The position numbers were made by a program, and so were the translations under genes. A DNA stretch of 64,000 nt from an uncultured Bacteroidales bacterium (GTDB lineage Bacteria > Bacteroidota > Bacteroidia > Bacteroidales > UBA11471), in contig CANQDQ010000007.1 in assembly GCA_947593515.1 (NCBI GenBank), forward strand, positions 14,484-78,483. The letters are read 5' to 3'. Within the stretch, counting starts at the first letter, position 1. Each line of letters opens with the position of its first letter. Under the pieces are notes generated by a model, which had not been told where the DNA came from, did no database searches, and saw only the letters and a program-made list of their open reading frames with translations. Below are positions 1-64,000 of the stretch, one piece after another.

Positions 1-405
1 GCCCGGCGCTTTCCGGTCGAGCGGCAGGTCTATGGTCTCGCCGGCAATGGCTCCCGCACCGTCGATAGGCTCGCCCAAGGTGTTGATGACACGACCTACA
101 AGACCGTCGCCTACGGGAATGGAAGCGATTTTTCCGGTGCGGCGTACCGTCATGTTCTCTTTGACGGAGCTGTTCTGACCCATGAGAATGACGCCGACGT
201 TGCTCTCTTCGAGGTTCATGGCGACACCGCGTACACCGTTTTCAAATTCTACCAACTCACTCGAACGAACGTTATCGAGACCGAAGACGTGAGCAACACC
301 GTCGCCCACTTCGAGTACGGTACCGACTTCTTCAAAAGAGACCTTCGAATCGACCTCTTCGAGTTGTTGTTTCAGTATATCTGAAATCTCATCTGGTTTA
401 ATCAT
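1..405 (-). CDS. atpA: F1 ATP synthase alpha subunit, N-terminal part (gene runs off the left edge)
   Basis: Own translation of the minus strand from ATG at 405-403 gives MIKPDEISDILKQQLEEVDSKVSFEEVGTVLEVGDGVAHVFGLDNV..., the typical F1-alpha N-terminus. ATGA overlap with the atpH stop. Absent from the ORF track because the frame is open at the window edge. Confidence 0.9.
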   Translation of the reverse strand, partial: MIKPDEISDILKQQLEEVDSKVSFEEVGTVLEVGDGVAHVFGLDNVRSSELVEFENGVRGVAMNLEESNVGVILMGQNSSVKENMTVRRTGKIASIPVGDGLVGRVINTLGEPIDGAGAIAGETIDLPLDRKAPG

Positions 406-959
406 AATCTTTTGCTGTGTATTAATTTTAACCGCAATTGTTTCAGTTCTTTTTCGATAGAAGCGTCCATCTGCAACCCATCGACATCGAGCACAAAACC
501 GCCGATGATTTCAGGGTCTATCGTATGTTCCAATTCCAACGTTTTACCTTGGCACTGGGCGGCAACGACAGCCTCTATGCGGGCAAGCGTTTTGCTGTCG
601 AGAGGGGTCGCCGTTACGATATGCGCCTTGACGATACGGTTGCATTCGCGATACAGTTTCTGATACGCGAGCATGATGGAGCGGATATAGTCTTCACGCC
701 GTTTGACCAATAGCAGACGGATAAAACGAAGGTATTCTTTCGAGCTATCGGCATCGACACCGGCAGCAGAGAGCAACAGGGTTTCTTTCCGTGCGGCTTC
801 CAGCACAGGGTTGAGCATCGCTTCCTGCAAATCGGGGTGTGCGACAAAACTTTTTTCCACTTGTCGCGCCACGTCGTAGAGGCGTTGCGTAGCGTTCTGG
901 TCTTGCGCATATTTGAGCAAGGCTTTCGCATATCGGCTGGCGATAAGTCCTTCGTTCAT
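402..959 (-). CDS. atpH: F1 ATP synthase delta (OSCP) subunit
   Basis: 185-aa ORF between atpF and atpA. N-terminal ASRYAKALLKYA and C-terminal IIGGFVLDVDGLQMDASIEKELKQL are delta/OSCP-like. Confidence 0.85.
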   Translation of the reverse strand: MNEGLIASRYAKALLKYAQDQNATQRLYDVARQVEKSFVAHPDLQEAMLNPVLEAARKETLLLSAAGVDADSSKEYLRFIRLLLVKRREDYIRSIMLAYQKLYRECNRIVKAHIVTATPLDSKTLARIEAVVAAQCQGKTLELEHTIDPEIIGGFVLDVDGLQMDASIEKELKQLRLKLIHSKRL

Positions 960-965
960 ATTCGA

Positions 966-1463
966 TTAATTTTTATTCTCGATGTCTGTTAATAGTTTGT
1001 CCACCAACTCTTTCTGCTTCTTGTTATCGGAGAGTTCCTGCCGCATCAGTTTTTCGGCGATTTGCAGGGCAAATTCGCTTACCTGCCGACGGAACTGCGC
1101 TTCCGATTCCTTGCGGGCTTCTTCTATCGCTACGGCAGCGGCGTCCATTACTTTCTTGGCTTCGACCGAAGCGGCTTTGCGCGCATCTTCTATGATTTGC
1201 GCTTTGGTCTGTGCGGCTTCCCGCAAGATTTCGAGCTGCTTCTGCTGTGCTTCGGCAAGGAGAGCTTGGGCGTTTTCCGTTGCGTGTTCGAGCTGGGTCT
1301 TGGCTTCCTGCGCATAAGCTACGCCTTTATCTATGAAGTCGGCGCGTTCGTCCACGCTTTTCAAGATGGCAGGCCACGCGTATTTCGCCAATATCACGAA
1401 GAGTATGGCAAACACGAGGAACATCCAGAATACCAGTCCGAATTCGGGAGTGAATAGTTCCAT
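966..1463 (-). CDS. atpF: Fo ATP synthase subunit b
   Basis: 165 aa with one N-terminal TM helix, then a long charged coiled coil (AEAQQKQLEILREAAQTKAQIIEDARK). Operon position fits. Confidence 0.85.
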   Translation of the reverse strand: MELFTPEFGLVFWMFLVFAILFVILAKYAWPAILKSVDERADFIDKGVAYAQEAKTQLEHATENAQALLAEAQQKQLEILREAAQTKAQIIEDARKAASVEAKKVMDAAAVAIEEARKESEAQFRRQVSEFALQIAEKLMRQELSDNKKQKELVDKLLTDIENKN

Positions 1464-1481
1464 AGCGCGTTTTTTTGACGA

Positions 1482-1745
<264 letters not shown>

Positions 1746-1780
1746 TTAATTTTAAGGGTTTATAATTTTATTTTGTTTTT

Positions 1781-2842
1781 TTATTTTACAGGTGCTTCCT
1801 CGCCGTGCACTCTCGCCAGACTGATGAATATCGTGGACAAGATAGTGAACACGTAGGCTTGTATGAAACTTATCAATACGTCGAGAAGGTTCATGAAAAG
1901 TGAAAAGAGTACTGCCAATACGGTGGTTCCCGCCAGTACTGCCGTGCCCATGGCTCCGAAGATGAAGATGAGCGATATGAGCACCAGCACAATCAGGTGT
2001 CCGCCCATCATGTTGGCGAACAGACGAATCATCAACGCCACCGGTTTGGTGAGGGCGCCGAACAACTCGATGACGGGCATCAACGGTATGGGACACTTCA
2101 TCCACATGGGAACCTCCGGCCAGAAAATATCTTTCCAGTAATGTTTGGTTCCGGTAAGATTGACCACGAGGAACGTGCAGAGTGCCAGCACCATCGTAAC
2201 GGCGATATTTCCCGAGAGGTTGGCTCCGGCGGGGAATATGACCATCAATCCCAAGATGTTGATGAAGAAGATGAAGAAAAATACCGTCAGCAGATAGGGG
2301 GCATACCGTTTGGCGTCGCGCCCCAATACGGGTTTCACGAGGTCTTGGTATATCATGTCGATAATCAGCTCCATAAAGCCGTAGCCTTTGCGCGGCGCTC
2401 CATGCGGGTGCTTGCGATACCAGCGTGCCATCGGAATGAAGCAGAGGCAGAGCAGCGCGGTGGCGATGAACAGCGCCATCACGTTTTTGGTAATCGACAG
2501 GTCGAGCGGACGATAGGCATTGCCGTCGGCGTCGAGGGTTACCACCTTGCCTTTGAGCTCACCTTCCTGCGGAATGAAATAGCCGTTGTAAGTCTCCCCG
2601 TGAGCGACGCGGTGCGACCCGAACACGCTCCATTCGCCCTCGTGGTTGCGGACGATGATGGGCAGCGGTATGCGCATCGTGTGGGAAAACGGCACTTCCC
2701 AACCGTAATTGTCGAGCAGGTGCTCGAAAATGGTTTCTTTGGCATCGAAAGTCCCACTCTCTTCTTCGGCACGCACCGGCAGAGTGCACGCCGCCATGAC
2801 GGCGAGAAGCAGAAGCATTCGATAGAATATCGTTTTTTTCAT
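1781..2842 (-). CDS. atpB: Fo ATP synthase subunit a (with long N-terminal extension)
   Basis: 353 aa. The C-terminal half carries the a-subunit helices, including the essential Arg motif LMIRLFANMMGGHL. The N-terminus is signal-like, followed by about 100 extra residues, as recalled for other Bacteroidota. Confidence 0.85.
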   Translation of the reverse strand: MKKTIFYRMLLLLAVMAACTLPVRAEEESGTFDAKETIFEHLLDNYGWEVPFSHTMRIPLPIIVRNHEGEWSVFGSHRVAHGETYNGYFIPQEGELKGKVVTLDADGNAYRPLDLSITKNVMALFIATALLCLCFIPMARWYRKHPHGAPRKGYGFMELIIDMIYQDLVKPVLGRDAKRYAPYLLTVFFFIFFINILGLMVIFPAGANLSGNIAVTMVLALCTFLVVNLTGTKHYWKDIFWPEVPMWMKCPIPLMPVIELFGALTKPVALMIRLFANMMGGHLIVLVLISLIFIFGAMGTAVLAGTTVLAVLFSLFMNLLDVLISFIQAYVFTILSTIFISLARVHGEEAPVK

Positions 2843-2867
2843 CTCTGTGTCGTTTTTCTGTCGAATA

Positions 2868-3101
2868 TCATTTCAAGCATACGGCAACCCGATTGTTGTT
2901 TACATCGACAAAACCGCCCTCGATTTCCACGCTTTTCACTTCGCCGCCGCTTTCGTATTCGAGCGTTCCGGCGCGGAGGGTGGAGAGCAGGGAGGCATGG
3001 TCTTGCAGCACGGTAAACGAGCCGAGCGTACCGGGCAGCGTTACCCGAGTGGCTTCGCCTTGGAAAAGGATTCCGGTAGAAGATATGATTTCGAGATTCA
3101 T
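2868..3101 (-). CDS. atpC: F1 ATP synthase epsilon subunit (short form)
   Basis: 77-aa beta-sandwich-only epsilon (ISSTGILFQGEATRVTLPGTLGSFTVLQDHASLLS) immediately downstream of atpD. Confidence 0.8.
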   Translation of the reverse strand: MNLEIISSTGILFQGEATRVTLPGTLGSFTVLQDHASLLSTLRAGTLEYESGGEVKSVEIEGGFVDVNNNRVAVCLK

Positions 3102-3119
3102 GGCATGAACGATTTAAGA

Positions 3120-5722
<2,603 letters not shown>

Positions 5723-5755
5723 ATCGTTTTGCTGTTTTATTGTTCTTACTTATTA

Positions 5756-7387
5756 TTATCGGTCTATATCGGGAACGACGTAATCGAGCGAAGCTCCGAT
5801 AGCTATCAGGTCGGCAATTTTCGCGCCGCGCGCCAAATGGTCGATTGCGCCCACCAACGCATATCCGGGCGATACAACTTTGAGGCGGTAAGGCGTTTTG
5901 TCACCGCGGCTTTCGAGATAGATGCCGAATGCGCCGCGCGATGCCTCCACCTGCTTGAAGTAGCGACCTTCGGGCACTTTGATAATCGGTTTCGTCTTCA
6001 CGGCATAATCGCCTTCGGGTATATTATCGACGAGCTGTTCGAGAATGCGGAGCGACTGTTCTATCTCTTTCATACGCACCATATAGCGCGCGTAGGAGTC
6101 GCCTTCGGTCGCAAGCACCTCGTCGAAATCCACTTTGTCGTACACGCCGTAAGGGGTGCGTTTGCGCACGTCGCACGCCCAACCCGATGCCCGTCCCGAA
6201 GGTCCGGTGGTGTTGTAGCGCACCGCATCTTCGAGCGAAAGATGCCCCACGCCTATCAGGCGGTTGCGGGCGATGACGTTGCCTGAGAATACTTCGTGAT
6301 ACTCTTTCAGCCGGTCGGGCATGATACGTATGAAATCCTTGACCTTGCGCCGGAAGTCGGGGTGTATATCCGCCATGACGCCGCCGATGGTGTTGTAGTT
6401 CATCGACATTCGCGCACCGCACGTGTCTTCGAATATATCGAGTACCAATTCTCTTTCTCTGAATCCGTAGAAGAATGCCGTCAAGGCGCCGAGGTCCATC
6501 GCCATCGTAGCGAAGAAAAGCAGGTGCGACGAAATGCGCATCAGCTCGTCCATCATCGTGCGAATGTACTGCGCCCGCAACGGCACTTCGAGTTGCAGGG
6601 CGTCTTCGATGCACATGCAGAGGGCGTGGCGGTTCTGGTGCGCCGACAGGTAGTCGAGACGGTCGGTCATGTGCAGGGTCTGCGGGTAAGTCATGCCCTC
6701 CCACAACTTTTCGATGCCGCGATGTATATACCCGCAGTGGACGTCGATTTTCTTTATCACTTCGCCGTCGAGGGCGGTGCGGAAACGCAGCACGCCGTGC
6801 GTGGCGGGGTGCTGCGGCCCGATATTCACGATATAGTCGTCTTTGCCGAAAATCTCGACGATTTTCTTTTCCGGCTTGCCGTCGGGGGTCATCGACCACG
6901 ATACGGTGGTATCGCTGCACTCCTCGTTGTTTTCCGGTATCGGATTGTTTTCGCGGCTGGTGTCGTAGTCTTTCCGGAGGGGGTATCCGTACCAGTCTTC
7001 CCGCAGGAAGATGCGGCGCATATCGGGGTGCCCGATAAAGCGTATTCCGAAGAAATCATAAACCTCGCGCTCTTCGAACAGGGCGTTCGTCCATATATGA
7101 CTTACGCTGTACAGCAGCGGATTTTCGCGGTCGGTCGTGGAAGTTTTGAGAATAACCCAATGATTGTATTTGACGGAGTTGAGATAATAAACGACACCCA
7201 GCGAGTCGCCCCAGTCGTTGCCCACCAGCGCCACGAGGTTGTCGAATTGCAAATCGGCATCGTCGTGCAGATAAGCCGCCAATGCGGGCAGCTTTTCGGC
7301 AGGCACCGCAAAGGTGGGGTACTGCCCCGCCTCCGCAGAGGCTTCGGGCATGAATGCGCTTATTTTCTCCTGTATATCTGTCATCAA
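5756..7387 (-). CDS. nuoCD: NADH-quinone oxidoreductase fused subunits C/D
   Basis: 543 aa. The N-terminal NuoC-like part has EREVYDFFGIRFIGHPD. The C-terminal NuoD-like part has NIGPQHPATHGVLRF and ends ...VVPDIDR. Confidence 0.9.
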   Translation of the reverse strand: MMTDIQEKISAFMPEASAEAGQYPTFAVPAEKLPALAAYLHDDADLQFDNLVALVGNDWGDSLGVVYYLNSVKYNHWVILKTSTTDRENPLLYSVSHIWTNALFEEREVYDFFGIRFIGHPDMRRIFLREDWYGYPLRKDYDTSRENNPIPENNEECSDTTVSWSMTPDGKPEKKIVEIFGKDDYIVNIGPQHPATHGVLRFRTALDGEVIKKIDVHCGYIHRGIEKLWEGMTYPQTLHMTDRLDYLSAHQNRHALCMCIEDALQLEVPLRAQYIRTMMDELMRISSHLLFFATMAMDLGALTAFFYGFRERELVLDIFEDTCGARMSMNYNTIGGVMADIHPDFRRKVKDFIRIMPDRLKEYHEVFSGNVIARNRLIGVGHLSLEDAVRYNTTGPSGRASGWACDVRKRTPYGVYDKVDFDEVLATEGDSYARYMVRMKEIEQSLRILEQLVDNIPEGDYAVKTKPIIKVPEGRYFKQVEASRGAFGIYLESRGDKTPYRLKVVSPGYALVGAIDHLARGAKIADLIAIGASLDYVVPDIDR

Positions 7388-7388
7388 A

Positions 7389-7979
7389 TCAATCTTTCAC
7401 TTCAATGGGTTTCCGCTCTTTCCGATTCACGCCGCCGAAAAAGTTTTCGACTTTCACTTTGCGCTGCAACTGCATCATGCCGTAAAGCATGGCTTCGGGA
7501 CGGGGCGGACACCCGGGTATATAGACATCGACGGGCAGGATTTCGCCTACACCGTTGAGCACATGATACGAATTTTTGAACGGACCGCCGGAAACGGCGC
7601 AGCCGCCTACGGCAATCACATATTTCGGTTCTGCCATCTGGTCGTACAGGCGTTTGAGCACGGGCGCCATTTTGTGCACTATCGTTCCTGCGACCATGAT
7701 GAAATCGGCTTGACGCGGACTGGCGCGGGCTACCTCGAACCCGAATCGCGCCATGTCATAGCGCGCAGCGCCCACCGACATAAATTCGATACCGCAGCAG
7801 CTGGTAGCGAACGTCAAGGGCCAAAGCGAATTGGAGCGCCCCCAATTGATCACGTCATCGAGACACCCGATAACCACGTTCGTCCCGTTGGCGCGAAGCT
7901 CTTCGACCATTTTTTCGAGAGCTTCATTATCTTTGAAATCCTCCGATTTCATCGCCTTTATCTTTGCCTTTACTTCCAT
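7389..7979 (-). CDS. nuoB: NADH-quinone oxidoreductase subunit B
   Basis: N2-cluster cysteines ([26 protein letters not shown]). Start taken at MEVKAKIK (ATG 7979-7977), overlapping the nuoA stop. The track ORF extends further upstream. Confidence 0.9.
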
Positions 7980-8356
7980 TCCAACGCTCCTTTCTTCCAT
8001 GCGTAAGCCAATCCCAGAATCAGAATCAGCAGGAAAAACAGAATGTTTACCAGACCGGCAACACCCAAATCGCGGACGATAACCGCCCACGGAAAGAGCA
8101 ATACCGTCTCCACGTCGAACATCAGAAAGAGTATGGCGAACAGATAATAGCCCGCCTTAAACTGCATCCACGATGTACCGTGCGTGGGAATACCGCACTC
8201 ATAAGCCTCGCCTTTCTGAGCGTTGTACGAGCGGGGCGCGATGAACCACGCAATTACCAACGCGGCAGCCACCAGTGCGATACCTGTAATAAAGACGACT
8301 ACGAATAAAGATAAATTCATTATCAACGATAAAAAGATTCTCGCGATTTCGTACAT
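7970..8356 (-). CDS. nuoA: NADH-quinone oxidoreductase subunit A
   Basis: Three-TM protein with the YECG motif (GEAYECGIP) and FDVE ([13 protein letters not shown]). An alternative start at ATG 8320 (MNLSLFVV...) would give a more typical ~116 aa. Confidence 0.85.
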
Positions 8357-8522
8357 TTCCGAAATCGTCCCCCAAAGAAACGAAATAAAAAAGAATAAAA
8401 CAAATTATTTTCACAAAAATTGTAAAGAGAAATTTGTATCTTTTTCAACTTCAAAGGGATTCATCGGGAAAGTCGAATATTTGTTTTTCCGGAAATAAAA
8501 TTGTCATTTCGGGAAAAAGAGT

Positions 8523-8530
8523 TATCTTTG
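8523..8530 (+). promoter_or_regulatory. Bacteroidota -7 promoter box TATCTTTG (TAnnTTTG) upstream of lpxK
   Basis: Exact match to TAnnTTTG, 18 nt before the proposed lpxK ATG. Confidence 0.45.
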
Positions 8531-8547
8531 CTATCACATTTTGTGAG

Positions 8548-9693
8548 ATGACAGAAAAAATAAGCGAATCGATTACGCGCGGGGAGTCTATAAAACTATA
8601 TCCCCTGCTTGCGCCGGCGGCATGGCTGTACGGCGCAATCGTATGGATACGCAACCGTCTTTTCGATTGGAATCTGCTGCCGAGCGAGAGTTTCGACATT
8701 CCGGTGATAAGCGTGGGAAATCTCACTGCCGGCGGCACGGGGAAAACACCCCATATCGAGTACTTGATACATATGCTCACGGGGGCATCGTACCGCGTGG
8801 CGGTGCTCAGTCGCGGCTACAAACGCCACACGCACGGATTCAGGCTCGTAACCATGACTTCGACGGCTGCCGAAGCCGGCGACGAACCGTTGCAGATAAA
8901 GCGGAAATTTCCGACCGTCATTGTCGCCGTCGATGCCAATCGCCGGCGGGGCATATCGCGGCTGCTCCAACAAGCGCCCGACATCGACGTGATACTGCTC
9001 GACGACGCTTACCAGCACCGCTCTGTCGTACCGGCCGTTTCCATTTTGCTCACCGGCTACAACCGCATGATTTACGAAGACAAACTGCTGCCCGTAGGGC
9101 GGTTGCGCGAACAGGTTGCGGAAAAATCGCGCGCCAATATCGTCGTCGTTACCAAATGTCCGGACTCGTTAAAGCCCATCGACTACCGGCTGTTGTCGAA
9201 GCACCTCAACCTCTACCCTTACCAGTCGCTCTACTTTTCCGGTCTGCAATACGAAGAATTGAAGCCCGTTTTCCCGAACGGAAAAGCGAAACTCATTTCG
9301 TTGGAACAGTTGAACGAGCCGCAGAGCGACGCGCTGATTATCTGCGGTATCGCCTATCCGCAACCCTTTATCGAATATATCGAGCGGTATGTTCCGCAGC
9401 CGAAAGTGTGGAAATACGGCGACCACCACGAATTTTCGGCGCAAGAGTTGAAAAAAGCGGAAGCGTGGGTGAATGCCTCCTGCGAACAGGGGCACAAATG
9501 CCACATCATCGTTACCGAAAAAGACGCCGCCCGCCTCATCGACAACCCCGATGTGCCGAAGCTGTTGAAAGAACATCTCTATTACCTTCCCCTGCATATC
9601 CACTATATGCTCGAACAGCAGGAGGCTTTCGATACGCAAATCAAAGACATGATTACCCGCTTCCGCCGCCGCATGGTGGAGCGGAAAAAATAA
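8548..9693 (+). CDS. lpxK: tetraacyldisaccharide 4'-kinase
   Basis: P-loop context VISVGNLTAGGTGKTPHIEYL is typical of LpxK. Start moved to MTEKISESI (ATG 8548) inside the 419-aa track ORF. Confidence 0.85.
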   Translation: MTEKISESITRGESIKLYPLLAPAAWLYGAIVWIRNRLFDWNLLPSESFDIPVISVGNLTAGGTGKTPHIEYLIHMLTGASYRVAVLSRGYKRHTHGFRLVTMTSTAAEAGDEPLQIKRKFPTVIVAVDANRRRGISRLLQQAPDIDVILLDDAYQHRSVVPAVSILLTGYNRMIYEDKLLPVGRLREQVAEKSRANIVVVTKCPDSLKPIDYRLLSKHLNLYPYQSLYFSGLQYEELKPVFPNGKAKLISLEQLNEPQSDALIICGIAYPQPFIEYIERYVPQPKVWKYGDHHEFSAQELKKAEAWVNASCEQGHKCHIIVTEKDAARLIDNPDVPKLLKEHLYYLPLHIHYMLEQQEAFDTQIKDMITRFRRRMVERKK

Positions 9694-9700
9694 TACCGCC

Positions 9701-10513
9701 ATGATAAAAGCCATACAGGAATCGGCGACATACATTCGCTCGAAATGGGGTGCGACGCCCGACATCGCCATCATACTCGGTACGGGGCTGGGCGAGCTTG
9801 CAGGGCACATTACAGACCGGCAGGAGCTGCCCTATGCCGAAATACCGCATTTTCCGCTTTCGACCGTCGAAGGGCACAGCGGGAAACTCATTTTAGGAAG
9901 ATTGGGCAACAAACGCATTCTCGCCATGCAGGGACGCTTCCATTATTACGAAGGCTACTCCATGCAGCAGGTAACGTTTCCGGTGCGCGTGCTGCACGCA
10001 CTCGGCGTAAAAACGCTTTTCGTGTCGAACGCCGCCGGCGGCATGAACCCACAATTCAAAGTGGGCGACCTCATGATTATCACCGACCACATCAACACCT
10101 TTCCCGAGAACCCGCTGCGCGGGAAAAATTACGAGGAGCTCGGACCGCGCTTTCCCGACATGAGCGAAGCCTACACGCCGCGCCTCGTCGCAAAAGCGCT
10201 CGAAATAGCCGCCCGCAACCGCATCGACGTGAAGCAGGGTGTATATGTAGGGACACAGGGTCCCACCTTCGAGACCCCTGCCGAATACCGCTACTTCCGC
10301 ACCATCGGGGGCGATGCCGTAGGTATGTCCACCGTCCCCGAAGTGATTGTCGCCCACCACGCCGGCATGGAGGTTTTTGCCATTTCGGTCATTACCGACT
10401 TGGGCGGCTTCGGCGACATCGTCAAATGTTCGCACGAAGAAGTGCAAAAAGCCGCTGCGGAGGCGCAGCCCCGCATGACATTCATCATGCAGCAGCTCAT
10501 CGAAGAAATTTAA
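9701..10513 (+). CDS. purine nucleoside phosphorylase (trimeric PNP/MTAP family)
   Basis: 270 aa with GHSGKLILG, MQGRFHYYEG, AGGMNP and VGMSTVPEV motifs. Confidence 0.85.
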   Translation: MIKAIQESATYIRSKWGATPDIAIILGTGLGELAGHITDRQELPYAEIPHFPLSTVEGHSGKLILGRLGNKRILAMQGRFHYYEGYSMQQVTFPVRVLHALGVKTLFVSNAAGGMNPQFKVGDLMIITDHINTFPENPLRGKNYEELGPRFPDMSEAYTPRLVAKALEIAARNRIDVKQGVYVGTQGPTFETPAEYRYFRTIGGDAVGMSTVPEVIVAHHAGMEVFAISVITDLGGFGDIVKCSHEEVQKAAAEAQPRMTFIMQQLIEEI

Positions 10514-10532
10514 TTTTGCCTATCCTTATTCT

Positions 10533-11591
10533 ATGGAAGAAAAAAAACGTACGGAAATAGCGGCATTAGGAGAATTCGGTCTGATTGACCGGCTCACAGA
10601 AAACCTGCCGCTCAAAAACGCCTCCACCCTCAAAGGCGTGGGCGACGACGCCGCCATACTCGACTACAAAGAAAAACGGGTGCTCGTTACGACCGACCTC
10701 CTGCTCGAAGGCATACATTTCGACCTCACCTACGTGCCCTTGAAACATTTGGGCTACAAGTCGGCAGTGGTCAATTTCTCCGACATCTACGCCATGAACG
10801 GGCAGCCGCGCCAAATCACCGTATCGCTCGGCATTTCCAAACGATTCTCCGTCGAAGACTTGGAAGAGTTGTACGCCGGCATACGTCTTGCCTGCGACAT
10901 CTACGGCGTCGATCTCGTGGGCGGCGACACCTCCGCCTCCATGACGGGGCTGACGATAAGCATTACCTGCATCGGCGAAGGCGATGCCGACAAAACCGTC
11001 TGCCGCAACGGGGCGAAAGAAAACGACCTGATATGCGTCAGCGGCGACTTGGGCGCCGCCTATATGGGCTTGCAGCTGCTCGAACGCGAAAAAGCCGTAT
11101 TCGCAGGTGAGAAAGATTTCACGCCCGCCTTCGAGGGCAGGGAGTATCTGCTCGAACGCCAGCTCAAACCCGAAGCCCGCAAAGACATCGTCGCCGAACT
11201 TGCCAAACGCGACATCGTGCCCACCGCCATGATGGACGTCTCCGACGGGCTTTCGTCGGAGCTGCTGCACATCTGCCGTCAAAGCGGGACGGGCTGCCGC
11301 ATCTACGAAGAGCGCATACCCATCGACTACCAAACCGCCATGATGGCGGAGGAGTTCAACATGAACCTCGTAACGGCGGCGCTCAACGGCGGCGAAGATT
11401 ACGAACTGCTTTTCACCGTGCCGCTGACACGGCACGACGACGTCGCCGCCATGCCGGGCATACACATCATCGGACACATCACGGCGCCGTCGTTAGGCTG
11501 TTGCATGATAACCCGCGACAACACCGAAATAACGCTGCGCGCACAAGGGTGGAACTCGCTCGCCGAAGACGCCCCGAAAACCGAATGCTGA
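10533..11591 (+). CDS. thiL: thiamine-monophosphate kinase
   Basis: 352 aa. N-terminal LGEFGLIDRL...GVGDDAAIL, with AIR-synthase-like N and C domains. Confidence 0.85.
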   Translation: MEEKKRTEIAALGEFGLIDRLTENLPLKNASTLKGVGDDAAILDYKEKRVLVTTDLLLEGIHFDLTYVPLKHLGYKSAVVNFSDIYAMNGQPRQITVSLGISKRFSVEDLEELYAGIRLACDIYGVDLVGGDTSASMTGLTISITCIGEGDADKTVCRNGAKENDLICVSGDLGAAYMGLQLLEREKAVFAGEKDFTPAFEGREYLLERQLKPEARKDIVAELAKRDIVPTAMMDVSDGLSSELLHICRQSGTGCRIYEERIPIDYQTAMMAEEFNMNLVTAALNGGEDYELLFTVPLTRHDDVAAMPGIHIIGHITAPSLGCCMITRDNTEITLRAQGWNSLAEDAPKTEC

Positions 11592-11624
11592 AACTGAAAA
11601 TTAACTCTATAAAATTTTTTTGCA

Positions 11625-12689
11625 ATGAAAACAAAATTCTTACTCCTCGCAGGAGTCGCCGCACTCCTCTCCGCCTGCGGCGAAAAGTACACCATCACCG
11701 CCAACTGCGACGAAAGCGACAACGGCACGCAAGCCTATCTCTACGACCTGATGACCGGCGACGCCATCGACAGCTCTGTCGTAACCAACGGAAATATCGT
11801 ATTCAACGGCAGCCTCAACGGCGACGCCAAATTATGCCGCATTTCGTTTGCATCGGGATATTCGGATATATTCGTGCTCGAAGGCGGCAACATCGTTTTC
11901 GAGAGTGAAAACGCTGCGGGTACCCCTCAAAACGATTCCATACAAAGTTTCATCAACGCGTGCATAAATTCCCGCACACAGCACGTCGAAGCCTATAAAG
12001 CGCTCGACCGCAATGCCGCCGATTACAACGAACAAGTCGAAGCGATAAGCAACGCCATGCGCGACGACATCGGCAAAATATGCACCGGCTACATAGAGGC
12101 AATGCCCGGCAGCCGCGTCGCTACCTACTGCCTAATCAACTGGCTGCCCATGCTTGCGTTTGAAGAAGATCTCCTCGACAAAGCCGTTGCATACGCATCG
12201 GAAACCGACCTGCAATATCCCGATATTCAGAAATATATCAAAATAAACAATGCCCGCAAAACTACTGCAAAAGGGCAGATGTTCACCGACTTCACCATCG
12301 AAAACGGCAACCTCGACAGCACCGCCGTATCGCTCTCCGACTACGTGGGCAAAGGCAAATACATTCTGGTCGATTTCTGGGCTTCGTGGTGCGGACCCTG
12401 CCGTGCCGAAATACCGAACGTCAAAGAAGTATATAACCGGCACCACGGCGACCGCTTCGACATCGTAAGCGTTGCCGTATGGGACCAGCGCGACGCCACC
12501 CTCAAAGCCATCGAAGAATTGGCGCTGCCGTGGAATCAAATCATCGATGCCGGTGATATTCCCACCAAACTCTACGGCATTCCGGGCATTCCCGAACTCA
12601 TACTCTTCGCTCCCGACGGCACGATTGCCGCTCGCGGACTGCGCGGCGACGTATTGAAACAAACCGTTGCCGACGCCCTCGCCCAATAA
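11625..12689 (+). CDS. TlpA/AhpC-like thiol-disulfide oxidoreductase lipoprotein
   Basis: Lipobox LLSAC near the N-terminus. C-terminal thioredoxin fold with WASWCGPC. Confidence 0.8.
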   Translation: MKTKFLLLAGVAALLSACGEKYTITANCDESDNGTQAYLYDLMTGDAIDSSVVTNGNIVFNGSLNGDAKLCRISFASGYSDIFVLEGGNIVFESENAAGTPQNDSIQSFINACINSRTQHVEAYKALDRNAADYNEQVEAISNAMRDDIGKICTGYIEAMPGSRVATYCLINWLPMLAFEEDLLDKAVAYASETDLQYPDIQKYIKINNARKTTAKGQMFTDFTIENGNLDSTAVSLSDYVGKGKYILVDFWASWCGPCRAEIPNVKEVYNRHHGDRFDIVSVAVWDQRDATLKAIEELALPWNQIIDAGDIPTKLYGIPGIPELILFAPDGTIAARGLRGDVLKQTVADALAQ

Positions 12690-12750
12690 TCCGGCGCGCC
12701 GAAACCGCATAACACGCGGGGCGGGAAATTTCCCGCCCCGCTGTTTTTTT
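12670..12750 (+). repeat. direct repeat DR1, copy A (3' end of the TlpA-like gene + spacer + terminator)
   Basis: Recurs at 17247-17326. The first 63 nt differ only at 12703 (a vs g) and 12730 (t vs c). The remainder is a diverged but still self-complementary hairpin plus a T-run. Confidence 0.9.
12716..12750 (+). terminator. rho-independent terminator
   Basis: Perfect hairpin GCGGGGCGGGAAATTTCCCGCCCCGC followed by TGTTTTTTT. Confidence 0.85.
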
Positions 12751-12831
12751 ATCCCCTCACCCTCAATATTAGGGTAATCTATAAAAATGTAAAAAATAAT
12801 AATTATTCTTTGCCAGCAATATATAAAATAT

Positions 12832-12839
12832 TATCTTTG
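12832..12839 (+). promoter_or_regulatory. -7 promoter box TATCTTTG for the islet operon
   Basis: Exact TAnnTTTG in a very AT-rich leader, 57 nt before the ACP ATG. Confidence 0.5.
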
Positions 12840-12895
12840 CCGCACATTTGAAAATACAGCAATATAAAGGACTCATTGTAAAAGACTTTTTTAGC

Positions 12896-13123
12896 ATGGA
12901 TATCCACAAATTCATCAAACAATTAGCAGAACAATTCGACGATACGGATCCGTCGGAAATAAAACCGGACACAAAGTTTCAGGAACTTGAAGATTGGAGT
13001 TCCCTAACGGCAATGGGCATCATCGCCTTTGTCAAAACCATCTACGGAAAAGAAATTACAGGACTCGAGATTCGCTCATGCAATACAGTAGCAGATTTGT
13101 TCCGTATAGTTTCCAATAAATGA
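12896..13123 (+). CDS. orphan acyl/peptidyl carrier protein
   Basis: 75 aa from MDIHKFIKQLAEQFDD. The putative phosphopantetheine site is LEDWSSLTAMGIIAFV (WDSL-type carrier proteins of polysaccharide loci). The stop overlaps the next gene's start (ATGA). Confidence 0.75.
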   Translation: MDIHKFIKQLAEQFDDTDPSEIKPDTKFQELEDWSSLTAMGIIAFVKTIYGKEITGLEIRSCNTVADLFRIVSNK

Positions 13124-13870
13124 ACGAAGATATTTACAATCCCTTTACGCTCAAAGGGAGGAGAGTACTCGTTACCGGCGCATCATCAGGTATCGGACAG
13201 GGAATTGCCATTGCCTGCTCACAAGCCGGAGCAAGCGTAATTCTCAATGGACGAAATGAAACGCGCCTTGCCGAAACGATCGCTCTGATGAAAGAGGGCG
13301 AACATCGTAATTGTAGCCGCCGATTTGACAGACGCCCTGTCGGTAAAAGATGCCGTATCAATGCTACCCAATCTCGACGGTATCGTACATTGTGCCGGCA
13401 TCGGACAGCGCATTCCATGCCGTGAATTGAGAGAAGACGACATCGATGAGGTCATGAATACCAATTTCAAAGCCCCTGTCATGCTTCAAGCCGAGATTCT
13501 CAGACAAAAGAAAATGAATCGGGAAGGGTCCATCGTATTCATTGCTTCCATTGCCGCCGAATCCCCCTCCATGGGAAATGCCGTATACAGTGCCTCGAAA
13601 GGGGCTATCATCTCGTATGCAAACTGTCTCGGGGTAGAATTGGCGCCACGCCACATTCGGGTAAACTGCATAAGTCCGGCAATGGTTCGTACCGGACTGA
13701 TATTCAAAGGAGCCGTAACAGAAGAAGCCTTGAAAGCAGACGAGGCACGATACCCGCTGAAACGATACGGCACTCCTAAGGATATTGCCTATTTGACTGT
13801 CTATATGTTGTCGGAAGCGTCGGCATGGATGACCGGAAGCAACGTAAAAATAACGGGGGGGGGCAAATAG
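13120..13870 (+). pseudogene. SDR-family 3-oxoacyl-ACP reductase-like gene interrupted by a 1-nt frameshift near 13309
   Basis: Frame 1 reads VLVTGASSGIGQGIA...MKEGEHR, then nonsense to a stop at 13425. The frame open from 13292 continues IVAADLTDALSV...NAVYSASKGA... to 13870. Dropping one A in cgtAAtt restores a 249-aa SDR with TGxxxGIG and YxxxK intact. Confidence 0.8.
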
Positions 13871-13881
13871 CCTAATAAACA

Positions 13882-14880
13882 ATGGCTTATATTAAAGGAA
13901 TAAGTTACTGGCTTCCTGAAAAAATCGAATCCGTCTCAAAACTTGTTGAGGAATTTCCTGAATGGGACGCAGAGAAAATAATACGGAAAGTTGGCGTGTC
14001 ATCACGCCATATTGCCGGCAAAAATGAAACGGCGGGCGACCTCGCTGAAAAAGCGGCACGAAAACTATTCGCCGAATATGCTATTTCACCCCGTGAAATA
14101 GATTTCGTGATGCTTTGCACCCAAAGTCCGGACTATTTTTTACCCTCGACCGCCTGCCTGCTTCAACACAGGTTGGGCATACCGACCACAGCCGGCGCAT
14201 TCGACTACGACCTCGGCTGTTCGGGGTGCATTTACGGGTTAGCGCTCGCCAAAGGGCTGATTTCGAGCGGAACAGCCAACAACGTATTGCTACTTACCGC
14301 AGAAACATACAGCAAATATCTTCATCATTCGGATAAGAGCAACCGTTCCATATTCGGCGATGGGGCTGCTGCCTGCTTAGTCTCTGCGGAGGGTGAGGCG
14401 GAAATCGGCAATTTCGTGTTAGGTACTGACGGCAAAGGGGCAGAGTATCTTATTGTCCGCTCAGGGGCTGCGCGCATGAGGGAAAAAACAGGGTATGCAA
14501 CGACCGACGAAGAAGGGCATACAAAACATGACGATTATCTCTATATGAACGGGGGAGCTATCTTCAATTTCACCCTCGATGCCATTCCGAAAATGAAGCA
14601 GCAAGTGCTACAAAAAAATTGTATGGAAGCAAATGAGATAGATTTATACGTATTTCACCAAGCCAACAAATTTATGCTCGATACCCTCCGCAAAGTGTGT
14701 GTCATCGACAAAGACCGATTTTACGTAGATCTTTCCACAACGGGAAATACGGTATCGTCCTCCGTATTTATCGCCTTGAAAGAGTGTATGGACACAAAAC
14801 GCATTCAGAAAGGTATGAATGTCATGATAGCGGGATTCGGTGTAGGGCTGAGTTGGGGCGGAACTATTCTAAAATTCTAA
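13882..14880 (+). CDS. 3-oxoacyl-ACP synthase III family (KAS III / FabH-like)
   Basis: 332 aa with a Cys-His-Asn triad in context: DLGCSGCIYGL, FHQANKFML, GNTVSSS. Confidence 0.85.
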   Translation: MAYIKGISYWLPEKIESVSKLVEEFPEWDAEKIIRKVGVSSRHIAGKNETAGDLAEKAARKLFAEYAISPREIDFVMLCTQSPDYFLPSTACLLQHRLGIPTTAGAFDYDLGCSGCIYGLALAKGLISSGTANNVLLLTAETYSKYLHHSDKSNRSIFGDGAAACLVSAEGEAEIGNFVLGTDGKGAEYLIVRSGAARMREKTGYATTDEEGHTKHDDYLYMNGGAIFNFTLDAIPKMKQQVLQKNCMEANEIDLYVFHQANKFMLDTLRKVCVIDKDRFYVDLSTTGNTVSSSVFIALKECMDTKRIQKGMNVMIAGFGVGLSWGGTILKF

Positions 14881-14884
14881 ACCT

Positions 14885-16309
14885 ATGTTATTTAATTCAC
14901 TTGAATTTCTACTGTTTTTCCCCATTGTTTGCATCATTTACTTTGGGATTCGTTCCGATCGGTGGAGAAATATTTTCCTCCTCGCGGCAAGTTACTACTT
15001 TTATATGTGCTGGGAGCCCGTCTATGCCTTGCTGCTATTGGCAAGCACGGTCATCACTTACACCGCAGCAATAGGCATTGACCGTTGGCGAAAGTATGCA
15101 CATACCTTTCTCATCATTTCCGCAGTTGCCAATCTATCTATTCTTTTTTTCTTCAAGTATTTCAATTGGGCGGCAGAGAATCTTTCCGAACTCATGGCAT
15201 TATTCGGAGTGGTTATGAACGTACCTGAATTCAATGTGCTTCTGCCCGTAGGAATATCATTTTACACGTTTCAAGCATTGGGATATTCCATCGATGTCTA
15301 TCGGGGCACGACTGCGGTAGAGAAAGACTTTCCGACCTATGCGCTTTTTGTCTCGTTCTTTCCCCAGTTGGTGGCGGGTCCTATCGAACGCTCCACCAGC
15401 CTGCTCCCGCAATCTCGGGAACACCACCGTTTCGACGGCGACCGCGCTATTACAGGTATTCACCTGATGCTTTGGGGCTTCTTTCTAAAATTGGTAGTGG
15501 CAGACAACTGCGCTCTTGTCATAAATACAATCCATGACGGTCTCGAATCGGCAACTCCAGCAGATATGTTTCTCGCAGCCTTTCTCTTCTGCTTCCAATT
15601 ATATGGCGATTTCGCAGGCTATTCTTATATTGCTATCGGAGCATCTCGGGTAATGGGCTTTCATTTGATGGACAACTTTCTACGCCCTTATTTCTTTTCC
15701 ACCTCGGTGCAGGAATTTTGGAAAAGGAATCATATTTCACTGACTACATGGTTTATGGATTATATCTATTATCCGCTTGTCGGCAGCAGTACAAGCCTTG
15801 CCCGATGGTGTTTTTGTATTTTTTTCACCTTTTTTCTCTCCGGATTTTGGCATGGTGCCAATTGGACTTATGTAGTCTGTTTCAGCATCTTCGGTATCTA
15901 TCTCGTAATCTGTACTCTCAAAGCACGCGCCCAAAAACGTTTTGAAAAGCGCTACGGTCTCCGCAACAAAGCGTGGTGGATATGGACAAACCGCGTAATA
16001 ACGTTCCTGTTGGTCATGTTAGCTCTCGTATTCTTCCGTGCCGACAACATCAATGATGGTTTCCATATCATAAAAGGCATCTTTACATATTTCTCCGATA
16101 TAACATTACCGTCTATCCTCCCCAAGCGTGTAATAGCAAGTGTCGGACTGCTGTTTTGCATCGAATATTTAGTGGAATACGGCAAAGCCCAATCATTTGC
16201 TGCACGTCATTTCCTGCCTGCCTATATATGTTCAAGCCTGCTGCTTCTGCTCCTTATTGCTTTTATCGGCAATTTCAGCGGCGGACAGTTCATCTATTTT
16301 CAATTCTAA
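14885..16309 (+). CDS. MBOAT-family membrane O-acyltransferase (AlgI/DltB-like)
   Basis: 474-aa polytopic protein. It starts MLFNSLEFLLFFP, has FWKRNHISLTTWFMDYIYYPL, and carries the conserved His in GFWHGANW. Confidence 0.85.
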   Translation: MLFNSLEFLLFFPIVCIIYFGIRSDRWRNIFLLAASYYFYMCWEPVYALLLLASTVITYTAAIGIDRWRKYAHTFLIISAVANLSILFFFKYFNWAAENLSELMALFGVVMNVPEFNVLLPVGISFYTFQALGYSIDVYRGTTAVEKDFPTYALFVSFFPQLVAGPIERSTSLLPQSREHHRFDGDRAITGIHLMLWGFFLKLVVADNCALVINTIHDGLESATPADMFLAAFLFCFQLYGDFAGYSYIAIGASRVMGFHLMDNFLRPYFFSTSVQEFWKRNHISLTTWFMDYIYYPLVGSSTSLARWCFCIFFTFFLSGFWHGANWTYVVCFSIFGIYLVICTLKARAQKRFEKRYGLRNKAWWIWTNRVITFLLVMLALVFFRADNINDGFHIIKGIFTYFSDITLPSILPKRVIASVGLLFCIEYLVEYGKAQSFAARHFLPAYICSSLLLLLLIAFIGNFSGGQFIYFQF

Positions 16310-16333
16310 TTCTGATAAATTATATTCCGAAAA

Positions 16334-17266
16334 ATGAAACATTTTCTGATATATATTGCAGCTGTGCTGCTCTTTGTTATCCCGTTCCTGTGTGTCGGAG
16401 AATGGCTTGTTCGACAAGTACCGAATGCATATCGCTACAAAGAAGAATGGATGGAAGCCCATCATAACGAAGTGAATACTCTTATCTTAGGAAATTCACA
16501 CTCATACGCTGCGGTCAAACCCGACATGATGGATAAGGATACATTCGGCGTAACATTCAATCTCGCTAATTTCTGGCAAACACTCGACATGGATTATTTC
16601 CTGTTGCAAAAATTCGATTGTCCCCAATTAAAAACGCTGCTTATCCCGATATCTTATCCGACTTTTTTCTTCGAAAATATGGGAGTTTCCCCAAAAAGAT
16701 TGATTTACTATAAATTGTATATGAACTATCCCGCCAAACCATTTTACAGCAATTTTGAATTTTTCGACCTGCAAACTTTTGGCACGAAAGTTCGTGCTTT
16801 CTTCTTTCCGCCCGAAGACGTAGGATACGACAAATACGGGTGGACAACATCTTACAAGTTGAAATATAAAGATCCGTTACTCATGCTTAACGGAGATGAG
16901 GCACGTACTCACACACGTAAGAAATGGAAAGAAGCGGTGGAAATCTCCGAAAAAAATTACGCCATTCTGCAACACATTGCCGACGACTGCAAACAACGAG
17001 AAATAAAACTCGTGCTTTTTACGACACCCGCATGGTATTCCTACCGCAATCTTATCGACAGCCGCCAATTTGCAAGAATGCACGAACTTATCACACGGTT
17101 TCTGCAACAAAACGAGGGGACAATGTATTTTGATTATTTGGCCGATTCCCGATTTACAGACGAAGACTTTTGCAACAGTAATCATCTATCGGACATCGGA
17201 GCAGAAAAATTCACAAAAATTCTCTGTAATGACATAGAGGAACAAACCGACGCCCTCGCCCAATAA
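16334..17266 (+). CDS. membrane-anchored DltD/AlgJ-like (SGNH-like) partner protein
   Basis: 310 aa with an N-terminal TM anchor. LILGNSHSY resembles SGNH/DltD block I and NSNHLSDIGAEKF resembles block V. It lies directly after the MBOAT gene. Its last 6 codons and stop lie inside DR1 copy B. Assignment is tentative. Confidence 0.5.
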   Translation: MKHFLIYIAAVLLFVIPFLCVGEWLVRQVPNAYRYKEEWMEAHHNEVNTLILGNSHSYAAVKPDMMDKDTFGVTFNLANFWQTLDMDYFLLQKFDCPQLKTLLIPISYPTFFFENMGVSPKRLIYYKLYMNYPAKPFYSNFEFFDLQTFGTKVRAFFFPPEDVGYDKYGWTTSYKLKYKDPLLMLNGDEARTHTRKKWKEAVEISEKNYAILQHIADDCKQREIKLVLFTTPAWYSYRNLIDSRQFARMHELITRFLQQNEGTMYFDYLADSRFTDEDFCNSNHLSDIGAEKFTKILCNDIEEQTDALAQ

Positions 17267-17326
17267 TCCGGCGCGCCGAGACCGCATAACACGCGGGGCG
17301 GGAAATCTCCTGCCCGCGTGTTTTTT
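17247..17326 (+). repeat. direct repeat DR1, copy B
   Basis: See 12670-12750. It supplies the codons DALAQ* to the upstream ORF and a terminator hairpin. Confidence 0.9.
17290..17326. terminator. bidirectional terminator shared by the islet operon and the convergent ATPase gene
   Basis: Hairpin CACGCGGGGCGGGA/TCCTGCCCGCGTG followed by TTTTTT. The ATPase stop codon is about 15 nt further on, on the opposite strand. Confidence 0.7.
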
Positions 17327-17341
17327 ACCTCGATACGCGGC

Positions 17342-18688
17342 TTACTTCAATCCCGACAAATCCACCTTATAATAAGACGGCGCGGCTTGATTTTTTTCGA
17401 GAAACATCACCATATAAATCGGGGCATACACGATTTTACCCGCCACGCGCAGGTTGTCGCTGTTGAAAACAATTGCCTCCGGCAGGTCGTATTCTTCGCA
17501 CGCCATGATGTTCGACAAGGCGCGATGGCTCTCGTAGTCCTTGCCCGATTTCACTTCCAGAGGCAGCACCGCACCGCCGAGTTCAACGACAAAATCGACC
17601 TCCCCGCGTTTTTTGTTGTTATAGTAGTAAGGCTCCAACCCGTGCGCCACCAACTCCTGCGCCACTGCATTCTCGTATATTGCGCCGTAATTTATATTCT
17701 TATCGCCCTTGATGATACGCAGTTGAATGCCTTCGGCATATTGTGCCGCCAGCAATCCGACATCGTTCTGAAAAAGTTTGAACAGATTTCGTGAACGGGC
17801 AAGCAGCAAAGGCATCTTCGGTTCCTCCACGTTGTACACCGGCAATGCCACGCCGGCATTTTTCAGCCAAACGAAACCGGTTTCGCAGCGGTCGAATTTC
17901 GCATTTTCATTCAACCGTTTCAAAATGAAGCGTTTATTTTTCGCATTGAGTTCCGGCGGAATAAGTTCGAATATCTCTTCGAGATAGAGTTTGTCTTTCA
18001 AATCATATTGGGCAATATCGCGCTTATACAGCCGGATAATATCCTGCTGTATCGTCATGACTTCCTGCAAATTGTTGTTTTCCATATACTTGCTCACCAC
18101 CGCAGGCATACCGCCCACCACCAGATAGAGGCGGAACAGTTCCATGATTTTCCGATGGACGAACGCATCGACCGGCGTGCGATGCTCCCACGCCGAACGC
18201 AACGCGGCGACGACCTGTCCGTCGATGCCAACACAAGTAATAAACTCCTCGAAATCGAGCGGATACATCTCCTTGATGCCCATATACCCCACCGGCTCGG
18301 AACGCAGGTCGCGCAACTCCACCCCCAACAGCGAACCGCTCAAAATGTATCGGTAAGAGCCTTCATCGACCAAAAATTTAATGGCGGTTACTATATCCGG
18401 ACACCGCTGCACCTCGTCGAAAAAAATCAATGTCCGACCTTTGACAAGCGGCGTCGCCGTCATTGCCGAAATGCGGAACAGAATCTCGGCGGCACTCTTT
18501 GCACCCTTGAATATTTCCACCGCATCGGGATTCTCCACAAAATTGATTTCGATAAAACTTTTGAACGTCTTGCCAAATTCCCGAATCGAAAATGTCTTGC
18601 CGGTTTGTCGGGCGCCGGTAACCAACAAGGCACTGCGCGTGTGCGCGTAATAATTCCGGAGATAGGCATCTATTTTTCTTCGAATCAT
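17342..18688 (-). CDS. AAA+ ATPase with C-terminal DUF4143 / PD-(D/E)xK-like domain (COG1373 type), copy 1
   Basis: 448 aa. Walker A GARQTGKT, Walker B LIFFDEVQ, and C-terminal GEVDFVV...LPLEVKSGK (D...ExK nuclease-like motif). Confidence 0.8.
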   Translation of the reverse strand: MIRRKIDAYLRNYYAHTRSALLVTGARQTGKTFSIREFGKTFKSFIEINFVENPDAVEIFKGAKSAAEILFRISAMTATPLVKGRTLIFFDEVQRCPDIVTAIKFLVDEGSYRYILSGSLLGVELRDLRSEPVGYMGIKEMYPLDFEEFITCVGIDGQVVAALRSAWEHRTPVDAFVHRKIMELFRLYLVVGGMPAVVSKYMENNNLQEVMTIQQDIIRLYKRDIAQYDLKDKLYLEEIFELIPPELNAKNKRFILKRLNENAKFDRCETGFVWLKNAGVALPVYNVEEPKMPLLLARSRNLFKLFQNDVGLLAAQYAEGIQLRIIKGDKNINYGAIYENAVAQELVAHGLEPYYYNNKKRGEVDFVVELGGAVLPLEVKSGKDYESHRALSNIMACEEYDLPEAIVFNSDNLRVAGKIVYAPIYMVMFLEKNQAAPSYYKVDLSGLK

Positions 18689-18726
18689 AATCTATTTATA
18701 TTTGATTTACAGCGAGATAGTTGTTT

Positions 18727-18857
18727 ATTTGCCGTTTTTCCATGACAAATATATACTGTTTTTGCCGTTTTTCCAAGAAAAATAATGGAATTTTTGCCGC
18801 TTTTCCAATATAAAATCGCCCCGTTTTTGCCGTTTTTCCATTTTTTTGCAAGGAAAT
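18727..18857. repeat. array of four ~33-bp units sharing the core TTTGCCG(T/C)TTTTCCA
   Basis: The core gccgtttttcca occurs at 18731, 18764, 18796 (gccgcttttcca) and 18829, spaced 33/32/33 nt. The inter-core segments are not conserved. Confidence 0.8.
18746..18753 (-). promoter_or_regulatory. -7 promoter box TATATTTG for ATPase copy 1
   Basis: The reverse complement of caaatata matches TAnnTTTG, 58 nt upstream of ATG 18688, between repeat units 1 and 2. Confidence 0.45.
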
Positions 18858-18889
18858 AGCGGGCGATAATCGCCCGTAACTTCGTGCCC
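18812..18889 (+). repeat. direct repeat DR2, copy A
   Basis: 78 nt recur at 21940-22015 with 3 substitutions and 3 single-base gaps, two in T runs and one in a short C run at the distal end. Contains repeat unit 4 and the palindrome CGGGCGATAATCGCCCG. Confidence 0.9.
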
Positions 18890-18936
18890 AAAAAGAAAAC
18901 GCGAGGTGGGAATTTTCCGCCTCGCGTCCGTTTTTA
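18890..18936. terminator. bidirectional terminator downstream of the LRR gene
   Basis: Hairpin ACGCGAGGTGGGAATTTTCCGCCTCGCGT, flanked by a T-run in the sense of each strand. Confidence 0.75.
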
Positions 18937-18955
18937 TTGCTTTGTCCGATTCATT

Positions 18956-21463
18956 CTATCGGACAATTATCATCGTCTTGCCGTTCACGATGTAGGCACC
19001 GTTCTGTAACGTTTTGAGGTCGGCGGCATCATCGGTTTCGAGTACCAACACGCCTTGCAGATTATATACCGTTATGTGTCCGTCGGTTTGCTGCGTTTCC
19101 GTTATCGATGACGGCTCGTCGGGTTCTACGGGCTCCGGCTCTTTTATCGTGTAGGTATAGGTGAGTTCGGGGTTGCTATGTCCCGTTTTCGGGTCGGCGG
19201 CAAAGACGTCGTCGCCGAATGTTCCTGCCGGAATTACGAGCAGATAAGTTCCTGCTTCGGTCAGGCTGTATTCGGCAGCCTTTGTCTGTTCGTCGCCTTG
19301 CAGGGCAATGATGAAACTTTTTCCGTCTTCACTCGCTGTAATGCGGGCGGGATAGTATGCCGAGCTGTCTGCTTTCATCACCGTTGCCGAGTCGCCCACG
19401 AGGGCGGGACGCTCGTCGAAAGCGAGCGTAAAGGTGGAGAGGGCGGTTATCGTTTCGTCGTTTTCAGCAGGAGTTATCGTCGGTGCGGCTTCGAAGTCGT
19501 ATGCCACGATCGGCAATATCGTTCCGAACTCCTTCCACCCTTCGGCGGCTTTATACTTTTCTACCGATTCGGCAGGTACATACAACGTACAGATGGAACA
19601 ATCCGTGTCCGAAAAAGTTATTCCGCTTAAATTCGGCGGTATCGGATTATATATGGTTATTTTTGTCAAACTCGAACAATACGCAAAAATCTGCATACCG
19701 ATGTTTTGAATGTTACTCCTTATCGTTACCTCATTCAACTTGGAGCAATTGTAAAAAGCGCCTTGCTCAATAGTCGTAACACTCTCCGGTATCGTTATCG
19801 AAGTCAAGCTCTCGCAGCGGATAAAAGCACTGATCCCGATAGTCGTAACACGATTGCCCATCGTTACAGAAGCCATGTTGCCGCAGTCGTAAAAAGCCTT
19901 GTTGCCAATAATTAAAACATTATCGGGAATTATTATCGACTGCAGACTCGCGCAATAATAAAAAGCCCCGTCTCCGATAATGGTAACGCTATTGGGTATG
20001 GTTGCTGAAATCAAGCCATTACAACCATAAAAGGCGTATGAGCCGATAACCGTAACGCCTTCCGGTATCGTTACCGATTCCAGACCCGAACACCGTTGAA
20101 AAGCTCTATCACCGATAATAGTTACCCCTTCGGGTATGGTATAATCTGCTACTCCACATTTCGGTGCAAAGGCTATAAACAAAGTGTCATTTACGATAAG
20201 GCTGCAATAATCGTCCGTTGCAAACTTTCCCTTGAATTTTTCAATATTCGTACAGCCACGAAATGCCCCAGAAGCAATAGAGACAACACTCTCCGGTATC
20301 GTTACCGACGTTAAGCCGACACAATCCTCAAAAGCAGCCTCGCCGATAGTGGTAACACTCTCCGGTATTGTTACCGATGTTAACTCTGAGCAACCGGAAA
20401 AAGCACTGCTGCCAATAACTTTAACTTCGTCCGGTATGGTATATTGAGTCAATCCACTCGGTGCAAACGCTTTCAAGGTATCATCTACGATAAGACAGCA
20501 ATGATCGTTCGATGCCAATGGTCCATCAAATTCTTCCAAACTTTCACAACCAAGAAAAACTCCGTCGCCGATAGTCATACTGCTGCTGCCTATCGTTACA
20601 TTTGTCAAACTCCCACAATCCAAAAAAACTTCGTCGCCGATAGCGGTAACGCCGTTACCTATCATTACCGACGTTAACACTCTGCAAGAGTGAAATGCCC
20701 GATTGCCGATAGTGGTAACACTGTTGGGTATCGTTACCGATGTTAAATTCCTGCAATAGTCAAAAGCCTTATTACCGATAGCAGTAACACCCTCGTTTAT
20801 TTTTACCTCTGCTAAACGCGAACAACTCGAAAAAGCAGCATCTCCTATCAAAACGACGTTTGCCGGTATCGTTACCGATTCCAAAGCAGAGCAACCGGAA
20901 AAAGATCCAGTGCCGATAACCTTAATATTTTCAGGTATAATATAGTCATTCAGCCCGTTTGGCGCAAAGGCTTTCAACGTATCCTTTATGATAAGACAGC
21001 GCCCTTCTTCCGCAGCAAATTTTCCTTCAAAATATACCAACGACACACAACCTGAAAAAGCCCTGTCGCCGATAGTGGTAACACCGTCGGGTATCGTTAT
21101 CGACGTCAAACGGCTGCAATTGGCAAAAGCTCTTTCGCCAATAGTGGTAACGCTTTCGGGTATTGTTACCGATGTCAGGTATGTGCAACCCTCAAAAGCA
21201 TAGTCGCCGATAGAAGCAATACCATCACTTACCGTTACCGAATTAATCGAAGTGCGATAATTATACCATGGGGTCTTCCTTTCAGCATAATTTCTCATGG
21301 CTCCCGTACCGGAGATTTCGAGGACACCGGTTTCGGTATCGAGTTTCCATGTAACATTGGCACTGCAATAGCCGCTGTAGATTTCGGCTTGCACCGTTGC
21401 CGCTCCGCCCCACAAGAGCGCGGACAGCAACATAAAAAACAGTGTGCGTTTCATTTTTGTCAT
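18956..21463 (-). CDS. BspA-type leucine-rich-repeat surface protein with T9SS C-terminal sorting domain
   Basis: 835 aa with a signal peptide. About 25 copies of the ~23-aa unit xSVTIPxSVTxIGxxAFxxCxxL. C-terminal ITVYNLQGVLVLETDDAADLKTLQNGAYIVNGKTMIIVR is a typical T9SS CTD. Confidence 0.85.
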   Translation of the reverse strand: MTKMKRTLFFMLLSALLWGGAATVQAEIYSGYCSANVTWKLDTETGVLEISGTGAMRNYAERKTPWYNYRTSINSVTVSDGIASIGDYAFEGCTYLTSVTIPESVTTIGERAFANCSRLTSITIPDGVTTIGDRAFSGCVSLVYFEGKFAAEEGRCLIIKDTLKAFAPNGLNDYIIPENIKVIGTGSFSGCSALESVTIPANVVLIGDAAFSSCSRLAEVKINEGVTAIGNKAFDYCRNLTSVTIPNSVTTIGNRAFHSCRVLTSVMIGNGVTAIGDEVFLDCGSLTNVTIGSSSMTIGDGVFLGCESLEEFDGPLASNDHCCLIVDDTLKAFAPSGLTQYTIPDEVKVIGSSAFSGCSELTSVTIPESVTTIGEAAFEDCVGLTSVTIPESVVSIASGAFRGCTNIEKFKGKFATDDYCSLIVNDTLFIAFAPKCGVADYTIPEGVTIIGDRAFQRCSGLESVTIPEGVTVIGSYAFYGCNGLISATIPNSVTIIGDGAFYYCASLQSIIIPDNVLIIGNKAFYDCGNMASVTMGNRVTTIGISAFIRCESLTSITIPESVTTIEQGAFYNCSKLNEVTIRSNIQNIGMQIFAYCSSLTKITIYNPIPPNLSGITFSDTDCSICTLYVPAESVEKYKAAEGWKEFGTILPIVAYDFEAAPTITPAENDETITALSTFTLAFDERPALVGDSATVMKADSSAYYPARITASEDGKSFIIALQGDEQTKAAEYSLTEAGTYLLVIPAGTFGDDVFAADPKTGHSNPELTYTYTIKEPEPVEPDEPSSITETQQTDGHITVYNLQGVLVLETDDAADLKTLQNGAYIVNGKTMIIVR

Positions 21464-21489
21464 AATTTTATAGTTTAATAAATATGCTA

Positions 21490-21497
21490 CAAATGTA
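21490..21497 (-). promoter_or_regulatory. -7 promoter box TACATTTG for the LRR gene
   Basis: The reverse complement of caaatgta matches TAnnTTTG, 27 nt upstream of ATG 21463. Confidence 0.5.
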
Positions 21498-21939
21498 GTC
21501 TGAAAATGTAAATTTACAAAACTTTCCGCTAAAAATTTTTGGTTTCATTCGCAAAATGCTCTCCGAATCGGAAAAGTACAATCGTTCTTTTTTCATGTTT
21601 CAAAAAATTTGTGCCCGCTGTTCCCCGACAAGGCGTTAATAATAAATTGGATATAATAAAAGCGTGAGGAACAATTTCCGTTTATCTTACAAGAGGTATC
21701 GCCAAACACCCGTAGAGAAATAAACAGCTACCCCACGCCTGCCATATATGAACACCTCACGGCGCATATCGGCTGCATGAGCGTTTGTACTGTCTTTCCT
21801 TCTCTACAAAACTTTGGCGAAATTTCTTGTAAAGGATAAAACGAAACGCTTTACGAATCAATCGTTTGCGGAGAACCGCCGTTCCCCGTATCGCCACAAA
21901 GATAGTAAAATAACTGATTACTTGACGCTTTCTCAATAC

Positions 21940-22015
21940 AAAATCGTCCCGTTTTGCCGTTTTTCCATTTTTTGCAAGGAAATAGCGGGCGATTATCGTC
22001 CGTAACTTCGTGCCA
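21940..22015 (+). repeat. direct repeat DR2, copy B
   Basis: See 18812-18889. Here the palindrome is degraded to CGGGCGATTATCGTCCG. Confidence 0.9.
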
Positions 22016-22129
22016 AGATTCTACCGGTATTACGACGAATAACGATAATCGGGAAACAAAATTGTTACAATACGGTTACAAATACGAGCAAACGAATATA
22101 TATAAATTACAAAAAATATACTACTCATT

Positions 22130-22166
22130 GATGAATAAGTATTTATTTTAATGAATTTTTCCGAAC
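22130..22166. promoter_or_regulatory. possible tandem ARG-box-like sites
   Basis: Two TGAAT cores at 22132 and 22152 (20 nt apart) in an AT-rich context (TGAATAAGTATTTA, TGAATTTTTCCGAA). Only a partial fit to TNTGAATWWWWATTCANW. Confidence 0.3.
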
Positions 22167-22259
22167 TATTGCCTGTCCGACGGGCGGGCGGTTATCGACT
22201 TTTTTTCGTCGGTAAAAAATTTTCTTTAAAGAAATGCATCGAAAGTAAATTTTTATACA

Positions 22260-22267
22260 TATATTTG
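22260..22267 (+). promoter_or_regulatory. -7 promoter box TATATTTG for argR
   Basis: Exact TAnnTTTG, 28 nt before ATG 22295. Confidence 0.5.
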
Positions 22268-22277
22268 CAGCCTCAAA

Positions 22278-22291
22278 AGAATAAATATTCG
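22278..22291. promoter_or_regulatory. candidate ARG box (ArgR operator) between promoter and argR start
   Basis: AGAATAAATATTCG is a near-palindrome that fits TGAATWWWWATTCA at 12 of 14 positions. Confidence 0.45.
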
Positions 22292-22294
22292 GAC

Positions 22295-22777
22295 ATGAAA
22301 AATAAAGTAAACAGATTAGACGCTATCAAAGCCATTGTAAGCGGCAGCCGCATAGGCGGACAGGAAGAGCTGTTGGAGCAGCTGCGCCGCAAGGGATTTG
22401 AATTGACGCAGGCTACCCTGTCGCGCGACCTCAAATCGCTACAAATCGTGAAAATAGCGCACCAAAACGGCAGCTATCAATACGTATTGCCCGAAGCCGT
22501 AAGTTTGGTAAGCCGGAAACCATCGGTCATCGACACGCCACCCCTGACGGCAGCAAACAATTTCTTTTCCATAGCGTTTTCAGGGCAAATGGTGGTAATG
22601 AAGACACGCCCGGGCTATGCCGGCGGCACGGCTTTCGAGATAGACTCTCACGCTTTTCCCGAATTTCTCGGCTCCGTAGCCGGCGACGACACGGTGCTGC
22701 TCGTCCTGCGCGAAGGGGTGTCGCACGAAAAAGCGCTCTCCGTCCTGCGCACAATCATTCCGAATATTGCATTATAA
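22295..22777 (+). CDS. argR: arginine repressor
   Basis: 160 aa from MKNKVNRLDAIKAIV. wHTH region TQATLSRDLKSL, with a C-terminal DDTVLLVL-type domain. The track ORF start (22151) is an upstream extension. Confidence 0.85.
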   Translation: MKNKVNRLDAIKAIVSGSRIGGQEELLEQLRRKGFELTQATLSRDLKSLQIVKIAHQNGSYQYVLPEAVSLVSRKPSVIDTPPLTAANNFFSIAFSGQMVVMKTRPGYAGGTAFEIDSHAFPEFLGSVAGDDTVLLVLREGVSHEKALSVLRTIIPNIAL

Positions 22778-22795
22778 TTTCGTTTTTTCATAAAA

Positions 22796-23353
22796 ATGGA
22801 TATTCCTCAAATAGACGTCATGGTAGCCGACGCTTCACATGAAGTGTACGTCGATACGATACTCCAAACCATCAGAGAAGCAGCCAAAGTGCGCGGCACC
22901 GGCATTGCCGAACGCACGCACGAATACGTTGCCCAGAAAATGAAAGAAGGCAAAGCCATCATCGCCCTGTGCGGCGACCAGTTTGCCGGATTTACCTACA
23001 TCGAATCGTGGGGCAATAAACAGTATGTCGCCACGTCGGGGCTTATCGTACACCCCGACTATCGGGGACTGGGGCTGGCAAAACGCATCAAACAGGCGTC
23101 GTTCCAACTCGCCCGCCTGCGGTGGCCGTGGGCAAAAATATTCTCCCTCACCAGCGGCGCAGCAGTCATGAAAATGAACACCGAGCTGGGCTACGTGCCG
23201 GTAACCTTCAACGAACTGACCGACGACGACGCTTTCTGGCGCGGCTGCGAAGGGTGCATCAACCACGACATATTAGTGGCGAAAAACCGCAAATTCTGTA
23301 TCTGCACCGCCATGCTCTACGACCCGAAAGACCACGAAAAAGATAACAAATAA
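22796..23353 (+). CDS. GNAT-family N-acyltransferase embedded in the arginine cluster
   Basis: 185 aa. Acyl-CoA binding-type motif HPDYRGLGLAKRI. Positioned between argR and argG. Confidence 0.75.
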   Translation: MDIPQIDVMVADASHEVYVDTILQTIREAAKVRGTGIAERTHEYVAQKMKEGKAIIALCGDQFAGFTYIESWGNKQYVATSGLIVHPDYRGLGLAKRIKQASFQLARLRWPWAKIFSLTSGAAVMKMNTELGYVPVTFNELTDDDAFWRGCEGCINHDILVAKNRKFCICTAMLYDPKDHEKDNK

Positions 23354-23364
23354 AACGATATAGT

Positions 23365-24570
23365 ATGGAGAAGAAAAAGAAAGTCGTCGTAGCGTTCAGC
23401 GGCGGATTGGACACCTCTTTCACCGTCATGTATCTGGCAAAAGAGAAAGGGTATGAAGTGTATGCCGCCTGCGCCAACACGGGCGGGTTCAGCGCAGCCC
23501 AATTAAAACAGAACGAAGAAAACGCCTACAAACTCGGCGCCGTAAAATACGTAACGCTCGACGTTACCCGCGAATATTACGAAAAAAGTCTGAAATACAT
23601 GATTTTCGGGAATGTGCTGCGCAACGGCACCTATCCCATTTCGGTAAGCTCGGAGCGCATCTTTCAGGCTCTCGCCATCGCCCGATACGCCAACGAAATA
23701 GGAGCCGACGCCATAGCGCACGGCTCTACGGGCGCAGGCAACGACCAAGTGCGTTTCGACATGACTTTTCTCGTACTTGCCCCCAACGTCGAAATCATCA
23801 CGCTCACCCGCGACATGGCGCTCTCCCGCCAGTATGAAATCGACTACCTGAACAAGCACGGTTTCGCCGCCGACTGGACAAAAATGAAATACTCCTACAA
23901 CGTGGGTCTGTGGGGCACCTCCATCTGCGGAGGCGAAATACTCGACTCGCGGGAGGGTCTGCCCGAATCGGCATACCTGAAACAGGTTACCAAAACCGGC
24001 AGCGAACAACTCCGCCTCCAATTCAAAGAGGGCGAACTCTGCGCCGTAAACGGCGAACATTTCGACGACCCCATCAAAGCCATACTCAAAGTGGAGTCGA
24101 TAGGCGCCGCCTACGGCATCGGTCGCGATATGCACGTGGGCGACACCATCATCGGAATCAAAGGTCGGGTGGGATTCGAGGCTGCCGCACCCATGCTCAT
24201 CATCGGCGCGCACCGCTTCCTCGAAAAATACACGCTCAGCAAGTGGCAGCAATATTGGAAAGACCAAGTGGCAAACTGGTACGGCATGTTCCTGCACGAG
24301 AGCCAATACCTCGAACCGGTGATGCGCGATATCGAAGCCATGCTGCAAAAGTCGCAGCGCCACGTCAATGGCACCGCCATTCTCGAATTGCGCCCGCTGT
24401 CGTTCTCGACGGTAGGCGTCGATTCCGCCGACGACTTGGTGAAAACCAAATTCGGCGAATACGGCGAAATGCAGAAAGGCTGGACGGCAGAAGACGCCAA
24501 AGGCTTCATCAAAGTAACTTCCACCCCACTGCGGGTATATTACACCAACCATAAAAATGAGGAGATTTAA
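23365..24570 (+). CDS. argG: argininosuccinate synthase
   Basis: 401 aa with the PP-loop [12 protein letters not shown]. Confidence 0.9.
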
Positions 24571-24572
24571 TC

Positions 24573-24764
24573 ATGGCAACAAGTAAAAAACTGTTTCGTT
24601 CGAGCACGAACAAAGTAATTGCCGGCGTATGCGGCGGAATAGGTGAATATTTCGATATCGACCCGACAATCGTGCGCATCGTATGGGCTTTGTTCATCGT
24701 CATTGGCGGCATGGGAGTCCTCGCCTATCTCATTATGTGGCTCATCATGCCCAAACAGCGGTAA
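24573..24764 (+). CDS. PspC-domain small membrane protein
   Basis: 63 aa. [36 protein letters not shown] followed by one TM helix. Confidence 0.7.
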
Positions 24765-24783
24765 TAACTTTATAAAGGAACGT

Positions 24784-25752
24784 ATGATAAAAGTCGGAAT
24801 CATAGGAGGAGCAGGCTACACGGCAGGCGAACTGCTGCGGTTGCTCGTGAATCACCCCGATGTGGAAATCGTATTCGTGAACAGCGCCAGCAACGCTGGA
24901 AACCGCGTTGCCGACGTGCATAGCGGACTGGTCGGCGATACCGAACTGGTATTTACCGACGAACTGCCCCTGACGGAAATAGACTGCCTTTTCTGCTGCA
25001 CGGCGCATGGCGACACCCGCAAATTCATCGAGGCGCACACGCTGCCCGAAGAGCTGCGGATTATCGACCTTTCGATGGACTATCGCATCGAAAGCGAAGA
25101 ACACGACTTTGTTTACGGACTGCCGGAACTGAATCGCAAACGCATCATACGCGCCCGCCACGTGGCAAATCCGGGCTGCTTCGCCACCGCCATACAGCTC
25201 GGCTTGCTGCCGCTGGCTAAAAACCTGCTGCTCAACAAGCCGATACACATCACCGCCATCACCGGCAGCACGGGAGCGGGACAGAAGCCGTCGGCAACGT
25301 CGCATTTCAGTTGGCGCAACAACAACATCTCGGTATATAAACCCTTTACGCATCAGCACCTGCCCGAAATACGGCAGAGCCTTACGCAGCTGCAAAACAG
25401 CTTCGCCGCCGAACTCGATTTCATTCCGATGCGGGGCGATTTTACACGGGGAATTTTCGCGGCGATATACACCGACTGTCCTATCGACCTCGACGAAATA
25501 CGCCGCCTCTACGACGAATATTACGACGACCATTCGTTCACGTTCGTAACCGACGGCGAACTCGACCTGAAACAGGTCGTCAATACCAACAAATGCCTGC
25601 TGCACCTCGAAAAGCACGACGACAAGCTGCTCGTGCTTTCGGCTATCGACAACCTGCTGAAAGGGGCGTCGGGGCAGGCGGTACACAATATGAATCTCTT
25701 GTTCGGGCTGACCGAAGTCGCCGGATTGAAACTGAAACCGTCGGCTTTCTAA
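24784..25752 (+). CDS. argC: N-acyl-gamma-glutamyl-phosphate reductase
   Basis: 322 aa from MIKVGIIGGAGYTAGELLRLL. Catalytic Cys in ANPGCFATA. The track ORF start (24643) is an extension. Confidence 0.9.
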   Translation: MIKVGIIGGAGYTAGELLRLLVNHPDVEIVFVNSASNAGNRVADVHSGLVGDTELVFTDELPLTEIDCLFCCTAHGDTRKFIEAHTLPEELRIIDLSMDYRIESEEHDFVYGLPELNRKRIIRARHVANPGCFATAIQLGLLPLAKNLLLNKPIHITAITGSTGAGQKPSATSHFSWRNNNISVYKPFTHQHLPEIRQSLTQLQNSFAAELDFIPMRGDFTRGIFAAIYTDCPIDLDEIRRLYDEYYDDHSFTFVTDGELDLKQVVNTNKCLLHLEKHDDKLLVLSAIDNLLKGASGQAVHNMNLLFGLTEVAGLKLKPSAF

Positions 25753-25777
25753 GGCGCGAACGCAAAAACATAACATC

Positions 25778-26908
25778 GTGAAACTATTTGACGTATATCC
25801 CCTTTTCGACATAAACATCGTGCGAGGCAGAGGCTGCCGCGTGTACGACGACAAGGGTACGGAATATCTCGACCTCTACGGCGGACACGCCGTCATCTCG
25901 GTGGGACACACCCACCCCTATTATCTGGAACAAATCAGACGGCAGGCAGGCGAGCTCTCTTTCTACTCCAACTCGGTGGTGAACAAACTCCAAAGCGAGT
26001 TGGCAGAGAAGCTCGGACGGCTGTCGGGTTACGACGATTACAGCCTCTTCTTGATAAATTCCGGTGCTGAGGCAAACGAAAATGCCCTGAAATTAGCCTC
26101 GTTCCACACCGGCAAGAAGAAGGTTGTATCGTTTTCACGCGCCTTTCACGGACGGACTTCGGCGGCGGTGAACGTTACCGACAACGCAAAAATCATCGCC
26201 CCGATAAACGGCACTTTCGAGGTCGTGCGCCTTACGCTCGGCGACATCGACGCCGTGCGGCGCGAACTTGCGAAAGGCGACGTATGCGCCGTCATCATCG
26301 AAGGCATACAGGGCGTGGGCGGCATACAGATTCCTGCCGACGACTTCCTGCGGCAGCTGCGCGAAGTCTGCACCGAAACGGGCACGGTGCTGATACTCGA
26401 CGAAGTGCAGTCGGGCTACGGACGCAGCGGCAAATTCTTCGCCCACCAATACGCCGGCATACGCCCCGACATCATCACGGTGGCAAAAGGCATGGGCAAC
26501 GGATTCCCGATAGGAGGCGTCCTGATAAGCCCCCTGTTCACTCCCGTTTACGGTATGCTGGGCACGACATTCGGCGGCAACCACTTGGCTTGCACCGCCG
26601 CCATCGCCGTGCTCGACATCATGGAGAAAGAGCGCCTCATCGAAAACGCCGCACGGGTGGGTGCATGGCTCATGGAGCAGTTGAAAGCGCTGCCGGGCAT
26701 CAAAGAGGTGCGCGGTCGCGGTCTGATGATAGGCATCGAATTCGAACAGCCGATTACCGACATACGCCGCTCGCTGTTGTTCGACGAAAAAGTGTTCACG
26801 GGTGTGGCGGGCACGCAGGTGATACGGGTGCTGCCGCCTCTCGTGCTGACGCTCGACGATGCCGCCGAATTTATGGAACGATTCAAACGTGTCTTAAATC
26901 GAAAATAG
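25778..26908 (+). CDS. argD: acyl-ornithine aminotransferase (class III PLP)
   Basis: 376 aa, GTG start. LILDEVQSGYGRSGKFFA and the TVAKGMGNG Lys site. Confidence 0.85.
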   Translation: MKLFDVYPLFDINIVRGRGCRVYDDKGTEYLDLYGGHAVISVGHTHPYYLEQIRRQAGELSFYSNSVVNKLQSELAEKLGRLSGYDDYSLFLINSGAEANENALKLASFHTGKKKVVSFSRAFHGRTSAAVNVTDNAKIIAPINGTFEVVRLTLGDIDAVRRELAKGDVCAVIIEGIQGVGGIQIPADDFLRQLREVCTETGTVLILDEVQSGYGRSGKFFAHQYAGIRPDIITVAKGMGNGFPIGGVLISPLFTPVYGMLGTTFGGNHLACTAAIAVLDIMEKERLIENAARVGAWLMEQLKALPGIKEVRGRGLMIGIEFEQPITDIRRSLLFDEKVFTGVAGTQVIRVLPPLVLTLDDAAEFMERFKRVLNRK

Positions 26909-26909
26909 T

Positions 26910-27680
26910 ATGAAAATAGCCGTCATAGGAGCCGGAAACATGGGCGGTGCCATCGTGCGCGGACTGGCATCGGGCACGAAAGTCGCCCCCGAAAACATCT
27001 GGGTGTCGAACCCCTCACAGCCGAAGCTGGACGCACTGAAAGCGTGCTGTCCCACCCTATCCGTTACGACCGACAACCGGCAAGCCGCCGAAGCCGCCGA
27101 TTACATCGTCTTGGCGGTAAAACCGTGGCTCGTGGGCAAAGTGCTCGGCGGTCTTTCCTTGCGGAAAGAGCAGGTACTCCTCTCGCTGGCAGCGGGGGTA
27201 ACATTCGACCGGCTCGCCGAATACGCCGGAACGGAACGGACACTCTTCCGCGTCATTCCGAACACCGCCGTTTCCGAGCGGGCAAGCATGACGCTCATCG
27301 CCTCGCACAACGCCTCGCCGGAGCAGGAAAAGACGGTGCTTTCGCTGTTCGACGAATTGGGACTGGCAATGCTTATCCCCGAATCGAAAATGACGGCGGC
27401 GATGATACTCGCCTCCTGCGGCATCGCCTACGTGTTGAAATATATCCACGCCGCCACCGAAGCGGGCGTGGAAATGGGCATCGCCCCCAAAGACGCCATG
27501 AAAATGGTGGCGCAGTCGGTAGAGGGTGCCGCCCGACTGATACTCGACAACGACACGCACCCCGCCGTCGAAATCGATAAGGTTACCACGCCGGGCGGCG
27601 TAACGATAAAGGGATTGAACGAACTCGACCACGCCGGATTTTCCTCCGCCGTGATTCGCGCCATGAAAGCCTGTCTGTAA
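26910..27680 (+). CDS. proC: pyrroline-5-carboxylate reductase
   Basis: 256 aa. Rossmann IAVIGAGNMGGAI and C-terminal VTTPGGVTIKGL. Confidence 0.85.
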   Translation: MKIAVIGAGNMGGAIVRGLASGTKVAPENIWVSNPSQPKLDALKACCPTLSVTTDNRQAAEAADYIVLAVKPWLVGKVLGGLSLRKEQVLLSLAAGVTFDRLAEYAGTERTLFRVIPNTAVSERASMTLIASHNASPEQEKTVLSLFDELGLAMLIPESKMTAAMILASCGIAYVLKYIHAATEAGVEMGIAPKDAMKMVAQSVEGAARLILDNDTHPAVEIDKVTTPGGVTIKGLNELDHAGFSSAVIRAMKACL

Positions 27681-27695
27681 ACAAGTTGCCCAGCC

Positions 27696-27720
27696 TTGCG
27701 ATAAAAAATTTTTATCGCAA
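27696..27720 (+). terminator. AT-rich perfect hairpin after proC
   Basis: TTGCGATAAAAA/TTTTTATCGCAA is a 12-bp perfect palindrome arm pair. There is no separate T-run beyond the stem. Confidence 0.5.
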
Positions 27721-27753
27721 ATCATAAAATTTTGCATTACACGCACTTTGTAT

Positions 27754-27761
27754 TATCTTTG
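27754..27761 (+). promoter_or_regulatory. -7 promoter box TATCTTTG for ssb
   Basis: Exact TAnnTTTG, 24 nt before ATG 27785. Confidence 0.5.
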
Positions 27762-27784
27762 TGTCGTGCAAAAAATCAACAACT

Positions 27785-28243
27785 ATGTCTGTCAATAAAG
27801 TAATTTTGGTAGGAAACGTGGGCAAAGACCCCGAAGTAAGGTATATCGACAACAATGTATGCGTAGCTAATTTTCCGCTGGCGACGACCGAACGCGGCTA
27901 CACCACACGCGCCGGCGTGCAAGTGCCCGAACGCACGGAGTGGCACAACATCGTACTGTGGCGGGGGCTTGCCGAAACAGCGGAAAAATATGTCCGCAAA
28001 GGGTCGCAGCTCTACATCGAAGGACGCATACGCACCCGCAACTACGAAGCCGACGGCGTAACCCGCTACATTACAGAAATCTACGCTGACAATATGCAGA
28101 TGCTCGGCAAAAGAGAACAGCAAGGCGATGCCGCTGCGCCGATAAACGCCGCTACGGGACAACCCGCTGCCGCTGCACCGGCTGCCGCTCCGACCGCTCC
28201 CGCCTTCACGGCAAACGACGCTTCGGACGATCTGCCGTTCTAA
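27785..28243 (+). CDS. ssb: single-stranded DNA-binding protein
   Basis: 152 aa from MSVNKVILVGNVGKDPEVRY (OB fold). Ala/Pro-rich linker and acidic tail DDLPF. Confidence 0.9.
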   Translation: MSVNKVILVGNVGKDPEVRYIDNNVCVANFPLATTERGYTTRAGVQVPERTEWHNIVLWRGLAETAEKYVRKGSQLYIEGRIRTRNYEADGVTRYITEIYADNMQMLGKREQQGDAAAPINAATGQPAAAAPAAAPTAPAFTANDASDDLPF

Positions 28244-28265
28244 TGTCTAACCAACTTTCCCCGAT

Positions 28266-29588
28266 TTGGACTCAGATAGTTTTTTATCCGGCTTTGCCGT
28301 AACATTCGGACAATTCGCCTTGACATGGGGCGACCTGCTCGCCCTGTTTTTCCTGCTCGTATGCCTCGCCGTATCGGCATTCGCAACAGCGGCAAAAGCA
28401 GCTTTTTTCTCGCTCTCGACCGCCGAGCTGGTGGAAATGGAGGAGAACGGCGATGCCAAAGACAGCCGCATCGCTTCGCTCCTATCGCAGCCCGATACCC
28501 TGAAAGCGACACTGCTCCTCATCGACAACATGGCAAACACGTGCGTCGCCGTGCTGGGCGTCGTGGTGGGGCTGCACCTGCTGCCCGACTGCTGCCCGCA
28601 GTGGCTTGCCACGCTGTGCCTGTTTCTCGTACTCACCTTGCTGATACTTCTTGTCGGTGAAATAGCGCCGGCAGCCTGCGCCTGCAAAAACGCCGCAAAG
28701 ACCGCCCGCAGAACCGCAGCAGCCGTCATGGCGGGCAAAAAACTTTTTTACGGCTTTTCCCAAGCGGCGGCACGTTCATTGACCGCGACCAATCACGACG
28801 AAGAGGAAAGCGCCGATACCGAAACCGCCGCATCGGAAACCGAACCGAGCGAAGTCGACGAAGAAAAGGAGTTGATGCGCGGCGTTCTGCGGCTCGGCGA
28901 CAAAACGGCGCAGGAGGTCATGACGGCGCGGGTCGATTTGACCGACGTCGATATCCACACCGACTTCCGCACCCTGTTCCGCCTCTTTCTCGACAGCGGC
29001 TATTCCCGCATACCCGTGTACGACGGTACGCCCGACAACATCAAGGGCATCATCTACGTCAAAGACCTGCTGCCCTACCTCTCGCGGAAAAGCGGCTTCG
29101 ACTGGACGAAGTTGGTGCGTCCGGCATACTTCGTGCCCGAAACGAAAACCATCGATGAGCTGTTGCGCGAGTTTCGCCGTCAAAAAATACACATGGCGGT
29201 CGTGGTCGACGAATTCGGCGGCACATCGGGCATCGTAACGCTCGAAGACGTGCTCGAAGAAATCGTGGGCGAAATCAGCGATGAATACGACGAAGAAGAA
29301 CCCCTCTACATCAGAGTGAACAACTCGCAATTCATCTTTCAGGGGAAAACCCCGCTGGAGGACTTTTTCGAGGCAGTGGAGGCGTCGCCGTCGGAATTTA
29401 AGATTGACGACGAAGTGGAAACGCTGGCGGGGCTTATCCTGTCTATAAAAGACGAATTTCCGAAGTCGAAAGAAAAATTTCGCTACGGACGCTTCGCGTT
29501 CCAGATTTTGAAAATCGACAAATACCGCATCGAGCGGGTGAAAGTTACGATAGAGGCGCCGGAAGCTACTGATGAAAAGAAAGCATAA
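28266..29588 (+). CDS. gldE: GldE-type CNNM/DUF21-CBS-CorC membrane protein
   Basis: 440 aa with N-terminal TM domain, CBS pair and CorC_HlyC-like end. TTG start as in the track. ssb-gldE-gldD synteny as recalled from Flavobacterium. Confidence 0.7.
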   Translation: MDSDSFLSGFAVTFGQFALTWGDLLALFFLLVCLAVSAFATAAKAAFFSLSTAELVEMEENGDAKDSRIASLLSQPDTLKATLLLIDNMANTCVAVLGVVVGLHLLPDCCPQWLATLCLFLVLTLLILLVGEIAPAACACKNAAKTARRTAAAVMAGKKLFYGFSQAAARSLTATNHDEEESADTETAASETEPSEVDEEKELMRGVLRLGDKTAQEVMTARVDLTDVDIHTDFRTLFRLFLDSGYSRIPVYDGTPDNIKGIIYVKDLLPYLSRKSGFDWTKLVRPAYFVPETKTIDELLREFRRQKIHMAVVVDEFGGTSGIVTLEDVLEEIVGEISDEYDEEEPLYIRVNNSQFIFQGKTPLEDFFEAVEASPSEFKIDDEVETLAGLILSIKDEFPKSKEKFRYGRFAFQILKIDKYRIERVKVTIEAPEATDEKKA

Positions 29589-30153
29589 TCATATCGTTTG
29601 GCTCTTGTGCCTGCTGCTTGCCGTGTCGGGCTGCGAACGCCGCAAAAGCGGGATTCCCCGCCCCGAAGGATTTTTCCGCATAGAGCGCAGCGACACGACC
29701 TACCGCATCGCCGAGCCGGCATTCCCGCTCTCTTTCGAGGTGCCCGCCTCGTCGCGCGACGTACAGCCGGACGGAAACCCCTCGTGGATAAATATCGTCT
29801 ATCCCGCCTATCGGGCGACGATATGGTGCAGCTACCTGCCACTCACACAGCAAAACAAAGAACGCCTGTTCCGCGAAAGCCGCGACCTCGTGTATCGGCA
29901 CGCGGCAAAGACAAGCGCCATTACGGCGCAAGGCTATGCCGACGAAGCCGCAGGCAAATATGCAGTACTCTACACGCTCGCAGGCGATGCCGCCACGCCG
30001 CTGCAATTCGTTGCGACCGACAGTGCGACCTACCTGTTTCGCGGGGCGCTCTATTTCGACACGCCGGTACGCACCGACTCGGTGGCGCCGGTCGTCGGGT
30101 ATATCGCCGACGATATGCGCCATATCATAGAAACCCTTCATACACGCCGCTGA
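29572..30153 (+). CDS. gldD: GldD-like lipoprotein
   Basis: 193 aa. Lipobox LLAVSGC followed by PRPEGFFRIE, as in GldD. Overlaps the gldE end by 17 nt. Confidence 0.6.
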   Translation: MKRKHNHIVWLLCLLLAVSGCERRKSGIPRPEGFFRIERSDTTYRIAEPAFPLSFEVPASSRDVQPDGNPSWINIVYPAYRATIWCSYLPLTQQNKERLFRESRDLVYRHAAKTSAITAQGYADEAAGKYAVLYTLAGDAATPLQFVATDSATYLFRGALYFDTPVRTDSVAPVVGYIADDMRHIIETLHTRR

Positions 30154-30791
30154 TGCCTTTTCATGCTGTTTCGACTTTCGGAAATGTGCGGGTCGCCCTG
30201 TGGCGCTCGGACGAAACGAGCGAAACGCTCCTGTCGCAAGCGGCTCACGCCCGTCGGGCGGAATACGAAGCCGCTATCGCCGGAATGGCGGAACACCGGC
30301 GGTGCGAACGGCTGGCAGTACGCCTGCTGCTGGAACGCTTGGGCATCGATGCCGCCATCGAATACCTGCCTTCGGGCAAACCCGTACTGCGCGGCGACAG
30401 CCGCTGCATCTCCATTTCGCACACGAAAGGGTGGGCTGCCGCAGCCATAGCCGACACCCCTGTCGGGCTTGACATAGAACGATGGAGCGATCGGGCATCG
30501 CGGGTGGTGCGCCGCTTCCTGAACGAAAAGGAGTTGCCGCTCCTGCAAGGCAGCGACCCCGACCGCACGGCAACGCTGCTGTGGTCGGCAAAAGAGTCGC
30601 TGTTCAAACTGCTGGACGCGCCGGCAGTCGACTTCGCCCGACACCTCTGCATCGAGCCGTTCCGATTTCTACCGGAGAGTGGCAGCGGTACATTCGCCGC
30701 CCGGGAATGCCGCACCCCGCAGCAGCGGGAATGCTGCGTAACCTATGCCGCTTACCCCGATTTCGTATTGACACTCGCCGCATTTTCCTAA
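30153..30791 (+). CDS. 4'-phosphopantetheinyl transferase (Sfp-type superfamily)
   Basis: 212 aa from MPFHAVSTFG. Motifs GKPVL, ISISHT, GLDIE and WSAKESLFK. ATGA overlap with the gldD stop. The 397-aa track ORF is an out-of-context extension. Confidence 0.75.
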   Translation: MPFHAVSTFGNVRVALWRSDETSETLLSQAAHARRAEYEAAIAGMAEHRRCERLAVRLLLERLGIDAAIEYLPSGKPVLRGDSRCISISHTKGWAAAAIADTPVGLDIERWSDRASRVVRRFLNEKELPLLQGSDPDRTATLLWSAKESLFKLLDAPAVDFARHLCIEPFRFLPESGSGTFAARECRTPQQRECCVTYAAYPDFVLTLAAFS

Positions 30792-30838
30792 CGATTTCTC
30801 CCGTCAGGTGTTATGAAAGAATAAGTTTTTTTCTAAAA

Positions 30839-31786
30839 ATGACACTCAAAGCAAAAGGTTCTTTATACGGCATCATCGCCGCCGTGAGCTACGGCACCAA
30901 CCCGCTGGGCGCACTTTATCTGTACAAAGCCGGACTGAATGTCGATTCGGTGCTTTTTTACCGCTATGCTCTGGCAGCCGTCATGCTGGGCATGATGATG
31001 CGAATCAAAAAAATTCCGTTCGGCATTTCATATCGGGAGCTGGGAATCATCGGCGGTCTGGGCGTCCTTTTCGCCACCTCGTCGATAACGCTTTTTTCGA
31101 GCTTCCATTATATGGACGCCGGCATCGCCTCGACGCTGCTTTTCGTCTATCCGATTATGGTCGCCGTCATCATGGCGATATTTTTCCACGAACGCATTAC
31201 CCTGTCCGCCGTTCTTTCCATAGCCCTTGCCCTGAGCGGCATCGCCCTGCTTTACAAAGGCGGCGACGGTGCCACGCTCAACGGCACGGGCGTACTGCTC
31301 GTCATGCTCTCCTCGCTCACCTACGCGCTCTACATCGTCATTGTCAATCGTTCGGGTATCGTTATGTCGTCGATAAAGCTCTCTTTCTTCGTACTGCTGT
31401 TTTGCATAGTGTCGATTATCGTCCACTCTACATTCTCCGAAAATTGCCGGCTGCAACCGCTCACAACGCCGTATATGTGGTTTTTCGCGCTGATACTCGC
31501 GCTTTTCCCCACCGTCATATCGCTGGTTACGATGACGCTTGCCGTGCACGCCATAGGCTCCACGCCCACCGCCGTACTCGGAGCCTTGGAGCCGGTTACC
31601 GCCGTCGCCATAGGCATCATGGTATTCGGTGAATCGTTCACCCTGCGGCTGGCTTGCGGCATCATGCTGATACTCGCCGCCGTGATACTCATCGTGGCAG
31701 GGAAGTCGCTGCGACCGGTACATCTGACCCATTTCATCGCCAAAACCATCTCTCTCCGCAGAAACCAACGGGAAAAAGAATGTTGA
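30839..31786 (+). CDS. EamA/DMT-family transporter
   Basis: 315 aa from MTLKAKGSLYGIIAAVSYG. About ten hydrophobic helices in two similar halves. Confidence 0.75.
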   Translation: MTLKAKGSLYGIIAAVSYGTNPLGALYLYKAGLNVDSVLFYRYALAAVMLGMMMRIKKIPFGISYRELGIIGGLGVLFATSSITLFSSFHYMDAGIASTLLFVYPIMVAVIMAIFFHERITLSAVLSIALALSGIALLYKGGDGATLNGTGVLLVMLSSLTYALYIVIVNRSGIVMSSIKLSFFVLLFCIVSIIVHSTFSENCRLQPLTTPYMWFFALILALFPTVISLVTMTLAVHAIGSTPTAVLGALEPVTAVAIGIMVFGESFTLRLACGIMLILAAVILIVAGKSLRPVHLTHFIAKTISLRRNQREKEC

Positions 31787-31848
31787 CCCGTGTCGCCGGT
31801 TGAAAAACTTATGCGGCGGAACGGCATACGAAAAACGGAAATATTTTA

Positions 31849-31856
31849 TACCTTTG
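31849..31856 (+). promoter_or_regulatory. -7 promoter box TACCTTTG for trpS
   Basis: Exact TAnnTTTG, 40 nt before ATG 31896. Confidence 0.45.
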
Positions 31857-31895
31857 CCATCGAATTTTGAATAAAAACATAACCTCGTATTTTCT

Positions 31896-32888
31896 ATGAG
31901 AGAAATCGTCGTAAGCGGTATCCGTTCTACCGGAAACCTGCACTTGGGCAATTACTACGGAGCGTTGCGCAATTTTGTGAAAATGCAGCACGAACACGAT
32001 TGTTATTTCTTCATCGCCGACCTGCACTCCCTGACCACGCACCCCGACCCCAAGATGCTCCACACGAATGTAAAAAGTATTCTTGCCGAATATCTGGCTG
32101 CCGGTCTCGACCCCGAAGCCTGCGCGCTCTTTGTCCAAAGCGACGTGCCCGAAGTGGCGGAACTCTACCTGCTGCTGAATATGCACGTGTACATCGGCGA
32201 ACTGGAACGCACCGTATCGTTCAAGGAGAAAGTGCGCAAACAGCCCGAAAACGTAAATGCCGGACTGCTCACCTACCCCTCGCTCATGGCTGCCGACATT
32301 CTGCTGCACCGCGCCACCAAAGTGCCGGTGGGCAAAGATCAGGAGCAGCACCTCGAAATGACGCGCCGCTTCGCCCGCCGCTTCAACACGATATACGGCA
32401 CGGAATTTTTCCCCGAACCCGCCAGCTACAACTTCGGCGCCGAGTCGATAAAAATTCCGGGTCTCGACGGCAGCGGCAAAATGGGCAAGTCGGAAGGGAA
32501 CTGCATCTACCTGCTCGACGACGAAAAAACGCTGCGTAAAAAAGTGATGCGCGCCGTTACCGACGAGGGTCCGAAAACGCCCAACGCTCCGAAATCGGAA
32601 CCGGTGGAAAACCTCTTTACCATCATGCGCATCGTTTCGGAACCGAACACCACCGCCTATTTCGAGGAGAAATACAACACGTGCGAAATACGCTACGGCG
32701 ATATGAAAAAACAGCTTGCCGACGATATTCTGAAAGTTACCCTCCCGATACGCGAGCGCATCTTGGAGATACAAAACAACGACGAATATATGCGCAAAGT
32801 AGTGGCACAGGGGGCGGAAAAAGCCCGCGAAAGCGCTGCCAAGACCCTGAAAGAAGTGAAAAAAATCATGGGCTTCCGCCCGTTTTGA
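31896..32888 (+). CDS. trpS: tryptophan--tRNA ligase
   Basis: 330 aa, class I. TGNLHLGNY (HIGH-like) and KMGKS (KMSKS). Confidence 0.9.
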   Translation: MREIVVSGIRSTGNLHLGNYYGALRNFVKMQHEHDCYFFIADLHSLTTHPDPKMLHTNVKSILAEYLAAGLDPEACALFVQSDVPEVAELYLLLNMHVYIGELERTVSFKEKVRKQPENVNAGLLTYPSLMAADILLHRATKVPVGKDQEQHLEMTRRFARRFNTIYGTEFFPEPASYNFGAESIKIPGLDGSGKMGKSEGNCIYLLDDEKTLRKKVMRAVTDEGPKTPNAPKSEPVENLFTIMRIVSEPNTTAYFEEKYNTCEIRYGDMKKQLADDILKVTLPIRERILEIQNNDEYMRKVVAQGAEKARESAAKTLKEVKKIMGFRPF

Positions 32889-32917
32889 TTTTTGCCGCAC
32901 CTTAAAAACAGACTGCC

Positions 32918-33859
32918 ATGCCGCACGAACAAGAACACGAACACCACGGGCACCACCACGCACACGCCATCGACACCGCCCACCTGAACAAGGCTTTCCT
33001 TTGGGGCATCGGGCTGAACGTGGCGTTTGTCGCTGCCGAAGCCGGTGCAGGATTTTGGTACGACTCGGTGGGGTTGCTCTCCGATGCCGGACACAATCTG
33101 AGCGACGTGATAAGTCTCGTGCTGGCGCTGCTGGCATTCCGCCTCTCCAAAATAAAACCGTCGGACGAATATACCTACGGATTCCGAAAAAGCACCGTCC
33201 TCGTGTCGCTGCTCAACGCCCTCATTCTGCTGGCGGCAGTGGGACTTATCATCGCCGAGAGTATTGAGAAACTGCGGTCGCCCCGCCCGCTGGAAGGCAG
33301 CGTCATCGCTTGGGTCGCCGGTATAGGAATCCTTATCAACGGCATTACCGCCTGCCTGTTTTTTACGGAAAGAAAACACGACCTCAACATCAGGGGGGCT
33401 TTCCTGCACATGGCTGCCGATACGTTGGTAAGCGTGGGCGTCGTCGTGTCGGGGCTTGTCATCGCCGGCACCGGCTGGTATGTCATCGACCCGATAATCG
33501 GATTGGGCATCGCCGTCATCATACTCTTCTCGACATGGGAGCTGCTGCGCGACAGCGTGCGCCTTTCGCTCGACGGCGTCCCTGCCGGCATCGACGCCCG
33601 CAAAATACAAAAGATTCTGCTCGACGACCCGCGTGTGGTATGCGTGCATCACCTCCATATATGGGCTATCAGCACCACGCAAAACGCTCTGACGGTGCAC
33701 CTCGTGGTAAAAAATTTCGACGAATCGGAGAAGCTAAAACACGACCTGCGCCACCGGCTGCAAGCCGAAAATATCCGCCACGCCACATTTGAATTAGAGT
33801 TGCCCGACGAACACTGCCCCGACAGCCATTGCGACACCTGCGGCGAGTGCGAAAATTAA
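32918..33859 (+). CDS. cation diffusion facilitator (CzcD/ZitB-like) transporter
   Basis: 313 aa. His-rich N-terminus MPHEQEHEHHGHHHAH, six TM helices, metal-site motifs SDAGHNLSD and HMAADT, and a Cys/His-rich tail. Confidence 0.85.
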   Translation: MPHEQEHEHHGHHHAHAIDTAHLNKAFLWGIGLNVAFVAAEAGAGFWYDSVGLLSDAGHNLSDVISLVLALLAFRLSKIKPSDEYTYGFRKSTVLVSLLNALILLAAVGLIIAESIEKLRSPRPLEGSVIAWVAGIGILINGITACLFFTERKHDLNIRGAFLHMAADTLVSVGVVVSGLVIAGTGWYVIDPIIGLGIAVIILFSTWELLRDSVRLSLDGVPAGIDARKIQKILLDDPRVVCVHHLHIWAISTTQNALTVHLVVKNFDESEKLKHDLRHRLQAENIRHATFELELPDEHCPDSHCDTCGECEN

Positions 33860-33898
33860 CTGCCATCAAACGCGGTATTGTATTTTCAACAAAAGATA

Positions 33899-35287
33899 TT
33901 ATTTCTCGATACCTTGCGTCATCTGCTCCATTTGGGCAATAGCATACAGCGGACAAATGCGAATATGTCGGACTTCGGAACAATCCTCTTTATCTACATA
34001 ATCGAACTTGCCGAAATTCTCCATCGAGCATCGAATGGCAAAATGCAGTTTCTTCTCCCGCATAAATAACCAAAGGCTTTTCATTCCGCCCTGCTTGTCC
34101 GCTTTCACTTCGATAGGCACGACTGTTTGTAAATAATTCGATATGTAATCTATTTCCGCTTGGGAATTTTTCTCATGCCTTACCCAATAGAACAAATCGT
34201 GTCGTATATTCGGACTCATATGATGCAGCATTTCAAGCCCTACGAGTAATTCCGCCATCGGACCTTTATTTGCCAAATCAGCCGCGCTTGCAGTTAAAAT
34301 TTGTTCCGTCAATTCCGATACATCGCCTAACGACATATTTAATAAGCGCAATAACAGACCCGTATCGAGCAACAGCATCTTCTGATACGACTTATCTTCT
34401 TCGCTGCCTAACGGCAATCCGTTGGCATCGGTATGGGTTACGGGGTGCAGGATTCCGGCAAGAACCAGCAATTCTACGGCTTTTTTGACTTCTGCGGTCT
34501 TATAATCCGAGCCGACCTTTGAATATACGAACTTCTTCGTGGCTTGAACCGCAGCACTGCGCAGGGTTTGACGCAGTAAAACCGGATCTGCATTTTTCTT
34601 GTATTTGGGGAAATCATCTTCGTATGTAACGACAATATCATCTTGCACTTCCTGACATCTTACATAATCGTGATACTCGACCCACGTCTTGACGGCTTCC
34701 GGCATTCCGCCCACCAGCATATAGGTGCGAAACAGCTCCACCAGTTTGTCATGCAGCGGTGCAGGCAGCGGATTATCTATCGAGGATTGGTTGCGGGCTT
34801 CGAGCAGCAGCTGCTGTCCATTCGCTTCGAGAAATTCATCAAAGGTCATCGGATACATGAACATGGAATGTATTCTTCCGACACCAAATGTGGGGAGTTC
34901 TTTCAATGCAAATTCAAGGAGAGAACCGGCAGCAATTATATGCAGGTCGGGCATCTCCTCTTTGAAAAAGCGCAAAGCCATTATAGCTTGGGGGCACTCC
35001 TGTATTTCATCAAAGAACAAAAGCGTCTTGCCCGGCTTAATCGAGGTCCCATACATGGCAGCTATTTGCGGAACGATACGCTTTACATCTAAATCATCTT
35101 TGAACAGCGCTTTGTATTTAGGCTGCTTTTCAAAGTTTATCTCAACAAACGTTTCAAATTTCTTGGATAGTTCTTGAACAGCCGTCGATTTTCCTACCTG
35201 CCTTGCTCCTCTAAGCAACAGGGGTTTGTGGGTATCTCTCGATGCCCATTCCCATAGATATTTGTCGATAAGTCTTTTACAATACAT
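33899..35287 (-). CDS. AAA+ ATPase with C-terminal DUF4143 / PD-(D/E)xK-like domain, copy 2
   Basis: 462 aa. Walker A GARQVGKS, Walker B LLFFDEIQ, C-terminal AEIDYIS...VPIEVKADK. A distant paralogue of 17342-18688. Confidence 0.8.
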   Translation of the reverse strand: MYCKRLIDKYLWEWASRDTHKPLLLRGARQVGKSTAVQELSKKFETFVEINFEKQPKYKALFKDDLDVKRIVPQIAAMYGTSIKPGKTLLFFDEIQECPQAIMALRFFKEEMPDLHIIAAGSLLEFALKELPTFGVGRIHSMFMYPMTFDEFLEANGQQLLLEARNQSSIDNPLPAPLHDKLVELFRTYMLVGGMPEAVKTWVEYHDYVRCQEVQDDIVVTYEDDFPKYKKNADPVLLRQTLRSAAVQATKKFVYSKVGSDYKTAEVKKAVELLVLAGILHPVTHTDANGLPLGSEEDKSYQKMLLLDTGLLLRLLNMSLGDVSELTEQILTASAADLANKGPMAELLVGLEMLHHMSPNIRHDLFYWVRHEKNSQAEIDYISNYLQTVVPIEVKADKQGGMKSLWLFMREKKLHFAIRCSMENFGKFDYVDKEDCSEVRHIRICPLYAIAQMEQMTQGIEK

Positions 35288-35310
35288 ACAAGCCGTTTTA
35301 TATCTGCCTG

Positions 35311-35318
35311 CAAAAATA
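35311..35318 (-). promoter_or_regulatory. -7 promoter box TATTTTTG for ATPase copy 2
   Basis: The reverse complement of caaaaata matches TAnnTTTG, 24 nt upstream of ATG 35287. Confidence 0.45.
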
Positions 35319-35331
35319 GGAAAACGAAATT

Positions 35332-35444
35332 ATCCAAACAAATAAATTGGCTGAAAATGAAAAAATCCAAAGAAATAAATTGCCGAAAATCGCAAAAATC
35401 CAAAGAAATAAATCACCAGAAAATGAAAAAATCCAAACAAATAA
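35332..35444. repeat. tandem repeat, 33-bp unit x 3 full copies + a 14-nt fourth start
   Basis: Units start at 35332, 35365, 35398 and 35431. They read atccaaacaaataaattggctgaaaatgaaaaa / atccaaagaaataaattgccgaaaatcgcaaaa / atccaaagaaataaatcaccagaaaatgaaaaa / atccaaacaaataa... Confidence 0.9.
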
Positions 35445-35557
35445 CGTCTGGAAGCGACCATGCGCAGGCAGAAAAAAGCACGGGGCAGCAAAATCGCTGC
35501 CCCGTGTGTTTCAAAGGACGGCCGTCGGAGTCGGCGGCTGTCCGGTATGCAAAAGCA

Positions 35558-37042
35558 TCAATATACCCACTCGAACTTATCGATCCACATTTCGTTATCG
35601 CCACCCGTGAAGTAGTCCCCGCGGTTGCTCGTTGCACAGGATATCACGAGCGAGAAGTTTCCGTCGGCTGGTTTCGCTGCGGTATCATACCAGTAGAAAG
35701 GTATCTCCACTGTGGTGAAATCCTCCTGATTTTCCGTGATTGCCAGCGAAGCAAAGCCCAGTATGGCACCCTCCTCGACAGACGTCATGGTGCAGGGGTC
35801 CCACGTACCTTCCGCTGCCCCCATACCTGCGGCAACGTTATGTTGTGCATTCCAGTCTACCACAGCAACATATATACGCATTGTGTCCGGACTGCCTATC
35901 AGCGGTCTCTCGGCACCGGAGGCGTACTTAATCTCACCGACCGTACCCTTGTAAATCACCCGCAAGGCTTTCGGACGAGCCGTCCAGACATACGGCTTAC
36001 CAAAATTCACACTGCCGGAGAAACCCGCAAATTGGAAGTCTCCCGTAAACAGGTTACCTGCGCCAAAAATACCCATAGTGGCTAAATCAGTATAGGGTTT
36101 CAGATGCGCCGCCACGTTTTCTTCCGATAAAGTATCCGGAATACACAAATTTGCCATAGGATTGTTCCCACAGCCCCAGAAACTCTCCCCTTCCTTGTTC
36201 GGAGAAGGCAAATTATTGTTCGTCGACCAGTCGGTCATATCCCCGTTGGGTATTGCATCGCCTGCATTACAAACCAACTTTGCCGGGTACTCCTTTTCGC
36301 CGACCAGCAAGTCATATGTCTTACCTGCAAACACACCGGTGCCTGCCTTAGCTTGATAGACTACATTGCCGTTCTTTGCCGGACTTGTCGTCGGTTTTTC
36401 CCACACAGGAGCTATCTTCCACGTTCCATCTCCCGATGCTTCGGCAGGAATCCATTCCTCGGTGCCCTGCTCGCGGTAGGAAACAGAAGTCACCGTACTC
36501 GGAATCGTTACCGTCGCACTGTTCGCCCAAAGATTCACGTCGGACACCGTCGGTGTCGTGTCTGCCACTCTGCGGAACACGCAGCTTTGCGTAAAGGACT
36601 GATCAGCATTGTCGGTTATCGTAACGGTGAACGTGTGGAGCCCTTCTTTGGTGGTCAGTCCGTTGATCAGCGGCACGAGAGCCGACAGATCGAGCGTGTA
36701 CGAAGTTTGGTCCACAGGGCTTTTACCGTCGACCCATATCAAACTCTCCACGATAGCCTTTATATCTTCTGCCGGATTGACAAGGTCTATTTGCGTGATA
36801 TGCATCATATTATTAAGGACATCGGACTCGACATCGACCACGAACGTCTTGATGCCTGTCGGCGCATCGATCGTAATCTTCACGTTCATATTGTCCGTAA
36901 TATCCATTTGTGCGAAATCGGGGTTCGCCTCCCACGTCATTGTGAGAGCGGGAAGTTTTGCGTTCTCGTTCTCATCATCACACCCTGTCATTGCCATTAT
37001 CAGGGCAAGACAGAGCCCACTAATTTTCCAAATCTTTTTCAT
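35558..37042 (-). CDS. surface lipoprotein with PCMD-like C-terminal domain
   Basis: 494 aa. Lipobox MAMTGCDD. The C-terminal ~220 aa (GNLFTGDFQFAGFSGSVNFGKPY..., ...SNRGDYFTGGDNEMWIDKFEWVY) resemble Bacteroidales PCMD-domain proteins. This is by recall only. Confidence 0.5.
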   Translation of the reverse strand: MKKIWKISGLCLALIMAMTGCDDENENAKLPALTMTWEANPDFAQMDITDNMNVKITIDAPTGIKTFVVDVESDVLNNMMHITQIDLVNPAEDIKAIVESLIWVDGKSPVDQTSYTLDLSALVPLINGLTTKEGLHTFTVTITDNADQSFTQSCVFRRVADTTPTVSDVNLWANSATVTIPSTVTSVSYREQGTEEWIPAEASGDGTWKIAPVWEKPTTSPAKNGNVVYQAKAGTGVFAGKTYDLLVGEKEYPAKLVCNAGDAIPNGDMTDWSTNNNLPSPNKEGESFWGCGNNPMANLCIPDTLSEENVAAHLKPYTDLATMGIFGAGNLFTGDFQFAGFSGSVNFGKPYVWTARPKALRVIYKGTVGEIKYASGAERPLIGSPDTMRIYVAVVDWNAQHNVAAGMGAAEGTWDPCTMTSVEEGAILGFASLAITENQEDFTTVEIPFYWYDTAAKPADGNFSLVISCATSNRGDYFTGGDNEMWIDKFEWVY

Positions 37043-37133
37043 TTCAAATAAAAATTTAGGGTTTTCTATTACGCCGCAAAGGTACGACTTTTTCTCATTC
37101 CAAACTAAAATTTATAGTTTTATTTTTGCATTG

Positions 37134-37141
37134 CAAAGATA
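37134..37141 (-). promoter_or_regulatory. -7 promoter box TATCTTTG upstream of the lipoprotein gene
   Basis: The reverse complement of caaagata matches TAnnTTTG, 92 nt upstream of ATG 37042. Confidence 0.35.
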
Positions 37142-37300
37142 TATAAATTTTAATATTCAACATAATCTTTGCGGTTTTCTTTTACGCGACAAGGCGGGTA
37201 AAAACTCCACCGTGTCGGCAGATAAAAAAACAAAAGCGGGACACGGGCGCCGTCGCTCCGAAAAGCATTCCGCGGCGGTCGACAGCGGGCTTTTTCCGGA

Positions 37301-37342
37301 TAAAACAAAAGCCGCTCCCTCTCGCACGAGGAAGCGGCTTTT
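37301..37342 (-). terminator. rho-independent terminator after rpoC
   Basis: The minus strand reads AAGCCGCTTCCTCGTGCGAGAGGGAGCGGCTT followed by TTGTTTTA. It lies about 25 nt downstream of the rpoC stop. Confidence 0.7.
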
Positions 37343-37365
37343 CGCTATGCAGGGAACCGGCTCGA

Positions 37366-40300
37366 TCAGAAGTCGGTTACGCTTTTACGGTTGGCAGCCA
37401 CACGGTCGAAGTCGTCTTTCGCACCGACGATAAGGCGGTCGAATTCGCGCTGTCCCGTACCGGCAGGAATCAGGTGTCCGCAGATGACGTTTTCCTTCAT
37501 GCCTTCGAGGTAGTCGGTCTTGCCGTTGATAGCAGCCTCGTTGAGTACTTTGGTCGTCTCTTGGAAAGAGGCAGCCGACATGAAGCTCGAGGTCTGCAAA
37601 GCGGCGCGGGTGATACCTTGCAGTATCTGTTCCGACGTAGCCGACACGGCGTCACGCACCTCGACGGGGCGCAAGTCGCGGCGTTTGAGCATCGAGTTCT
37701 CATCGCGAAGTTTGCGGGCGGTAACGATTTGTCCGGGTTTGAGCACTTGCGAGTCGCCGGCATCGACAACCACTTTCTTGCCCCAAATGCGGTCGTTCTC
37801 GTCCATAAATTCGTGTTTATCGACAATCTGCTGTTCGAGGAAGCGGGTATCGCCCGGGTCGAGAATCATGACCTTGCGCATCATCTGACGCACGATTACC
37901 TCGAAGTGTTTGTCGTTGATTTTCACGCCTTGCAGACGGTAAACGTCCTGCACCTCATTGACGATGTACTCCTGTACAGCCGTCGGACCTTTGATAGCCA
38001 GAATGTCGGAAGGCGTAATGGCACCGTCGGAGAGCGGCGTACCGGCACGCACATAGTCGTTTTCCTGTACAAGAATCTGTTTCGACAGCGGCACGAGATA
38101 TTTTTTCACCTCGCCCGTCTTGGAGGTTACGGAGATTTCGCGGTTACCGCGTTTCACTTTGCCGAACGTTACTTCACCGTCGATTTCGGAAACGACGGCG
38201 GGGTTCGACGGGTTGCGAGCCTCGAACAGCTCGGTAACGCGGGGCAGACCGCCGGTAATATCGCCGGCTTTGCCTACGGCGCGCGGTATCTTCACAAACA
38301 CTTCGCCGCTCTTCAATTCCTGACCTTCGTCGATCATCAGGTGGGCACCCATAGGCAGGTTGTAGCTGCGTATCACCTCGCCTTTCTTGTCGAGGATTTG
38401 TGCCACCGGCACACGGGTGCGGTCTTTCGGTTCGATGATGATTTTTTCGCGAAGACCGGTCTGTTCGTCCGATTCCACCGTATAGGTAACGCCCTCGATG
38501 ACATTTTCGAAGCGCACCTTACCGGTAGCCTCCGATACGATAACGGCATTGAAGGGGTCCCATTCGCAGACGACGTCGCCTTTTTTCAACGTATCGCCGT
38601 TGTTGAAATAGAGTTTGGAACCGTAGGGTATATTGGTCGTAGTCAAAACGATTTTGGTATGCGGGTCGATGATGCGCATCTCCGCCAGACGACCAACGAC
38701 GATTTGCACCTTCTTGCCTGCTTCGTCCACGCTATCGACCGTACGCAACTCCTCGATTTCGAGAATACCGTCGTAACGGGAAGTTACATTGGAAACCGCC
38801 GCGATGTTGGAGGCAATACCGCCGACGTGGAACGTACGCAGCGTAAGCTGGGTACCGGGCTCGCCGATAGACTGTGCGGCGATGACGCCGACGGCTTCGC
38901 CCTGCTGCACCATGCGGTTGGTGGCAAGGTTGCGACCGTAGCACTTGGCGCATACGCCGTGCTTCGATTCGCACGTGAGCACCGAACGGATTTCCACCCG
39001 TTCGATAGGGGAATCTTCGATTTTCTTCGCTATCTCTTCGGTGATTTCTTCGCCGGAGCGCACCAGAATTTCGCCCGTCAGCGGGTGCTGTACGTCGTGT
39101 ACCGAAACACGTCCGAGTATGCGTTCGTAGAGCGAAGCAACCACTTCCTCGTTGTTCTTGATTTCGGTGCAGACAAGACCGCGCAGCGTGCCGCAGTCTT
39201 CTTCATGGATAATCACATCGTGGGCGACATCGACAAGACGGCGTGTCAGATAACCGGCATCGGCTGTCTTCAAGGCGGTATCGGCAAGACCCTTGCGGGC
39301 ACCGTGTGTGGAAATGAAGTATTCCAACACCGACAAGCCCTCTTTGAAGTTCGCCAAAATAGGGTTCTCGATAATCTGTCCGCCTTCGGCGCCCGACTTC
39401 TGCGGTTTTGCCATAAGACCGCGCATACCCGAGAGCTGGCGTATCTGCTCCTTAGAACCGCGCGCTCCGGAGTCGAGCATCATGAATACGGAGTTGAAGC
39501 CCTGATTGTCGGACGACAACTGTTTCATGAGAATATCGGAGAGCTTGGAATTGACGTGCGTCCACGTATCGATAATCTGGTTGTAGCGTTCGTTGTAGGT
39601 GATGAAGCCCATGTTGTAGTTCGCCATAATCTGCTCGACGTTGGCGTAGCCTTCATTGACAAGAGCCTCTTTTTCTTCGGGGATAATCACGTCTGCCAGA
39701 TTGAACGACAGACCGCCCTTGAATGCCATTTGGTAGCCGAGGTTCTTGATGTCGTCGAGGAATTGGGCAGCCCGTATCACGCCGCACACTTTGATGACGT
39801 TACCGATGATGTTGCGCAGCGATTTTTTGGTAAGCACCTCGTTGATGAAGCCCACTTCTTCGGGCACGAAAGCGTTGACCAAAACACGACCTACCGACGT
39901 ATCGCGCAGCACTTCGACGCGATTGCCGTTTTCGTCGAGGTCGCGCACGCGCACCTTTACAGGCGAGTGCAAGGTAACACGACCTTCGTTGTAGGCGATT
40001 TCCGCCTCCTCGGGACCGTAGAATACAAGCCCTTCGCCTTTGGCTCCCGGACGCAGTTTGGTAATGTAGTAAAGACCGAGTACCATATCCTGCGAAGGCA
40101 CGGTGATAGGAGCGCCGTTGGCAGGGTTGAGAATGTTGTGGGCGCCGAGCATCAGCATCTGGGCTTCGAGTATCGCCTCGTTGCCGAGAGGCAAGTGCAC
40201 AGCCATCTGGTCGCCGTCGAAGTCGGCATTGAACGCCGTACAGGCAAGCGGGTGCAACTGTATGGCTTTGCCCTCGATCATCTTGGGCTGGAATGCCTGA

Positions 40301-41628
40301 ATACCGAGACGGTGCAGCGTCGGGGCACGGTTGAGGAGCACGGGGTGTCCTTTCATCACGTGCTCGAGAATATCCCATACGACGGGGTCTTTGCGATCGA
40401 CGATTTTTTTCGCCGACTTCACCGTTTTCACGATACCGCGTTCTATCAGTTTGCGGATAACGAACGGTTTATACAGTTCGGCCGCCATGTTTTTCGGCAG
40501 ACCGCATTCGTACATTTTCAGTTCCGGACCTACGACGATAACCGAACGTGCGGAATAATCGACACGTTTTCCGAGCAGGTTCTGACGGAAACGTCCCTGC
40601 TTGCCTTTCAGGCTGTCGGAGAGCGATTTCAGCGGACGGTTGGCATCGGTCTTGACGGCGCTCGATTTGCGCGAGTTGTCGAGCAGTGAGTCCACCGCCT
40701 CCTGCAACATACGTTTTTCGTTGCGGAGAATCACATCGGGTGCTTTGATTTCGACCAGACGTTTGAGGCGGTTGTTGCGGATAATGACGCGACGATAGAG
40801 GTCGTTGAGGTCGGAAGTGGCGAAACGTCCGCCATCGAGCGGCACGAGGGGGCGCAGCTCCGGCGGCGTAACAGGAATGACTTTGAGAATCATCCACTCG
40901 GGACGGTTTTTGTTTTTCGATGCGCGGAACGACTCTACCACCTGCAAGCGTTTGAGAGCCTCGTTTTTACGCTGCTGCGAACCGTCCTTGCTGGCGGTGT
41001 CGCGCAGCTTGTACGACAGCTCGTCGAGGTCGAGACGCACCAAGAGGTCGTAAATAGCCTCCGCCCCCATTTTGGCGATGAACTTGTTGGGGTCGGTATC
41101 GTCGAGCATCTGATTGTCTTTGGGCAGCGAGTCGAGAACGTTGAGGTATTCCTCTTCCGTGAGAAGGTCGTAAGTCTCCAAATCTTCTTTCACGCCGGGT
41201 TGTATCACGATGTAACGCTCGTAATAGATGACGGCATCGAGTTTTTTGGAAGGCAGCCCCAGCAGATAACCTATCTTGTTGGGAAGGGAGCGGAAATACC
41301 AGATATGGGCGACGGGAACGACGAGTTTGATATGTCCCATGCGTTCGCGGCGCACTTTCTTCTCGGTAACCTCCACACCGCAGCGGTCGCACACAATGCC
41401 TTTGTAGCGTATGCGTTTATACTTTCCGCAATGGCATTCATAATCTTTTACAGGGCCGAAAATACGCTCGCAGAAAAGTCCGTCCCGTTCGGGCTTGTAG
41501 GTACGGTAGTTGATGGTTTCCGGCTTCAATACCTCACCGCTCGATTGCTCGGCGATTTCCTCCGGCGAAGCCAAACCTATCGTAATCTTCGAGAAGTTGC
41601 TCTTTACTTTATTATCTCTAAAAGCCAT
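37366..41628 (-). CDS. rpoC: DNA-directed RNA polymerase beta' subunit
   Basis: 1420 aa. Zn-finger [20 protein letters not shown] and catalytic NADFDGD. Confidence 0.98.
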
Positions 41629-41701
41629 ATATTTAAGGATAACGCGTTAAAAATAATAGTTGCTCCGTTCGCCCGCAAGGGACGAACGGAACGATTGCAT
41701 A

Positions 41702-44700
41702 TTACTCCAAAGTGATGCTCAATCCGAGACCGCGCAATTCGTGCAGCAGCACGTTGAGCGATTCGGGAATACCCGGAGTAGGCATAGGCTCGCCTTTGAC
41801 GATAGCTTCGTAGGCTTTGGAACGACCTACCACATCGTCGGACTTGATGGTCAATATCTCTTGCAGGGTGTAAGCGGCACCGAAGGCTTCGAGCGCCCAA
41901 ACCTCCATTTCTCCGAAACGCTGACCGCCGAACTGCGCTTTACCGCCGAGAGGCTGCTGCGTAATCAAGGAGTACGGACCGATGGAGCGTGCGTGCATCT
42001 TGTCTTCGACCATGTGGCCGAGTTTCAACATATAGATGACGCCCACCGTAGCCGGTTGGTCGAAACGTTCGCCCGTATGGCCGTCGTAAAGATAGGTTTT
42101 ACCGTAACGCGGCAGACCGGCTTTGTCAGTCCATGCGTTGAGGTCGTCGAGTGAGGCGCCGTCGAAAATAGGCGTGGCGAATTTCTCTCCGAGCGTGGCA
42201 CCTGCCCACCCGAGCACGGTTTCAAAAATCTGTCCGAGGTTCATACGCGAAGGCACACCCAGCGGGTTCAGTACGATATCGACCGGCGTACCGTCTTCGA
42301 GGAAAGGCATATCTTCCTGACGCACGACACGCGACACGATACCCTTGTTTCCGTGCCGACCTGCCATTTTGTCGCCCACGCTTATTTTGCGTTTCTTGGC
42401 GATATACACTTTCGCCATTTGTACGATACCCGAAGGCAGTTCGTCGCCGATGGAAATATCGAATTTGCGGCGGCGCAGCTCGGCATCGTACTCTTTGTAT
42501 TTTTTCAGGTAATTCATAATGGTGGCGCGAATGAGGTCGTTCTTGGCGGCATCGGTCGTCCACTTGCTTACCTGTATCGAGGTGTAATCGATTTCCGAAA
42601 GATTCTTCTGCGTAAACTTCGCGCCTTTGGCTATGACGTCGATTCCCAAATAATCTTTCACACCCTGCGAAGTTTTGCCGCTCGTCAGCGTCATCAATTT
42701 TTCAATCAACACGCCTTTGAGCGCCTTCATCTTCTCGCCATACTCCTCGTCGAGCTGTGCCAACAAAGCGGCTTCGGGACTTTTGCCCTTGCGTTTTTTA
42801 ATGGCTTTCGAGAAGAGCGCCGTACCGATGACCACGCCTTTGAGCGACGGAGTGGCTTTGAGCGAAGCATCTTTCACATCGCCTGCCTTGTCGCCGAAGA
42901 TGGCGCGGAGCAGTTTTTCCTCCGGAGAGGGGTCGGATTCGCCCTTCGGCGTAATCTTTCCTATCATGATGTCGCCCGGCTCGATATGGGCGCCGATGCG
43001 CACGATACCGCGCTCGTCGAGGTCTTTCGTCGCGTCTTCGCTCACGTTGGGAATGTCAGAAGTCAATTCCTCCATACCGCGCTTGGTTTCACGCACTTCG
43101 AGCGAATATTCATCGACGTGTACGGAGGTGAGTATGTCTTCGCGCACGACGCGTTCGTTCAATACGATAGCGTCCTCGTAGTTGTAGCCTTTCCACGGCA
43201 TGAATGCCACTTTGAGGTTACGACCCAGCGCCAATTCGCCGTTTTCGGTCGAATAGCCTTCGGTAAGTATCTGACCGGATACCACGCGGTCGCCTTTGCG
43301 GCAAATGGGGCGCAGGTCGATCGTGGTGCTCTGATTGGTCTTGCGGAATTTCGGCAAGGTGTATTCTTTCACTGCCGGCTCGAAGCTGACAAACTCTTCG
43401 TCGGCGGTACGGTCGTAGCGGATACGTATGGTAGTGGCATCGACAAATTCGACGACACCGCTGCCTTCGGCGGTAATCTGCGTGCGCGAGTCGCGGATAA
43501 GCTGACCCTCGATGCCCGTGCCCACGATAGGAGCTTCGGGGCGCAGCAGAGGCACTGCCTGCCGCATCATGTTCGAGCCCATGAGGGCGCGGTTGGCATC
43601 GTCGTGTTCGAGGAACGGAATGAGCGATGCGGCGATAGAGGCAATCTGCATGGGCGATACGTCCATCAGCGAAACTTCATTGGGAGCAACGACGGGGAAG
43701 TCGGCATTCTGGCGCGCTTTTACGCGAGTGCGAATGAAAGTGCCGTCATCGTTAAGCGGAGCATTTCCCTGCGCGATGATATGGTTTTCTTCGACTTCTG
43801 CCGTGAGATACACCACACCGTCGTCCGAGAGATCGACTTTTCCGTTTTCGACCTTGCGATACGGAGTTTCGATGAATCCGAGATCGTTGATTTTGGCATA
43901 TACGCACAACGACGAGATAAGACCGATATTCGGACCTTCGGGCGTTTCGATAGGACATAGACGTCCGTAGTGCGTATAGTGCACGTCGCGCACTTCGAAA
44001 CCGGCGCGCTCACGCGACAGACCGCCGGGGCCGAGAGCCGACAGACGACGCTTGTGCGTCATTTCGGCAAGGGGGTTGGTCTGGTCCATGAACTGCGACA
44101 GCGCATTGGTGCCGAAGAACGTATTGATAACCGACGAAATCGTTTTGGCATTGATAAGGTCGATGGGCGTAAACACTTCGTTGTCGCGCACGTTCATGCG
44201 TTCGCGAATGGTACGCGACATACGGGCAAGACCCACGCCGAATTGGTTGTAGAGCTGTTCACCCACCGTGCGCACACGACGGTTGCTCAGGTGGTCGATG
44301 TCATCGACATCGGTTTTGGAATTGATAAGCTCTATCAAATATTTGATAATCTCAATAATATCTTCTTTGGTAAGAACTTTGATATCGGGAGATATGGTCA
44401 ATCCGAGTTTTTTGTTGATACGGTAGCGACCCACTTCGCCGAGGTCGTAGCGCTTCTCGGAGAAGAAGAGGTTGGTAATGACTTCGCGAGCGCTGGCATC
44501 GTCGGCAGGTTCGGCGTTGCGCAACTGCCGGTAGATGTAGATGACAGCCTCTTTCTCGGAGTTGCTCGGGTCTTTCTGCAACGTGTTGTAGATAATCGCG
44601 TAGTCGGAAAGATTGTTTTCCTCCTTGTGCAGCAGTATCGTAGGCACACCCGTTTCGAGAATCATGTCGATGTGCGACTCTTCGAGCACCACTTCGCGTT

Positions 44701-45514
44701 CGATGACCACTTCGTTTCGTTCTATGGAAACGACCTCGCCCGTATCTTCGTCGGCATAATCTTCCACCCATGTTCTTAACACACGGGCAGCCAGCCGGCG
44801 ACCAAGAGCTTTTTTCAAATTGCTCTTCGTAACTTTCATCTCTTCGGCAAGACCGAAGATTTCGAGAATGTCTTTATCGCTTTCAAAGCCGATGGCACGC
44901 AACAGGGTGGTTACGGGCAGCTTCTTTTTACGATCGATATAGGCATACATCACGTTGTTGATGTCGGTGGCAAACTCTATCCACGAACCTTTGAAGGGGA
45001 TAATACGCGCCGAATAAAGTTTGGTACCGTTGGCGTGAATGCTTTGTCCGAAGAATACGCCGGGAGAACGGTGCAACTGCGACACGACGACGCGCTCGGC
45101 TCCGTTGATTACGAACGTACCTTTCTCGGTCATATAGGGAATGGGACCGAGATATACGTCTTGTATGACGGTAGCGAAATCTTCGTGGTCGGGGTCGGTG
45201 CAGTAAAGTTTCAGCTTCGCTTTGAGGGGCACGCTGTACGTAAGACCGCGTTCGAGGCACTCCTCTATCGTATAGCGGGGCGGGTCGATGTAATAGTCGA
45301 GAAATTCGAGGACGAAGTTGTTGCGGGTATCGGCAATGGGGAAATTCTCTGCAAACACCTTGTAAAGCCCTTCATTTTTACGTTTCTCGGGCGGAGTATC
45401 CAATTGCAGAAAATCCTGAAACGATTTCAACTGTACTTCGAGAAAATCCGGATATTGGAGCGGATTTTTGATGGAAGCAAAGTTTACTCGCGGTTTACCT
45501 ATATTTTGAGACAT
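41702..45514 (-). CDS. rpoB: DNA-directed RNA polymerase beta subunit
   Basis: 1270 aa with canonical beta motifs throughout (e.g. [21 protein letters not shown]). Confidence 0.98.
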
Positions 45515-45549
45515 TGGTTAGTGAGAAGTTAATTGAACTTATAAATTAT

Positions 45550-45593
45550 AAACACAAAAAGGTAAAGAGCCCTTTATGCAAGGTCTCTTTACC
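45550..45593 (-). terminator. hairpin + T-run between rplL and rpoB (attenuator/partial terminator)
   Basis: The minus strand reads GGTAAAGAG-N15-CTCTTTACC followed by TTTTTGTGTTT. The position is analogous to the known rplL-rpoB attenuator of E. coli. Confidence 0.6.
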
Positions 45594-45618
45594 AAAAGTC
45601 CTGTTAAACAGGAATTTG

Positions 45619-45996
45619 TTATTTAAGTTCAACTTCAGCGCCAGCGTCTTCGAGCTGTTTTTTGAGCGCTTCAGCATCGGCTTTGGGCAAGCCTTCTTTG
45701 ATGGTGTTGGGAGCGCCATCGACCAAATCCTTAGCCTCTTTCAGACCCAGACCGGTCAATTCTTTAACGGCTTTGACAACTGCGAGTTTGTTAGCGCCGG
45801 CAGCTTTCAGTACAACATCGAACGATGTTTTTTCTTCGACTGCGGCAGCGCCGCCGGCTGCGGGAGCAGCAACAGCAACAGCAGCTGCGGCTGCGGGTTC
45901 AATGCCATATTCCTCTTTGAGGATTTGAGCCAACTCGTTTACTTCTTTTACGGTCAGGTTTACCAATTGTTCTGCAAAAGCTTTCAAATCTGCCAT
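45619..45996 (-). CDS. rplL: 50S ribosomal protein L7/L12
   Basis: 125 aa with an Ala-rich hinge and C-terminal [12 protein letters not shown]. Confidence 0.95.
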
Positions 45997-46042
45997 TTTC
46001 GTATAGTTTAATTGTTATTTTACTTTGTGTTTTGTGATGTTT

Positions 46043-46555
46043 TTATCTTTCCGCCAGAGTTTTCAACACTCCGTGAATAGTGTTACCGCCGGATTGCAAT
46101 GCCGAAACGACGTTCTTAGCAGGCGATTGCAGCAATGCAATGACTTCGGCGATGAGTTCGTTCTTGCTCTTGATAGCCACCAAAGCATCGAGTTGGGTGG
46201 CATCGTAGAAACTCTCTTCTACATAGGCTGCCTTGAATGCCAGCTGGTCGTTGTCTTTTTTGAAAGACTTGATCAGTTTGGCGGGAGCGTTGCCCGTATT
46301 GGAAAGCATCAGTGTGGTAGAGCCTTTCAAGCTGTCATAGAGCGATGAATAGTCTGCATCGAGATTTTCCAGCGCTTTTTTCAACAAGGTGTTTTTTACA
46401 ACCAGCAATTTGATGTCGTTTTTGAAACACTCGCGACGCAGATTCGACGTCTTCTCGGCGTTGAGAGTAGTCGTTTCGGTCAAATAAATGTGGCTGTATT
46501 CTTTCAGAGTAGCGGTAATCTGCTCGATTACGGGACCTTTATCTTCCTTTCTCAT
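46043..46555 (-). CDS. rplJ: 50S ribosomal protein L10
   Basis: 170 aa, positioned between rplA and rplL. Confidence 0.9.
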   Translation of the reverse strand: MRKEDKGPVIEQITATLKEYSHIYLTETTTLNAEKTSNLRRECFKNDIKLLVVKNTLLKKALENLDADYSSLYDSLKGSTTLMLSNTGNAPAKLIKSFKKDNDQLAFKAAYVEESFYDATQLDALVAIKSKNELIAEVIALLQSPAKNVVSALQSGGNTIHGVLKTLAER

Positions 46556-46569
46556 AATCCGATCTTTTT

Positions 46570-47268
46570 TTAAATCTCATCTACAGATTTCGGTTCGACT
46601 TTGATACCCGCACTCATCGTGCTCGACAGATAGATACTCTTCATGTAAGTACCTTTTGCCGTAGTCGGTTTCAGCTTGTTCAGCATGGCGATGAACTCTT
46701 TTGCGTTCTCGCGAATCTGATCGGCTGTAAACGAAACTTTGCCTATCGAGGTGTGAATGATACCGTTTTTATCGACTTTGAAATCGATTTTACCTTGTTT
46801 TACTTCTTTTACGGCTTTGCCTATTTCATTGGTAACCGTACCGCTCTTGGGGTTCGGCATAAGACCGCGCGGACCCAATATACGTCCGAGAGCACCGAGT
46901 TTACCCATGATTGCCGGCTGCGTGATGATGACGTCGATATCAGTCCAACCGCCTTTGATTTTCTCGATAAATTCGTCAAGACCCACATAATCGGCACCGG
47001 CTGCCTTGGCATCGGCTTCTTGATCGGGGTTGCAAAGTGCGAGTACACGCACCTGTTTTCCGGTTCCGTGAGGAAGCGATACGACGCCTCTCACCATTTG
47101 ATTGGCTTTGCGAGGATCGACGCCCAAACGTACATCGATGTCCACCGAAGCATCGAATTTGGTAAAAGTTACATCTTTCACCAACTGTGCAGCTTCTTTC
47201 AGTGAATAGGTTTTCCCTGCTTCAATTTTCTCGGAAGCCAACTTTTGATTTTTTGTCAGTTTACTCAT
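46570..47268 (-). CDS. rplA: 50S ribosomal protein L1
   Basis: 232 aa with the LPHGTGK motif. Confidence 0.95.
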
Positions 47269-47283
47269 GTCAATTGAAGTTTA

Positions 47284-47727
47284 TCAGTTATTGGTCGGGA
47301 ATTCCCCACTTACGGATATGCCCATACTCCGTGCTGTACCAGCAACCATTCTCATAGCCGACTCGATGGTGAAGCAGTTGAGATCGACCATCTTGTCTTG
47401 CGCTATCGCCTTTACCTGCTCCCACGTGATGGCAGCCACCTTTTTACGGTTCGGCTCGGCTGAACCGCTTTTTTGTTTGGCAGCTTCCAGCAGCTGTATT
47501 GCTACGGGAGGGGTCTTTACGACAAAATCGAAAGATTTATCGGCATAATACGTAATGATTACGGGCAATACTTTTCCGGCTTTGTCTTGCGTACGGGCAT
47601 TGAATTGCTTGCAAAACTCCATAATATTGATACCCTTCGAGCCTAATGCCGGTCCGACGGGAGGAGATGGGTTTGCTGCACCTCCTTTAATCTGCAATTT
47701 GATTTGTCCAGCAATTTCTTTAGCCAT
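47284..47727 (-). CDS. rplK: 50S ribosomal protein L11
   Basis: 147 aa containing [20 protein letters not shown]. Confidence 0.95.
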
Positions 47728-47786
47728 TGTTTTTTACATTTTGATTGTTAATGCGAAAGCATAGAACAGTACGTAACACTTCTGCC

Positions 47787-48326
47787 CTATTCCTTCGATA
47801 CCTGCATGAATCCCAATTCCAACGGAGTTTTGCGTCCGAAGATTTTGACCATTACTTTGAGTTTCTTTTTCTCGTTGTTCACCTCCTCGATGACACCGCT
47901 GAATCCGTTGAAAGGGCCGAAAGTTACTTTCACCGTTTCGCCTACGATGTAGGGAATCGTGATTTCTTCGGCGTCTTGCACGGCATCGACGGCACCAAGC
48001 ATACGGTTTACTTCCGACGGACGCAACGGGTCGGGACACGTGGTTCCGCCCAAAAAGCCGAGTACGTTGGTCGTGTTCCGCAGGCGATGAGGCACTTCAC
48101 CTACGAGCGTCGCCTCGACAAAAACATATCCCGGATAGAGGTTTCTCTCCTTGATGACTTTCTTGCCGTTGCGCACGGAATAGACTTTTTCGGTGGGTAT
48201 CAATACCTGATAGACAAAGTCGCCAAGGTTGGTATTCTTGATTTCTGCATCAAGATATTCCTTTACCTTGCCTTCTTTTCCGCTAATGGCACGCAAAACG
48301 TACCAGCCTCTTTTTTGCTCAGACAT
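47787..48326 (-). CDS. nusG: transcription termination/antitermination factor NusG
   Basis: 179 aa. NGN domain [14 protein letters not shown] and a KOW domain at the C-terminus. Confidence 0.9.
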
Positions 48327-48341
48327 TGTACGACCTCCGAA

Positions 48342-48536
48342 TTAGAAAATTTTGCCGTAGATAAACTCCATAAGATGCTCAAAGCCCTGATCCATCACAA
48401 ATATCACTATGGCGATGATAAGGGAAGCAAACATAACCACCACAGCGCTATTGCTCAGTTCCGAGCGGGTCGGCCAGGAAACTTTATAAACGAGTTCGTT
48501 GTACGACTCTTTTATATTTGCAAGTATTCTTTTCAT
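48342..48536 (-). CDS. secE: preprotein translocase subunit SecE
   Basis: 64 aa with a single C-terminal TM helix, between tRNA-Trp and nusG. Confidence 0.85.
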   Translation of the reverse strand: MKRILANIKESYNELVYKVSWPTRSELSNSAVVVMFASLIIAIVIFVMDQGFEHLMEFIYGKIF

Positions 48537-48552
48537 TTTATATCGATTTTTG

Positions 48553-48625
48553 CACGGGTCGAGAGACTCGAACTCCCGACACCTGGTTTTGGAGACCAGT
48601 GCTCTACCAACTGAGCTAGACCCGT
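48553..48625 (-). tRNA. tRNA-Trp (CCA)
   Basis: Hand-folded cloverleaf: ACGGGTC/GACCCGT acceptor stem and anticodon loop CTCCAAA. Confidence 0.85.
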
Positions 48626-48698
48626 AAACATCGGTAAGCCTCTCGTTCCGGCTTAGAATAAGAGGCCTACCTATGTCAGTATCGAATTCCTTCGATTA

Positions 48699-49886
48699 TT
48701 AGTCCAGAATCTCAGTAATCTGACCGGAACCTACGGTACGTCCGCCTTCACGGATAGCGAAGCGCAAACCTACGCTGCAAGCAACCGGATAGATAAGTTC
48801 TACACTGATGGTTACGTGGTCGCCCGGCATTACCATTTCGGTGCCTTCGGGGAGCGTAATTTCACCCGTAACGTCGAGGGTACGGATATAGAACTGAGGA
48901 CGATAGTGGTTGTGGAACGGCGTGTGGCGACCACCTTCTTCTTTCTTCAAGATATAAACTTGAGCTTTGAATTTCGAGTGAGGTTTCACCTGACCCGGGT
49001 GGCAGATTACCATACCGCGTTTTACTTCGTTCTTGTCGATACCGCGGAGGAGCAGACCTACGTTATCGCCGGCTTCACCTTGATCGAGCAGTTTGCGGAA
49101 CATTTCGACACCGGTAACAACCGATTTCTTGCCGTCTGCGCCGAGACCGATGATTTGTACTTCATCGCCGACTTTGATGACACCCGTTTCGATACGACCG
49201 GTAGCAACAGTACCACGACCGGTAATCGAGAAGACGTCTTCAACAGGCATCAGGAAGGGTTTATCGATATCGCGCGGAGGCAGGGGAATCCATTCGTCCA
49301 CAGCGTTCATCAGTTCCATAACTTTTTCTTCCCATTGGGGTTCGCCGTTGAGAGCGCCGAGTGCAGAACCGCGGATAACGGGCGTGTTGTCTCCGTCGTA
49401 TTCATACGAAGAGAGGAGTTCGCGCATTTCCATTTCTACGAGTTCGAGCATCTCTTCGTCATCGACCATATCGCATTTGTTCATGAAAACGACGATACGG
49501 GGAACGTTCACTTGACGAGCGAGAAGAATGTGTTCGCGAGTTTGGGGCATGGGACCGTCGGTAGCAGCCACAACGATGATGGCACCGTCCATCTGGGCAG
49601 CACCGGTAACCATGTTCTTTACATAGTCGGCGTGTCCCGGGCAGTCCACATGTGCATAGTGGCGTTTCTCGGTTTCATACTCAACGTGAGCGGTATTGAT
49701 GGTAATACCACGCTCTTTTTCCTCAGGAGCGTTATCGATTTGATCGAAAGAGCGCACTTCGGAAAGACCTTTTTTTGCAAGCACGGTCGTGATAGCGGCG
49801 GTCAAGGTCGTTTTACCATGGTCAACGTGTCCGATCGTACCGATGTTTACGTGCGGCTTGGTCCTTTGAAATTGTTCTTTAGCCAT
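48699..49886 (-). CDS. tuf: elongation factor Tu
   Basis: 395 aa with [15 protein letters not shown] and NKCD. Confidence 0.98.
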
Positions 49887-49928
49887 AATAGTTATTTTTT
49901 AATATGAATGTTTTTCTCTGATTCCACT

Positions 49929-50003
<75 letters not shown>

Positions 50004-50009
50004 ATTTCG

Positions 50010-50082
50010 AGCGGGAAACGGGACTCAAACCCGCGACCCTCAGCTTGGAAGGCTGATGCTCTATCAACTGAGCTACTCCCGC
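50010..50082 (-). tRNA. tRNA-Gly (TCC)
   Basis: Hand-folded: GCGGGAG acceptor stem and anticodon loop CTTCCAA. Confidence 0.8.
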
Positions 50083-50092
50083 AACAGTTTTG

Positions 50093-50175
50093 TGGGCGAA
50101 GATGGATTCGAACCACCGAAGTCGTAAGACAGCAGATTTACAGTCTGCCCCATTTGGCCACTCTGGTATTCGCCC
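50093..50175 (-). tRNA. tRNA-Tyr (GTA), long variable arm
   Basis: Hand-folded: GGGCGAA/TTCGCCC acceptor stem, anticodon loop CTGTAAA, 83 nt. Confidence 0.8.
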
Positions 50176-50292
50176 TTTCACGCTTCCCGCACTGACAGAC
50201 AGAGGCATTCGCCTCCTCCTGCCCGACGGGAAACGATATGTATTTGCACCCGTTCGCTGTTGCAGGAGTTTTTCAGCGGCAAGAAACGGGTG

Positions 50293-50300
50293 CAAATTTA
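50293..50300 (-). promoter_or_regulatory. -7 promoter box TAAATTTG upstream of the tRNA-tuf cluster
   Basis: The reverse complement of caaattta matches TAnnTTTG. It lies about 118 nt upstream of the tRNA-Tyr 5' end and overlaps one arm of a 13-bp inverted repeat. Confidence 0.35.
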
Positions 50301-50340
50301 GAGATAAAAAATTTAATCCGCAAAATATTTTCGGATTTTT

Positions 50341-50643
50341 TTATTTGGAGCGCATTTTTTCCTTGTTCTTCTGCAACTGCCGCAGCAGGGCTTCGAGGGC
50401 GGAATCGACAGCTTCTTCAAAGGTATCGGCGACTTTCGACGAGAAAATATCGTCGAAACCGGATACCGACAACTTTATCCCCGCCTCCTTGTTTTGGGAC
50501 GTTTCGGGTTTGAGTACTTTCAACGTTACTTCCGCAGCGCGTATGTCGTCGCTGTAACGATTGAGTTTTTCGACTTTCTTTTCTATGAATTTTTCGAGTT
50601 GTTCCGATGCGTCGAAATGAATGGATTGAATTCTAATTTCCAT
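50341..50643 (-). CDS. hpf: ribosome hibernation promoting factor (HPF/RaiA, short form)
   Basis: 100 aa containing MEIRIQSIHFDASEQLEKFIEKKVEKL. Confidence 0.85.
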   Translation of the reverse strand: MEIRIQSIHFDASEQLEKFIEKKVEKLNRYSDDIRAAEVTLKVLKPETSQNKEAGIKLSVSGFDDIFSSKVADTFEEAVDSALEALLRQLQKNKEKMRSK

Positions 50644-51541
50644 AAAAACCTCCTTTTTTTGAGGCTCGCGGGTGAGCCTGTTTGTAACTGTTTTTCAATT
50701 CTTCAAAAGTTATATGGGTGTACACCTGCGTCGAGGCAAGCGACTGATGCCCCAACAACTCTTTTACACTGTTCAATTCCGCTCCGTTGTTGAGCATCGC
50801 CGAAGCGAAAGTGTGGCGCAGCACGTGCGGACTCCTGTGGGTGAGCGTCGTTACCTCTCCCAGCCGACCGGTTACCAGCCGGTACACGAATCCGGGATAG
50901 AGCGGCTCGCCGTCGTTTTTCACGAAGAAAGCGGGACTGTCATTACCGACGCTCGCGCGGCGTGCCCTGCGGTACGTTTCTATCGCCTCGCGCAGCTCCG
51001 CGCCGAAAGGCACGATGCGCTGCTTGTTGCGCTTGCCGGTAACTTTGAGCTGGCAAGCCTGCGTATCGACATCGGCATCGCGCAGCCCGACAAGTTCGGC
51101 GCGCCGTATGCCAGTCATATATAATAAGGTAATGATTAACTTGTCGCGCAGGGCAGGAAAATCGTCGTCGGCGACTTTCTCGTCGAGGAGCATATCCATT
51201 TCGGCGGGACGCACGAATACGGGCAGCGGCTTGGGCGCTTTGGGCAGCGCCACGTCGCGCATCGGCGTTTCGCCGATAACGCCTTTTTTTATCAGAAAAT
51301 TGTAGAAAGTGCGCAGCGCCGACAACTTGCGGGCTACGGTGCGCGGCGTATCGCCCGCCTCCATAAGCGACGCCGCCCAGTTGCGCACGTGGTCGCGGTG
51401 GGCAGCCTCCGGCTTCGTGCCTTCGGCTTCGTGAGCCAGATAGTCGGCAAACTCGTCGAGGTCTTTACCATAAGACAAAACGGTATGAGCAGAATAATTC
51501 TTCTCATACCGAATATATCTTAAAAATGCTTCTGTCCACAT
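50633..51541 (-). CDS. tyrosine recombinase XerC/XerD family (chromosomal, housekeeping context)
   Basis: 302 aa. N-terminal SAM-like domain (YSAHTVLSYGKDL) and catalytic region HVLRHTFA...LGHQSLASTQVYTH. Conserved rpsU-xer-hpf neighbourhood. Confidence 0.8.
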   Translation of the reverse strand: MWTEAFLRYIRYEKNYSAHTVLSYGKDLDEFADYLAHEAEGTKPEAAHRDHVRNWAASLMEAGDTPRTVARKLSALRTFYNFLIKKGVIGETPMRDVALPKAPKPLPVFVRPAEMDMLLDEKVADDDFPALRDKLIITLLYMTGIRRAELVGLRDADVDTQACQLKVTGKRNKQRIVPFGAELREAIETYRRARRASVGNDSPAFFVKNDGEPLYPGFVYRLVTGRLGEVTTLTHRSPHVLRHTFASAMLNNGAELNSVKELLGHQSLASTQVYTHITFEELKNSYKQAHPRASKKGGFYGN

Positions 51542-51630
51542 ATCCGCCGCTTTTTGAATGCTACGAATATAGTGAAAGAGATTTTATTTTCCAAAAAATT
51601 CAGCAATTATTTTTGCCGACGGCAAAATAA

Positions 51631-51822
51631 TTATTCTTCTGCCTGCTGCAACTTCTGTATATAGATAGCCCGCATGATTTTTTTCCGGTTGGTTACGGAG
51701 GGTTTCTCAAATGCCTGACGGTTTCTCAACTCTTTAATCACGCCGGTTTTCTCAAATTTTCTTTTGAATTTTTTGAGAGCTTTTTCAATGTTCTCACCTT
51801 CTTTTACAGGTACTACGATCAT
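51631..51822 (-). CDS. rpsU: 30S ribosomal protein S21
   Basis: 63 aa containing GENIEKALKKFKRKFEKTGV. Confidence 0.9.
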   Translation of the reverse strand: MIVVPVKEGENIEKALKKFKRKFEKTGVIKELRNRQAFEKPSVTNRKKIMRAIYIQKLQQAEE

Positions 51823-52109
51823 ATTGTTTTTATCTTTTTAATTGTTTCTTTTGCGAATTGCGGGGCAAAATTAAAATATTGTTTCTTGATAAACAAACCT
51901 TTTCGCAAGAAAATTTTTCCAACAAGCCTCTTTTATTCCGGAAATTCCGCTTCGGAAGCGGCAGGAAAACCGCTTCTCAACCCCTCCGAGAGAGGCGGGA
52001 AAGCGGTTGCAGCATCGGCTGTCATACGATTCTTTTAAGGCGTGAGGCGATTTGCGTTCAGCGTCTGCAATACTTTTTGCGGCTTGTCCGTTGTTTCGGG
52101 AAAATTCTT

Positions 52110-52117
52110 TATATTTG
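52110..52117 (+). promoter_or_regulatory. -7 promoter box TATATTTG for the aminopeptidase gene
   Basis: Exact TAnnTTTG, 26 nt before ATG 52143. Confidence 0.5.
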
Positions 52118-52142
52118 TAGCCAAACCCTATAACTTCATTTT

Positions 52143-53927
52143 ATGCCTACTATCGAATATGCTTCCCGAATAGCGGCGCTGCGGCGCCGTATGGCAGCCG
52201 AAGGCGTCGATGCGTTCATCATTCCGAGCGCCGACCCGCATCTGAGCGAATATCCCGCCGACCGCTGGAAATCGCGGGAATGGATATCGGGCTTCACCGG
52301 CTCTGCCGGCACGGTCGTCCTCACCGCCGCCGAAGGCGGGTTGTGGACAGACTCCCGATACTTCCTGCAAGCGACCGACGAGTTGCAGCGCAGCGGATTG
52401 TCATTGTATAAAGAGGGATTGCCCGAAACGCCCTCCATTCCGAATCATCTTGCCGATACCCTTCCGGCAGGAGCGACCGTCGCTATCGACGGCGCCCTGT
52501 TTTCTTTCGCCGAAGGGGAATCGCTGAAACAGTTTTTCGAGGCAAAGGGCTTTCGGTTCAAAACCGACTTCGCCCCGTTCGACGCCATTTGGAGCGACCG
52601 CCCCGATGTGCCCGCCGACCCGGCTTTCGTCTATCCCGTCGAATATAGCGGCAAGAGTTTTGCCGACAAATGGCAGGCTGTCGCCGGCGCCATTGCCCGC
52701 GAGGGCGCCGACGCCATACTCGTATGCGCGCTCGACGAACTGGCGTGGCTGCTCAACATTCGCGGCAACGACGTACTATATAACCCCGTAGCCGTAGGCT
52801 ATGCCTACCTGTCGCCGAAGCGCCGCGTCCTTTTCATGAATGCCTGCAAGGTGTCGGAGGAAATGGCTGCCTACTTGCAAGAAAATCATATCGAACTTGC
52901 CGGCTACGACAGCATCGGCGAGTTCCTGAGCCGGAAACCGGCGGGCGAAAAAGTGTTCATCGACCCGCGCAAAGTCAATCACCGTCTTGCAAGCCTGCTG
53001 CCCGCATCGGAATGCATCTGCGGCAACTCGCCGATTACGTGGCTGAAAAGCCTTAAAAACGAAGTCGAAATGGCAGGCCGTCGGGCAGCCATGACGCGCG
53101 ACGGCGTGGCAATGGTGCATTTTCTGCACTGGCTCGACACGCATATCGGAAAAGAAAAAATCACCGAATTGGATATTGCCGAGAAGCTGCGCTATTTCCG
53201 CAGCCGGCAGGCACTCTACAAGGGCGAAAGTTTCGACACGATAGCCGGCTATCAGGCACACGGCGCCATTGTGCATTACAGCGCCACGCCGGAGAGCAGC
53301 AGCACGCTGCAACCCGAAGGATTCGTACTGGTCGATTCGGGAGCGCAATATCTCGACGGCACGACCGACATCACCCGCACCATCGTGCTGGGGGCGCTCA
53401 CCGACGAACAGAAACGCGACTTCACGCTCGTACTCAAAGGACATATCGGCATCGCCACCTGCCGCTTCCCGCAAGGCACGCGCGGCGACCAGATAGATAT
53501 TCTGGCGCGCCGCTTCCTGTGGAACGAGCGGCGCAACTACCTGCACGGCACGGGGCATGGCGTAGGGCATTTCCTCAACGTACATGAAGGTCCGCAGAAT
53601 ATCCGCCTCGAACAGAACAACACGCCGCTCACGCCGGGCATGGTTACCTCGAACGAACCGGGCGTATATATCGCCGGCAAATACGGCATTCGCACCGAAA
53701 ACCTGACGCTGGTCATTGAAGACGGCGAGAGCGAATTCGGACGTTTTTACGCTTTCGAAACGCTCACCCTCTGCCCCATCGACACGCGGGCTATCGACCG
53801 CGAGCTGCTCACCGCCGAAGAAACGGCATGGCTCAACGCCTACCACCGCACGGTATATGAACGCCTCAGTCCGCACCTCGACGGCGAAGTGAAAGCATGG
53901 CTGCAAAAAGCCACCGCCGCCATATAA
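52143..53927 (+). CDS. pepP: Xaa-Pro aminopeptidase (M24B, aminopeptidase P family)
   Basis: 594 aa. N-terminal creatinase-like domains and an M24 core with HGTGHGVGHFLNVHEGP and SNEPGVY. Confidence 0.85.
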   Translation: MPTIEYASRIAALRRRMAAEGVDAFIIPSADPHLSEYPADRWKSREWISGFTGSAGTVVLTAAEGGLWTDSRYFLQATDELQRSGLSLYKEGLPETPSIPNHLADTLPAGATVAIDGALFSFAEGESLKQFFEAKGFRFKTDFAPFDAIWSDRPDVPADPAFVYPVEYSGKSFADKWQAVAGAIAREGADAILVCALDELAWLLNIRGNDVLYNPVAVGYAYLSPKRRVLFMNACKVSEEMAAYLQENHIELAGYDSIGEFLSRKPAGEKVFIDPRKVNHRLASLLPASECICGNSPITWLKSLKNEVEMAGRRAAMTRDGVAMVHFLHWLDTHIGKEKITELDIAEKLRYFRSRQALYKGESFDTIAGYQAHGAIVHYSATPESSSTLQPEGFVLVDSGAQYLDGTTDITRTIVLGALTDEQKRDFTLVLKGHIGIATCRFPQGTRGDQIDILARRFLWNERRNYLHGTGHGVGHFLNVHEGPQNIRLEQNNTPLTPGMVTSNEPGVYIAGKYGIRTENLTLVIEDGESEFGRFYAFETLTLCPIDTRAIDRELLTAEETAWLNAYHRTVYERLSPHLDGEVKAWLQKATAAI

Positions 53928-53945
53928 TAATAAGGAGAAAAAATC

Positions 53946-54476
53946 ATGGCATTGATACGCAACGTTCGGGGCTTCACCCCAAAAATAGGCAAAGGCTGCT
54001 TCCTTGCCGAAAACGCCACCATTATCGGCGACGTAACGATAGGCGACGAGTGCAGCATCTGGTACAACACGGTGCTACGCGGCGACGTCAATACGATAAC
54101 CATCGGCAACCGCGTCAATATACAGGACGGCGCCGTACTGCACACGCTTTACGAAAAATCTATCATCGAAATCGGCGACGACGTGTCGATAGGACACAAC
54201 GTAACGATACACGGCGCCAAGATATGCGACGGCGCACTCGTGGGCATGGGGGCTGTCGTACTCGACCATGCCGTCGTAGGCGAAGGCGCTATCGTGGCTG
54301 CCGGCTCGGTGGTTTTAGGAAAGACCGTCATCAAGGCGGGCGAACTGTGGGGCGGCACGCCGGCGAAATTCATCAAAATGGTCGATCCCGAACAGTCTAA
54401 GGAAATCAACCAGAAAATCGCCCGCAACTACCTGATGTACTCCCGTTGGTACACCGACGAAGATACCGAAAAGTAG
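53946..54476 (+). CDS. gamma-carbonic-anhydrase-like hexapeptide-repeat protein
   Basis: 176 aa with left-handed beta-helix repeats (IGDVTIGDECSIWYNTVLRGDVN...IGHNVTIHGA). Confidence 0.75.
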   Translation: MALIRNVRGFTPKIGKGCFLAENATIIGDVTIGDECSIWYNTVLRGDVNTITIGNRVNIQDGAVLHTLYEKSIIEIGDDVSIGHNVTIHGAKICDGALVGMGAVVLDHAVVGEGAIVAAGSVVLGKTVIKAGELWGGTPAKFIKMVDPEQSKEINQKIARNYLMYSRWYTDEDTEK

Positions 54477-54548
54477 TACAGGCTTCGACGGACGGCGCTT
54501 TGCAAATACAAGCGGCGTCCGAAAATTTTTCGTGAAGGGGTGTTGTCG

Positions 54549-55238
54549 TTACAACGCCCCTTCGTCGCAATACGAGTAATAGGCTTTGTCGGTAACGATG
54601 ATGTGGTCGAGCACCCGAATGTCGAGCAGGGCGGCAGCCGACTTTATCTTCTGCGTAAGCGCGTCGTCGGCTTTGCTGGGCGTGCAGTTGCCCGACGGGT
54701 GGTTATGAAAAAGCATCAGCGACGTGGCTTGCTGCAACACGGCAGGTTTCAGCAGCAGCTTTACATCGACCAGTGTCGAGGCAGTTCCGCCCTGACTGAT
54801 CCGCAGCGTGTCGATGATGCGGTTGGAGGGATTGAGCAGCACCACCCAAAACTCCTCCTGCGGCAGGTCGGCAAGTTGCGGATATATCCACTCGTAAGCC
54901 TCGCGGCTGCCGGTGATGCGCCGACGTTCGGCAACCTCCTCGCTCTTGCGGCGGCGACCGAGTTCGAGCGCGGCGATGATGCTCACGGCTTTTGCCTCGC
55001 CGATGCCGTCGAAACCTTTTATCAATTCATCGACCGACAGTTTGCTCAGGGTGTTCAGGCTGCCGCCCACGCTGTTGAGAATGCGCTGCGCCAACTCCAC
55101 CGCCGTCTCGTCTTTATTGCCCGAGCCGATGAGTATCGCTATCAACTCCGCCGACGACAGCGCCCGCGTGCCTTTCGACATCAGTTTCTCACGGGGGCGG
55201 TCTTCGAGCGCCCATTCGGTAATATTCAGTTTTCCCAT
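54549..55238 (-). CDS. radC: RadC-family JAMM-like protein
   Basis: 229 aa. N-terminal HhH-like SSAELIAILIGSG and C-terminal HNHPSG motif. Confidence 0.85.
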   Translation of the reverse strand: MGKLNITEWALEDRPREKLMSKGTRALSSAELIAILIGSGNKDETAVELAQRILNSVGGSLNTLSKLSVDELIKGFDGIGEAKAVSIIAALELGRRRKSEEVAERRRITGSREAYEWIYPQLADLPQEEFWVVLLNPSNRIIDTLRISQGGTASTLVDVKLLLKPAVLQQATSLMLFHNHPSGNCTPSKADDALTQKIKSAAALLDIRVLDHIIVTDKAYYSYCDEGAL

Positions 55239-55243
55239 ACCGG

Positions 55244-56251
55244 CTACTTATAAAAGTTTTTTCGAAATGCCTGCATCTCTCCGCTGCGACCTAAAATGCA
55301 GCGGCGCCACCATGCCCGCAAAAATCCCGTGCCGTACCCCATGAGTTGGACAAACGATGCCGCCACAGCATAAATGCCAACGCACAGGCTCTTATTCCGC
55401 AACGAAGCATCGACGAACAATGCCAAAGCATACGCCGGCAACAACGTCAAAGCATACGGGCAAACCGTCGAGACAAGCAGCAGCAATACCACCCCCACCG
55501 TAAAAAGCGCGGGCAGAAGATGCACCAACTTCAAGGAATCGGGATATTTCTTATAAAGATTGATGCGGGCAATGCCGGAATTGTGCACCTGCTTGAAAAA
55601 TTTTTTCAAATCGGTACGCCGTTTGTGGTAAACCCATGCGTCGGGAAACAAACGGCAGTCATATCCCCCCTTGATTATTCGGATACTGAAATCTATATCT
55701 TCTCCGAAACGCATATCGGAAAAGCCGCCCAATTTCCGGTAGACCTCGCTCTTAATGCCCATATTGAAGCTGCGCGGATAAAATTTATCCATTTTCTTTT
55801 TACCGCCCCGAATGCCGCCCGTCGTAAAAAACGATGTCATGGCATAGTTGATGGCTTTCTGCATATCGGTAAAAGAGTCATGCGCCCTGTCGGGTCCGCC
55901 GAACGCATCGACCGCGCCATCTTGAAGTCCGGCTTCGACTGCCGACAAATATCCCGCAGGCAAAATGCAGTCGGAATCCAAAATGATAAAATACGTGCCT
56001 CGCGCCCGTTCCGCACCGTAATTGCGAGACTGCCCGGGTCCGGAATTGTCTTTGTAAAAATAGCGTATCGCCAACCGGTCGGCATACGCCTGCGCCACCG
56101 TGTCGCAACGGAGGGTGGAGCCGTCCTCGACAAGCAGCGTTTCAAAATCCGTGTACGTCTGTTGCGTCAGGCTTTCGAGCAGTTCCTGCACCTCGTCGGG
56201 GCGGTTATATACCGGAATGATTATCGAGAAAAAGGGTGTTTCTTCAGCCAT
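55244..56251 (-). CDS. family 2 glycosyltransferase with C-terminal membrane helices
   Basis: 335 aa with FSIIIPVYNRPDEV and ILDSDC (DxD). Confidence 0.8.
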   Translation of the reverse strand: MAEETPFFSIIIPVYNRPDEVQELLESLTQQTYTDFETLLVEDGSTLRCDTVAQAYADRLAIRYFYKDNSGPGQSRNYGAERARGTYFIILDSDCILPAGYLSAVEAGLQDGAVDAFGGPDRAHDSFTDMQKAINYAMTSFFTTGGIRGGKKKMDKFYPRSFNMGIKSEVYRKLGGFSDMRFGEDIDFSIRIIKGGYDCRLFPDAWVYHKRRTDLKKFFKQVHNSGIARINLYKKYPDSLKLVHLLPALFTVGVVLLLLVSTVCPYALTLLPAYALALFVDASLRNKSLCVGIYAVAASFVQLMGYGTGFLRAWWRRCILGRSGEMQAFRKNFYK

Positions 56252-56271
56252 TTCTTTGTCGTTCTATGCCA

Positions 56272-56279
56272 CAAAGATA
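56272..56279 (-). promoter_or_regulatory. -7 promoter box TATCTTTG for the GT2-radC pair
   Basis: The reverse complement of caaagata matches TAnnTTTG, 21 nt upstream of ATG 56251. Confidence 0.5.
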
Positions 56280-56369
56280 TAAAAAGTTAAAAACAAATTT
56301 CGACTTCGCCGGTGTTATCTCTTCCCGACACAAAAATATATGTATCTTTACACACCCATTTATGCATGC

Positions 56370-57416
56370 ATGAAGTTATCATACGAAAATACCGCCGAAA
56401 AAAAACGCTTCGACTACATCGATGCCGCCAAAGGTTTCTGCATATGGGTCGTCATATACTCACATATACACTTCGACATGACCGACTACCGCATCGGCAT
56501 ATTTCTCGACTCGTTTTTCGTACAGCTCTATTTCTTCCTCTCCGGAATGTTTTTCAAGCCATACAGCGGATTGGCGGAATTTACGGTAAAAAAAATCGAC
56601 CGGCTTGTCATACCGCTGCTTTTCTTTTTCCTTTTCGCCTATCTCTACGACGCGCTGTCTTACGGCATATATTCCCTTTGCGGGTGGGACACGTCGGCAT
56701 ACGCAGGAAAATCGTGGCGGATTTGGGAAATCGTGCGGTGGGGCACGTCATGGCACAATTCACCGTTATGGTTTCTTACCTCACTTTTTGAAGTCAATCT
56801 GCTCTACTACGTTTTACAGAAATTCTTGGGCAAAGGGTGGCTTGATGTGGCGGTGTGGATATTGGCGGGTGTCGGTTACCGGCTCTCGACGAAAGGTATC
56901 GTACCGCCTTATTATATCGGGACATCTCTGGTGTCTTTGCCGTTTTTTCGCATAGGGCATCTGTTCAGACAGAGCAACATGCTCGACTACTCACCGCGCG
57001 ACAAATACGTATGGGGGTGCCTGCCGCTGCTGGCTGTCGCCATATGGTTTCTCGCCCGACCACTGCGTCTGCACGAACTGATACTGCCGGCATCATTTCT
57101 TTCGTTTTATTTTTGCAGCATCGGCGGCACGACGATTGTCGTATTCCTGTGCAAAGCTGCCAAGCGGCTGCCGATACTCTCTTTCTTCGGACGCTACTCT
57201 CTCATCGTGTATGGCACGCACTGGTGTATTTGTCATACGTGGAGTTCCATCGTATATACAATATTGCCTGAAAGTCTTGCCGCCTATTTTATTGCATTTG
57301 CATTGACAGCAGCGACGGAGGTGCCGATAATCCTGCTTTTGCGTCGATACGCCCCCTGCTTCATCGGAGAAAAAGAGCTTATCTCCTCTGCCCGTTTCAA
57401 AAAGCCTACGGCATAA
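56370..57416 (+). CDS. acyltransferase-3 family membrane protein (OafA-like)
   Basis: 348 aa from MKLSYENTAEKKRFDYIDAAKGFCIWVVIYSH. Polytopic. Confidence 0.75.
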   Translation: MKLSYENTAEKKRFDYIDAAKGFCIWVVIYSHIHFDMTDYRIGIFLDSFFVQLYFFLSGMFFKPYSGLAEFTVKKIDRLVIPLLFFFLFAYLYDALSYGIYSLCGWDTSAYAGKSWRIWEIVRWGTSWHNSPLWFLTSLFEVNLLYYVLQKFLGKGWLDVAVWILAGVGYRLSTKGIVPPYYIGTSLVSLPFFRIGHLFRQSNMLDYSPRDKYVWGCLPLLAVAIWFLARPLRLHELILPASFLSFYFCSIGGTTIVVFLCKAAKRLPILSFFGRYSLIVYGTHWCICHTWSSIVYTILPESLAAYFIAFALTAATEVPIILLLRRYAPCFIGEKELISSARFKKPTA

Positions 57417-57432
57417 GAGCCGCCCGATTTAT

Positions 57433-58098
57433 TTATTTCTGTCCGCGATGCGCCAAATATCGTTCCAGCCCGCGCCGGCGCAAGCGGCAGGCAGGGCACT
57501 CGCCGCAGCCGTCGGCTATCACGCCGTTGTAGCAGGTGAGCGTCTCGGTGCGCACGAGGTCGAACACGCCCAACTCGTCTGCCAGCGCCCACACGCCCTC
57601 CTTGTCGAGCCACATCAGCGGGGTGTGTATCACGAACTGGGCGTCCATCGCCAGATTGAGCGACACGTTCAGCGAACGGATAAAGGTATCGCGGCAATCG
57701 GGATAGCCGCTGAAATCGGCTTGCGACACGCCGGCGACCAAATGCCGGATACCCGACTCATACGCCTTTATCGCCGCCAACGTAAGAAACAGCATATTGC
57801 GACCCGGCACGAAAGTGTTGGGTAGTGCGTCGGCAGGCTTTTCCTTGTCCATGACGACCGAGCTGTCGGTGAGGGCGTTATGGGTCAGCTTACCGAGCAG
57901 CGACACATCGAGCAGCGAAAACGGCACGCCGGCTTTCTCCGCCATACGGCGCGCCACTTCGGTTTCGAGGCTGTGTTTCTGTCCGTAGGCAAAGCACACG
58001 GCTTCCACTTTTTCAAAACGGGACAACGCCCAGTAAAGGCAGGTCGTGGAGTCTTGTCCGCCCGACAGACATACGAGTGCGCTCTCTTTCTGTTTCAT
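57433..58098 (-). CDS. queC: 7-cyano-7-deazaguanine synthase
   Basis: 221 aa. PP-loop CLSGGQDST and C-terminal Zn cysteines [16 protein letters not shown]. Confidence 0.9.
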
Positions 58099-58167
58099 AT
58101 TATATATAAGGTAAAAGATTGGCGCAACCGTATGGGTGCGCCAACCTGTAAGTACATAAAGAAATTT

Positions 58168-58731
58168 TTATTTCGCTCTTTCTATGTATTCGCCCGTGCG
58201 GGTATCGACGCGGATTTTCTCGCCCGTGTTGATGAAAAGGGGCACACGCACGGTAGCACCCGTCTCCACCGTAGCGGGTTTCAGCGTATTGGTGGCGGTA
58301 TCGCCTTTCAGACCCGGTTCGGTGTAGGTAACTTCCAGCTCGACTTTCACCGGCAGTTCGGCGTAGAGAATCGTTTCGGTCGAAGCATCGGACACCACCT
58401 CCACGACCATTTCCTCTTTGAGAAAATCGACGCCCGTAATCAAATCGTGGGCAATGGGGTGCTGTTCGAAAGTTTCCTGATTCATGAAGATGTAGTCATT
58501 CCCTTCTTTGTAAAGGAATTGATAGGGACGACGCTCCACGCGCACGTCTTCCAGCTTTTCACCGATGTTGAAGCGGCGTTCCAGCACATAGCCGTTCACC
58601 ACGTCTTTGAGTTTGGTACGCATGAAAGTGTTGCCCTTGCCGGGTTTTACGTGCAGGAACTCTATGCAGAAATAGAGCTTTCCGTCCATACGGATACACG
58701 TTCCGTTTTTGATGTCTTGTGCATTAATCAT
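58168..58731 (-). CDS. efp: elongation factor P
   Basis: 187 aa containing [16 protein letters not shown]. Confidence 0.9.
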
Positions 58732-58769
58732 AAAATATAGTGCTTGTTTAAATTGTTATTTTCCTGCTG

Positions 58770-58777
58770 CAAAAATA
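58770..58777 (-). promoter_or_regulatory. -7 promoter box TATTTTTG for efp
   Basis: The reverse complement of caaaaata matches TAnnTTTG, 39 nt upstream of ATG 58731. Confidence 0.45.
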
Positions 58778-58850
58778 ATTGAAATCGGGCAATCCGCAAA
58801 AAGATTCGCGCAAAAATGATTTATCATTTGTTTTATTCAAAAAGAATCTC

Positions 58851-58858
58851 TATCTTTG
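58851..58858 (+). promoter_or_regulatory. -7 promoter box TATCTTTG for rpmH
   Basis: Exact TAnnTTTG, 44 nt before ATG 58902. Confidence 0.5.
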
Positions 58859-58901
58859 CGCTCCGAATTTCCGATTAAAATAACGAATAAAACATAAGGC
58901 A

Positions 58902-59060
58902 ATGAAGAGAACATTTCAACCCTCGAACAGAAAGAGAAAAAACAAACACGGCTTCCGTGCAAGAATGGCAACCGCCAACGGTCGTCGCGTATTGGCTGCC
59001 CGTCGCGCCAAAGGCAGAAAGAAACTGACCGTTTCCGACGAGTACAACTACAACAATTGA
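58902..59060 (+). CDS. rpmH: 50S ribosomal protein L34
   Basis: Not in the ORF track (52 aa). Own translation gives [52 protein letters not shown]. Confidence 0.9.
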
Positions 59061-59082
59061 TTTTTCTCGCAAACAAGAAGAG

Positions 59083-59113
59083 GGTAGGCGGAATGCCTAC
59101 CTTTTTTGTTTTT
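59083..59113 (+). terminator. rho-independent terminator after rpmH
   Basis: GGTAGGC-GGAAT-GCCTACC followed by TTTTTTGTTTTTG. Confidence 0.8.
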
Positions 59114-59175
59114 GTACGCTTCGTTTGCCCGAACCGATAAATTATCGTATTTTTACCCGAACAATCTTTCTCCCG

Positions 59176-60411
59176 ATGGCTGCCGCAGAACTTTCACTTT
59201 TGGAACTCAACACGCTGGTGCGCAACCGCGTGCAAGCCGCCATGCCCGACCGCTATTGGGTGCGCGCCGAAGTGAGCGAAGCCAGAGAAAACCGCTCGGG
59301 GCATTGCTACCTCGAATTGGTGGAGAAAGACGAGGCTTCCGGCGAAATGCAGGCGAAAGCCCGTGCCGTCATCTGGGCGACGGTGTATCGTATGCTGCGC
59401 GCCCACTTCGCTGCCGAAACCGGTATGGCTATCGCTCCGGGCATCAAACTGTTGATAGAGGTAAGCGTCGATATGCACGAACTCTACGGCTATACGCTGA
59501 CCGTGCACGACATCGACCCCTCCTATACGTTGGGCGACATGGCGCGGCAGCGCGCCGAAATCATACGCCGACTCACGCAGGAGGGCATCATCGACATGAA
59601 TCGGGAATTGTCGTGGTCGCTGCTGCCGCAGCGCATCGCCGTCATTTCGTCGCCCACCGCCGCCGGCTATGGCGACTTCATCGACCAGCTGCACCGCAAT
59701 CCTTACAGATACCGTTTCTATACCGCGCTCTATACCGCCGCCATGCAGGGTGCGCGTGCCGAAAGCTCCGTCATCGGAGCCTTGGAGCGCATCTACACGC
59801 ACGAAAGCGACTTCGACGGCGTGGTAATCATACGCGGCGGCGGGGCGACTTCGGAATTGAGTTGTTTCGACAGCTATCCGCTGGCGCAAAACGTGGCGCA
59901 GTTTCCGCTGCCCGTCATCGTGGGCATCGGGCACGACAGAGATGAAACCGTGCTCGACCGCGTTGCCAACGTGCGGGTGAAAACGCCGACCGCCGCTGCC
60001 GAATGGCTCATCGCCCGTGTGGCGGAAGCCGACCGCCTGCGGCTCGACCTGCAAGCGTCGCTCGCCGGTGAAATCGACAACCGCCTGCGGCAGGAGCGGC
60101 AGCGGCTCGCTGCCGCAGGACAGCGTCTTCCCCTCCTCATCGAGCGGCGCATCACCCTCGAACGGAGCCGCCTCGACCACCTCGCCCCGACCCTGCGGCA
60201 AGCCGTAACCCGCAGCATGGAGCGGCAGCAGCAGCGGCTCGCCCTGCTGAGCCGGAGCGTCGAACTCTCCTCGCCCGAGCGGATTCTGAAACGCGGATTC
60301 TCGCTTACCTTGAAAGCGGGGAAAGCCGTGCGTTCCGCCGACGAACTGCGCAGCGGCGACCGCATTACGACTTTTTATGGTGAGGGGTGCAGCGAATCGC
60401 AAATTTTATAA
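59176..60411 (+). CDS. xseA: exodeoxyribonuclease VII large subunit
   Basis: 411 aa from MAAAELSLLELNTLVRNRV (OB-fold N-terminus), ...YWVRAEVSE... The coiled-coil C-terminal half is followed by xseB. Confidence 0.85.
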   Translation: MAAAELSLLELNTLVRNRVQAAMPDRYWVRAEVSEARENRSGHCYLELVEKDEASGEMQAKARAVIWATVYRMLRAHFAAETGMAIAPGIKLLIEVSVDMHELYGYTLTVHDIDPSYTLGDMARQRAEIIRRLTQEGIIDMNRELSWSLLPQRIAVISSPTAAGYGDFIDQLHRNPYRYRFYTALYTAAMQGARAESSVIGALERIYTHESDFDGVVIIRGGGATSELSCFDSYPLAQNVAQFPLPVIVGIGHDRDETVLDRVANVRVKTPTAAAEWLIARVAEADRLRLDLQASLAGEIDNRLRQERQRLAAAGQRLPLLIERRITLERSRLDHLAPTLRQAVTRSMERQQQRLALLSRSVELSSPERILKRGFSLTLKAGKAVRSADELRSGDRITTFYGEGCSESQIL

Positions 60412-60423
60412 TCTATATATAAT

Positions 60424-60636
60424 ATGGAAAATCTTAACCCGACTTACGCCGAAGCGATAGCGGAACTCGAAAGCATCGTCGCCCGCATACAGGACGAATC
60501 GTGCGAAATCGACACGCTGAAATCGCTGACTTCGAGAGCGATGGAGTTGCTGAAATTCTGCAAGGGAAAATTGTTTGAAACCGACGAATCCCTGAAAAAG
60601 CTGCTCGAAGAGCTGGACGAAGCGAAGCAGGCTTAG
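60424..60636 (+). CDS. xseB: exodeoxyribonuclease VII small subunit
   Basis: 70-aa helical protein directly after xseA. Confidence 0.8.
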
Positions 60637-60657
60637 GCAGTCGGTCGAAAAATTACT

Positions 60658-60665
60658 ATCTTTGC
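60658..60665 (+). promoter_or_regulatory. -7 promoter box TATCTTTG for gltX
   Basis: Exact TAnnTTTG, 39 nt before ATG 60704. Confidence 0.5.
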
Positions 60666-60703
60666 GCCGTTTTTTTTACGACGGTTCTAAAAAAAAGAAA
60701 AAA

Positions 60704-62236
60704 ATGTCAGAAAGAAAAGTTCGCGTACGTTTTGCCCCCAGCCCTACGGGAGCGCTGCATATAGGCGGTGTGCGCACCGCCCTCTATAACTACCTGTTCG
60801 CCAAACAGCACGGCGGCGATATGATACTGCGCATCGAAGACACCGACTCGCAGCGTTTCGTGCCCGGTGCCGAAGCCTACATCGTCGAGGCGCTCGAATG
60901 GTTGGGTATCAAATTCGACGAAGGCGTGGGCTACGGCGGCAGCTTCGCCCCCTACCGCCAGTCCGAGCGAAAAGAGATTTACCGCAAATATGTCGATCAA
61001 CTGCTCGACAACGGGAAAGCCTACATCGCTTTCGACACACCCGAAGAACTGGAAGCGAAGCGGAAAGAGGTCGCCAATTTCCAATACGACGCCGCCACGC
61101 GCGGAAGCATGCGCAACTCGCTGACGATGCCCGCCGCCGAAGTCGAAGTCCTCATCGCGCAGGGACACCCCTATGTCGTGCGCATCAAAATAGAACCGGG
61201 CGAGGAGGTCGTCGTCGATGACCTGATACGCGGGAAAGTAACCATCAACTCGTCGGTGCTCGACGACAAAGTGCTTTATAAATCGGCTGACAACCTGCCG
61301 ACCTACCACCTCGCCAACATCGTAGACGACCACCTGATGGAGGTAAGCCACGTGATACGCGGCGAGGAGTGGCTCCCCTCGGCTCCGCTCCATGTGCTGC
61401 TGTACCGCGCCTTCGGGTGGGAGGACACCATGCCGCGATTCGCCCACCTGCCGCTGCTGCTGAAACCCGAAGGCAACGGCAAACTGAGCAAGCGCGACGG
61501 CGACCGGCTGGGATTCCCCGTATTCCCGCTCGAATGGCACGACCCCAAGACGGGTGAAACTTCGTCGGGCTATCGGGAAACGGGCTATCTGCCCGAAGCC
61601 GTCATCAACTTCCTCGCCCTACTGGGCTGGAATCCGGGCACGGACGAGGAAATCTTTTCGATGGACGAACTGATACGCCTCTTTTCGCTGGAACGGTGCA
61701 GCAAGAGCGGCGCCCGCTTCGACTACGAAAAAGGCAAGTGGTTCAACCATAAATACCTGCAAAAGAAAAGCGACGAAGAACTTGCCCGTATGTTTGCGCC
61801 GGAACTGGCGGCGCACGGCGTAACCGGCGTCGATGCAGCGAAATTAGCGAAAATCATCGGGCTGGTCAAAGAGCGCATATCGTTCGTCAAAGAGCTGTGG
61901 GAACAAACCTCGTTCTTCTTCATCGCTCCCGAAAGCTACAATCCCAAAGATGTAAAAAAACGCTGGAAGCCCGAGACGCCCGCCATTCTCGAAGAACTCA
62001 TCGCGCTGCTCGAAGGCATCGGCGACTTCGGCTCTGCCGCCGTCGAAGCGGTGGTCATTCCCTACATCGAACAAAAAGGGTATCACATGGGGAACGTAAT
62101 GAACGCTTTTCGCCTCGCCGTCGTAGGCGAATGCCGCGGCCCGCACATGTTCGACATCACCGAAATCATCGGCAAAGAAGAAACCGTACGCCGCCTGCGC
62201 ACCGCCATCGAAAACATCAAGCCCGAAAACGACTAA
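60704..62236 (+). CDS. gltX: glutamate--tRNA ligase
   Basis: 510 aa from [22 protein letters not shown] (HIGH). Also has KLSKR (KMSKS). Confidence 0.92.
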
Positions 62237-62246
62237 GCCGCTGCCG

Positions 62247-63488
62247 ATGAAAAAAGCTCTGTACAATTCGGGTATATACTGCTACAAACAATTGGTGAAG
62301 CTGGCGGCTTGGCGCAACCCCAAAGCCCGTAAACTGACGGAAGGGCAAAAAAGCGTCTTTCCCTATTTGGAGGCAAACGCCGCGCCCGAAGGAGGATATA
62401 TCTGGTTTCATGCCTCCTCGCTGGGCGAATTCGAGCAAGCCCGTCCGTTGATAGAGGCATTCCGTGTGAAGTTTCCGGCAAAAAAAATCGCCCTTACGTT
62501 CTTTTCGCCGTCGGGCTACGAGGTACGGAAAAATTACGAGCAAGCCGATTTGGTGTGTTACCTGCCGTTCGACCTGCACCGCAACGTGAGGCGCTTTCTC
62601 GACCTGCTGAAACCCTGCGCCGCCATATTCATCAAATACGAATTTTGGGGAAACTACCTGCATGAACTGCACCGCCGGCAGATACCGACCTACATCGTCT
62701 CGGCGATTTTTCGTCCGACGCAGCTCTTTTTCCGCCCGGGCGGCGGTATGTTCCGCCGCATGCTCCGCACCTACACCCACCTGTACGTGCAAAACGAGGA
62801 GTCGCGTGCACTGCTCGCCGGCATCGGCATCGACAACGTTTCCGTCGTGGGCGACACCCGATTCGACCGCGTGGTCGAGATACGCCGGCAAGCCAAGAAG
62901 CTGCCCCTCGTCGAAGCCTTCTGCGGGGAAAGCAAGGCATTCATCGCCGGCAGCTCATGGCCGAAAGACGAAGACATTTTCATCGAATACTTCAACCGCC
63001 ACCCCGAAATAAAACTCATCATCGCCCCGCACGAGATACACGAAGAGCATCTAACGGAAATCGCCGACAAGCTGAAACGTCCGCATATCCGCTACTCGCA
63101 AGCCGACGCCCGCACCGCAGCCGATGCGCAATGCCTCATCATCGACTGCTTCGGGCTGCTCTCGTCGATATACCAGTACGGCAGCATCGCCTACATAGGC
63201 GGCGGATTCGGCGTCGGTATACACAATGTACCCGAAGCCGCCGTGTACGGCATACCGGTGATATTCGGCACGAATTACCACAAATTCCGGGAGGCGAAAG
63301 AACTCATCGCCGCCGGCGGCGCATTCTCCATTGCCGACTTCGACGCTTTCGACGCTCTGATGCAGCGATTCGCCAACGACCCCGACTTCCTCCTGCGCAG
63401 CGGAAAAGCCGCCGGCGAATACATCGCCGCCAACACGGGTGCCACCCGACGCATCATCGAGGATATAACGCCCCTCCTGCAACAATAG
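62247..63488 (+). CDS. waaA: 3-deoxy-D-manno-octulosonic acid (Kdo) transferase
   Basis: 413 aa. IWFHASSLGEFEQARPLIE is typical of WaaA/KdtA. Confidence 0.85.
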   Translation: MKKALYNSGIYCYKQLVKLAAWRNPKARKLTEGQKSVFPYLEANAAPEGGYIWFHASSLGEFEQARPLIEAFRVKFPAKKIALTFFSPSGYEVRKNYEQADLVCYLPFDLHRNVRRFLDLLKPCAAIFIKYEFWGNYLHELHRRQIPTYIVSAIFRPTQLFFRPGGGMFRRMLRTYTHLYVQNEESRALLAGIGIDNVSVVGDTRFDRVVEIRRQAKKLPLVEAFCGESKAFIAGSSWPKDEDIFIEYFNRHPEIKLIIAPHEIHEEHLTEIADKLKRPHIRYSQADARTAADAQCLIIDCFGLLSSIYQYGSIAYIGGGFGVGIHNVPEAAVYGIPVIFGTNYHKFREAKELIAAGGAFSIADFDAFDALMQRFANDPDFLLRSGKAAGEYIAANTGATRRIIEDITPLLQQ

Positions 63489-63495
63489 CCGCACA

Positions 63496-64000
63496 ATGAT
63501 TCGAGCGGTATTTTTCGACATAGACGGCACGCTGGTCAGCTTCCGCACCCACGAAATCCCCTCGTCGGCATACGACGCCATCGCCGCCCTGCGGCGCAAA
63601 GGCATCAAAGTGTTCATCGCTACGGGGCGCCCCGTCTATCTCATCAAAGGATTGCGCGATGCTGCATTCGACGGCTGCATCACCGTCAACGGCGGGTGCT
63701 GCATAGCCGACGGCAAGGAGATTTTCTGCAACCCCATACCGCCGGACGAACTCGCCGCCCTCGTGCGGCACGAACGGCAGCACGCACCCTACTCCTACGC
63801 TTTCATGACCACCGAGCGGGTGATAACCAACCGCATTACCGACCGCGTGGTCGAAGTCTCCGAACTGCTCGACCTGCCCGTGCCGCCGGAAGCCGATATG
63901 CTCCTCGCCGCCGAACAGGAGCGGGTGCTGCAAATCAACCTCTACACCGATGAAGCCGACGAGCCGGCTATCATGGCGTCGATACCCGGCTGCCAATCCA
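63496..64000 (+). CDS. Cof-type HAD-IIB hydrolase, N-terminal part (runs off the right edge)
   Basis: Own translation from ATG 63496 gives MIRAVFFDIDGTLVSFRTHEIPSSAYDAIAALRRKGIKVFIATGRP (HAD motif I DxDGT). Confidence 0.75.
   Translation, partial: MIRAVFFDIDGTLVSFRTHEIPSSAYDAIAALRRKGIKVFIATGRPVYLIKGLRDAAFDGCITVNGGCCIADGKEIFCNPIPPDELAALVRHERQHAPYSYAFMTTERVITNRITDRVVEVSELLDLPVPPEADMLLAAEQERVLQINLYTDEADEPAIMASIPGCQS

Follow-up and report, generated by a model that had tools for sequence, protein, structure and literature searches.

The locus described here lies in a 64-kb stretch of DNA from an uncultured, gut-type Bacteroidales bacterium, and this whole stretch is referred to as the window. 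On the left stands a gene for a TlpA-like thiol:disulfide oxidoreductase (11625..12689, + strand; an ORF of 354 aa with the Pfam domains AhpC-TSA, Redoxin, Thioredoxin_8, and DUF4369), and on the right a convergent gene for an AAA_14/DUF4143 ATPase (17342..18688, - strand; 448 aa, assigned by Pfam and PADLOC), which matches the candidate defence family PDC-S01 (PADLOC, E 8e-198). The short spacer between the two is occupied by a foreign insert of 4,488 bp (12759-17246), in which five genes follow a promoter region, with 89 bp of the target on either side.

Gene content and composition of the cassette

The cassette opens with a 5′ non-coding region (12759..12895, + strand) of only 26% GC. A palindrome, ACCCTCAATATTAGGGT, marks its left end (12759-12775) and has a co-varying pair in a relative that carries the cassette as well (L103). 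Further downstream, the promoter box that had been predicted inside the insert is indeed present, as TATCTTTG at 12832-12839 is a -7 box of the Bacteroidota type. The first gene encodes an acyl carrier protein (ACP; 12896..13123, +; 75 aa) with a DWSS phosphopantetheine-attachment motif, a Pfam PP-binding match, and weak matches to NCBIfam acyl carrier proteins. It is followed by a FabG-like short-chain dehydrogenase (SDR; 13120..13870, +) and a FabH-like beta-ketoacyl-ACP synthase III (KASIII; 13882..14880, +; 332 aa; Pfam ACP_syn_III and ACP_syn_III_C), the latter scoring 269 bits against NCBIfam PRK09352, over the cut-off of 249. The fourth gene codes for an MBOAT membrane O-acyltransferase (14885..16309, +; 474 aa; Pfam MBOAT) that is nearest to DltB, although its match to TIGR04091 DltB (E 4e-41) stays under the family cut-off. 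Gene 5 (16334..17266, +; 310 aa), finally, encodes a membrane-anchored SGNH-fold protein resembling DltD and DUF1574. Members of its family match DUF1574, DltD, and GDSL, and its AF2 model (pLDDT 91) finds GDSL acylhydrolases and DltD with Foldseek.

The original prediction of five same-strand genes is thus correct in order and strand, but the second gene is frameshifted in the window. An extra A at 13309/13310 disrupts the SDR, whose reading frame is unbroken (257 aa) in L006 and L103; in addition, its poly-G tract at 13855-13863 reads G9 in the window and G8 in L006. All five ORFs are biosynthetic, and neither among them nor in the Pfam tables of the surrounding ±10 kb was an integrase or transposase found, which agrees with the absence predicted for the cassette.

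With 44.1% GC, against 51.9% for the window, the cassette is the lowest 4.5-kb stretch of the window, and its GC3 is 0.45-0.54 versus 0.61 ± 0.10 outside. The GC had been described as clearly lower inside; lower it is, but the difference is moderate, as the signal amounts to only ~1.3 SD in GC3 and the part from ACP to KASIII has a GC near the genome average.

The duplicated tlpA end and the fusion of gene 5

Copy A of the repeat (12670..12758, +; 89 bp) comprises the tlpA codons for ADALAQ and the TAA stop, a spacer, a hairpin (12711-12745), a T7 run, and A(T)CCCCTC. Copy B (17247..17331, +; 85 bp) has the same tlpA end and spacer, a hairpin at 17288-17322, a T6 run, and ACCTC, directly after which the original right flank starts. 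The target of the duplication is therefore the tlpA-like gene: its final 6 codons and its stop are present twice, together with the shared terminator and 7 nt past it. This is the repeat content that had been proposed, and the duplication is real; its length, however, had been put at ~80 bp and now becomes 89 bp versus 85 bp by alignment with an empty site. The two copies are 93% identical across 80 nt (12670-12749 and 17247-17326), with 6-7 substitutions and 2-3 gap columns between A and B of the same genome; the two differences first noted within the initial 63 nt, at 12703 (a/g) and 12730 (t/c), are both there. Each copy still folds, as expected (A: -31.6 kcal/mol, z -3.5; B: -30.8 kcal/mol, z -3.1), and both are classed as terminator-like. 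With its end at 17342, the ATPase gene stops 15 nt past the T-run of copy B, likewise as predicted.

A GC-rich hairpin followed by a T-run is the kind of structure that forms repeat families, and the two copies could in principle be a coincidental pair of a dispersed, REP-like terminator repeat. For practical purposes this explanation is refuted, and we assign it next to no probability. Only two sites in the 64 kb match a 60-mer and a 25-mer from the repeat (≤3 mismatches; 0 of 100 shuffled sequences gave a match), an exact 26-mer has no match in the JGI metagenomes, the copy takes in 20 nt of tlpA coding sequence, and relatives have orthologous single-copy sites.

On the right, the duplication extends into the cargo. 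The last 5-6 codons and the stop codon of gene 5 are those of copy B, an in-frame fusion to the tlpA end, and all gene-5 variants (16/16) end in QTDALAQ before the stop. The homologue P0123, by contrast, has an end of its own (HDILANQ, then stop), from which it follows that the native end of gene 5 has been cut off in the window. The cassette was also sought in other contexts, and the same five genes, 72% identical, occur in L093 in a different context and with a GC like that of the surrounding contig. Homology to L093 starts exactly at the ACP ATG and stops 12 nt short of copy B, and the sequence that precedes the L093 genes does not resemble the 5′ non-coding region of the cassette. No flanking repeats were found around the L093 cassette, nor at 38 other loci of ≥7 kb with a gene-5 homologue; in other genomes an MBOAT gene almost always adjoins that homologue (nearly all of the 38 loci).

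Empty and filled alleles in relatives

The original prediction envisaged an ancestral arrangement of two convergent genes around a shared terminator, into which the cassette was dropped. A search of relatives for this empty site located it in exact form (tlpA-like gene, one repeat copy, convergent ATPase gene) in L091, L107, L109, L110, and L111, so in at least 5 samples, as the count is a lower bound; that all relatives are filled, with no empty allele, is hereby ruled out. The ATPase gene, the right-hand neighbour at the original site, adjoins tlpA in these empty-site strains, and in L091 and L107 it is the same tlpA-like gene that borders the empty site. In L091, positions 1-2065 align with 10705-12758 of the window and positions 1977-3976 with 17247-19234, so that one 89-bp segment (1977-2065) aligns both to 12670-12758 and to 17247-17331. 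Since Logan contigs cross the single repeat copy unbroken and the single copies did not arise as chimeras over a 33-nt overlap, the empty sites are not assembly artefacts. Filled loci, at least 9 in number, have an identical junction (GGAACAAA joined to CCGACG) in the window, L001, L006, L007, L009, L095, and L103-105.

The cassette has diverged much as its surroundings have: between the window and L103 its segments are 93-99% identical and the flanks 92-97%. The window and L006 are 100% identical over 13882-17333, with flanks at 97-99%. Copies A, copies B, and the single copies carry common lineage-specific variants; one lineage has GCGC/ACGCGG in both A and B, the other CAAG/ACACGG. The L006 comparison and these common variants speak for a recombining population.

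Might the cassette, then, be native and old, with repeats that stem from a local duplication and owe nothing to an insertion, and with empty sites that are secondary deletions between them? Its co-divergence with the flanks would fit, as would the excess of filled over empty alleles among the contigs seen and the position of the empty L091, which is closer to L095 and L103, both filled, than to the window. Nonetheless, we regard this as improbable: L092, a more distant relative that serves as an outgroup, lacks the cassette at the site, GC and GC3 are below those of the flanks, gene 5 has a borrowed tlpA C-terminus where homologues have their own ends, and the same cassette is found in an unrelated context elsewhere. 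The lower GC, the outgroup, and the L093 copy together argue for a foreign origin.

Origin, spread, and likely function

Because the unoccupied site exists in related strains, the locus is a real and fairly ordinary presence/absence islet, albeit with an unusually long target duplication. The common junction, the borrowed tlpA end in all variants, and the parallel divergence of cassette and flanks point to one old insertion and not to a hopping element, whereas the lack of a recombinase, the truncated cargo gene, and the repeat-less L093 homologue indicate that the cassette is not self-mobile. Its age, too, appears considerable, judging from the divergence of A from B and the co-divergence with the flanks. 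Our overall reading, which we hold to be somewhat probable, is thus that of one old illegitimate insertion that duplicated its target and was kept as a presence/absence polymorphism, with an acylation function for the cargo.

A classical integrative element offers a familiar picture as well. Like integrase-borne genomic islands, the cassette sits at a gene's 3′ end that is restored by direct repeats resembling attL and attR, has a lower GC, and leaves a single att-like sequence in empty strains; a non-autonomous element with long att identity and an integrase acting in trans from elsewhere could produce this, and the palindrome at the left end would suit it. Such islands differ, however, in that here neither the cassette nor the ±10 kb around it encodes an integrase, a cargo gene is cut short at the right junction, a single ancient junction is common to all alleles of a cassette that co-diverged with its flanks, and the L093 relative has no att-like repeats. 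Moreover, no other cargo was seen at the site among the relatives examined, and we consider site-specific integration highly improbable. Transposons and insertion sequences are likewise flanked by direct target duplications, but these usually measure 2-15 bp, whereas the cassette has 89 bp, no terminal inverted repeats, and no transposase.

Campbell-type integration deserves more weight, though it is still unlikely. Here, a circle with the cassette and one 89-bp copy would enter by a single RecA-dependent crossover, and the reverse reaction would excise it and let it re-enter empty sites. The direct repeats exactly equal the single-copy segment of the empty site, empty and filled alleles occur in two sub-lineages, A and B carry the variants of the local lineage, and the single copy of L109 is A-like in its left half and B-like in its right (with a TCT loop and a T6 run). 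On the other hand, the single copies of L091 and L107 are A-like right up to the right end instead of the expected chimera, cassette divergence follows flank divergence with no sign of recent movement between lineages, and homology of 89 bp with 7% mismatch suits RecA poorly. Above all, a circle in which the 89 bp continue the reading frame of a truncated gene 5 needs two prior illegitimate joins, so this route could account for later spread and not for the origin. Neither mechanism first proposed therefore stands as it was stated.

Under the preferred reading, the insertion would have been a single old event independent of a recombinase. Either a linear fragment entered a staggered break and the long overhangs were then filled in, or replication switched template to foreign DNA and returned ~89 nt upstream; both candidates would leave the insert between two copies of the target. 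The incoming fragment would have ended, on the right, within the last codons of its fifth gene, and that gene now takes DALAQ and a stop codon from the duplicated tlpA end. Microhomology is possible at both junctions (on the left ACCCCTC meeting ACCCTC, on the right AACAAACC, displaced by 6 nt), and this 6-nt offset was counted against illegitimate insertion. A literature search returned no bacterial precedent for an 89-bp target duplication by illegitimate insertion. A single old event also requires gene conversion or allelic recombination, since A and B share lineage states, for which a mechanism re-creating the duplication at each integration would be the more direct account.

Filled and empty alleles persist in at least two sub-lineages, presumably exchanged by ordinary homologous recombination in the flanks. 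Recombination between the two repeats may also act and would delete the cassette precisely. That the repeats permit such excision, as originally suggested, is plausible because a single-copy site exists, but the empty copies are not simple chimeras of the left of A and the right of B, and allelic replacement through the flanks accounts for the polymorphism equally well. The minimal mobile elements (MMEs) of Neisseria (Saunders & Snyder 2002, via PMC1797815; PMC3787668) are similar: they hold few genes and no mobility genes between conserved flanking genes, are present, absent, or replaced depending on the strain, and are exchanged through homologous flanks. At the cassette locus, correspondingly, alleles are filled, empty, or disrupted, and identities vary in a mosaic pattern. 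Flanking direct repeats do not belong to the definition of MMEs, whereas the cassette, in a Bacteroidales host, is bracketed by an 89-bp duplication to which a cargo gene is fused.

A second cassette, with a BspA gene, lies on the far side of the ATPase gene and is bracketed by repeats of ~80-110 nt, and the GC of the neighbouring ATPase and BspA genes is low too. The presence of this neighbour suggests that a more systematic process, and not a one-off accident, may be at work.

Once in place, copy A would terminate tlpA and insulate the cassette, which would use its own TAnnTTTG promoter, and copy B would terminate cassette transcription opposite the ATPase gene. As for the cargo, O-acyltransferase systems that pair an MBOAT protein with an SGNH protein are known (PMC9487903), and as in Dlt (DltA-D), PatA/PatB, and AlgI/AlgJ-AlgX (PMC9487903), the cassette MBOAT lies beside an extracytoplasmic SGNH-fold transferase. 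It shares a small carrier protein with the Dlt pathway as well, but a DltA-type ligase is absent, and the carrier should instead receive a short (3-hydroxy)acyl group from KASIII and the FabG-like reductase; unlike the Dlt, Pat, and Alg partners, moreover, the SGNH protein is nearest to the uncharacterised DUF1574 family. From its gene content, the probable role of the five-gene cassette is to acylate a sugar polymer of the cell surface. On the ACP, KASIII and the SDR would assemble a short 3-hydroxyacyl group, which the DltB-like MBOAT would pass across the inner membrane and the anchored SGNH protein would transfer to a surface glycan, be it LPS, capsule, or a wall polymer. In the window itself this pathway is probably altered or decaying, since the SDR is frameshifted.

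A terminator shared by two genes and present twice

The five-gene cassette lies between a TlpA-like thiol:disulfide oxidoreductase gene (11625-12689) and a convergent ATPase gene encoding an AAA_14/DUF4143 protein, and is bracketed by two direct repeats. The original prediction of a repeat of about 80 nt proved correct: 12670-12749 and 17247-17326 are 93% identical across 80 nt, and within their first 63 nt the copies differ only at 12703 and 12730, the two positions it had named. Each copy comprises the end of the tlpA gene with its TAA, followed by a spacer, a GC hairpin, and a T-run. Both hairpins indeed fold (-31.6 kcal/mol for the left copy, A, and -30.8 kcal/mol for the right copy, B) and both are called terminator-like, while the ATPase gene ends at 17342, 15 nt past the T-run, in line with the anticipated distance. 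Between lineages, the stem of the terminator differs by a compensatory change (ACACAC...GTGTGT versus ACACGC...GC(G)TGT).

The concern that this element might be a dispersed, REP-like terminator repeat is refuted. With up to three mismatches allowed, a 60-mer and a 25-mer taken from it each match two places in the 64-kb window, namely the two copies themselves (shuffled sequences gave 0), and an exact 26-mer found no match in the JGI metagenomes. An Rfam search of the window and of L093 (a contig with a related cassette) returned only tRNAs, distant from the locus.

The empty site expected among relatives does exist. An exact-protein look-up of P0001, a TlpA relative with 94% identity, led to contig L091, in which tlpA is followed by a single terminator and then by the convergent ATPase gene. 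By blastn, L091 1-2065 matches window positions 10705-12758 (94.8%) and L091 1977-3976 matches 17247-19234 (93.1%). Since L091 1977-2065 is covered by both matches, 89 bp of the empty site are present twice in the window, as copy A (12670-12758) and copy B (17247-17331 in the same alignment), leaving 12759-17246 as the insert proper. Four further empty contigs (L107, L109, L110, and L111), with a TlpA allele of 96% identity, come from other samples. We ruled out that the empty sites are assembly artifacts because A-type states occur in these single copies at positions far right of the sole 33-nt stretch exactly common to A and B and because Logan k=31 contigs traverse the copies without interruption; the Logan contigs of filled samples are broken at the repeat. 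The hairpin of the unoccupied site (L091 2016-2053) is the most perfect one, at -38.3 kcal/mol versus about -31 in the filled site (window 12711-12745 and 17288-17322).

Farther afield, in the more distant contig L092 (TlpA identity of 57%), tlpA is accompanied by a paralogue and a lactamase_B gene, and both the cassette and the ATPase gene are missing. Searching the TlpA protein against genome contigs gave, among the matches listed, only paralog-level ones (at most 40% identity), and the nearest named TlpA homologues belong to Coprobacter sp. (55%).

The cassette and its cargo

Between the repeats lie the putative promoter box and the five genes that had been predicted. An AT-rich leader at the 5' end carries TATCTTTG at 12832-12839 and is followed by genes for an ACP (12896-13123; PP-binding domain at 21.6 bits against a cut-off of 20.8), an SDR that is FabG-like in the NCBIfam search (13120-13870), a KASIII (13882-14880) scoring over the NCBIfam subfamily cut-off, a Pfam MBOAT protein (14885-16309), and a 310-aa protein without a Pfam match (gene 5, 16334-17266). 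All five ORFs are biosynthetic and none is a recombinase; the Pfam tables covering +/-10 kb hold no integrase; and the cassette contains no transposase and no terminal inverted repeats besides the hairpins themselves. This agrees with the original prediction, which had seen no integrase or transposase inside.

The same prediction had called the GC content clearly lower inside. Lower it is, with 44.1% in the insert (the lowest 4.5-kb stretch of the window) versus 51.9% in the window, and GC3 values of 0.45-0.54 in the cassette versus 0.61 +/- 0.10 outside. Yet the signal, although real, is moderate. The leader, the ACP gene, MBOAT, and gene 5 account for most of it, and the ATPase and BspA genes next door are likewise low in GC.

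The cassette also occurs in another context. Contig L093 carries the same five genes at 72% DNA identity in unrelated surroundings: an unknown gene precedes them, and a HigB/HigA-like pair and nadB follow. The homology starts exactly at the ACP ATG and stops 12 nt before copy B, the cassette's GC content (50.1%) is close to that of its contig (50.8%), and no bracketing repeats were found around it. Nor were any found at 38 further loci of at least 7 kb with a gene-5 homologue, nearly all of them MBOAT-adjacent; a flanking-repeat candidate at L132 was rejected, being two GT2 glycosyltransferase paralogues. Since it lacks a recombinase and defined ends, and since its other copies lack repeats, the cassette is cargo and not a self-mobile element. 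In L093 itself, a 67-nt nadB segment is duplicated (5709-5775 and 6810-6876; 81% identity) across the HigB/HigA-like toxin-antitoxin pair, a further small insertion with a duplicated gene piece on both sides.

The end of gene 5 deserves separate mention. Its homologues are conserved up to ...KILxxDI and then have individual ends within 3-10 residues; P0123, a homologue with 70% identity, ends in HDILANQ before its stop codon. Here, tlpA supplies only the final 5-6 residues and the stop codon, and gene 5 has lost its native 3' end.

Regarding function, the MBOAT protein is closest to DltB, although its TIGR04091 score (141.6 bits) stays below the cut-off of 375. At its N-terminus, the gene-5 protein carries a membrane helix; its SGNH fold, confidently predicted (AF2 model, pLDDT of 91), finds structural matches (E about 1e-4, TM about 0.4) in GDSL acylhydrolases and DltD. 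Within its family, Pfam DltD is found in one of 18 members and DUF1574, an SGNH family without known function (PMC9487903), weakly in 17 of the 18. The adjacency of MBOAT and SGNH genes is nearly universal among homologues, one distant representative of which lies in an LPS-core-like glycosyltransferase cluster. As in the Dlt system, the cassette has a small phosphopantetheinyl carrier protein, but the adenylating ligase DltA is absent from it and KASIII and SDR stand in that place. If DltBCD, PatA/PatB, and AlgI/AlgJ (PMC9487903) are taken as analogues, the most likely role of the cassette is O-acylation of a glycan at the cell surface with an ACP-borne short (3-hydroxy)acyl group. A literature search on the combination of ACP/KASIII/SDR with MBOAT and SGNH found nothing directly relevant.

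In the window, an extra A at 13309/13310 (cgtAAttg versus cgtAttg) puts the SDR gene out of frame. L001 and L008, which come from other assemblies, have the same extra A; in L006 and L103-L105, the gene is intact. The frameshift is a real pseudogenizing mutation and not a read error. A candidate slipped-strand switch is the poly-G tract at 13855-13863 (G9 in the window, G8 in L006), whose length alters the SDR C-terminus and how far the gene overlaps the KASIII start at 13882. In a third allele, present in at least four samples (L180-L183), cassette homology stops at 13180, 60 nt into the SDR gene, and unrelated DNA with an ORF6N-domain protein gene on the opposite strand follows, probably another mobile element or a rearrangement. 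Taken together, the frameshift and the cut at 13180 indicate that the pathway is repeatedly being inactivated or modified. Filled, empty, and 13180-disrupted alleles all sit between the same tlpA and ATPase genes.

Origin of the insertion and probable exchange of its alleles

The insertion, with its 89-bp target duplication, has a single origin and considerable age, is polymorphic, and comes without a recombinase. All filled alleles (L001/L005/L096, L006, L007, L009, L095, and L103-L105) have the junction ...GAGGAACAAA followed directly by CCGACGCCC. Sources of filled alleles include ERZ27060145, DRR855152, and the data behind GCA_947589325.1. The 90%-identity cluster of gene 5 counts 43 members, and the C-terminus ...QTDALAQ plus stop, written in borrowed tlpA codons, is present in 16/16 variants inspected, down to about 89% aa identity. 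Between the window and L103, cassette segments are 93.4-98.7% and flanking genes 92.4-97.3% identical, and copies A and B within one genome are separated by 6-7 substitutions and 2-3 gap columns; the cassette therefore co-diverged with its surroundings and did not hop between lineages. The filled contigs L095 (98.2% in the ATPase gene) and L103 are closer relatives of the empty L091 than the window is, whereas the empty L107 is closer to the window; the filled/empty polymorphism therefore spans at least two sub-lineages. The reverse order of events, in which the cassette is native to the locus and the empty sites arose by secondary deletion, strikes us as improbable.

At the left junction, the target reads ...TTTTTTTA(C/T)CCCTC followed by GATACG, and copy A reads ...TTTTTTTA(T)CCCCTC followed by ACCCTCAATATT, so that the cassette starts with a near-copy (ACCCTC) of the target's last bases. 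At the right junction, the cassette end ...GGAACAAA, followed by CCG, resembles target GAAACAAACCG, 6 nt upstream of the formal boundary. Both junctions are compatible with microhomology-guided illegitimate joining and may hint at it. The extreme left end of the insert (window 12759-12775) is a palindrome, ACCCTCAATATTAGGGT, which in L103 (9135-9151) reads ACTCTCAATATTAGAGT, a double change that preserves the inverted repeat.

We lean, at slightly better than even chances, toward a one-off illegitimate insertion. Either a staggered break with nicks about 89 nt apart and filled-in overhangs or a replication template switch returning upstream would be a candidate route, after which filled and empty alleles would have persisted and been exchanged via ordinary homologous recombination. 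A search for literature on long duplications from illegitimate recombination returned nothing directly relevant.

The original prediction had instead offered two mechanisms. One of them, site-specific att recombination (now with an integrase acting in trans), would account for direct repeats at both ends that correspond to the single 89-bp segment at L091 1977-2065. Against it stand the absence of an integrase from the cassette and +/-10 kb, a cargo gene 5 without its native end, an L093 cassette without flanking repeats, and the one junction among the known alleles, and we consider it highly improbable. The other, Campbell-type integration, takes the flanking repeats as the homology segment, of which the empty site has a single copy, and finds some agreement in L109, where the right half of that copy is B-like. 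The single copies of L091 and L107, however, are A-like throughout, and the origin of 89 bp joined to a truncated gene 5 is left unexplained. As the founding event it thus falls short; integration and excision of this type may have served later spread and loss, although we think this rather unlikely. Given the same mixed pattern, we did not adopt the reading of the empty single copies as A-left/B-right recombinants.

Exchange after a one-off insertion would also be in line with the variation around the cassette. Window and L006 are 100% identical at 13882-17333 (3.4 kb, cassette and copy B) with flanking genes at 97-99%, which looks like a recent recombination patch or a sweep. Copies A and B and the single copies of one lineage carry that lineage's variants (GCGC/ACGCGG/GC-TG versus CAAG/ACACGG/GTGTG), including the compensatory hairpin pair. 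To share them, the copies must have undergone conversion with one another, or allelic recombination must have run from each flank into its repeat. The mosaic identity fits recombination in the population.

The ATPase neighborhood and wider meaning

The ATPase gene (17342-18688, minus strand) matches PADLOC PDC-S01, a candidate phage-defense family, with an E-value of 8e-198, and DUF4143 is listed among the PD-(D/E)XK nucleases (PMC3424549). Upstream of it, at 18717-18840, three to four copies of TTTTTGCCG(T/C)TTTTCCA are iterated at a spacing of about 32 nt and may be regulator binding sites. A second direct-repeat pair of about 80-110 nt (18776-18888 and 21904-22014, with cores at 18806-18888 and 21934-22014; 92.5% identity over 67 nt) has only these two copies in the window and carries the palindrome GGGCGAT(A/T)ATCGCCC. 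Enclosed by this pair are a BspA leucine-rich-repeat gene (18956-21463, minus strand), the region upstream of that gene, and its terminator. Inter-strain homology breaks at about 18870-18899, the end of the first copy, past which L103 has a hexapeptide transferase and L107 an ATPase_2 gene and another LRR gene. No empty site was found for this BspA cassette, which spans 18889-21933.

Both repeat-bracketed cassettes thus abut the PDC-S01 ATPase gene, one on each side. A dedicated and as yet undescribed Bacteroidales cassette-capture process could have made the two, as each is bracketed by about 80-110 nt of repeated regulatory DNA (terminator or promoter region) and the ATPase between them has a PD-(D/E)XK-type domain. 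Such a process would introduce nicks some 90 nt apart into its target, or rely on long att-like segments, leaving long target duplications that would later permit precise loss. We regard it as a long shot.

In comparison with known systems, the locus resembles the minimal mobile elements of Neisseria, in which a cassette without mobility genes varies among strains between conserved flanking genes (PMC1797815, PMC3787668), but differs from them in its long target duplication. Its likeness to an integrase island is outward, since it has no integrase, its cargo is truncated, and the L093 cassette lacks repeats. Unlike transposons and IS elements, it has neither transposase nor terminal inverted repeats, and its duplication is 89 bp instead of short. 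No new class of mobile element comes to light here.

The locus is a cleanly documented example of an accessory cassette that lacks a recombinase and is known in its filled, empty, and disrupted states. It illustrates how such a cassette came into a Bacteroidales chromosome at a terminator common to two genes, copied this terminator so that both neighbors remain properly terminated, and took a stop codon for gene 5 from its target. The uncharacterized pathway of ACP/KASIII/SDR with MBOAT and a DUF1574-like SGNH protein probably decorates a surface glycan, and traits of this kind matter for recognition by phages and the immune system. The locus offers a concrete place to test whether repeats of 80-90 bp cause gut Bacteroidales to gain and lose genes that modify their surface.

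Follow-up and report, generated by a model that had tools for sequence, protein, structure and literature searches.

The window (the whole 64,000 nt stretch of DNA analysed here, from an uncultured gut Bacteroidales bacterium) carries five consecutive genes that raise the question of how an MBOAT acyltransferase and a membrane-anchored partner might be fed by a dedicated carrier protein with its own condensing enzyme. The reading we favour, and hold to be reasonably likely, is that this cassette performs surface O-acylation of the MBOAT-SGNH acyl-shuttle kind, with a donor built on the dedicated carrier and not acetyl-CoA. The cargo is probably an unusual short hydroxy- or oxo-acyl ester placed on a surface polysaccharide; we infer the transfer from carrier protein to MBOAT, as well as the identities of the acyl group and its acceptor.

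Organization of the cassette

The features of the locus are as follows.

12716..12741, + strand: terminator-like hairpin of 11 pairs (10 GC), followed by a T-run
12809..12839, + strand: candidate Bacteroidetes-type promoter, TTTG (12809-12812), 19-nt spacer, TAtcTTTG (12832-12839)
12896..13123, + strand: dedicated acyl carrier protein (ACP) of 75 aa (PF00550, DWSSL)
13120..13870, + strand: SDR-family (FabG-like) ketoreductase gene, interrupted (TGASSGIG, NGRN, S..Y156xxxK160)
13882..14880, + strand: KAS III, FabH-family condensing enzyme (PF08545/PF08541, NF006829)
14885..16309, + strand: MBOAT acyltransferase (PF03062; H283, catalytic H323)
16289..16306, + strand: FIYFQF, an FxYxxF acyl-shuttle motif at the MBOAT C-terminus, invariant in 38 MBOATs
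16334..17266, + strand: membrane-anchored SGNH-fold, DltD/PatB-like transferase (AF2, Foldseek, family alignment)
17296..17315, + strand: terminator-like hairpin with a T-run after it, 30 nt past the last stop codon

The original prediction described five products encoded by one tight operon. The operon and its coordinates stand (12896-17266, all genes on the + strand, with intergenic gaps of -4, 11, 4 and 24 nt), but the products amount to four intact proteins and a split SDR. The five genes are one unit bounded by two terminator-like hairpins. The first ends the TlpA-like thioredoxin gene that precedes the cassette and forms the cassette's 5' limit; the second forms the 3' limit, beyond which lies a convergent gene. 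Promoters of Bacteroidetes have the consensus TTTG at -33 and TAnnTTTG at -7, and the candidate promoter is overlapped by a sigma-70-like match at 12810-12837. The cassette stands alone amid housekeeping genes, so that its acceptor would be made elsewhere, and its GC content (44.8% versus 51.9% for the window) suggests a horizontally acquired accessory element.

Carrier protein, condensing enzyme and ketoreductase

In profile searches the ACP matches PF00550 at 21.6 bits (cut-off 20.8), while its NCBIfam matches are weak. The motif W-[S/G]-S36-L is invariant among 10 orthologues, and Ser36, within DWSSL, is the predicted phosphopantetheine site, in agreement with the earlier proposal of a carrier protein with a modifiable Ser. 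The KAS III scores 269 bits against NF006829 (cut-off 249), also matches PF08545 and PF08541, and has 3gwa as its closest solved structure (337 bits). The intact Cys-His-Asn triad expected of it was found as C113 (GCSG), H259 (HQANK) and N289 (GNT), invariant in 12 sequences, and the enzyme should therefore be competent for decarboxylative condensation.

The SDR had been predicted from its TGxxxGIG and YxxxK motifs, and the family assignment held. TGASSGIG, NGRN and S..Y156xxxK160 (YSASK) all survive across two halves, but not in a single intact product, as an extra A near 13309 (window CGTAATTG versus CGT-ATTG in L001, a close relative) causes a +1 frameshift and splits the gene into two ORFs (13120-13425 and 13325-13870). 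Intact orthologues of 246-257 aa are present in related loci (L001, L024, L092, L095 and L097), and most cassettes keep the gene, with 65–75% identity across them; it is missing from two cassette lineages (L037 and L100/L101). The adenylating enzyme was originally thought to be replaced by a KAS III and ketoreductase pair. Because L037 and L100 lack the SDR and the window has it frameshifted, the conserved replacement for DltA is the KAS III, with the ketoreductase optional.

FabH enzymes are known to have an acyl-CoA:ACP transacylase side activity, and the export logic could be the same with the KAS III acting mainly as such a DltA-like loader of a simple short acyl group, neither 3-oxo nor 3-hydroxy. 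The natural cassettes that lack a ketoreductase, the broken SDR of the window and the absence of a malonyl transferase from the cassette would all fit a loader. Even so, we consider it very unlikely: the His and Asn for malonyl decarboxylation are invariant in 13/13 KAS III proteins compared, most cassettes have kept a well-conserved SDR, and an acetyl-only cargo could come straight from acetyl-CoA, as in stand-alone MBOAT-SGNH pairs.

The MBOAT and its SGNH partner

The MBOAT matches PF03062 at 3.8e-17, with H323 in GFWHGANW. The best fold match to its AF2 model (pLDDT 80.6) is DltB (6bug/8jem, TM 0.62-0.72), which is also its best PDB match by sequence (8jem, 7.8e-22). The score against the DltB profile TIGR04091 is 141.6 bits, for a cut-off of 375, and the protein has additional C-terminal helices relative to DltB. 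The FxYxxF acyl-shuttle motif at its end has been defined previously (PMC12148441), and on that basis Tyr471 is the predicted acyl-Tyr intermediate. With the shuttle fused at the C-terminus, a DltB/DltX type was ruled out in favor of the PatA/AlgI type. Thus, of the Dlt/Alg-like MBOAT first proposed, the family and the His of GFWHGANW are retained and the DltB plus DltX architecture is not. MBOATs of the cassette clade share, with little or no variation among 30 sequences, the substitutions R263D, W282N (beside H283), R291M and R302S at four core positions that are otherwise conserved, including in stand-alone Bacteroidales MBOATs. These changes are consistent with altered donor handling. The DltC-docking residues of DltB are not conserved, helix HC being shorter and the equivalents of K312 and R317 variable.

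Profile searches gave no above-threshold Pfam match for the fifth protein, and DUF1574, DltD and GDSL profiles match its family weakly. In its AF2 model (pLDDT 91.7), a helix at the N-terminus (residues 2-27) precedes an SGNH fold, for which Foldseek returned GDSL lipases, DltD (7dxm, 3bma, 6o93) and PatB (7tjb). The proposal of a membrane-anchored, SGNH/DltD-like protein is thereby borne out by structure prediction, and the fold does not place it in an unrelated family. G53, S55 (in GNSH) and H284 (in NSNHL) are invariant in the family alignment. At block V the window has Asn281, where most relatives, including the 91%-identical L001 protein, have Asp.

This Asn, together with the SDR frameshift, could mean that the window copy is a decaying, non-functional remnant. 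A GC content suggestive of horizontal acquisition and a truncated MBOAT/fifth-protein remnant elsewhere (L021) point the same way. However, the remaining four ORFs are full length and keep every catalytic residue, the otherwise intact L024 cassette also has Asn at the block-V position, and the one-base difference may be an error of the metagenome assembly. Since ketoreductase-free cassettes occur naturally, loss of the SDR need not abolish function, and we regard decay as unlikely.

Conservation of the gene arrangement among Bacteroidales

The comparison covered eight lineages, all metagenomic, picked for their long contigs from more than 120 MBOAT clusters. Adjacency of the KAS III and MBOAT genes was seen at the following loci.

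Window, L001, L024/25, L037, L038, L092-94, L095-96, L097-99, L100-101

The KAS III gene lies directly upstream of the MBOAT gene in 8/8 independent lineages whose MBOAT shares 64% identity or more with the window protein, and all seven with a contig that extends far enough also have the 75-aa ACP. Flanking genes are wholly different between loci. As the gene order is repeated in independent lineages, the arrangement is therefore not due to chance. No ACP, SDR or KAS III was found near MBOAT-SGNH pairs with an MBOAT of 43% identity or less, in about 45 Bacteroidales loci, so the neighborhood check supports the predicted ACP-KAS III-MBOAT-SGNH co-occurrence. Two MAGs close to the source genome each hold both kinds of pair (L001 with L019, and L002 with L023). 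A few members of the fifth-protein family have no adjacent MBOAT (L014/L026, L016 and L039). Between lineages, the ACP, KAS III and MBOAT are 55–80% identical, versus 19–31% for the SGNH partner, a divergence that would be expected if the latter reads differing acceptor glycans.

These data also bear on whether the cassette is two independent, adjoining modules, in which the MBOAT-SGNH pair O-acetylates from acetyl-CoA, as do PatA/PatB and AlgI/AlgJ, and the ACP-SDR-KAS III trio feeds an unlinked transferase, such as an LbH N-acyltransferase for an amino sugar. The fused FxYxxF type of MBOAT used acetyl-CoA in the one tested case, PatA, and MBOAT/SGNH pathways other than Dlt are described as having no carrier protein (PMC12148441); both points count against an ACP-fed enzyme, as does the lack of conservation of the DltC-docking residues. 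The trio is also widespread beside PglD_N/Hexapep and AT3 proteins with no MBOAT. Against separate modules are the adjacency in all eight lineages with otherwise unrelated flanks, the strict absence of the trio from the MBOAT clades of 43% identity or less, which are also from Bacteroidales, and the catalytic-core changes peculiar to the cassette clade. In addition, the window/L001, L024 and L100 cassettes are alone among housekeeping genes, and these loci offer no second acyltransferase that could take up what the ACP carries. We judge the two-module explanation to be quite unlikely.

Polysaccharide context

In three of the eight lineages (L092, L095 and L097), the cassette lies amid genes for GT2/GT4 glycosyltransferases, a Polysacc_synt flippase, Wzz, Wzy_C and ABC2 transporters, and such positions inside polysaccharide loci of other genomes point to a glycan acceptor. 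In the window, L024 and L100 it is outside polysaccharide loci, as a unit with no other acyltransferase or polysaccharide gene. The view that the cassette, having no glycosyltransferase or flippase, decorates a polymer made elsewhere suits the window, with its housekeeping flanks.

In its own right, the ACP-SDR-KAS III trio occurs very commonly in Bacteroidales capsule loci, as a module adjoining other acyltransferases (over 8000 KAS III homologues were recovered). This setting indicates that its product normally serves glycan decoration, and, since the trio is far commoner without an MBOAT, that other enzymes can use the product. The novelty of the cassette is accordingly the pairing with MBOAT-SGNH.

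The acceptor could instead be another envelope molecule (LPS/LOS core, lipid A, a glycolipid, peptidoglycan or a lipoprotein glycan) and not a capsular or exopolysaccharide. MBOAT-SGNH pairs are known to act on peptidoglycan and teichoic acid (PMC12148441), a distant homologue of the fifth protein (L028) is found amid LOS-core-type genes (Glyco_transf_8/90, Lip_A_acyltrans and an MsbA-like ABC transporter), and the cassettes outside polysaccharide loci would be compatible with this. It is nonetheless highly doubtful given the three lineages with flippase, Wzy, Wzz and glycosyltransferase genes around the cassette, and the extreme divergence of the SGNH protein, which suits hypervariable capsule or O-antigen acceptors.

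Proposed pathway

For the preferred carrier-fed O-acylation, the ACP would receive phosphopantetheine at Ser36 from a host transferase and a malonyl group from the housekeeping FabD; host enzymes are proposed for both steps because neither a phosphopantetheinyl transferase nor FabD is encoded within the cassette. The KAS III would then use malonyl-ACP to extend a short acyl-CoA primer, by condensation, to 3-oxoacyl-ACP (acetoacetyl, if the primer were acetyl-CoA), and an intact SDR would reduce this to 3-hydroxyacyl-ACP. With the SDR frameshifted in the window and absent in two relatives, the donor may be 3-oxo, or the reduction may be carried out by a housekeeping enzyme. The MBOAT, if it works like PatA and DltB/DltX, would take the thioester through a cytoplasmic tunnel and, using His323, acylate its own Tyr471 (FIYFQF) at the outer face. 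The SGNH protein would accept the acyl group on Ser55, with His284 as base, and pass it to a surface-polysaccharide hydroxyl.

A literature search found no paper describing the ACP-SDR-KAS III-MBOAT-SGNH cassette, consistent with the original statement that no characterised MBOAT system was known to be fed this way, and did not reveal it as part of a known pathway. If correct, this would be the first carrier-protein-fed system of its kind outside the Gram-positive Dlt pathway.

Comparison with known systems

Dedicated ACPs with acyl-building enzymes beside envelope-glycan genes, as in the cassette, also occur in Vibrio cholerae O1 (RfbK-O, tetronate on perosamine) and Rhizobium (AcpXL/LpxXL). 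In those systems, unlike what is proposed for the cassette, acyl transfer is cytoplasmic and uses soluble or LpxL-type transferases, with no transmembrane MBOAT-SGNH shuttle. The capsule-locus trio of Bacteroidales, for which no characterisation was found, shares the gene order and is closely similar in its ACP (75 aa, 56–65% identity), SDR (64–67%) and KAS III (71–74%), but lies beside soluble PglD_N/Hexapep (LbH), FrhB/Fer4/Hexapep or AT3 proteins in place of MBOAT-SGNH, often with a second KAS III paralogue.

Like PatA/PatB, AlgI/AlgJ/AlgX and WssH/WssI, the cassette has an MBOAT of about 475 aa that carries additional helices at its C-terminus, an FxYxxF end and a conserved catalytic His, and a separate SGNH partner with an N-terminal membrane helix (PatB being among its fold matches). 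Those systems differ in using acetyl-CoA, and have neither a carrier protein nor acyl-building enzymes. The cassette resembles the Dlt system of Firmicutes (DltA, DltC, DltB, DltX and DltD; teichoic acid D-alanylation) in encoding a carrier beside an MBOAT and a membrane-anchored SGNH transferase, in having DltB as the nearest solved relative of its MBOAT and DltD among the fold matches of its fifth protein, and in the FxYxxF acyl-Tyr shuttle logic (PMC12148441). Unlike Dlt, it has a KAS III, alone or together with an SDR, instead of an adenylating enzyme, a predicted oxo- or hydroxy-acyl cargo in place of D-alanine, no DltX microprotein, the shuttle motif being fused to the MBOAT C-terminus, no conserved DltC-docking helix, and a Gram-negative Bacteroidales host without teichoic acids.

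Gene Organization of the Cassette

Five co-directional genes occupy 12896-17266 of the window, a placement that ORF listing and profile searches bear out for the operon of five described in the original prediction. The intergenic gaps along the cassette are -4, 11, 4 and 24 nt, and the features are as follows.

Features of the cassette and its boundaries (window coordinates).
12716-12741: strong terminator-like hairpin, closing the upstream TlpA-like gene
12896-13123 (+): carrier protein (ACP), 75 aa; PF00550, 21.6 bits, just above the cut-off of 20.8
13120-13870 (+): SDR; matches adh_short and adh_short_C2
13882-14880 (+): KAS III; PF08545 and PF08541; NF006829, 269 bits (cut-off 249)
14885-16309 (+): MBOAT, 474 aa; PF03062 at 3.8e-17
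16334-17266 (+): fifth protein (SGNH partner), 310 aa; no Pfam match above threshold
17296-17315: second terminator-like hairpin, 3' of the last stop codon; the next gene is convergent

A TTTG(19 nt)TAtcTTTG arrangement, read from the sequence at 12809-12839, lies 5' of the ACP gene and resembles the Bacteroidetes promoter consensus; it is a candidate promoter. The GC content of the cassette is 44.8% (ACP gene 40%, SGNH gene 41%) against 51.9% for the window and 53–55% for the flanks, which suggests that the cassette was acquired horizontally, entering a housekeeping region between the TlpA-like gene and a gene for an AAA_14/DUF4143 ATPase. Judged from the sizes and translations of its ORFs, the window otherwise carries housekeeping genes (nuo, lpxK, thiL, arg genes, rpoBC and tuf), and no polysaccharide locus was found within the 64 kb. 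Downstream of the cassette are the ATPase gene (17342-18688, -) and a gene for an 835-aa secreted protein (18956-21463, -) made of repeated leucine-rich units of ~23 residues, BspA-like by eye; GC is also low in this region.

A 1-nt insertion breaks the SDR frame into two ORFs, 13120-13425 and 13325-13870. Alignment with the near-identical locus L001 (98–99% identity) places one extra A at ~13309 (within 13300-13315), where the window reads CGTAATTG and L001 reads CGT-ATTG. The SDR had been recognized by its TGxxxGIG/YxxxK motifs, and these stand (TGASSGIG, NGRN and S...Y156xxxK160 are conserved in an alignment across independent lineages), while the intact ORF of ~250 aa does not. Orthologues are intact (246–257 aa) in L001 and four further homologous loci (L024, L092, L095 and L097), and the intact SDR of L024 reaches no FabG equivalog cut-off (best NF005559, 183.6 bits vs 215). 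The extra A could mark a pseudogene or be an assembly error. Judged by gene content, the ketoreductase lies outside the conserved core of the cassette, since natural cassettes lacking the SDR exist (L037, L100), and the frameshift need not, therefore, inactivate the system. Decay of the window copy would be a variant of the proposed pathway rather than an alternative to it.

Carrier Protein and KAS III

The serine site DWSSL noted earlier in the carrier protein falls within a W-[S/G]-S36-L motif that is invariant across orthologues, and Ser36, in a protein matching PF00550, is the predicted phosphopantetheine site. In the KAS III, which matches PF08545/PF08541, the Cys-His-Asn triad proposed from the sequence (C113 in GCSG, H259 in HQANK and N289 in GNT) is likewise invariant in 13 sequences. 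The enzyme scores 241 bits against the housekeeping fabH model TIGR00747, below the cut-off of 292. Assignment to the DarB/StlD-type dialkylresorcinol/flexirubin KAS enzymes was rejected (NF053539, 53.6 bits vs 550; NF005293, 65.8 vs 450). The closest solved structure is the structural-genomics entry 3gwa/3gwe (337 bits, compared with ~130–190 bits for housekeeping FabHs), so that the subfamily already has a structure. The KAS III might serve only as an acyl-CoA:ACP loader, a variant of the pathway proposed here rather than an alternative; retention of the His and Asn speaks against a mere acyltransferase role and argues for a condensing enzyme able to decarboxylate.

The MBOAT and Its SGNH Partner

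The MBOAT histidine in GFWHGANW (H323) is invariant in 38 aligned sequences, and H283 is likewise invariant in an alignment across independent lineages. An AF2 model, predicted from sequences of the cassette MBOAT clade only, has a pLDDT of 80.6 and matches DltB best (6bug and 8jem, TM 0.62–0.72), followed by HHAT, PORCN and LPCAT3; with the PF03062 match, this secures the MBOAT assignment. The DltB model TIGR04091 is the best NCBIfam match, at 141.6 bits, far below its cut-off of 375.

Two arrangements of bacterial MBOAT–SGNH pathways have been described by Anderson et al. (PMC12148441). [quoted passage not shown] On sequence, the window MBOAT has the PatA/AlgI-type and not the DltB/DltX-type architecture, because it is 474 aa long and ends in FIYFQF (aa 469–474), of which F469, I470, Y471, F472 and F474 are invariant. 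A separate DltX was not found in the cassette: the motif is fused to the MBOAT, and gaps of -4 to 24 nt leave no room for a small ORF. In the published division, a fused shuttle goes without a carrier, and a carrier protein and KAS III directly upstream of a fused-shuttle MBOAT is therefore a combination ruled out there. This architecture favours the main rival explanation, that the cassette consists of two adjacent but independent modules and that the MBOAT donor is acetyl-CoA.

The fifth protein had been claimed to be membrane-anchored and SGNH/DltD-like, and structure prediction agrees. Its AF2 model (pLDDT 91.7, pTM 0.89) has an N-terminal helix (residues 2–27) followed by an α/β domain, and Foldseek searches of the PDB return, all with probability 1.00, GDSL/SGNH hydrolases, DltD (7dxm, 3bma, 6o93 and 6pfx; TMq ~0.42–0.46) and the peptidoglycan O-acetyltransferase PatB (7tjb). 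In 24 homologues, G53, S55 (in GxSH) and H284 are invariant; the position three before the His (DxxH) is Asp in most relatives and Asn in the window (Asn281) and L024. PF04914 (DltD) does not match the window protein and matches 2 of the 24 family members weakly, DUF1574 gives weak matches to 22 of the 24, and GDSL families also match members weakly. The cassette carries the features that structurally define the bacterial MBOAT–SGNH acyl-shuttle class, namely the MBOAT His, a C-terminal FxYxxF and an adjacent anchored SGNH partner, and is predicted to be such a system, acting via acyl-Tyr and acyl-Ser.

Linkage of the Trio to the MBOAT–SGNH Pair

Scans of a genome collection and metagenomes with the fifth-protein alignment retrieved 76 loci, all from Bacteroidales MAGs or gut/rumen metagenomes, which were searched with the window proteins (tblastn). 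In most of them, the gene immediately 5' of the SGNH gene encodes an MBOAT; next to a few SGNH-family members (L014/L026, L016 and L039) no MBOAT was found. The original prediction had looked to co-occurrence of ACP, KAS III, SDR and MBOAT across Bacteroidota, and KAS III is directly upstream in 8/8 lineages with an MBOAT ~64% or more identical to that of the window (~62–63% in L100-101), these being lineages picked for long contigs rather than a random sample, and all relatives being metagenomic. Near stand-alone pairs, in which the MBOAT is at most 43% identical, no ACP, SDR or KAS III was detected by tblastn or by Pfam searches of upstream neighbours; the neighbours are unrelated (RsgA, peptidases, an aminotransferase, a cobalamin adenosyltransferase and others).

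Lineages with KAS III directly upstream of the MBOAT (identity to the window MBOAT, gene content, setting).
L001: 99%; full cassette; synteny same as the window
L024/L025: 79%; all five genes; flanks unlike those of the window (toxin-antitoxin, nadB)
L037 (540-4277): 65%; ACP–KAS–MBOAT–SGNH, no SDR; short contig
L038: 64%; KAS–MBOAT–SGNH; KAS cut by the contig end
L092-94: ~66%; all five genes; in a Prevotella MAG
L095-96: ~64%; all five genes; within a polysaccharide locus
L097-99: ~65%; all five genes; within a polysaccharide locus
L100-101 (L100:6768-10341): ~62–63%; four genes, the SDR lacking; Paludibacteraceae MAG, flanked by housekeeping genes

The four-gene cassettes without an SDR (L037, L100 and L101) carry two different KAS III subtypes. 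A database search returned more than 120 MBOAT clusters at 61–79% identity, so the cassette MBOAT clade is common; its members are named by NCBI only as "MBOAT family protein", and many genomes of Prevotella, Paludibacteraceae and other Bacteroidales carry the cassette. Between lineages, identity is 64–79% for the MBOAT, 57–84% for the ACP and 55–80% for the KAS III, and 19–31% for the SGNH partner, which is still recognisable (hhalign probability 93–97%, Ser and His invariant). The donor side would then be conserved and the acceptor-reading side variable, and this pairing of a conserved donor side with a hypervariable SGNH partner suggests how acceptor specificity evolves.

Stand-alone pairs are found throughout Bacteroidales, amid unrelated housekeeping genes, and every one ends in FIYFQF; peptidoglycan and LPS O-acetylation are possible roles for them. 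In two MAGs close to the source genome of the window, a cassette and a stand-alone pair occur together (L001 with L019, L002 with L023; second pairs at L019:6559-8972 and L023:6559-8930, MBOAT and SGNH at 42% and 28% identity), and because the two kinds coexist, they probably have distinct jobs. At L021:2706-3327, an MBOAT fragment (aa 81–195, 51%) runs into an SGNH fragment (aa 194–297, 50%), which looks like the deletion remnant of a related pair. A distant SGNH homologue at L028:10001-12423 has the reversed order SGNH, 143-aa ORF, MBOAT; its neighbours are of LOS-core type (Glyco_transf_8/90, Lip_A_acyltrans and an MsbA-like ABC transporter).

Cassette-clade MBOATs differ from 21 stand-alone Bacteroidales MBOATs by R263D, an inserted F270, W282N, R291M, G299V and R302S, at positions that are otherwise conserved (nt ~15671-15790). 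Three arginines are lost, and W282N directly precedes H283. Among 30 cassette-clade sequences, M291 and S302 show no variation, and conservation of D263 and N282 is 90% or higher. In an alignment with DltB, the W282 position corresponds to Trp288, part of an aromatic cluster around the active-site histidines (PMC11035591). These core substitutions are consistent with, though no proof of, a different acyl group or donor. The arginine losses could not be tied firmly to the acyl-CoA pocket: the PatA paper names no Arg residues, and in the same alignment an Arg stands at the R291 position of DltB itself. Docking of the ACP could not be derived from the DltB–DltC interface either, as the DltC-docking HC-helix residues of DltB (M302, V305, I306, M309, K312 and R317) are not conserved in the window MBOAT, where the aligned segment lacks 7 residues, and DltC Glu40 is matched by Gly in the ACP.

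The Trio in Capsule Loci and the Likely Acceptor

The window KAS III has more than 8000 homologues, the best 120 at 70–99% identity, and the contexts of KAS III homologues are Bacteroidales capsule loci. There, a module of a 75-aa ACP, an SDR of 245–250 aa and one or two KAS III, in that order, adjoins PglD_N/Hexapep or FrhB/Fer4/Hexapep proteins and is surrounded by Bac_transf, DegT and AT3 proteins, glycosyltransferases, a flippase and pyruvyl transferases. Two such modules (L030:2469-5473 and L033:7998-10999) have tandem KAS III paralogues, ~56% and ~72% identical to that of the window, with PglD_N/Hexapep or 598-aa FrhB_FdhB_C+Fer4+Hexapep proteins on the 5' side and ~505-aa proteins without a Pfam match on the 3' side. 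Because its contexts are capsule loci, the ACP–SDR–KAS III trio can be read as a common glycan-decoration module, and the cassette as that trio recombined with an MBOAT–SGNH pair.

Polysaccharide genes surround the entire five-gene cassette in L092, L095 and L097 (GT2/GT4, Polysacc_synt, Wzz, Wzy_C, ABC2 transporters and AT3), which points to a surface polysaccharide as the acceptor; a non-polysaccharide acceptor would be a variant of the pathway rather than an alternative. The window, L024 and L100 have the cassette alone, outside polysaccharide loci, so that the acceptor would be made elsewhere, in keeping with the earlier suggestion of a polymer made elsewhere and with the lack of a polysaccharide locus in the window. 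That the trio is often found without an MBOAT again favours independent modules with acetyl-CoA as the MBOAT donor; the 8/8 linkage counts against them, above all in three settings where the cassette stands alone without another acyltransferase.

Proposed Pathway

From the gene content, residues, folds and conserved linkage, we infer each chemical step of a pathway in which the trio feeds the MBOAT. Holo-ACP would be malonylated by the housekeeping FabD, and the KAS III would condense an acyl-CoA primer with malonyl-ACP to give 3-oxoacyl-ACP, which the SDR, where intact, would reduce to 3-hydroxyacyl-ACP. The MBOAT would take the acyl group across the membrane to Tyr471 in the FIYFQF motif at its own C-terminus, and the SGNH protein would hand it via Ser55 to a glycan hydroxyl. 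We consider the chances about even that this is a widespread Bacteroidales MBOAT–SGNH family fed by a dedicated acyl-ACP from a KAS III, with or without the ketoreductase, that puts 3-oxo or 3-hydroxy short-chain acyl esters on capsule or O-antigen. The simplest guess at the product would be a C4 group (3-hydroxybutyryl or acetoacetyl), though this guess is rather doubtful.

If the link is functional, a new O-acyl decoration is to be expected on the capsules of abundant gut and rumen bacteria, with a bearing on phage receptors, immune recognition and glycan degradability, and the four- or five-gene cassette would offer a compact test bed for how MBOATs choose between CoA and ACP thioesters.

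Comparison with Known Systems

The 3-hydroxybutanoate of Bacteroides fragilis PS A2 was rejected as a known product of such a pathway: it is ether-linked to heptose and not esterified (PMC12648304), and therefore provides no precedent for the cassette chemistry. A full-text search, with incomplete journal coverage that leaves room for an earlier report, found no description of an MBOAT fed by an ACP and KAS III.

With the Dlt pathway, the cassette shares a carrier protein, an MBOAT and an SGNH partner. Membership of that pathway was rejected, given the absence of DltA and DltX and the score far below the DltB cut-off; profile searches found no AMP-binding domain, as in a DltA-type adenylating enzyme, in the cassette ORFs or cassette homologues. 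With PatAB and AlgIJ, it shares the shuttle motif fused to the MBOAT. What appears to be new is that the fused shuttle occurs together with an acyl-building enzyme and a dedicated carrier, which is at odds with the generalisation of PMC12148441 and implies, as a testable prediction, that abundant gut and rumen bacteria carry a new modification of their glycans. If the proposed pathway is real, it would be the first outside Dlt in which an MBOAT depends on a carrier protein, and a hitherto unrecognised class of surface-glycan modification among gut and rumen bacteria; a functional link would take the donor repertoire of bacterial MBOATs beyond acetyl and D-alanyl groups.

What the first reader, a model, noticed from the sequence alone, without database searches (positions are those of the whole stretch)
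18727..18857. Four helically phased (~33-bp) repeats of TTTGCCGTTTTTCCA upstream of an AAA+/DUF4143 ATPase gene
What the sequence shows:
- The 12-15-nt core occurs at 18731, 18764, 18796 and 18829, spaced 33/32/33 nt, which is about three helical turns.
- The spacers are non-conserved.
- A TAnnTTTG promoter box (18746-18753, minus strand) lies between units 1 and 2, and the ATPase ATG is at 18688.
- A fifth copy of the core sits in the duplicated segment at about 21954-21965.

Inference: same-face, evenly spaced sites are typical of cooperative binding arrays such as iterons or autoregulatory operators. Nothing in the annotated genes explains them. The second ATPase paralogue in the window has an equally periodic but unrelated array (see 35332-35444).
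Basis: partly seen in the sequence, partly recalled or inferred. Interest (0 to 1): 0.65.

Follow-up and report, generated by a model that had tools for sequence, protein, structure and literature searches.

The report
Conserved operator repeats of ATPase-nuclease gene
The four evenly spaced repeats are real, and they are conserved binding sites built into the promoter of a very common but uncharacterised ATPase-nuclease gene (a candidate phage defence), most likely read by the gene's own protein, which gives a direct experimental handle on that family.

Summary
Four copies of TGGAAAA(A/G)CGGCAAA (gene strand) lie 33/32/33 nt apart, directly upstream of an AAA_14/DUF4143 gene (PADLOC candidate PDC-S01).

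- **Promoter position.** The array contains the promoter. The TAnnTTTG box lies 11 nt upstream of unit 1. Unit 2 supplies a -35-like TTGGAA.
- **Conservation.** In about 78 orthologous loci (54-98% protein identity; Bacteroidales, Akkermansiaceae, Succinatimonas) the core recurs 0-10 times, median 3. Spacing is 32/33 nt in 148 of 155 intervals. Spacers vary and no neighbouring gene is conserved.
- **Family-wide pattern.** In this genome, 8 of 11 non-coding short-period tandem arrays lie upstream of DUF4143 paralogues. Each has its own core, and the period follows the protein subfamily (22-23 or 32-33 nt).
- **Protein.** The predicted structure is AAA+, lid, winged helix and PD-(D/E)XK nuclease, closest in fold to Orc1/Cdc6-type ATPases. 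Residues 262-267, at the start of the recognition helix, track a variable core base.
- **Best explanation.** This is a private operator array bound head-to-tail by the ATPase itself, probably repressing its own gene. Binding is inferred, not shown.
- **Fifth copy.** It is a by-product of a lineage-specific ~105-bp duplication that brackets the LRR gene.

I found no publication describing these arrays.

The parts
18728..18742 (-). Unit 1 (promoter-proximal), TGGAAAAACGGCAAA. It starts 11 nt after the start of the -7 box, so it covers the expected transcription start.
   Evidence: fixed 11-nt register with TAnnTTTG in 31 orthologous loci
18761..18775 (-). Unit 2, TGGAAAAACGGCAAA. With the preceding T (18776) it forms a -35/-33-like TTGGAA, 17 nt upstream of TATATT.
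18793..18807 (-). Unit 3, TGGAAAAGCGGCAAA. It carries the A/G variant that is also tolerated within orthologous arrays.
18826..18840 (-). Unit 4 (distal), TGGAAAAACGGCAAA.
18746..18753 (-). Bacteroidetes-type -7 promoter box TATATTTG (TAnnTTTG), in the spacer between units 2 and 1.
   Evidence: The consensus is from established knowledge of Bacteroides promoters. The transcription start was not mapped.
17342..18688 (-). AAA_14 + DUF4143 ATPase-nuclease gene (448 aa; PADLOC PDC-S01). The model shows AAA+ 1-150, lid to about 228, winged helix 233-307 and PD-(D/E)XK about 335-410. Walker A K31, Walker B D91/E92 and nuclease residues E339, D365, E378, K380 are all conserved.
18843..18890 (-). Conserved ~50-nt 'tail' distal to the array. 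It contains the 17-bp palindrome CGGGCGATTATCGCCCG (18860-18876). It is shared with the 98% orthologues but not with the ~80% orthologues.
18899..18927 (.). Terminator-like hairpin (scan match on the + strand, T-run after it) ending the upstream LRR gene. It marks the outer limit of the ATPase regulatory region.
21910..22015 (-). Duplicate of unit 3 (decayed, 21921-21935), unit 4 (exact, 21953-21967) and the tail. Together with 18782-18890 it brackets the BspA-type LRR gene 18956-21463 and its promoter. It lies upstream of argR (22151-22777).
35320..35444 (-). Private 33-nt array of the second DUF4143 paralogue, core TTTATTT(C/G)TTTGGATTTTT. Its proximal unit abuts the TATTTTTG box.
33899..35287 (-). 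Second AAA_14 + DUF4143 ATPase gene (462 aa, 29% identical to the first).

Best explanation
The four repeats are sequence-specific protein-binding sites. Together with the promoter embedded in them, they form a conserved cis-regulatory module that travels with this AAA+/winged-helix/PD-(D/E)XK ATPase-nuclease gene.

The most likely reader is the gene's own product. Its winged-helix domain would recognise the ~18-nt core (C)TTGGAAAA-RYGG-MAAAA, and protomers would line up head-to-tail on the direct repeats, one per ~33 bp. The proximal unit covers the transcription start and unit 2 overlaps the -35/-33 element, so occupancy would block RNA polymerase and the gene would repress itself.

- **Shown:** the array, its conservation, its register with the promoter, its family-wide and paralogue-specific nature, and the predicted winged helix.
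- **Inferred:** that the ATPase is the binder, that binding is cooperative, and that the effect is repression rather than activation or loading for another function.
For: **1. Conservation of the core.** In about 78 orthologous loci (54-98% identity) the core regex hits 230 times in 31 kb of upstream sequence on the gene strand, against 22 times in 834 kb elsewhere.
- Spacing is 32 or 33 nt in 148 of 155 intervals, and the rest are mostly multiples.
- Orientation is always that of the gene.
- Spacer positions 18-22 carry no information.
- Loci that the regex missed still show arrays by eye (L095, L096, L119).

**2. The array travels with the gene alone.** It is present in Akkermansiaceae and Succinatimonas copies. 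The commonest neighbouring gene family occurs in only 9 loci.

**3. Family-wide and private.**
- In this genome 8 of 11 non-coding arrays of period 18-36 lie <=300 nt upstream of the 12 DUF4143 genes (hypergeometric P about 2e-17).
- 8 of the 13 PF13635 hits (12 above the Pfam cut-off) have a 10-mer repeated >=4 times upstream, against 4 of 600 control upstream regions.
- Each paralogue has its own core, and the period follows the protein subfamily.
- In three non-Bacteroidota genomes 12 of 28 paralogues have upstream arrays and 0 of 28 have downstream arrays.
- Relatives of paralogue 2 at 40-70% identity nearly all show arrays by eye, most with their own core.

**4. Promoter register.** TAnnTTTG starts exactly 11 nt upstream of a unit in 31 loci and is in phase (22 = 33-11) in most others. 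The -35-like TTGGAA is the 5' end of unit 2.

**5. Protein.**
- The AF2 model (pLDDT 85, pTM 0.87) has helices 233-248, 255-261 and 265-277 plus a beta wing.
- The best fold matches are archaeal ATPase 2qen and DNA-bound Orc1/Cdc6 structures 2qby and 2v1u.
- The paralogue alignment shows a canonical wHTH pattern in this region.

**6. Covariation.** K264 goes with G at core position 10 in 47 of 47 loci. R264 goes with C/T in 19 of 21, across three or four separate branches of the tree. Of all 448 columns, 262, 264 and 267 are three of the five best predictors of that base.
Against: - No binding, expression or transcription-start data exist.
- Covariation among orthologues is heavily confounded by phylogeny. 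Residues 330 and 361 in the nuclease domain predict the base equally well, and two Akkermansia loci break the K/R rule.
- The model is least confident exactly at residues 250-270 (pLDDT 51-72).
- 33 bp (about 112 A) is long for direct AAA+-AAA+ contacts unless the DNA is bent.
- Sites overlapping -35 can also activate transcription.
- An active nuclease that binds its own promoter needs some unexplained protection against self-cleavage.
Confidence: 0.65

Rival explanations
1. The ATPase does bind the array, but the purpose is not transcriptional control. The array would be a nucleation, parking or licensing site for the ATPase-nuclease, for example holding the nuclease inactive until infection or loading an ATP-dependent filament. 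In this it would resemble ORC on ORB elements or DnaA on DnaA boxes.
For: - The fold resembles Orc1/Cdc6 and MuB.
- The nuclease and ATPase catalytic residues are intact.
- Copy number reaches 10 units (about 320 bp), more than repression needs.
- The family is a defence candidate (PMC12988326).
Against: The fixed register with the -7 box and the overlap with the start site and -35 point to promoter control at least as one function. The two roles are not exclusive.
Confidence: 0.15
2. The repeats are bound by some other trans-acting factor, such as a host regulator, and not by the ATPase.
For: No direct evidence links the ATPase to the DNA. The covariation signal is weak.
Against: - Every paralogue has a different core, so a dozen dedicated regulators would be needed in a 2.26-Mb genome.
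- The array accompanies the gene into other phyla, and no other gene is conserved next to it.
Confidence: 0.08
3. The array is a recombination or integration site, and the repeats matter because they promote cassette insertion or duplication.
For: - Direct repeats of about 80-113 bp bracket cassettes on both sides of this ATPase (window 12670/17247 and 18776/21904).
- The array itself is duplicated around the C20 ATPase.
- Tandem expansions with alternating spacers occur in L083.
Against: - No recombinase is associated with the arrays.
- About 78 orthologous loci have no satellite copies.
- This reading does not explain the core-versus-spacer conservation or the promoter register.
- Any repeat can undergo unequal exchange without that being its function.
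Confidence: 0.05
4. The array is a neutral minisatellite, or purely structural DNA in which phased A-tracts curve the promoter, with no sequence-specific reader.
For: Each unit has two A-tracts about 9-10 nt apart. There is no RNA structure (z = -1.28) and no Rfam match.
Against: - Non-A positions (TGG, RYGG) are conserved over 54-98% protein divergence while the spacers randomise.
- The cores of other paralogues are not A-tract-like.
- Orientation relative to the gene is strict.
Confidence: 0.03

Closest known systems
Plasmid iterons with their autoregulated Rep gene (e.g. P1 RepA, F RepE, pPS10 RepA, R6K pi); comparison from established knowledge
   Same: - Three to ten direct repeats with a conserved ~18-nt core.
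- Spacing fixed at a whole number of helical turns.
- Located next to, and overlapping the promoter of, the gene whose winged-helix product is thought to read them.
- Each lineage has a private sequence.
   Different: - The locus is chromosomal, with about 12 independent gene-array pairs per genome.
- There are no origin features.
- The protein is an AAA+ ATPase fused to a PD-(D/E)XK nuclease, not a WH1-WH2 Rep.
- The period is 32-33 (or 22-23) nt.
Archaeal Orc1/Cdc6 with origin recognition boxes (PDB 2qby, 2v1u) and DnaA with DnaA boxes at the dnaA promoter
   Same: - AAA+, lid and winged-helix architecture by fold.
- Repeated cognate sites sit next to the protein's own gene.
- The oligomer is ATP-dependent and directional.
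   Different: - There is an extra C-terminal nuclease domain.
- There are many paralogues, each with its own site.
- The sites are direct tandem repeats inside a promoter.
- There is no evidence for a replication role.
PADLOC candidate defence system PDC-S01 (COG1373; AAA_14 + DUF4143)
   Same: Both window proteins match PDC-S01 models end to end (E 8e-198 and 1e-143).
   Different: The published surveys I read treat PDC-S01 as a single, untested gene and do not mention a cis element. The array is the new part.

Membership tests
PDC-S01 / COG1373 (AAA_14 + DUF4143 ATPase-nuclease) | N-terminal AAA_14 P-loop domain with Walker A and Walker B motifs | tested here: met
   PF13173 E 2.9e-26. GARQTGKT and FFDE are conserved.
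PDC-S01 / COG1373 (AAA_14 + DUF4143 ATPase-nuclease) | C-terminal DUF4143 (PD-(D/E)XK) domain with an E...D...E-x-K motif | tested here: met
   PF13635 E 6.3e-30. E339, D365, E378 and K380 are invariant in orthologues. DUF4143 is listed as PD-(D/E)XK in PMC3424549.
PDC-S01 / COG1373 (AAA_14 + DUF4143 ATPase-nuclease) | Full-length match to the PADLOC PDC-S01 model | tested here: met
   PDLC04792 E 8.2e-198, residues 1-446.
PDC-S01 / COG1373 (AAA_14 + DUF4143 ATPase-nuclease) | Anti-phage activity | not testable with these tools
Iteron / Rep autoregulatory arrays | Tandem direct repeats with a conserved core at helical-repeat spacing, overlapping the promoter of the adjacent gene | tested here: met
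Iteron / Rep autoregulatory arrays | Repeats lie in a replication origin and the adjacent gene encodes a Rep-family initiator | tested here: not met
   - The protein is AAA_14/DUF4143.
- There are 12 such loci on the chromosome.
- The flanking genes are housekeeping or surface-protein genes.
- No composition or skew test for an origin was run.
Iteron / Rep autoregulatory arrays | The adjacent gene's product binds the repeats | not testable with these tools
   This is only inferred, from co-transfer, the predicted winged helix and covariation.
Orc1/Cdc6-type initiators with ORB elements | AAA+, lid and C-terminal winged-helix fold | tested here: met
   Foldseek hits 2qby_A E 1.1e-5 and 2v1u_A E 2.8e-5, aligned over about 385-400 columns, but with low TM-scores (0.27-0.32).
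Orc1/Cdc6-type initiators with ORB elements | Sequence membership in the Orc1/Cdc6 family and an origin function | tested here: not met
   There is no Cdc6/Orc Pfam hit, and profile searches against PDB hit only generic AAA+ domains. Origin function was not tested.
CRISPR array | Repeats of 23-50 nt, unique spacers of 26-72 nt, and cas genes nearby | tested here: not met
   The core is 15-18 nt and the spacers 14-18 nt. Spacers are nearly identical in strains whose proteins are 98% identical. The neighbouring genes examined include no cas genes.
Structured RNA or small ORF | A stable or conserved RNA fold, or a preserved reading frame | tested here: not met
   RNA fold z = -1.28 and no Rfam match. 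The 33/32/33 spacing breaks any reading frame, and most of the array lies upstream of the -7 box.

The most novel reading that the evidence does not exclude
DUF4143/PDC-S01 proteins are a huge family of sequence-programmable AAA+ nucleases.

- **Specificity.** Each protein's DNA specificity can be read from the array in front of its own gene. The invariant KRF-ILK segment (250-257) would read the constant TGGAAAA half, and residues 262-267 at the start of the recognition helix would read the variable RYGG half.
- **Role of the array.** The array would nucleate an ATP-dependent head-to-tail filament that both shuts off the gene and parks the nuclease until it is released.
- **Side effect.** DNA breaks or stalled complexes at these arrays would make them local hot spots for the ~100-bp-duplication cassette insertions seen on both sides of this gene and at C20.
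Probability: 0.12. Interest if true: 0.85.

Novelty: new variant of a known kind. Interest (0 to 1): 0.62.

Why it matters
PDC-S01/COG1373 is reported as the fourth most common defence candidate across prokaryotes and the most frequent single defence locus in rumen genomes (PMC12988326, PMC13356809). The surveys I read report no experimental test of it, and no ligand or structure turned up in my searches.

A conserved, paralogue-specific DNA site next to each gene gives the family its first predicted ligand. It also makes simple tests possible: gel shift, footprinting, reporter fusions, and swaps between recognition helix and core. If the protein-DNA pairing holds, hundreds of thousands of natural protein-site pairs would be available for learning a winged-helix recognition code. 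The arrays would also help to annotate promoters and to separate functional from decayed copies.

For this window specifically, the result explains an otherwise puzzling repeat and shows that the 'fifth copy' is a duplication scar.

Tried and rejected
- **Mutual information between core bases and all protein columns.** It is dominated by shared ancestry and does not single out the winged helix. Only the binary G/non-G test at core position 10 gave a local signal, so I treat covariation as suggestive only.
- **Distant relatives in metagenome contigs.** I used three non-Bacteroidota genomes reached through loci instead.
- **Sequence searches against PDB.** They returned only generic AAA+ hits. 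No member of the family has been solved.
- **Rfam and RNA folding.** Negative, so an RNA element is rejected.
- **CRISPR, small-ORF and neutral-minisatellite readings.** Rejected on unit size, broken reading frame and core-specific conservation.
- **Fifth copy as an independent operator for argR.** Rejected. The argR upstream regions of ten congeners lack it.
- **Literature search for AAA_14/PF13173/PF13635.** It returned mostly unrelated papers.

Full report
**Observation.**
- Tandem Repeats Finder gives a period-33 array of 3.5 copies at 18728-18840.
- The 15-nt core TTTGCCGTTTTTCCA (+ strand) occurs at 18728, 18761, 18793 (one mismatch) and 18826, and again at 21953. That is 6 matches at <=2 mismatches against 0.34 expected by shuffling.
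- In the whole 2.26-Mb genome the exact core occurs nowhere else.
- Read on the gene strand, the units are TGGAAAA(A/G)CGGCAAA, spaced 33/32/33 nt.
- The gene at 17342-18688 (minus strand) is AAA_14 + DUF4143. It matches the PADLOC candidate PDC-S01 end to end.
- The TAnnTTTG box (TATATTTG, 18753-18746) lies in the spacer between units 2 and 1.
- A sigma-70-type scan pairs TATATT with TTGGAA, which is the 5' end of unit 2.
- So unit 1 covers the expected transcription start and unit 2 overlaps the -35/-33 element.

**The array is a family trait.**
- The genome has 12 DUF4143 paralogues.
- TRF on their upstream 600 nt found arrays next to the promoter in at least 8. Each has its own sequence. 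Periods are 22-23 nt for the KWCGKTT and GPRQVGKS subfamilies and 32-33 nt for the GARQxGKT and RRxGKST subfamilies.
- Weaker two- to four-copy repeats are visible by eye in three more paralogues. C1 shows a single unit resembling the core of its closest paralogue C4.
- Genome-wide, 8 of the 11 non-coding arrays of period 18-36 lie within 300 nt upstream of these 12 genes (hypergeometric P about 2e-17). A ninth lies just downstream of one and has the same core.
- With an alignment-free statistic (best 10-mer, <=1 mismatch, non-overlapping copies in 250 nt), 8 of 13 targets score >=4 against 4 of 600 control upstream regions.

**Conservation in orthologues.**
- The search for related loci returned 80 loci encoding proteins 54-98% identical. 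They span many Bacteroidales families, three Akkermansiaceae MAGs and Succinatimonas hippei.
- A core regex hits 230 times in the 31 kb upstream on the gene strand, against 22 times in 834 kb of the remaining locus sequence on both strands.
- Copies per locus range from 0 to 10, median 3.
- 148 of 155 spacings are 32 or 33 nt, and most of the rest are 64 or 66 nt.
- Reverse-orientation hits are essentially absent.
- Three of the four loci with no regex hit (L095, L096, L119) still show three or four phased units of a slightly diverged core; the fourth (L109) does not.
- Positions outside the regex are also conserved (T at -1 in 92%, A-rich at 12-17). Spacer positions 18-22 carry no information.
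- The -7 box starts exactly 11 nt upstream of a unit in 31 loci. In most others it lies 22 nt (33-11) downstream of one, so it is phase-locked to the array.
- No neighbouring gene is conserved: the largest flanking family occurs in 9 loci. The gene plus its array is therefore the unit of inheritance and of horizontal transfer.

**Breadth.**
- In the Succinatimonas genome and two Akkermansiaceae genomes, 12 of 28 DUF4143 paralogues have TRF-detectable arrays (period 22-34) in the 300 nt upstream. None of 28 has one in the 300 nt downstream.
- For the second window paralogue, the two closest relatives (70% and 68% identity) keep the TTATTTCTTTGGAT core at 33-nt spacing.
- About 20 more distant relatives (40-54%) each carry three or four units of their own core at 32-33 nt. 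Often the proximal unit is fused to the TTTG of the -7 box.

**The candidate reader.**
- An AlphaFold2 model built on 49 sequences (pLDDT 85.4, pTM 0.87) shows AAA+ (1-150), a helical lid, then three helices (233-248, 255-261, 265-277) and a two-stranded wing (281-307). A PD-(D/E)XK core follows, with E339, D365, E378 and K380.
- Foldseek's best PDB matches are the archaeal Walker-type ATPase 2qen and DNA-bound Orc1/Cdc6 (2qby, 2v1u), followed by STAND/Avs and MuB.
- The paralogue alignment shows the canonical wHTH pattern in this region.
- No family member has a solved structure.
- Among orthologues, xAK at 262-264 goes with GG at core positions 9-10 in 47 of 47 loci. xAR goes with GT/GC in 19 of 21.
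- The tree places the switches on three or four separate branches (L079; the L094/L081/L095 group; the 62-65% clade; L117). The two Akkermansia loci are exceptions.
- Of all columns, 262, 264 and 267 are three of the five best predictors of that base; 330 and 361 are the other two.
- This is suggestive only. Plain mutual information is swamped by phylogeny, and the model is least confident at residues 250-270.

**Mechanism.** The best-supported reading is a private operator array.
- The ATPase's winged helix would bind each core and protomers would stack head-to-tail on the direct repeats.
- Occupancy of units 1 and 2 would occlude the promoter, giving autorepression.
- Protein binding itself, cooperativity and the sign of regulation are all inferred.
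- The main rival keeps the ATPase as binder but makes the array a loading or parking site for the nuclease. The two are not exclusive.
- A different trans factor is unlikely. Each paralogue would need its own factor, and the array follows the gene into other phyla.
- A purely structural or neutral repeat is excluded by conservation of the non-A-tract bases.
- An RNA element is excluded by position (mostly upstream of the -7 box), by folding (z = -1.28) and by Rfam.
- A small ORF is excluded by the 33/32/33 spacing, which breaks the frame.

**The fifth copy.**
- Segment 21910-22015 duplicates unit 3 (now 11 of 15 matches), unit 4 (exact) and the ~50-nt tail of 18782-18890 (113 nt at 87%).
- The two copies bracket the terminator, the BspA-type LRR gene (18956-21463) and its promoter region.
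- In ten genomes of the same genus the argR coding region is found, but the duplicated segment is found only next to the ATPase orthologues in G008 and G009, never upstream of argR.
- Orthologous loci elsewhere have no satellite units.
- The fifth copy is therefore a lineage-specific duplication scar and not an additional operator.
- A similar situation exists on contig C20. There an 87-nt copy of the array lies downstream of the ATPase and upstream of an SGNH esterase gene.

**Comparison with what is known.**
- In function the element works like plasmid iterons with their autoregulated Rep gene, or like ORB/DnaA-box clusters beside orc1/cdc6 or dnaA. It is not a member of those families. The protein is not a Rep or an Orc1/Cdc6 by sequence, there are 12 chromosomal copies, and nothing suggests an origin.
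- The gene is a bona fide PDC-S01/COG1373 member.
- Full-text searches for DUF4143, COG1373 and PDC-S01 returned 4, 8 and 7 papers. The passages I read mention no upstream repeat. [quoted passage not shown]
- Earlier AI notes from this scan report the same pattern in many other genomes. I treated them as leads, and my conclusions rest.

**Verdict.** This is a real, conserved cis-element. It is one instance of an apparently unpublished, family-wide pairing between DUF4143 ATPase-nuclease genes and private promoter arrays. I class it as a new variant of a known kind (autoregulatory direct-repeat operators). Interest is 0.62. Confidence in the self-binding autoregulation model is 0.65.

Noticed in passing
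own genome contig C20:507-617 and C20:2008-2104 (outside the window): The 23-nt array of another DUF4143 paralogue (core GCCAAGTTGTGAG) is present twice, at 87 nt and 88% identity. One copy is upstream of the ATPase. The other is just downstream of it and upstream of an SGNH/GDSL esterase gene (C20:2238-3509). The ATPase gene is therefore bracketed by direct copies of its own array.
   Followed up: partly
own genome contig C3:75801-75898 (outside the window): A 15/30-nt tandem array (ACAATTTTTGTGTA-like) lies directly upstream of a different AAA ATPase, of family PF01637 ATPase_2. That is the family of the best structural match, 2qen. The array habit may extend to this sister family.
   Followed up: partly
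window 12670-12749 / 17247-17326 and 18776-18888 / 21904-22014: The ATPase gene plus its array is flanked on both sides by cassette insertions, each bracketed by 80-113-nt direct repeats. Of roughly eight intergenic bracket-type repeat pairs in the genome, three lie next to DUF4143 genes. I did not test whether that is more than chance.
   Followed up: partly
window 21880-21912: A 33-nt segment containing a minus-strand TATCTTTG box recurs at 88-97% identity at many places in G000, G008 and G009, some of them near BspA-type LRR repeat genes. It appears to be the shared promoter region of that gene family, and implies a ~430-nt leader for the LRR gene here.
   Followed up: no
L029 (genome G029, another family): The 77% orthologue keeps only two units. 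It sits back to back with a second AAA ATPase gene that has its own three repeats (GCCGATATCCACCAAATGT). So two private arrays share one intergenic region.
   Followed up: no
L083, L090, L091 (Bacteroidales and Paludibacteraceae MAGs): Orthologous arrays have expanded to 7-10 units, with spacers alternating between two or three types. This indicates recent tandem duplication of multi-unit blocks, so copy number is labile even between close relatives.
   Followed up: no
window 18860-18876: A perfect 17-bp palindrome, CGGGCGATTATCGCCCG, lies in the tail distal to the array. It is partly kept in the 98% orthologues (G008, G009) and in the duplicate (one arm mutated), but is absent from the ~80% orthologues. 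Its function is unknown.
   Followed up: partly
window 22151-22777: The argR ORF is 208 aa, but the Arg_repressor DNA-binding domain begins only at residue 51. The real start may lie further downstream.
   Followed up: no
L080, L088, L095, L096: Orthologues at 67-72% identity occur in Akkermansiaceae and in Succinatimonas hippei (Gammaproteobacteria), with the array intact. This indicates inter-phylum transfer of the gene-array unit among gut bacteria.
   Followed up: partly
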